A stretch of DNA of 61,338 nucleotides, counting the filler, from Pirum gemmata (taxonomy: Eukaryota): NCBI GenBank assembly GCA_002812295.1. It is 14 parts of 14 records of this genome, joined end to end, with 100 filler letters (N's around TTAATTAATTAA, not from the genome) between each part and the next. Parts side by side here need not be neighbours in the genome. Positions count along the whole stretch, not along the records: positions 8,472 to 12,622 come from PDIN01001440.1; 13 more parts are not named here. One strand, given 5' to 3'. The translations under genes and the position numbers were made by a program. Of this stretch, positions 1 through 61,338 are shown one piece after another. The notes below the pieces were generated by a model, which did not search any database, was not told the origin of the DNA, and saw only the letters and a program-made list of their open reading frames with translations. The first letter of the stretch is position 1. The number at the start of each line of letters is the position of its first letter.

Positions 1-426
1 ATATTGGGGAGAGCGCGCACGGGGGGGTGGGGGGGAGTGAATTGTTTATTTATTCAGGGTTTGCTCAGTGAAAAAGTTTTCTTTATTTTCGACGTAGTGG
101 GAACGGTGGGGATGGTGCATTGTTGTGGAAAATGTGTGTATGGATGTGGCTGTGTTTGTTAATGTGGTTGTTGTTGTTAATTTAAAATAAATATATATAA
201 TACGCGTGATTGTTGTCGTCGTCGTAGTGATGGTGATCATACACAGGTTAGCTATAATTTAAGTTTGTTTGGTTTTAATAATATATGATTGTGATTTTTG
301 TAGTTGTAGTTGTCTTGAGCTTAAGCTTGTACTTGCTTGCGATCAATCCATATGAATAATATTAACTGTTTATTATTAGTAGTATAACATTGAATGATTA
401 TTGAGATGGTGTTAATTTTGGATTTA

Positions 427-614
427 TATCGTGCTTTTCATTTATTTTGTCACTCCGAATATTTATTTGGTTGTTTATGATATTTAAACTGATACTTTTA
501 TAATAAATAAATATGTAATAGAATATATCAAATTTAATAAAATGGATTTATATTGTATTAATTTGGTACTATTTGTTGTATATTTTATGACGACAAAATA
601 ACTGAAAAGCACTA
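427..614. mobile_element. MITE family A (about 185-200 bp), TA-flanked, probably Tc1/mariner-type
   Basis: TIR TA-TCGTGCTTTTCA(T/G)TT(A/G)TTTTGTC ... GACAAAA(T/C)AACTGAAAAGCAC(G/T)A. About 15 copies or fragments in the window, including truncated copies at about 658-815 and 969-1118. Confidence 0.85.
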
Positions 615-1522
615 TCATATAAAAGGGAAAGGAAAGGAAATAATAAATTTATTATCGTCGTGCTTTTCTTTTATTTTGTCACTCCGAATATTTATTTGGT
701 TGTTTATAATATTTAAATTGATACTTTTAAATAAATAAATGTATAATAAAATATACCAAAATAAATGAAATGGGGTTATATTGTATTAATTTGGTACTCT
801 TTATTGTATACTTTAACACTAGATCTATATTATATAATAATATTAGACTATGATATAGACCTAGTCTAAATTATTTAATAATGCATTATGGAACTAGTCT
901 AGCTAGCTAGACCCGGTCTACTGGCAGATGTACGATGCATCTAGTCGATATCATGATGTAGACCAGTTTATTTGGTCACTCCAAATATTTATTTGGTTTG
1001 TTATGATATTTAAATTGACTATTTTAAATGAATAAATAGATAATAAATTATACCAAATTAAATGAAATGGATTTATATTGTATTAATTTGGTACTATTTA
1101 TAGCTGAAAAGCATGATATTATGATACTAGACTACTAGCTAGTAGGCTAGCTAGTCGTAGCTAGCTAGTGATATGATACTACTAGCTACCAGTAGCTATG
1201 GTGCAAACAATCAAAAAACGCCCAACTTTTTTTACTAGTTAAAAGTCCCACTTATTTTTATATAATATGTTTGAATATTTCAAATCTATTTAATAACTAT
1301 AGTAGCTAGCTGGAGATAGATAGAGACTATCGATAATTATCATAATAACTAATCGAACACTCGGATCGAACACTAACCTACTACCAGCTAGCTACTAGCT
1401 ATCATAGCTAGACTAGACTATTATCCCAGGCTTTGGGGCTTGCTAACCAGACCATTTTTTGCTGACTCATGATTGTACCCATGGCTGACTTTTTTTTTTT
1501 TTTTTTTTTTTATTTTTTTTTT

Positions 1523-1568
<46 letters not shown>

Positions 1569-3018
1569 CATTTTTTTTTTATATTATCATATTATGATAT
1601 TAAATCAAAAACTCCTTGGTATAAACCGTATAATGTATGTAATACTTTAAAAAAACATTAATGTTATGAATCTTATGATACTGTAGTCTGTTGTATTTTT
1701 TAAATGTACTAGTATCTGATAGTATCATAATGTATAATTGTATATTGACTATATATATTGTATGAAATTATAACAATTACTTATGTTTGATACAGTATAT
1801 ATGAATCATATGACCATTTTAGTATTTTACAGTTCATTTTACACTTTTGGGTTTGTTTCGCTCTGTTCCAATCACAATCATGACACTGAATCTACATAGA
1901 ATCTATCGACGCTTGAGCCTTGAGTATAGTGAATACTCACTGAACTTGTGACTGAAGAGTCACTGTCACTGAAGTCTGCTACATGCAGCTGAATCTTTTA
2001 TAAATAATTACTATGATAGCTGAATACTTTTTAAATTTCATTATTTTTTAAAAAATAATGAAATTTACAAAACACATGACACTATGATAATAAGTTCTGT
2101 AGTCTACTATCGTGTTTTTCCTAATTAATTAAAATAGTAATAATAATAGTAATAGTAATATTATAGTAATACTGTAATAGTAATAGTAATAGAAATAGAA
2201 ATAGTAATAATAATAGTAACAGTTATTATAGTAATAGTAATAGTAATAATAGTAATATTAATAATAATTATATAGTATACTTAATAGTATACGTGATAGT
2301 ATACGTAACAGTAACAGTGATGGTAGTGATACTAATACTAGCTAGTAATAGTAATGGTAATAGTAATAGTAACAGTACTAATTACCTACTGGTAATAGTA
2401 ATAATAGTAACAATAGTAATAATAATGCTAATACTAACAGTAATAGTAATAATAGTAATAATAATAGTAATACTAACAACAATATAGTAATAGTACTAGC
2501 GATAGTAACAGGGAGAGAAACAGATAGCAATAGCAATAGTAATAGTAATAGTAATAGTAATAGTAATAGTAATAGTAATAGTAATAGTAATAGTAATAGT
2601 AATATTTTTAGTAATAGTAATAGTAACTTTATGCGATAAAAAGTGATAAATGTGCGAATTCTGGACTTTAGAAATTCAGTTGCTATATTTAATTATATAT
2701 AGTAATAGTAATAATAATAGTAACAATATTAATAATAGTAATAATATTAATAATAGTATTAATACTAGTAATAATAATAGTAATAATATTTCATTATATA
2801 TAGTAATAGTAATAATAATAGTAACAATATAAATAATAGTAATAATAATAGTACTAGTAATAATAATAGTAATAATAATAGTAATAATAATAGACTGTAA
2901 TAGTAATAGTAATATTTTAATAATAGTGATAGTAATATTAATATAGTAATATTAATACTAATAGTAATTATAATAGTAATAGAAATATTAATAGTAATTA
3001 ATAGTAATAGTTATAGCT

Positions 3019-3120
3019 ATATGTGTTTTTCAATAGTGTTGTCCAGTTCAAAAACTGAAATAAACGTAGCAAATTATTATTATGGTTAAACTATCGGGCA
3101 TTTTTTAATTAATTTGGAAT
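3019..3120. mobile_element. MITE family B, left-half fragment (a right-half fragment lies in reverse orientation at about 3808-3950)
   Basis: Matches the start of the full copy at 39565-39764 (GTGTTTTTCAATAGTGTTGTCCAGTTCAAAAACTGAAATAAACGTA). Confidence 0.7.
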
Positions 3121-3431
3121 GTGCATACACGGAGTATACACGGGTTTTCTCAAGAGTCAAGACTACATAGTCTACGCCATCGATCGAGATACTTTGGTAC
3201 AATTTTTCAAATTCGTTCTTTCTTTTTTCTAACAGACTATCATACTAATAATAAAAGAAAAGAAAAGAAAAACTTTTATTTGAACTTTAGGAACTTTATT
3301 ATTAGTCCATTATGATAAAACAAAAATGACAAAATCTAATATATAGACCATCTATTTTTTTCTTTTTTTTCCTATGATATCAATCATACTTTAATATTGA
3401 TAAACTATTGACAAGTAGTGGGGTATGAATA

Positions 3432-3566
3432 CAAATACTACGTAACGCCAATTTCCGGTCAAATGCAGCTTCAAATACCCCCTACCTACCCACCCCTCGA
3501 CGTTGATTTCCGGTCAAATACCATCTACCTACCTACCCCTTGATGTGACGTATTATTTGAACGCGC
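3432..3566. mobile_element. MITE family C (PIF/Harbinger-like), degenerate ends
   Basis: Internal TTTCCGGTCAAAT...CCTACCTACC...CTTGA(C/T)GTGACGTATTATTTGAACG is shared with the copies at 11612, 13698, 26293 and 58686. Confidence 0.75.
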
Positions 3567-4163
3567 TAATAGCTGTTTTTCTAAAGAGAAATTTCATTTT
3601 TTTCAAGGAATGATAATATTCTGATAATATGCATAATATTATGAAAAAGGAAAAAAGTTTAAAAGAGATGATAAAAGGGGTTTTCTTCAGATTTGCTCAG
3701 ATTTGATATCACGATTTCGTTTTATGTCGCCCCCCCTCACGGTCTAAAAATTAAGATGTCGAGATGTAACGAGTTGGGCACGAATACCTACAATACTTCA
3801 AAACAATCAATCGTCTATTTCATTACAGTTGGTTGTCCTCTGGAGCTTGTTTGTATAAAATACAAAATTACTTATATAAAATACCAAATTAATCAAAACA
3901 TGTCTGAAAGTTTTACTAGTACTATAATAATAATTTGGTACATTTCTTTCAGTTTTTGAACTTGACAACATGGATATATTATTAAAATATATTATACCGA
4001 AAAGAGAGTCGTATTTCAAGTAATTCAACAATAAAATACCTTTGACTTCGATCTTCAGCTGATCCAGAAAGTCTACACGTAACACGTCACCATCTTGAGA
4101 GAAAAGTTTAAATTACAGTATGTTTTATGTTATGTTATTTATTTATTTATTTATTTATTTATT

Positions 4164-4263
4164 NNNNNNNNNNNNNNNNNNNNNNNNNNNNNNNNNNNNN
4201 NNNNNNNTTAATTAATTAANNNNNNNNNNNNNNNNNNNNNNNNNNNNNNNNNNNNNNNNNNNN
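4164..4263. other. Artificial scaffold spacer N44-TTAATTAATTAA-N44. Also at 8372, 12623, 16914, 21862, 26193, 30483, 34771, 40035, 44320, 48556, 52824 and 57091 (100 bp each)
   Basis: The same 100-bp block, with stops in all six frames, recurs every 4-5 kb. This is an assembly linker, not biology. Confidence 0.97.
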
Positions 4264-4303
4264 ATTATTATTATTATTTAAAGCGGTTTAGAGAATTAAT
4301 AAC

Positions 4304-4444
4304 CTCTTGCAATGGAGTTAAAACATGTTCAGCCACACTTTGAATGGACTCGCGACGCTGGATATTTATTGAATCGTCATAAAAAACATCGTCTGGACCC
4401 TGAGAAGGGTCCTGTAATTTCGAATATTTAGTTTCTTTACTCAT
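4304..4444 (-). CDS. Possible first exon of a hypothetical protein (MSKETKYSKLQDPSQGPDDVFYDDSINIQRRESIQSVAEHVLTPLQE)
   Basis: ATG at 4444, 47 open codons of ordinary composition, then a GT donor. The scaffold ends before any next exon. Confidence 0.4.
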
Positions 4445-6388
4445 ACTCTATGTCTTAAACCTCTTAAAATCAATCTTTCAGTTCCTTTAAGAACAACGTG
4501 TTTATAATTTTTGAAATATTTTTTCAAAGAAATGGTAATGGTAACAATGATAATGATAATGATAATGATAATGATAACTGATAACTTATAATTGATATTG
4601 ATAATGACAATGACAATGATAGATAATGAAAATGAAAATGAAAATGAAAATGAAAATGAAAATGAAAATGAAAATGAAAATGAAAATGATAATGATAATG
4701 ATAGTGTTGATGTTAATGTTAATGTTAATGTTAATGTTAATGATAATGATAACGATAATGATAATTGATAATTAATAATAATAACTGATGATGATGATGA
4801 TGATGATAATGATAATGATAATGATAATGATAATGATAATGATAATGATAATGATAAATGATATGATAATGATTATAATAATGATAAATAATAATAATAA
4901 TAATGATAAATGGTAAATATAAAGATAAAGATAATAATAAATGGTAAATATAAGATTAAGATGATGATAAAAGATAAAGGTAACAATGGTGATAACGATG
5001 TTTTATGGTTTTTTTTTTTAATTTATAGCCTATTTATCATTTTATTTATTTATTTTTGTTTTTGTTTTCTTCAGGCAAGTTTTTTCCAAAAGTTTTTTCC
5101 TAGTTTTTTTTTTCTACCAGTTTTTTTCAGTCTACCCATAGTTTCAGCCAATCAACTCTTCTACTGGTAGGTTTCAGCTGTTTTAGTCTAGATCTTTTTT
5201 TTTTTTTTTGAATCAAAATAATAATAAAAACTAGCAAACTAATTTATTTATAATAAAAAGGGATTAAAAATTATATTAAACGATACCAAAAAAATTATAA
5301 TTACGTACCAAATTTCAAATTCCCAAAAAAAATCCTCCCTCAAATCGTGGGCCAATTACTGGGCCTGTTAACTATATAAGCCTCTCTCAATTCTGCTCGA
5401 GCCCGAAAACTCGAATTTCTGCTGTCAAAAAAAAAAGCCGAATTTCAGCTCTGTTCGAAAATTATTTTTTAAATTTTTTCGGATATAAATAAATATACTT
5501 GAATATTTAGCGTTAGCTTAAAATTTTCAAACTTATTTAATTAACACAAGGCTCGAAAACTCGATTTTTAAACAAAGCGGAATTGGGAGAAACCTATACG
5601 AATATTAGGGGTATATTAGTGTTTTAACGTTAGTTAACGATTTTTTTTTACTAACTGTGGTTAGTGCTTCGTAAAAAAAAATCGAACGAGCTTTTTTTTG
5701 GGAACGAGTGAATGTTTTTTTTTGGTTAGTCCACTCAAATGCACTGACCACAGTTATAAAAAAAAGAGTAAACTAACGTTAGTTAGTGCATTTTTACGCA
5801 AATAAAAATATTTTTGAGAGATACATATGACGTCATCAATCAATTAATAAANNNNNNNNNNNNNNNNNNNNNNNNNNNNNNNNNNNNNNNNNNNNNNNNN
5901 NNNNNNNNNNNNNNNNNNNNNNNNNNNNNNNNNNNNNNAATGCCCTCTGAAATCTCATATAAAAAAGTTACATGTTCGAAAGTGAAAAAAAATCGATCAA
6001 AAAAAAACTGTGGTCAGTCAAAAAAAATTAATTAGTAAAAATGCACTAACTATTAGTAGTGTTTAATAGTAATGGGTATTTTTTTTAGTTGTTTTTAGAA
6101 ATATATTTATTTTTTTTAATAATACTATCGTCATAATATTATCGATATATCACTAGCATGTTTAATTACCATTATTATTATAAATTTAAATTTATTGACA
6201 TTTTGCATAATACTTTTGAAAGAAAAATTGTTTAAAGTTTTTATTTTTATGTTTTTTTTTAATTGTTTTTGTGTTTGTCTTTACCATTATTTTCCTAATT
6301 GAAAATAATTCGTAAAGTTTTTTTTTTAAAGTCAATTACTACTAATATAATCAAATTTTGCTACACACACTTCTGTTATTTTTAGGTT

Positions 6389-7912
6389 TTAGTTTTTCTG
6401 AGATTGAGATATTCTTTTCTGATGTCGGTGATTTTCCCAACTAAAGGCTTTTGGATCACTAGGCAATCCAGTTAAATCCACACCTGCCTCTGCCATTGCT
6501 TTTTGAAAACTAAGTAAACGAGCATCATCAAAGTCAAGAGATTGCGTTTGCATTATTTGTTTAATTTCTTCAGCTTTGCCACCCTCCAACTCTCTTACAT
6601 CTCCTACCACAATGTTGAGTTTTAAATTGAAGTTTTTACTAGTAAGCCCGTCTTCAACATTACTCAACAATGGTAATTGATCGACACTGTCATTTGATAA
6701 AAGAGATTTTTTCTGTTCATATTTTTTCATATTTTCCAACTGTGGTAATGGATTCAGGACTCTAACCGTAAAGTCTAAATTAGATTTTGATAAATCGTCA
6801 GGAATACTACTAGTGCTGCTACAACTACTACAACTAATACTACTAACATTACTAACGTTACTTTTACTATCGCATGTACATTCAAAACTATCCACACTAT
6901 TATTACACCAAGTTTGGTTTCCAAAACCTTTACCATCGTTATGGAAACCACTGGCCTGCATATGTTCTGATATCAATCTTTTGTATGCGTCTTGTTCTTT
7001 TCTTTCTTCTTCTTCCAATTGCCCAGGACTGCACCGACCTAACTGTATACTACTAGCACTTCTCATGTTACTAAAAGAGTCGGTTGATAGTAAATGGCAA
7101 GACCTAGCTAAGGGTAGTGGGTTATTTACCTTTTTTGAATTATTATTGTTGATTTCCACAGTTTTTGTTTTTCGGATATTGGTGAAAGATGTACGAGCCG
7201 AAGATTTTTCAATATCCTCTGGTTTTTGAATCATAGAAATCATTCTCTCATCTTGCCATTTGTTATTACCTAATTTTCCAAGTTCTTCTTGACCAAAGCC
7301 CATCGCTTCCATATGCTCTTTTATTAATTGTTGTGCTGTTAGCTCTTCGATTTCGTCCTCTTCATCTCTTTGTGTTCCTACTTTAACATCTGCTGAGTTT
7401 TTTCTACTCATATCGCCTGAAATAGTGGTAGTTATAATTAAATATAAATAATTAATTAACAATCAAAACTATTTAAAGTGCTGAATAGCAACAAATTTAA
7501 AAGGGAAAAAAAAAAAACTAAGCAAAAAACATTATATCGACATCATGTTATAATTAATATGACAAGCGCAGTACGTGGTGTGATTAGGGTGTAGGCGAGT
7601 GGGAATTGATTGGTTGTGATTTAAAATTGGTTAACATTTCAACAAGCCCAACAACAATTGATAATAATCATTGGGAAAGGGGAAGGGAGGTTGAGGGGTA
7701 ATGGATCAAAAGCCACACGCAAAAGCAACTGCGACATAATTATGAAATAAGACGAATGTGGTGATGATACCTATAGTTTTAGCTTCCTCGAAACCTGCTT
7801 CGATTAGCTGTTGCTTCAACGCTTCTCTTAGTATTGCTTCTTCTTCTTCTATATCTTTGGTCACAGAAGTTCTACCCAAATCTTCTGTGGGCTTCGTCCG
7901 AAACAGCCACAT
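6389..7912 (-). CDS. Two-exon gene (7912-7771, 7416-6389) with a C-terminal DUF2015/UPF0357-like domain
   Basis: A phase-1 intron (AG|GTATCA ... TTTCAG|GC) joins ORFs 7706..7912 and 6389..7462 in frame. The C-terminus VEDGLTSKNFNLKLNI..GDVR..EEIKQIMQTQSLDFDDARL..GVDLTGLPSDPKAFSW matches the DUF2015 pattern as I recall it. Confidence 0.75.
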
Positions 7913-8156
7913 CTTTAATAATATTTACGTTTTAATAACTTAATTACCACGCTAACTGTGATAGATCATGCGATCACAAATCAAGTTTCGCTTTAAACTT
8001 TTAGCCATATAATTGTAATGTATTTATTGTTGTAACTTTTTTTAAAAAAAATAATAATAAAATAAAATAAAAATAGCAGTAATACAGTTATGACTAACAA
8101 TAGTAATATTAAAAATAGCAGTAATGTAGTAATGCTTAATAATAGTAACAGTAACA

Positions 8157-8189
<33 letters not shown>

Positions 8190-8619
8190 CTAATGCTAAT
8201 GCTAATGCTAATGCTAATGATAATGATAATGATAAAGGCAATAATAATAATAATAGGGATAATAATAATTATTCTAATAATCATAATAGTGATAATAATT
8301 AGAATAATAATAATAATTAGAATAATTATAATTATATAATTATAATAACAATTATTATTATCCCTATTATTNNNNNNNNNNNNNNNNNNNNNNNNNNNNN
8401 NNNNNNNNNNNNNNNTTAATTAATTAANNNNNNNNNNNNNNNNNNNNNNNNNNNNNNNNNNNNNNNNNNNNAATTGTTGGGAAGTATTTAACTACTTCAT
8501 TATAAATCAATCTTGGTTGATTTACATATTTGTCTGCGGCTTCTGGTAATAGTTCGATTTTAACCGGTGAGAGTTTTTTTTCTGCTGTCTCGGTGTCCGA
8601 GTCATTTTTTCAACGCTGC

Positions 8620-8770
8620 TTTCGTGCTCTTGGGCTTGGATTAAAAACTACATTTCTTATCAAAAGTTGTTTTTTCAAACCACTCACTAATAAGACTAGT
8701 TTTTTGCTACGTACTATCTACGCAGGCTCCAAGAGGCAACTGGGTCCCTCCGGACATATCCGGAAGAACT
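8620..8770 (-). ncRNA. Putative Fanzor omegaRNA scaffold overlapping the ORF 3' end
   Basis: Minus-strand stems: GUUCUUCCGGA/UCCGGAGGGAC (11 bp, 2 G-U pairs), CUGCGUA/UACGUAG (1 G-U), ACUAGU/AUUAGU (1 G-U), and long-range CUCUUGG (within 8726-8738) with CCAAGAG (within 8625-8635). The position is as expected for omegaRNA. Boundaries are uncertain. Confidence 0.55.
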
Positions 8771-10509
8771 CGATTTATCGTTAAATATCTCAATAAAATA
8801 TTTCGAGCTGCATTTACATCTCTATCAGATATACACCAAAAAGTTTTGTTCGAACCTAATAAATAATTAATACTTCCACATTAATATTGTCCACATGTTT
8901 TCGAAGTATAAACCTCATCACACACTATTACTTTGCAACCATAGATTTCTGCTTTATGTAATAATCTATTACGAACTCCGCGTGAGCCCAAGTAAACATA
9001 CCCCGAACACTCTTCTTTTTTAACTTGCGTTTACTCTTTTTACCCATCTTCTTGCTTTCAAAGTGTGGAATTATTATGGTCTTATAAGTTCGGTATAACC
9101 AGGTACTTAATTTCTTATGTAACTCTCTGATTTTATATTTTATTTTGAACCTTAACTTAGTTATCGCTTTCTTTCGTTTGTTTTTCTTGGCTTTAAGGTC
9201 TTGGCTATCGACCTTCTTTTGTCCTGCCAATGAAAACAAATTGTTAAGATAATAATAACTATATATCGTAATCCTTTTCATTATCACTAATTAATCTATC
9301 TAGTTTTAATAATAACTTAAAGATATACTGCATATCATCCTTCCCCATTCACTAACTATTCCTTGGTTATCATAGGTTGTTTGAAAACTACGAATCCCTG
9401 GATCTAAAGCTACTACTCCACTACTACTACTGTGACTATAATCTTTAATAATAGGTTTATCTTCAACTATATTAAAATAGTAATCTTTAGTTTTAGTTTT
9501 AATAATTCTTACTGTACAGTTAGGCATAAAGCTGTTAATTGAACCATTGAATAGATTTTGTAAACTATGATAATAATCATCTTGATCAATATCTTGATTA
9601 TTTAGTGATTCATTACTAGTAAATTTTAACATCTTTGAATAAAAAACTTATACTGATTATTTTCACTCTTATTCCAATCTCTAGCTCTCACTTCAAATGA
9701 TTGTTGATTATCTTTCTTACTACGAAACTTAAACGTACAATTAGATAAATAAGCTTTTCGACCAGATTTTTTTTTTTTTTTGTTTACTAGCTTTTCCCCT
9801 CTCTCTTCTTGTTTATTTCCTTTCGCTAAATGCACTCCATAAACCTTATCAAAATCACTGATAGCAGAATCCCAAACATCATATGGAACACTATAAGAAG
9901 CAGTACCCACAAGCCCAGTTTTGTTTCGTTTAGCTTTATACTCGTCCGTAAAAAACCAAGGATACTCATTATAAAAACTATCACTTGTAAAGTATTTGCG
10001 AAGCTGATCTTTACTTAGTTGTTTCTTTGCTAATTCACATTGCACAATACATTGATTATAAACAAATCTACAAGTCCCAAACCATTGGTTTAATTTGGTT
10101 TGTTGGTAACTGGTCTTACAATGAAACTTAACTTTTTTCCCTCTCAAAGGATGTTCATAAGTAACTTTAGCTCGACCACTATTACTATTAGTTTTACTAT
10201 TATCAGGTTCCTTGAATAAATTATTTAGAGCATCATAATAGCTTGTGTTAGGTTTATAATAATTAGCATAAAGTTTATTATATTCATCAGCAGCCAATTT
10301 GTTATCGATAATAGCAGATAAATCACAATTAACGTCAGCAATAGTTTTAGATTGTTTTATTAATGTTGTAAACCATGTATTTTTGGTTAAGTTTTTAAGA
10401 TGTTGATTATTCTTACGATTATAAGGTTTTAAATTATCTTGAAAACAAGACCATAGTTGGTTTGTCCATGTTTAGTAAGGTCATTATGGTAAGGTATGTA
10501 ACCACACAT
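8707..10509 (-). pseudogene. Fanzor2 (eukaryotic TnpB-family RNA-guided endonuclease), disrupted
   Basis: Motifs in the expected order across frames: N-terminal IPYHN..QLW..NTWF; HTH KLNQWFGTCRFVYNQCI; FKFRSKKD; RuvC-I VVALDPGIRSF (D 9402-9404); ELHKKLSTWL..TIIIPHF; MFTWAHAEF; CDEVYTSKTCG (E 8914-8916); DRDVNAARNILL (D 8818-8820). Frameshifts near 10470, 9630, 9343 and 8975, an in-frame TAA at 8882-8884, and the second CxxC pair partly deleted. Confidence 0.92.
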
Positions 10510-10794
10510 TTTTTTTTTCACATTTTTTTTTATTATTAAATTCGATTTCTTTCAAAAAATAATTATCCTGCGTTTAGTCTATATACTTTTTTTTTTTTTA
10601 GTACTTTTTTACCCTGCGCTATAATAGAAAATACAAGTTTAATTACACAACACAACACAACAACACAACAACACAACACAACAACACAACAACACAACAA
10701 CACAACAACACAGCAAGACAGCAACACAACAACACAACAACACAACAACACAACAACACAACAACACAACAACACAACAACACAATTATTATTA

Positions 10795-11057
10795 TATTTT
10801 GCTTTTCATTTATTTTGTCACTCTGAATATTTATTTGGTTGGTTATAGTATTTAAATTGACATATTTAAATGAATAAATAGATAATAAAATATACCAAAT
10901 AAAATGAAATGGATTTATGTTGTACTAATTTGGTATTCTTTATTATATATTTTATAATCTGTTAAACCTGGGGATAACCACTACGCTAGCTTGATCAAGC
11001 TGGTGTAGTGGTTATCCCCAGGTTTAACAAATAACAAAACAACTGAAAAGCACGATA
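10795..11057. mobile_element. MITE family A copy interrupted by a 70-bp palindrome
   Basis: GCTTTTCATTTATTTTGTCAC ... ACAAAACAACTGAAAAGCACGATA, with extra sequence at 10959-11032. Confidence 0.8.
10960..11029. repeat. Near-perfect 70-bp palindrome (35-bp arms, no loop), probably a miniature fold-back element
   Basis: TGTTAAACCTGGGGATAACCACTACGCTAGCTTGA|TCAAGCTGGTGTAGTGGTTATCCCCAGGTTTAACA. Two mismatches. Flanked by a duplicated AAT/AT. Confidence 0.9.
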
Positions 11058-11611
11058 ACTTTAGAAACTTTTCAAACACATCATTTATAAAGGATTTTAG
11101 TTACCAATCACTTTTTGTTTTACAATTATAATATGATAAAAAAAAAACAATATTAATACACGAAGAGAAAGCCAATCCTGTGGCTTTTTTAACATTCGTT
11201 AGTCGTATCTTTGCAAAGGATTTTGATACTATTTTGATTTTTGACTTTTTCCATAGAATTTATTTTGTCTATTATGTCTAGTCACGTCAAGGGGTAGGTA
11301 GGTAGGTGCTATTTGATCGGAAAGTAATGTCGAGGGGTACGTAGGTAGGGGTATTTGAGTCTGTATTAAATTTTGACCTAAAGAATTTTTAACATTATTT
11401 CAATTGCAAGTAAAATAATAATGATAAAAATATCAATATTATTTTAATAATAATTAATAATAATAATAATAATAATTTATAAGACAAATTCAAACATATT
11501 AATTAATTATAAAGTCCAGAATTCACACATTTATTCACTTTTGTTGTGTGTTTGTGTATATATAATATTATATCAAATATGAAGGAGTGGGGCGAACATA
11601 AAAATTTTCAG

Positions 11612-11731
11612 ATAATACGTCACGTCAAGGGGTAGGTAGGTAGGTGGTATTTGACCGGAAATTAACATCGAGGGGTAGGTAGGTAGGGGTATTTGAAGCT
11701 GTGTTTGACCAGAAATTGGCGTTACGCTCCC
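11612..11731. mobile_element. MITE family C copy (another partial copy at about 11281-11378)
   Basis: ATAATACGTCACGTCAAGGGGTAGGTAGG...GGCGTTACGCTCCC followed by TAA. Confidence 0.75.
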
Positions 11732-38627: not shown

Positions 38628-38815
38628 TATAATGAAGTTCTCGAAACCTTAAGATATTATGACTATTAATTAACTATTACTTAAATCGCTTTTTTAAAAT
38701 CTACGTAAATAAAAAATGTATAATACTGTAAAAGTTTACAAAAGTTACCAATTGCCTATGGGTTAATGAGCATATTAATGTTGATTTAATGATTATGATT
38801 CTTATTATGATTATG

Positions 38816-38846
<31 letters not shown>

Positions 38847-39172
38847 GTGTTATTATTATTATTATTAGTATTAGTATTAGTATTATTAGGAATGATTTAA
38901 TATATACTGACAATTTTCCGGAAAATAACTTGCCTTTTGTNNNNNNNNNNNNNNNNNNNNNNNNNNNNNNNNNNNNNNNNNNNNNNNNNNNNNNNNNNNN
39001 NNNNNNNNNNNNNNNNNNNNNNNNNNNNNNNNNNNNNNNNNNNNNNNNNNNNNNNNNNNNNNNNNNNNNNNNNNNNNNNNNNNNNNNNNNNNNNNNTTTA
39101 TTTATTTATTTATTTATTTAGTTTATTTATTGATACATTTTGTATTCATTCTTTTTCAAAAAATTATTCATA

Positions 39173-39418
39173 GGTTTTGTTGATTCCTTTAGATATTTCT
39201 ATCCTGATGCCACTGGACACTTTACTTACTGGTCACAACGGGCTATGAACCGACCTTGGAACCGAGGCTTAAGGCTAGACTATGCAGTGTGTTCTGAATC
39301 TCTTTTGAAAAATGAAAATGAAAAAGTTTTTGTTCACGATTCCTATATCCTTCCTTTAGACACTGTTGGAGTGAGTGATCATTGTCCAATTATGGTAGTT
39401 TTAGGAACAAAAAAATAA
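39173..39418 (+). CDS. Last exon of an exonuclease III / AP endonuclease (APE1/Xth family)
   Basis: After an AG acceptor: FVDSFRYFYP..FTYWSQR..NRGLRLDYAVCS..SDHCPI, the standard ExoIII C-terminal motifs. Confidence 0.9.
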   Translation, partial: GFVDSFRYFYPDATGHFTYWSQRAMNRPWNRGLRLDYAVCSESLLKNENEKVFVHDSYILPLDTVGVSDHCPIMVVLGTKK

Positions 39419-39564
39419 TTTATTACCATTATTACTATATATGGTAGTTTAAAATTTACTTTAGGATAATTACTATATATGGCAGTTTAAAAGTTCACTT
39501 TCGGGATTTAGGCTTGATTTTTTTTAAATTATATAGTAGATTATGTCTAATATAATAATATTAT

Positions 39565-39764
39565 TATCGTGTTTTTCAATAGTGTTGTCCAGTTCAAAAA
39601 CTGAAATAAACGTACCAAATTATTATTATGGTTAAACTATCAGACATGTTTTAATTAATTTGGTATTTTATACTTAATATTGTATTTTATAAACAAGTTC
39701 AATTATAAACTTAAACACTACCAAATTAAAGATTGAGAGGACAACTGTAATGAAATAGACGATA
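39565..39764. mobile_element. MITE family B (200 bp), TA-flanked
   Basis: Imperfect 26-bp TIR TATCGTGTTTTTCAATAGTGTTGTCC / GGACAACTGTAATGAAATAGACGATA. Shares the terminal TATCGT with family A. Confidence 0.85.
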
Positions 39765-40919
39765 ATATTATCATAAAAAAATAAAAATAAAAAAAATAGT
39801 ATTAAAATCCATTCTTGATTACTATAACACTTTTGTTCCTTTGAGACGGTTTTGAGTCTTTCGACACCATCTCTGGTCTACGCTGAAAGCTGGCACTGGG
39901 GGGAGCGGGAAAAACGATCGAACCGAGACTAGTTCGAAATTTCCGAAATTTTTTGATCTAATTTTAAGTATTGACTCACTTTTGATTTCATTAAAAAAAT
40001 TCTTAGAAATTCTTAGAAATTTCATAGAAAAAGCNNNNNNNNNNNNNNNNNNNNNNNNNNNNNNNNNNNNNNNNNNNNTTAATTAATTAANNNNNNNNNN
40101 NNNNNNNNNNNNNNNNNNNNNNNNNNNNNNNNNNGTATGTATAGTACTGTTCTAAACAAACATTTATTAATAAGACTAGACTAGAATGACTAATTATTAC
40201 CTACATCAAAAAATATTACATATAAATCCGAATATAGACGACAAATCCAATAATATTCACAACAACGACTACCACGCTATAATACTAGGAACAAAGTTGA
40301 AAAACCAATATTTCTACAACAAAAGAACAATACAATTATTGCTTATCATAGACTATATAATTATTATGGTATCATTATGAAAAGTACAACAAGCTAAAAT
40401 TAAGTCACAATCAAATCATTATTAAATTAACTTATACCAAAGTAGTGGCTAATAATGTAAGGTGACCTACTGTCACTCCTACTGCTCCTCCTTTAGTTAG
40501 GAAAAAGGAACTTTTTTTTTTATCATATTATTTTTACTGTATCAAGAGTTACTTACTTCTGACTAAAGTACCCAAGAACCAGCTCAAGAACCCCAAACAA
40601 AATCGGTCACTTTTCAGAGTCGGACTGTTACTGTTAGACTACCAGTATCAATATATTTATTTATCATATTATAAATAAATCATATATATCATAAATAAAT
40701 AAATAAATAAAAGGGGGGGTCAGGACCAGGACTCAGAAGGGGGTGTGGATTCTGGAACTGTGTGGAGTCAGTGTGGTCAGTCAGTGGAGTCAGTGGACTG
40801 GCTTGGAAGTTAGCAGCTAAGTTACTAGCTAAGTTAGATAAAAGTTAGCCCAAAAAATGACATTTTTTTGATTAGTCAATTAACAAAGTATTAACAAGCA
40901 CTTAGCGTTTTTAAAAAGA

Positions 40920-41006
40920 AGCCTTCGGATAAGCTTGGAGCTCCAATTAAAGTTTCTTGGCGCCTATGAAATATGAACTTTGCTCCACGAAGCTTATCCG
41001 AAGACT
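40920..41006. repeat. Small inverted repeat or mini-MITE
   Basis: CTTCGGATAAGCTT(..)GGAGC ... GCTCC(..)AAGCTTATCCGAAG. Confidence 0.6.
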
Positions 41007-41569
41007 ATCCAAACTTCCAAAGCTTTTTTTTTTGCGATAAATACCAATCAAGAAAATGTATTTAAAAAAAACTATTATCACTCTATTATCGATACTTTTT
41101 CTCCTACTAGCTAGCTCTAGCTACTAGCTAGCTATCTAGCTAGAAGACTCCACAGGAAGACTCCAGACTCCAGAGTCCAGAGTCCAGAATCAGCCAATAG
41201 AAATGTAGAGTCAAGAGAGTAGTAGTGTAGTAGTAGTAGTACTCAGACTCTCAGAGTACTCAATACTACTCATAGCTGTGCTCATAGACTAATTTATATA
41301 GACATTTCCATATGCCAGTTCCATATGTAAAGTGGCTAGCTAGCTAGCTAGAGAGCTGTAACTGAGCTGTACTACTTAGTAGGAGAGCTGTAATATGTAA
41401 TACCTTCATAATATTATGATATCTTTTGAGTCGGATCGACAAAGGAAAAGGCCTAAGGAAAAGGTCCTATCATGTCCATCATTCATGTTTACTCGTGTCG
41501 AAAAATGGGAAGACGAAGATACATTACTAATACATTACTGATACATTTCCAAAAGAATGCATAACTCCA

Positions 41570-41700
41570 CCAATACAACTAATACAACCAATACAACCAA
41601 TACAACCACTACAACCAATACAACCAATACAACCAATATAACCAATACAACCAATACAACCAACACAACCAATACAACCAATACAACCAATACAACCAAT
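41570..41700. repeat. 9-bp minisatellite (CCAATACAA)n
   Basis: Direct reading. Confidence 0.9.
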
Positions 41701-42749
41701 TGAAGAAATTGATGTTATTATTACATTTCCTTTTAACCAAATGTTTAATCCTAACTGTTTTTTTTACCAGTGGAGTTACACTGGAGTATAATATCATATT
41801 ATTCTGATGTTATATATTTTTTGATTAGTTGGTTTCGGTCGGATTTGAGTATTTTTTGACCCCGACCACAAACTGCTCTCCCACTTCTAGCTAGAGTCTA
41901 GCTAGCAACTGTCCAGCAGTATTCTAGCAGTATTCTAGCTAGCAGACTATTCTAGCAGTATTCTAGCTAGCTAGTCTCTGAGTCTCTCGCGGTATGTGTC
42001 TAGGGTATGTCTAATAATACTTTAACCTAAATTTGGCAGCTCTTCTTTTCTGACCAACCCTGGTCTAGCTAAGCTAGCTAGCTAGCTACTGAACCCTGGT
42101 AAGCTTTCTCTGGCGCATTTTACTGGCGCATTTTAGAATTATTTTAGACTCATTTCCCTACCTAGCTAGCTAGACTCATTTCCTTCTCATTTTAGCTCAT
42201 TTTCAGATTCCGCAGATTGGATTTCGCACGGGATTTCTGGGACTACAGCTGCTACTACGATAGGTTAGAGTACCATAGCTAGCTAGCTAGCTAGACTATA
42301 TGTGACTGTAGGTCTGACAGACTCTAGCTAGCTAGCTAGACTAAGACTCAAGTGGTCTAAGACTGACACTGAGTCATAGACTCATAGGTCTACTGCTGGG
42401 TCATAGCCAGCTATCCTACTACTACTATCTAGCTAGACTTAGTCTAGCTAGATCGATTTCCTGAAATGAACTCTCTATAATAATAATTATTTATCGACAT
42501 GTATATATATTATGATATCAGATGTATCGATATATATAAAGTTTATCATACAAAGTAGTCTGTGTATAATAATATTATGATATCTGATAACAACAACATC
42601 AAAAATAACAATCATAGTCTACTAGTAGTAACAATAACAACAATAAGAACCACCACCACCACAATAATAACAATAATAGAATAGTAATAATATTAATAAT
42701 AACAATAATAGAATAGTAATAATATTAATAATAGCAATAATAGTAAAAA

Positions 42750-43576
42750 ATGAATGCGTACTTTGTAAAACAGTTGCCTCTGTTTCGAAGATTAATCGGA
42801 GCGAAACGATTTTTTAGTGCTTCTGCAAGTAATAGTACATGTACAGCAGCCGCATTTAACTCAACTACTGGAAATATTGATTTGACGATCAATAGCGCGA
42901 AAAAAGAAGTGTATTACAATATATATTTTATTAATATGATCAGTTCAAAGCTTAGCTAGCTTGTCGGGTTTAGAATTTGTTGTATCGTTTATGTTTTGTT
43001 GTATCGTTATATTTTTTTGTATTGTTATATTTATTATTATTATTATTAATATTATTATTGATTTCATTGTTCGTTATCTTTTTGTTGATGTTGTTATTGT
43101 CATCGTTTTATTGTGATGAAATTTGTTTTCATTTCTGTTTAGATATCCATTATGGCTAAGAGACCATTGTAAGTGTAGTGCTTGCTATAATTTTGAATCG
43201 GAGCAAAGACTATTCAACACAGCGAAACTGCCTTTAAATATTAAACCCACCGAAATAAAGAATGAAAATGGACTTTCTATTACATGTATTACTGGGCAAC
43301 CCTAACCCTAACCCTAACCCTAACACTAACTCTAACCCTAACCCTAACCTTGAACTCTAACCCCAACTCTAACCCTAACTCTAACCCCAACCCCAACTCT
43401 AAAACTAGTGCTAACCCATTCTCAATCTCAAGGCAACTCCACCTTTTTTTTGTATTTCCTGTAGTAATATTAGTTTATTGTTATTGCTGAATCTTTGTAA
43501 TAGGGGAAGATGGTCACGAAAGTAAATATGAAAATTCTGCTTTGGAAAGTTTATTAGGCACAGAAAGCAAAAAAAC
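42750..43576 (+). CDS. 5' exons of a trimethyllysine dioxygenase / gamma-butyrobetaine dioxygenase family gene (TMLHE-like), with a mitochondrial-type leader
   Basis: Exons 42750-42910, 43143-43285 and 43504-43576 are in phase. They give VYPLWLRDHCKCSACYNFESEQRL..ITWEDGHESKY, the Zn-binding GBBH N-terminal motif, after an Arg/Ser/Ala-rich leader. Confidence 0.85.
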
Positions 43577-43589
43577 GTATTTTTTTTTA

Positions 43590-44319
43590 AAACCCTAAAC
43601 CCTCAACCCTAAAAGCCCTAAGCCCTAAATCCTAAAAGCCCTAAGCCCTAAGCCCTAAAAGCCCTAAGCCCTAAGCTCTAAAAGCCCTAAACCATAAAAG
43701 CCCTAAATCCTAAATCCCTAAACCCTCCAAGCCCTAAACCCTCCAAGCCCTAAACCCTCCCAAGCCCTAAACCCCTAAACCCTCCAAGCCCTAAACCTTC
43801 CAAGCCCTAAACCCTCCAAGCCCTAAACCCTCCAAGCCCTAAACCCTCCAAGCTCTAAACCCTCCAAGCTCTAAACCCTCCAAGCCCTAAACCCTCCAAG
43901 CCCTAAACCATCAAAGCCCTCAAAGCCCTCAAAGCCCTCAAAGCCCTAAAAACCCCAAACCCTAAACCCTAAACCCTAAAAGCGCTGAGCCCTAAATCCT
44001 AAAAGCCCTAAACCCTAAACCCTAGAAGCCCTAAGCCCTAAACCCTAAAAGCCCTAAACCCTAAACCCTAAAAGCTAAGCGCTAAACCCTAAAAGCCCTA
44101 ACCCCTAAATCCTAAAAGTCCTGAACCGTAACCCTAAAAGCCCTAAACCCTAAACCCTAAAAACCCTAAACCTTAAACCTTAGACCCAAACCCTTAAACC
44201 CATAAACCCTTAAACCCCTAAACCCTAAACCCCAAACCCTGAACGCTAAACGCTAACCGCTAACCGCTAACCGCTAACCGCTAACCGCTAACCGCTAACC
44301 GCTAAACGCTAACCGCTAA
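43590..44319. repeat. Degenerate telomere-like satellite (CCCTAAA, AAGCCCTA, CCCTCCAAG, CCGCTAA variants) inside an intron
   Basis: Direct reading. Starts just after the splice donor at 43577. Confidence 0.85.
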
Positions 44320-45185
44320 NNNNNNNNNNNNNNNNNNNNNNNNNNNNNNNNNNNNNNNNNNNNTTAATTAATTAANNNNNNNNNNNNNNNNNNNNNNNNN
44401 NNNNNNNNNNNNNNNNNNNTTTGTTTGTTGTTTGTTGTTTGTTGTTTGTTGTTTGTTGTTTGTTGTTTGTTCCTGACTGAGGGCTCCGAACAGTATCATG
44501 ATACATTCTGCAGTTTAGAGTAAGGCAGGAATCTGGTAGTCTAAAACTCTAACTAGGACTGATTATTAAGAACCCCAGGGATAAATGAACAAATAAATGA
44601 ATAAATAAATAGATTGATAAATAAACGAATAAATAACTAGAATGATAAATAAATAGATAAATAAGTGATAAATAAATATCATAGATAAAAAAAAGTTAAT
44701 AATTAATTAAAAATAAATAAGTAATAAAATTAAGAGTAACGTTCGAATGAAAAAACTTGTTTCTTATCTAGGAGCCATAATGTACTAGGTCATAATGTAT
44801 GTAGCTCGATTTTTTTTTGGTATGTAATTAGTATTTTTAATTTTTCAAATAGAACAATAATACCAACCAATTAAAATAAATGGGGTCTTTTTTTTTTTTT
44901 TTTAGCATTAGTTTCTTTGGGGCCAGCCTGGAAATTAAACGAAAAAAAATTGAATATGACGTCATATGACGTAATTTTATTTGTTGGAATATTATTTCTA
45001 TATATAGTCTATATGGTGCTTTTCATTTATTTTGTCTTCGTTTACAAGGAACTCCTTGGTAACTCTACTACTATCGTATGTATCGATGGCTCTATCGATA
45101 GTCTATCATCCCATCTATCAATATCTATCAATATCATAAATAGTAGCTATCATAGCTAGACCGGGTGACGTCACGATCTAGTAAT

Positions 45186-45382
45186 ATCTTGCTTTTCAGT
45201 TGTTTTGTCATCATAAAATATACAATAAAGAGTACCAAATTAATACAATATAAATCCATTTTATTTAACTTTTGGTATATTTTATAATCTTATTATTAAT
45301 TTAAAAAAAAATATTAATTTAAATATTAGACTATAACCAACAAAATAAATACTCAAGAGTGACAAAATAAATGAAAAGCACA
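45186..45382. mobile_element. MITE family A, reverse orientation, with a TA>TAGACTA insertion at about 45327
   Basis: Family match. AAATATTAGACTATAACC here versus consensus AAATATTATAACC. Confidence 0.8.
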
Positions 45383-45653
45383 AGAGTCTAGAGATATGCA
45401 TAATATTATATAGAATGAGGTATCGATAAATATCGATAATATCGATATTCTGAATAGTCTAAAAAACATCATATACATGCATATGCATGATGCATCTGAT
45501 AGAAAAGAATATCTGAAAAGGATATTATGATAGAACGTTTGTTTTTTAAAATCAAGAACCCCAGTAAAGTTTTATAATAATACTAGCTACTACTACTAGG
45601 GGAAAGTTATTGTAAATGAGATCTGTAAACAAGTCTGGTAAACAAGTATACAA

Positions 45654-45870
45654 GTAAGGGTGAGATGACGTCATTTTATTATTACCGAACAGCTGCCGGA
45701 ACTTTTCCGATTTATGGTTTTATTACTATTAATGGTAATATTATTGCTTTAATTGGTATTTTAAGCTATTTAACTGCTATTATTAGTAAAGAACACAGAA
45801 CTAAGGTTGGCTCGATAAGCATATGTTCGAAAAAAGTTCCAGTAGATATCTCACCAGTATCTCACCCCTA
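45654..45870. mobile_element. MITE family D
   Basis: GGGTGAGATGACGTCA ... ATCTCACCCCTA. Confidence 0.82.
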
Positions 45871-46642
45871 GTAGTATTACATAATGTAACATAGGCTATT
45901 TTTTTTACTTAGTTATAAATAATATGAAGGAACTTCTTGCATTATTATATAGGCTTATCTAGACACATCAAGAACCCCAGTTTTTTCCTTGGGTTTTTTC
46001 CTGGGGGTTTCTATGTTTTAATTTTCGATCATGTTCGATTCCAGTGTTCGATTCCCTGCCAGGTAGGTTCGCTAGGTAGGTTCGATTCCCAACTAAAAAC
46101 CCATTTTCATTGGGCTATAAAAAAGTTACTTAAAAAGGTAATTTATTTTAGAGTCTTAATATAGAGGTTAAAACAAACATATATAGTAATGATAATTTAG
46201 ACTAAGTTAGGTAATATTGTCAAATTATGGTAATATTTAAACAACAAAAAAAATGAAAAAAAAAAACATTCAAAGTTTGCTTGTTTGTGGAAGCGTTGTG
46301 GAACATGAATCATGATCATTATTGGTACCTAATATTAAATGTTGATGACTTACTGGTTGTAGACCAAATAAATGGTATAATAAACTAACGAATTGTTTTC
46401 TCAATTTTCTATAACTAAAAAAAAAACAAAAAAATGTTTTGAACTGCGAAAGATTGATTGATTCAGTATTGATTCTAGAAGAGAAGAGCTAAGAGAAGAT
46501 TGATTACAGCTTTTTTCATTCCTCGCTGTCAGGGGGTCATTGGGTAGTATTTGGGTCATATTTATATAAATGTGATATATAGAACCACCGACTAACCACC
46601 GCTCTGGCTCTGGCGCTCTACATTCATAGACTACTATCATGA

Positions 46643-46842
46643 TATAGTGCTTTTCAGTTGTTTTGTCATCATAAAATATACAATAAATAATACCAAATTA
46701 ATATAATATATATCCATTTCATTTAATTTGGTATATTTTATTATCCATTTATTCATTTAACAATACCTTAACAATGCCAATTAAAAAATTATAAACAACC
46801 AAATAAATATTCGGAGTGACAAAATAAATGAAAAGCGCTATA
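46643..46842. mobile_element. MITE family A (partial copies also at about 48454-48555 and 51668-51807)
   Basis: TATAGTGCTTTTCA ... TGAAAAGCGCTATA. Confidence 0.82.
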
Positions 46843-48943
46843 GTTATCATATATGATATTATATAATATCATAGTAGGTATGTGCTCTAATAAGCTCTAA
46901 CTATCATGATAATAGTGCTCTAATAACAGAGAGTCTATTAGAGACAGACTACCGTATCGTATTATTATCATAGCTAGCTAGTTTTATTAGTAGAAGTCTA
47001 TCTTATTATATATTAGACTCTTATTAGACTCTTATTGGACTCTTATTTTAATTAAACCCCCTACTAGCTAGTAGCTAGCTAGGGTAGTCTGGGTAGATAC
47101 TACTACTACAGTCTACTAGCTAGAGGGTAGATAACAGGGTAGATAACTATAGATTATTTTTCTTATTCAATGATTGGTTTATTTGGAATTATAATTTTTT
47201 ATTATCGGTAGATAATTTGGTCAACCCTAACTCTGTGCCTACTATGGCTGACTATGGCTGCCCACAGACTACTCAGAGTCCTCAGAGCGAGTCAGAGGCT
47301 CAGACCTCTCTACTACTAGCTAGTATAGGGCCATACTATAGGCTCAGACCTCAGACTCAGACCTTCATGAAGGAGCCTATGATCAAGCTAGGAGCTACGA
47401 CCTGATAAACTACCTTTTCATTTTTTAATTTTCAAGTATCAAAGTGATGGGCTTCTGGGACCTAGCTTCTGGGACTCTCTGACGTCAAAAAGCTTTTTTA
47501 GGCATAACCATTGGCTATTTTATTCCTCCTTCATTTAGAAAGTACAAGTAGAGAGACCAGGAAAACTGCTAGAAACCACTATGATACAAGAAAAGTTTTC
47601 TGAGAAGGATTATGGATACAAAATTTTTTTAAAAAAGTGTTCGGTAATGACGTCATTCATAAGGTGTGTAGAAGCTGCTAAGAAACAACACACATGAAAG
47701 TCCTACACTATCTATAGTCTATCTATAGATAGATTGACTATGATAGAGTCCTTAAGTATGACGCATGTATGATGTCACAAATCATCTGATCAAAAACATA
47801 AAAATATATATTTTTTTAAAAAAAAAAAAAAACTCTTTGAGAAAGTTAGTCTATTTTAGGAGAAAGTTAGACTACCAGTCACTTACTTGCCGACGAAGTT
47901 GCTGCAGGAAGTTGCTGTACTTGTGCCGAACTTTTTTAACCGTGAACTTATTACTCTTCAGTGAGATTATTGGCCTAAAGGTCTGGCTGGTTTATCGTAA
48001 AATGAACAACCAACAACAAGAAACAACACTTGTAAATCAGCTTATTTAATTATCGATTGACCTGAATGAACAACCAACAACAAGAAACAACAATATGGTA
48101 ATGAAAAAACATCAGCCCCATCATCATCATCAATAACATCATCAACGTATATCGATGTTTTACTTTGTGTGATTATGATAATTAATTATTGATTGACCTA
48201 GAATGTTTAACATATAAAAACAATCAACAACAGTCAACAACAGTACATTAAATCATCACCGTCAACAACATCATCAGCGTCGTATTAACTAATATAGTTG
48301 ATGATCTATATTAATTAAAATCATTGCCATCGTCAACAACAACAACCATTATAAACGTTTTAATAACAGCAACAAGAACTATTCTATCAACAACATTAAC
48401 AACAATATCATACATAAGTACGTATGCTTTTTGGAGTCTTTTTTGGTTTATGATAATGTGCTTTTCAGTTGTTTTGTCATCAAAAAATAAACAATAAATA
48501 GTACCAAATTAATACAACATAAATCCATTTAATTCAATTTGGTATATTTTATTATNNNNNNNNNNNNNNNNNNNNNNNNNNNNNNNNNNNNNNNNNNNNT
48601 TAATTAATTAANNNNNNNNNNNNNNNNNNNNNNNNNNNNNNNNNNNNNNNNNNNNATTATTATTATTATTATTACTATAAGTATTGATAATCAAAAGTAC
48701 GAAGAAATAAATAACTACACCACATCCTCATTACCATAGCTATAACTACAACCCATAATCATAACAACTTGTTATAACCACAACCACAAACACAAGCACA
48801 AACACAAACTCAACCACAAATACAAACTCAACCACAAACACAAACTCAACGACAACGACAACCACAACCGCAACCTCTAGTAATAAAAATATAACCCACA
48901 CATGACCAATAGCCTCCAATAGCTACTTCAAAAAGAATAAACC

Positions 48944-51202
48944 ATGTTTTGGGCAAAACTGCAAGCACGTACTAAGCACGTCCTTATTTGCGGTATTTTT
49001 TAACGCCAATTTGTTATTCTCCGTTTTGTTCAAGCAGCCAAAAATACAACAACCCTCGGTACCAATATTCCAATTTTGTATCAAACCACTATTCTTCATT
49101 TGCCACTAACTCTAATCAACAAGAAATTAAAAAAAAAATCAAGAAATCTCAAAGCTCTGCTAAAACTAGTTTTAAAGGTAGGAATCGAAAAGACTTTGAC
49201 AAAAACTACTTGATTATTCGTTCATTCAAAGAAAAACAACAAAAGCAACCTACTAAAATTACTACTACTGAACATAAAGATGTTTTTCGAGCGTATTTGT
49301 TTTGCAATTTAGGAGACGAAGCCTTAAAAGTATTGAAAGTACAAGAACAATTAAAGGAAACTATCCATATTCGACAATACAATGATCTGTTGAAATGTTA
49401 TTTAAAACAAAACTATAAACGCGGCATTGAATTTTTCAATAACAATATGCAAGCTAAAGGCATTGCTTGTGACGTTTTTTCATATACTATTTTGATAAAT
49501 GGCTGTACAAAAAAGAATAAAATTGATGCAAGTATAAAATATTTTCAAGAAATGCAACAAAAAGGAATTAGTCCTGATGTTGTCACTTATAATAGTTTGA
49601 TAGATGGTTGTTCTAAAAATGATAGAATTGACGAAAGTATAAAATATTTTCAAGAAATGCAACAAAAAGGAATTAGCCCTAACGTTATCACTTATAATAG
49701 TTTAATAGATGGTTGTTCTAAAAATGATAAAGTTAACGAAAGTATAAAATATTTTCAAGAAATGCAACAAAGAGGAATTAGTCCTAACGTTGTCACTTAT
49801 AATAGTTTAATAGATGGTTGTTCTAAAAATAATAAAGTTAACGAAAGTATAAAATATTTTCAAGAAATGCAACAAAAAGGAATTAGCCCTAACGTTATCA
49901 CTTATAATAGTTTAATAGATGGTTGTTCTAAAAATGATAGAATTGACGAAAGTATAAAATATTTTCAAGAAATGCAACAAAAAGGAATNTAATAGATGGT
50001 TGTTCTAAAAATGATAAAGTTAACGAAAGTATAAAATATTTTCAAGAAATGCAACAAAAAGGAATTAGCCCTAACGTTGTCACTTATAATAGTTTAATAG
50101 ATGGTTGTTCTAAAAATGGTAAAGTTGACGAAAGTATAAAATATTTTCAAGAAATGAAACAAAGAGGAATTAGTCCTAATGCTGTCACTTATAGTAGTTT
50201 TAATAGATGGATGTTCTTAAAATGGTAAAAATTGACAAAAGTATAAAATATTTTCAAGAAATGCAACAAAAGGGAATTAGTCCTACTGTTGTCACTTATA
50301 GTAGTTTAATAGATGGTTGTTCTAAAAATGATAAAATTGACGAAAGTATAAAATATTTTCAAGAAATGCAACAAAAAGGAATTAGCCCTAACGTTGTCAT
50401 TTATAATAGGTTAATAGATGGTTGTTCTAAAAATGATAAAATTGACGAAAGTATAAAATGTTTTCAAGAAATGCAACAAAAGGGAATTAGTCCTACTGTT
50501 GTCACTTATAGTAGTTTAATAGATGGTTGTTCTAAAAATGATAAAATTGACGAAATTATAAAATATTTTCAAGAAATGCAACAAAAGGGAATTAGTCCTG
50601 ACGTTGTCATTTTAATAGATGGTTGTTCTAAAAATGATAGAATTGACGAAAGTATAAAATATTTTCAAGAAATGCAACAAAAAGGAATTAGTCCTGACGT
50701 TGTCACTTACAATAGTTTAATAGATGGTTGTTCTAAAAATGATAAAGTTGACGAAAGTATAAAATATTTTCAAGAAATGCAACAAAAGGGAATTAGTCCC
50801 ACTGTTGTCACTTATAGTAGTTTAATAGATGGTTGTGCTAAAAATAATAGAATTGACGAAAGTATCAAATATTTCCAGTTGTTGTTGCAAAACAAAATCG
50901 AACCAACTACAGAAACATACAACTCGCTCATTGATGGCTGTGGCAAAAATCAAAGGTTGCTTGAAAGTATTAAATATTTCGATGACATGCAAAAGAAAAA
51001 TATACCCAGAAACAATCGTACTTATAACAAACTTATTGATGCCTGTACAAAAAATGGTGAGTTCACCAAAGCTGTACACTATTTTGAAAAAATCAAAAAC
51101 GACGGACTTAATCCAAGTCAAGTAAATTACTTAACTATTATAGATGGTTGTGAATATAGTGGAAACTATGCATTAAAAGAAAAATACTTAAAAGAATTAT
51201 AA
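48944..51202 (+). CDS. Pentatricopeptide-repeat (P-class PPR) protein, about 18 repeats, intronless. Reading frame is disrupted (pseudogene or mis-assembly)
   Basis: 35-aa unit VVTYNSLIDGCSKNDRIDESIKYFQEMQQKGISPD. ATG 48944 is in frame only if the 11-bp duplication ACTAAGCACGT (48971-48981) is removed. There is an N-join at 49989, two +1 insertions and a TAA at about 50198-50232, and a 12-bp deletion near 50608. Confidence 0.9.
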
Positions 51203-51252
51203 TAGGTATGTTAACCAACAAATTACTACTTCCTAGAGAAAAATATGATAGA

Positions 51253-51533
51253 CTAATGAAAAGAATTATAATCGATATACCGTATTATTAATTAATAAAA
51301 GTGAGAAAGTTAAAGCTTTCTCCTACTAATGAAAAGAATTATAATCGATATACCGTATTATTTATTAATAAAAGTGAGAAAGTTAAACTTTCTCCTACTA
51401 ATGAAAAGAATTATAATCGATATACCGTATTATTGATTAATAAAAGTGAGAAAGTTAAAGCTTTCTCCTACTAATGAAATAAATTATAATCAATATACCG
51501 TATTATTAATTAATAAAAGTGAGAAAGTTAAAC
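51253..51533. repeat. Tandem repeat, about 72-bp unit, about 4 copies
   Basis: CTAATGAAAAGAATTATAATCGATATACCGTATTA..AAGTGAGAAAGTTAAAGCTTTCTCCTA, head to tail with no unique spacers. Confidence 0.9.
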
Positions 51534-52126
51534 TTTTTTCAACATAATGTTATAGACTATGATAACATCGTTTTTTTTATTTTTTTTAAATTTTTTTTAT
51601 TTTTTTTTTTTTTGCTTTAGGGAACTAAGTTTAGGGAACGTTTTTTTTGGACAATGAAAAACATAAAGAGTATCAAATTAATACAATATAAATCCACTTC
51701 ATTTAAATTGGTATATTTTATTATCTAATTATTCATTTAAAATTATCAATTCAAAAATTATAACCCACCAAATAAATATTCAGAGTGAGAAAATAAATGA
51801 AAAGCATAAAGAGTACCACCAAATAAATATTCAGAGGCGTTTTTTTTTTTTTTTGTATTAGACAAATCACAGATCTAATTTTCAAACCACATTAAAAAAA
51901 AACACAGAAAAGCTAGTATTTGTAGATTCCCATTCGAGCTCTTTAAATTTAAATCTGAGGTATCCAGATCTCTATTTAGGTTATCATTAAATTTTATTGT
52001 TATTAGGAAAGGTGGGTTCAGATGGTAAAACTACGAACCGATCTTATCCGAACCCAAGGCCAATTTTATCAGGGTCACGTGTTTTACTTGTAAAAATAAT
52101 TGAGAGAAAAAGAAGTCATCCCCAAG

Positions 52127-61338: not shown

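What the first reader, a model, noticed from the sequence alone, without database searches (positions are those of the whole stretch)
8707..10509. Fanzor2 (eukaryotic RNA-guided nuclease) relic hidden across several reading frames
Seen: the ORF track splits it into three anonymous ORFs and misses both ends. Stitching gives about 580-600 codons with HTH, WED/RuvC-I (ALDPG), bridge helix, zinc-finger remnant and DRDVNAARNI. The canonical RuvC-II Glu is replaced by Pro (TIIIPHF) and an alternative Glu sits in CDEVYTSKTC. Basic NLS-like runs are present (KKKKKSGRK, KKNKRKK). Known: the Glu rearrangement is the Fanzor/pro-Fanzor hallmark, and the PxxN..LW..xWF N-terminal extension plus DPG is Fanzor2-like (IS607-derived). 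Inference: this copy is dead, but intact relatives may exist elsewhere in this genome and may be an undescribed host lineage. No transposase or serine recombinase is on this scaffold.
Basis: partly seen in the sequence, partly recalled or inferred. Interest (0 to 1): 0.9.

Follow-up and report, generated by a model that had tools for sequence, protein, structure and literature searches.

The report
Dead Fanzor2 in an animal relative
This is a broken copy of a Fanzor2 gene, a known kind of RNA-guided DNA cutter carried by jumping genes. Its predicted guide-RNA scaffold is still in place, and it belongs to a multi-copy family in what is likely an ichthyosporean, a single-celled relative of animals in which my searches found no Fanzor reported.

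Summary
The minus strand at 10509-8707 is a Fanzor2 pseudogene of about 582-600 codons. It has five frameshifts, one stop in a 6-nt insert and a 21-nt deletion in the zinc finger, but keeps the DPG Asp, the alternative Glu and the RuvC-III Asp. Gap-free contigs from public runs span all five frameshifts, so they are probably not assembly errors.

It carries a strongly folding omegaRNA-like stretch (z about -5) and a pseudoknot that co-varies across relatives. The end resembles the Naegleria Fanzor2 end (CG core, TAM CCG). Close relatives mostly carry an IS607 serine recombinase; this copy has none, so it is a non-autonomous IS607-type element. Trees place it with eukaryotic and giant-virus Fanzor2 and reject a bacterial grouping.

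The family is multi-copy in the host. One 94%-identical metagenome contig has an open-frame length, and a deeper sister family shows through. The host is likely an ichthyosporean. The 'scaffold' is 14 concatenated ~4-kb pieces, so wider context means little. The left end and TAM are unresolved. Verdict: a new member of a known kind.

The parts
8707..10509 (-). Fanzor2 pseudogene, ATG at 10509 to TAG at 8707-8709; five frameshifts, one in-frame stop, one 21-nt deletion
10474..10509 (-). First piece (start of the Fanzor2 N-terminal extension, P[FY]WN-like motif); frameshift at about 10471
9650..10468 (-). Main piece: N-terminal extension, WED, REC/HTH with a ~20-aa insert shared with P0150, basic run KKKKKSGRK; two extra bases near 9624 and 9648 end the frame
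9348..9620 (-). WED to RuvC-I with DPG (Asp codon 9404-9402); frameshift at 9345
8976..9342 (-). Bridge-helix region (frameshift near 9280) and RuvC-II strand with Pro (9068) in the canonical-Glu position; frameshift at 8973
8764..8973 (-). Alternative Glu (8916), zinc finger broken by a 6-nt insert with TAA (8881-8886) and a 21-nt deletion at 8830, RuvC-III Asp (8820)
8634..8790 (-). Predicted omegaRNA scaffold overlapping the end of the gene; 5' boundary not determined
8728..8733 (-). 5' strand of the predicted pseudoknot (CUUGGA)
8634..8640 (-). 3' strand of the pseudoknot (UCCAAG) and right end of the element; the next base is C here but G in other copies
8613..8633 (-). Right flank that would form the guide; its first 7 bases are complementary to the pseudoknot 5' strand region
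   Evidence: sequence
10570..10573 (-). Left-end candidate A (ACG|CAGG), favoured by run X2 depth
   Evidence: unresolved
10616..10619 (-). Left-end candidate B (GCG|CAGG)
   Evidence: unresolved
10791..11060 (.). Host MITE-like repeat on the same piece, with 12 other copies in the window, 11 of them on 6 other pieces
8372..8471 (.). Assembly spacer (N44-TTAATTAATTAA-N44) bounding the physical piece 8472-12622

Best explanation
This is a broken Fanzor2 gene inside a roughly 1.95-kb element with no transposase, likely an IS607-type transposon copy that was moved by a serine recombinase supplied from elsewhere and then decayed. When intact, the protein would have bound an omegaRNA transcribed from the end of its own gene through the right end (8790 to 8634) into the flank. 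It would have cut DNA where a short TAM, predicted to end in CG, precedes the guide match, namely the empty site left after excision. By analogy with bacterial TnpB (recalled, not read here) that cut would promote copying the element back. Shown: the gene, its lesions, retention of all three catalytic residues, the right end, other copies, and TnpA beside close relatives. Inferred: omegaRNA expression, the TAM, mobilisation in trans, the homing role, and the host's identity.
For: Family fingerprint: DPG plus the alternative Glu just before the zinc finger, defined as the Fanzor/pro-Fanzor mark in PMC10711439. Tree: sister to P0150 (100), inside an 18-row group (SH-aLRT 99), within a 37-row branch (99) that holds the giant-virus rows; forcing it with the bacterial/phage rows is rejected, p-AU 0.008 (same neighbours in the 134-row tree). 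Fold: a model of intact P0150 (pLDDT 77) matches 9B0L best, E 3e-17, with TnpB at 3e-12 and Fanzor1 at 2e-5. TnpA: 14 of 21 close loci have an IS607 TnpA motif ORF, and Pfam Resolvase was found in all 3 such ORFs scanned. None lies in the window's piece. Right end: loose ends in runs X2, X3 and X4 all start at 8634. Relatives end in TAA-n-AGCG/GGCG, as does the Naegleria omegaRNA scaffold (...TAAAGGCG, TAM CCG). Folding z is -5.15, and 8651-8800 is the most negative of 14 windows. Pseudoknot: 84.6% of 78 cells paired, 17 double changes, 0 of 500 shuffles, slid controls 23-43%. Multi-copy: 282 X1 records laid, 201 of them under 95% alike.
Against: The left end was not fixed: two CG|CAGG candidates remain, so the TAM and the absence of a target-site duplication are not shown. 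The base after the right end is C, not the G of the expected CG core. The pseudoknot columns and 12 of 28 relatives were picked after seeing the sequences. Per-sequence tests were weak (window p 0.15), and the automatic end finder gave nothing for 9 of 30 relatives. No complete intact copy or TnpA was recovered from this host. Naegleria, mollusc and mimivirus Fanzor2 were not in the trees, and the window row has unusual composition. Rfam has no matching family.
Confidence: 0.85

Rival explanations
1. The gene sits in a cut-and-paste element with degenerate terminal inverted repeats (Fanzor2*, as in Chloropicon and molluscs), moved by a host DDE transposase.
For: Left-end candidate B and the reverse complement of the right end agree at about 13 of 19 positions with one gap (by eye). 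There is no TnpA in the element. Such captures are described in PMC10711439.
Against: No target-site duplication is seen. The right end has the IS607/Naegleria form. 14 of 21 close loci carry a TnpA motif ORF. Run X2 depth favours candidate A, not B. The match is A-rich.
Confidence: 0.07
2. The stretch is part of an endogenised or contaminating giant-virus fragment rather than a transposon spreading in the host nuclear genome.
For: The wider branch includes giant-virus rows, and L001 lies beside an NCLDV major capsid gene. The best viral fold matches are giant-virus proteins. Giant-virus endogenisation is reported in another ichthyosporean (PMC11244446).
Against: The same 4.15-kb piece carries host repeats found on 6 other pieces and no other long ORF. 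No close relative was found in viral contigs, and the 5 right-end motif hits had no Fanzor nearby. A viral origin of the family in the past is still likely.
Confidence: 0.06
3. It is a bacterial TnpB or pro-Fanzor from a contaminant.
For: Pro-Fanzors share DPG and the alternative Glu. A few close relatives lie in bacterial MAG records, though on contigs of 596-2116 nt.
Against: The AU test rejects the grouping, p 0.008. Host repeats lie on the same piece. The sequence is present in three runs of organism A from three studies.
Confidence: 0.02

Closest known systems
Naegleria lovaniensis Fanzor2 (NlovFz2; PMC10432273)
   Same: P[FY]W..LW..WF N-terminal extension, DPGVR[TS]F, omegaRNA scaffold ending TAA..GCG; TAM CCG matches the CG core predicted here (compared by eye).
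   Different: About 490 aa and intact, versus about 582-600 codons and broken here. The window has extra REC, WED and bridge-region inserts shared with P0150. Not placed in my trees.
Acanthamoeba polyphaga mimivirus Fanzor2 (ApmFz2, PDB 9B0L; PMC11832414)
   Same: Best solved-structure match by profile and by fold of the nearest intact relative; N-terminal extension, rearranged D-E-D site, pseudoknot at the scaffold end.
   Different: TAM GGG rather than the predicted NCG; only 17% identical to P0150 in the structural alignment; viral and active.
Fanzor2* of Chloropicon and molluscs (PMC10711439)
   Same: Fanzor2 without its own IS607 TnpA in a eukaryotic genome.
   Different: Those have terminal inverted repeats and target-site duplications; none is shown here, and close relatives keep TnpA.
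Cyanobacterial IS607 pro-Fanzor TnpB
   Same: DPG plus the alternative Glu; IS607 TnpA linkage.
   Different: Separate branch; joint grouping rejected.
P0150/P0001 (unnamed ENA metagenome proteins)
   Same: Sister in both trees, 44-46% identical over aligned columns, shares the lineage-specific inserts.
   Different: P0150 is intact (681 aa, longer N terminus); its host is unknown.

Membership tests
Fanzor (Fanzor/pro-Fanzor clade) | DPG motif at RuvC-I | tested here: met
   ALDPG, Asp codon at 9404
Fanzor (Fanzor/pro-Fanzor clade) | Alternative Glu just before the zinc finger, canonical Glu lost | tested here: met
   E-x6-C at 8916; Pro at 9068; definition
Fanzor (Fanzor/pro-Fanzor clade) | C4 zinc finger followed by the RuvC-III Asp | tested here: inconclusive
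   Three Cys and the Asp remain; the fourth Cys is lost in a 21-nt deletion that other copies lack
Fanzor2 | Phylogenetic position with eukaryotic/viral Fanzor2, outside bacterial pro-Fanzors | tested here: met
   named eukaryotic reference proteins were not in the tree
Fanzor2 | TnpB-like compact fold with N-terminal extension, not the Fanzor1 fold | tested here: met
   Tested on intact relative P0150: 9B0L E 3e-17 versus SpuFz1 2e-5
Fanzor2 | omegaRNA at the right end with a pseudoknot | tested here: met
   Predicted only: z -5.15, covariation; expression not shown
Fanzor2 | Eukaryotic host locus | tested here: met
   Host repeats on the same piece; three runs of organism A
Fanzor2 | RNA-guided, TAM-dependent DNA cleavage | not testable with these tools
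   Needs a bench assay; this copy cannot encode the protein
IS607-type element | Serine recombinase TnpA in the element | tested here: not met
   None in piece 8472-12622; present in 14 of 21 close loci, so read as a non-autonomous derivative, not an autonomous IS607
IS607-type element | Matching dinucleotide core at both ends, no TIR or TSD | tested here: inconclusive
   Other copies and relatives end in CG; this copy reads CC and its left end has two candidates
Fanzor2* (TIR/TSD element) | Terminal inverted repeats and target-site duplication | tested here: inconclusive
   Weak A-rich likeness with candidate B only; no duplication seen; left end unresolved

The most novel reading that the evidence does not exclude
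An ichthyosporean harbours a recently amplified, still active IS607-Fanzor2 family of its own sub-lineage (with extra REC, WED and bridge inserts and an NCG TAM), while protein-dead copies like this one keep a working omegaRNA that intact enzymes could load. That would give a single-celled animal relative in which the native job of Fanzor, homing versus genome conflict, can be tested.
Probability: 0.3. Interest if true: 0.62.

Novelty: new member of a known kind. Interest (0 to 1): 0.4.

Why it matters
The published host lists I read name molluscs, choanoflagellates, fungi, algae, Naegleria and giant viruses. None of my searches found a Fanzor reported from an ichthyosporean, so this would fill a gap among animal relatives. 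It also marks a long-branch sub-lineage with distinctive inserts that could give another compact editor with a CG-ending TAM. The copy itself is dead. The value lies in the family it reveals: copies without these lesions, a 94%-identical metagenome contig of open-frame length, and a sister family at much higher depth.

Tried and rejected
No whole genome is held, so intact copies and TnpA could not be sought in the assembly. A second laying of reads on the left end gave no result, so the left end and TAM stay open.

No run is on record as RNA; X3 is only guessed to be RNA, so nothing is claimed on expression.

Viral-contig scans with the window ORF, P0002 and P0150 found no relative. The 18-nt right-end motif gave 5 viral hits, none with a Fanzor nearby. 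The 281-aa piece alone matched nothing in the PDB. Rfam gave only a sub-threshold chance hit.

Rebuilding the empty site: an X1 contig shares the right flank without the element (loose end at 8624), but by eye it does not continue clearly into either left flank, so this was dropped.

Assembly (homopolymer) error as the cause of the frameshifts was rejected: gap-free contigs span all five, though X1 or X2 may be the window's own source.

Supplement searches: no ichthyosporean genus name was found in the supplements of PMC10432273 (one of 9 files unreadable, one more too large) or PMC10711439, where the Naegleria control was found. For PMC10530073 the control also found nothing, so that search is uninformative.

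The protein atlas gave only sub-0.9 leads for the neighbour gene and did not answer for a second gene. Three look-ups of earlier findings were empty.

Full report
OBSERVATION. Pfam finds HTH_OrfB_IS605 (E 4.4e-8) and Cas12f1-like_TNB (E 2e-6) in two of the five pieces scanned, with weaker TNB and OrfB_IS605 hits in two more. A frameshift-aware alignment to the 8 best of 148 homologues gives about 41-47% identity over aligned positions. Frame changes fall near 10471, 9640, 9345, 9280 and 8973; the fourth is loosely placed, 9173-9284. The gene spans 582 codons to the point where homologues end and 600 to the TAG. The three catalytic residues survive: Asp 9404, Glu 8916 and Asp 8820, with Pro at the canonical Glu site.

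THE LESIONS ARE REAL AND OTHER COPIES LACK THEM. No genome is held, so I used public runs. 12 of 16 listed runs hold part of the stretch; the best three are organism A from three studies. In one search, gap-free contigs span every frameshift: X1 record 8 and X2 record 16 (10471), X1 record 3 (9624/9648), X1 record 2 (9345 and 9280, with 4 substitutions) and X2 record 11 (8973). X1 or X2 may be the window's own source. Other X1 contigs lack the two extra bases at 9624/9648 and the 6-nt insert at 8880, have the missing base at 8973, and carry 21 more bases at 8830. Of 282 X1 records laid, 55 are at least 99% alike, 26 are 95-99%, 111 are 90-95% and 90 are under 90%. In the algae metagenome X4, one 1,632-nt contig covers 8831-10469 at 93.7% identity with a net length difference of 13. 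That is 1 modulo 3, which is what cancels the window's net frame change; it would happen one time in three by chance and does not exclude stops. Depth islands at 8634-8678, 9846-9890 and 10020-10086 show a more distant family. At 9860 the depth is 17,474, 629 and 113 in X1, X2 and X3, against about 470-1,070, 12 and 4-5 for window-like contigs. Its loose ends translate by hand to AYRAHLAKV and KYSVPF, as in P0150. The tool warns that depth is not copy number, so 'abundant sister family' is an inference.

CONTEXT. The record is 14 pieces, 12 of them 4,108-4,231 nt, joined by 13 identical spacers. I read it as concatenated small scaffolds, so only 8472-12622 is physical context. That piece carries a repeat with 12 further copies of 135 nt or more at 83-91% identity, 11 of them on 6 other pieces, so it is host DNA. 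A gene on the next piece (6392-7411) has one homologue in the protein database, an EukProt protein named Pgem_evm2s2260, identical over its first 185 residues but for a 10-residue gap. I recall 'Pgem' as the prefix for Pirum gemmata, class Ichthyosporea (lineage). The host is therefore likely, not proven, to be this ichthyosporean.

RIGHT END AND omegaRNA. Contigs in X2, X3 and X4 begin at 8634 with unlike flanks, each supplying a G after ...AAGC where the window has C. The stretch 8634-8830 folds at z -5.15 with 0 of 200 shuffles as good, and 8651-8800 is the most negative of 14 windows along the element (z -3.9, next -2.2). Among 28 relatives examined, many end in TAA-n-AGCG or GGCG about 150-250 nt after the last Asp; L151 ends TTTTAATCCAAGCG. 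The Naegleria omegaRNA scaffold ends TAAAGGCG and its TAM is CCG (PMC10432273). In an alignment of the window with 12 relatives chosen by eye, a six-pair pseudoknot joins CUUGGA (8733-8728) to UCCAAG (8640-8635). It is paired in 84.6% of 78 cells with 17 double changes, 0 of 500 shuffles reach this, and slid controls give 23-43%. Against this: columns and rows were chosen after inspection, single-sequence tests were weak (window p 0.15), and the automatic end finder failed on 9 of 30 relatives. A pseudoknot at this position is described for IS607 TnpB and Fanzor2 (PMC10711439; PMC11832414). In this copy the first flank bases pair with the same strand in the predicted fold, which might spoil the pseudoknot.

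LEFT END. Two CG|CAGG sites lie 61 and 107 nt upstream of the ATG. A high-depth X2 contig would end near 10575 if its depth equals that at the right end, which favours the nearer site. Paired copies of other relatives also start at a CG, for example L168/L170, L171/L174 and L189/L190. A TAM ending in CG is predicted, not shown. Neither site leaves room for TnpA, and a TnpA profile finds nothing in the piece.

RELATIVES. A profile search found 1,172 proteins at E 1e-10 or better among 7,998 candidates scored. Loci came from viral (66), prokaryotic (80) and metagenome (80) collections, with three canonical TnpB as outgroup. 261 candidates were reduced to 130 representatives. In the 134-row FastTree and a 52-row IQ-TREE subset, the window is sister to P0150 (100) inside a supported group of mostly short metagenome contigs that includes an MMETSP transcript. 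In the IQ-TREE subset that group sits in a branch (99) with the giant-virus rows, apart from cyanobacterial pro-Fanzors, and forcing it with the bacterial and phage rows is rejected, p-AU 0.008. In the FastTree several giant-virus rows fell nearer the bacterial ones, so deep order is unsure. The window row is compositionally odd and named eukaryotic references were absent. 14 of 21 close loci have a TnpA-motif ORF. Resolvase was confirmed in the 3 scanned, and L001 lies beside an NCLDV capsid gene. A model of P0150 (pLDDT 77) matches mimivirus Fanzor2 best (E 3e-17), then TnpB (3e-12), with Fanzor1 far lower (2e-5).

MECHANISM. Shown: a dead Fanzor2 gene, an intact-looking right end, no TnpA, and many related copies. 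Inferred from IS607 biology (circle intermediate and crossover at a shared dinucleotide; PMC10711439 figure legend): TnpA from an autonomous copy moved this element, and Fanzor2 with its omegaRNA cut the empty donor site. The step from cutting to copying the element back is recalled from bacterial TnpB work and was not read here. The family probably reached the host through giant viruses; endogenisation is reported in another ichthyosporean (PMC11244446), but no donor was identified.

LITERATURE SEEN. PMC10711439: parts 2-5 of 7 and a supplement search. PMC11832414: parts 1-2 of 5. PMC10432273: passages, section 5 and supplement searches. PMC10530073: passages and an uninformative supplement search. 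PMC3627910 and PMC11244446: passages. 10.64898/2026.06.23.733943: abstract and outline. No paper held 'Fanzor' together with Ichthyosporea, holozoa, Pirum or 'unicellular relatives of animals', and none of the 30 listed of 190 mentioned Fanzor. The library lacks most subscription papers, and unread supplements could list this host by accession.

VERDICT. A real Fanzor2 relic of the IS607 type: a new member of a known kind, probably in an unreported host class. Interest 0.4.

Noticed in passing
window 41469-41531 (+): A 20-codon scrap resembling the C-terminal helix of IS607 TnpA, between simple repeats on a different piece; TnpA profile E 0.0018, best reversed-sequence control 0.86. No more of the gene was found around it.
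   Followed up: partly
whole window: 14 pieces of mostly 4.1-4.2 kb joined by 13 identical N44-TTAATTAATTAA-N44 spacers; likely size-sorted unplaced scaffolds rather than one locus.
   Followed up: yes
window 8472-8633: The right flank is itself multi-copy: high depth in X1-X3, and an X1 contig shares it without the element. The element and flank junction has higher X2 depth (54) than the gene interior (12).
   Followed up: partly
window 8626-8640: The flank begins with CCAAGAG right after the element's CCAAGC, a short direct repeat that is complementary to the pseudoknot strand over 7 bases; unexplained.
   Followed up: partly
window 6389-7462 (-): ORF with a C-terminal DUF2015 domain (E 7.6e-21), a family labelled fungal; the matching EukProt model stops before this domain.
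   Followed up: partly
window 48976-51202 (+): PPR-repeat protein with many near-identical 35-aa repeats, split around an N at 49989.
   Followed up: no
window 31174-32660 (-): Broken LINE-like reverse transcriptase (RVT_1 E 1.3e-13).
   Followed up: no
window 36743-38315 (+): Two adjacent cysteine-rich ORFs with no Pfam match; the atlas did not answer.
   Followed up: partly
window 10791-11060, 11281-11367 and copies: At least two host repeat families recur across pieces; 10950-11039 is a 45-bp-arm palindrome.
   Followed up: partly
L067-L071: The closest hits in the prokaryotic genome collection are 596-2116-nt contigs inside bacterial MAGs that group with the eukaryote-type clade; they may be mis-binned.
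   Followed up: no
L069:1-1827: The end of the TnpA-like sequence appears to run in frame into the Fanzor2 ORF.
   Followed up: no
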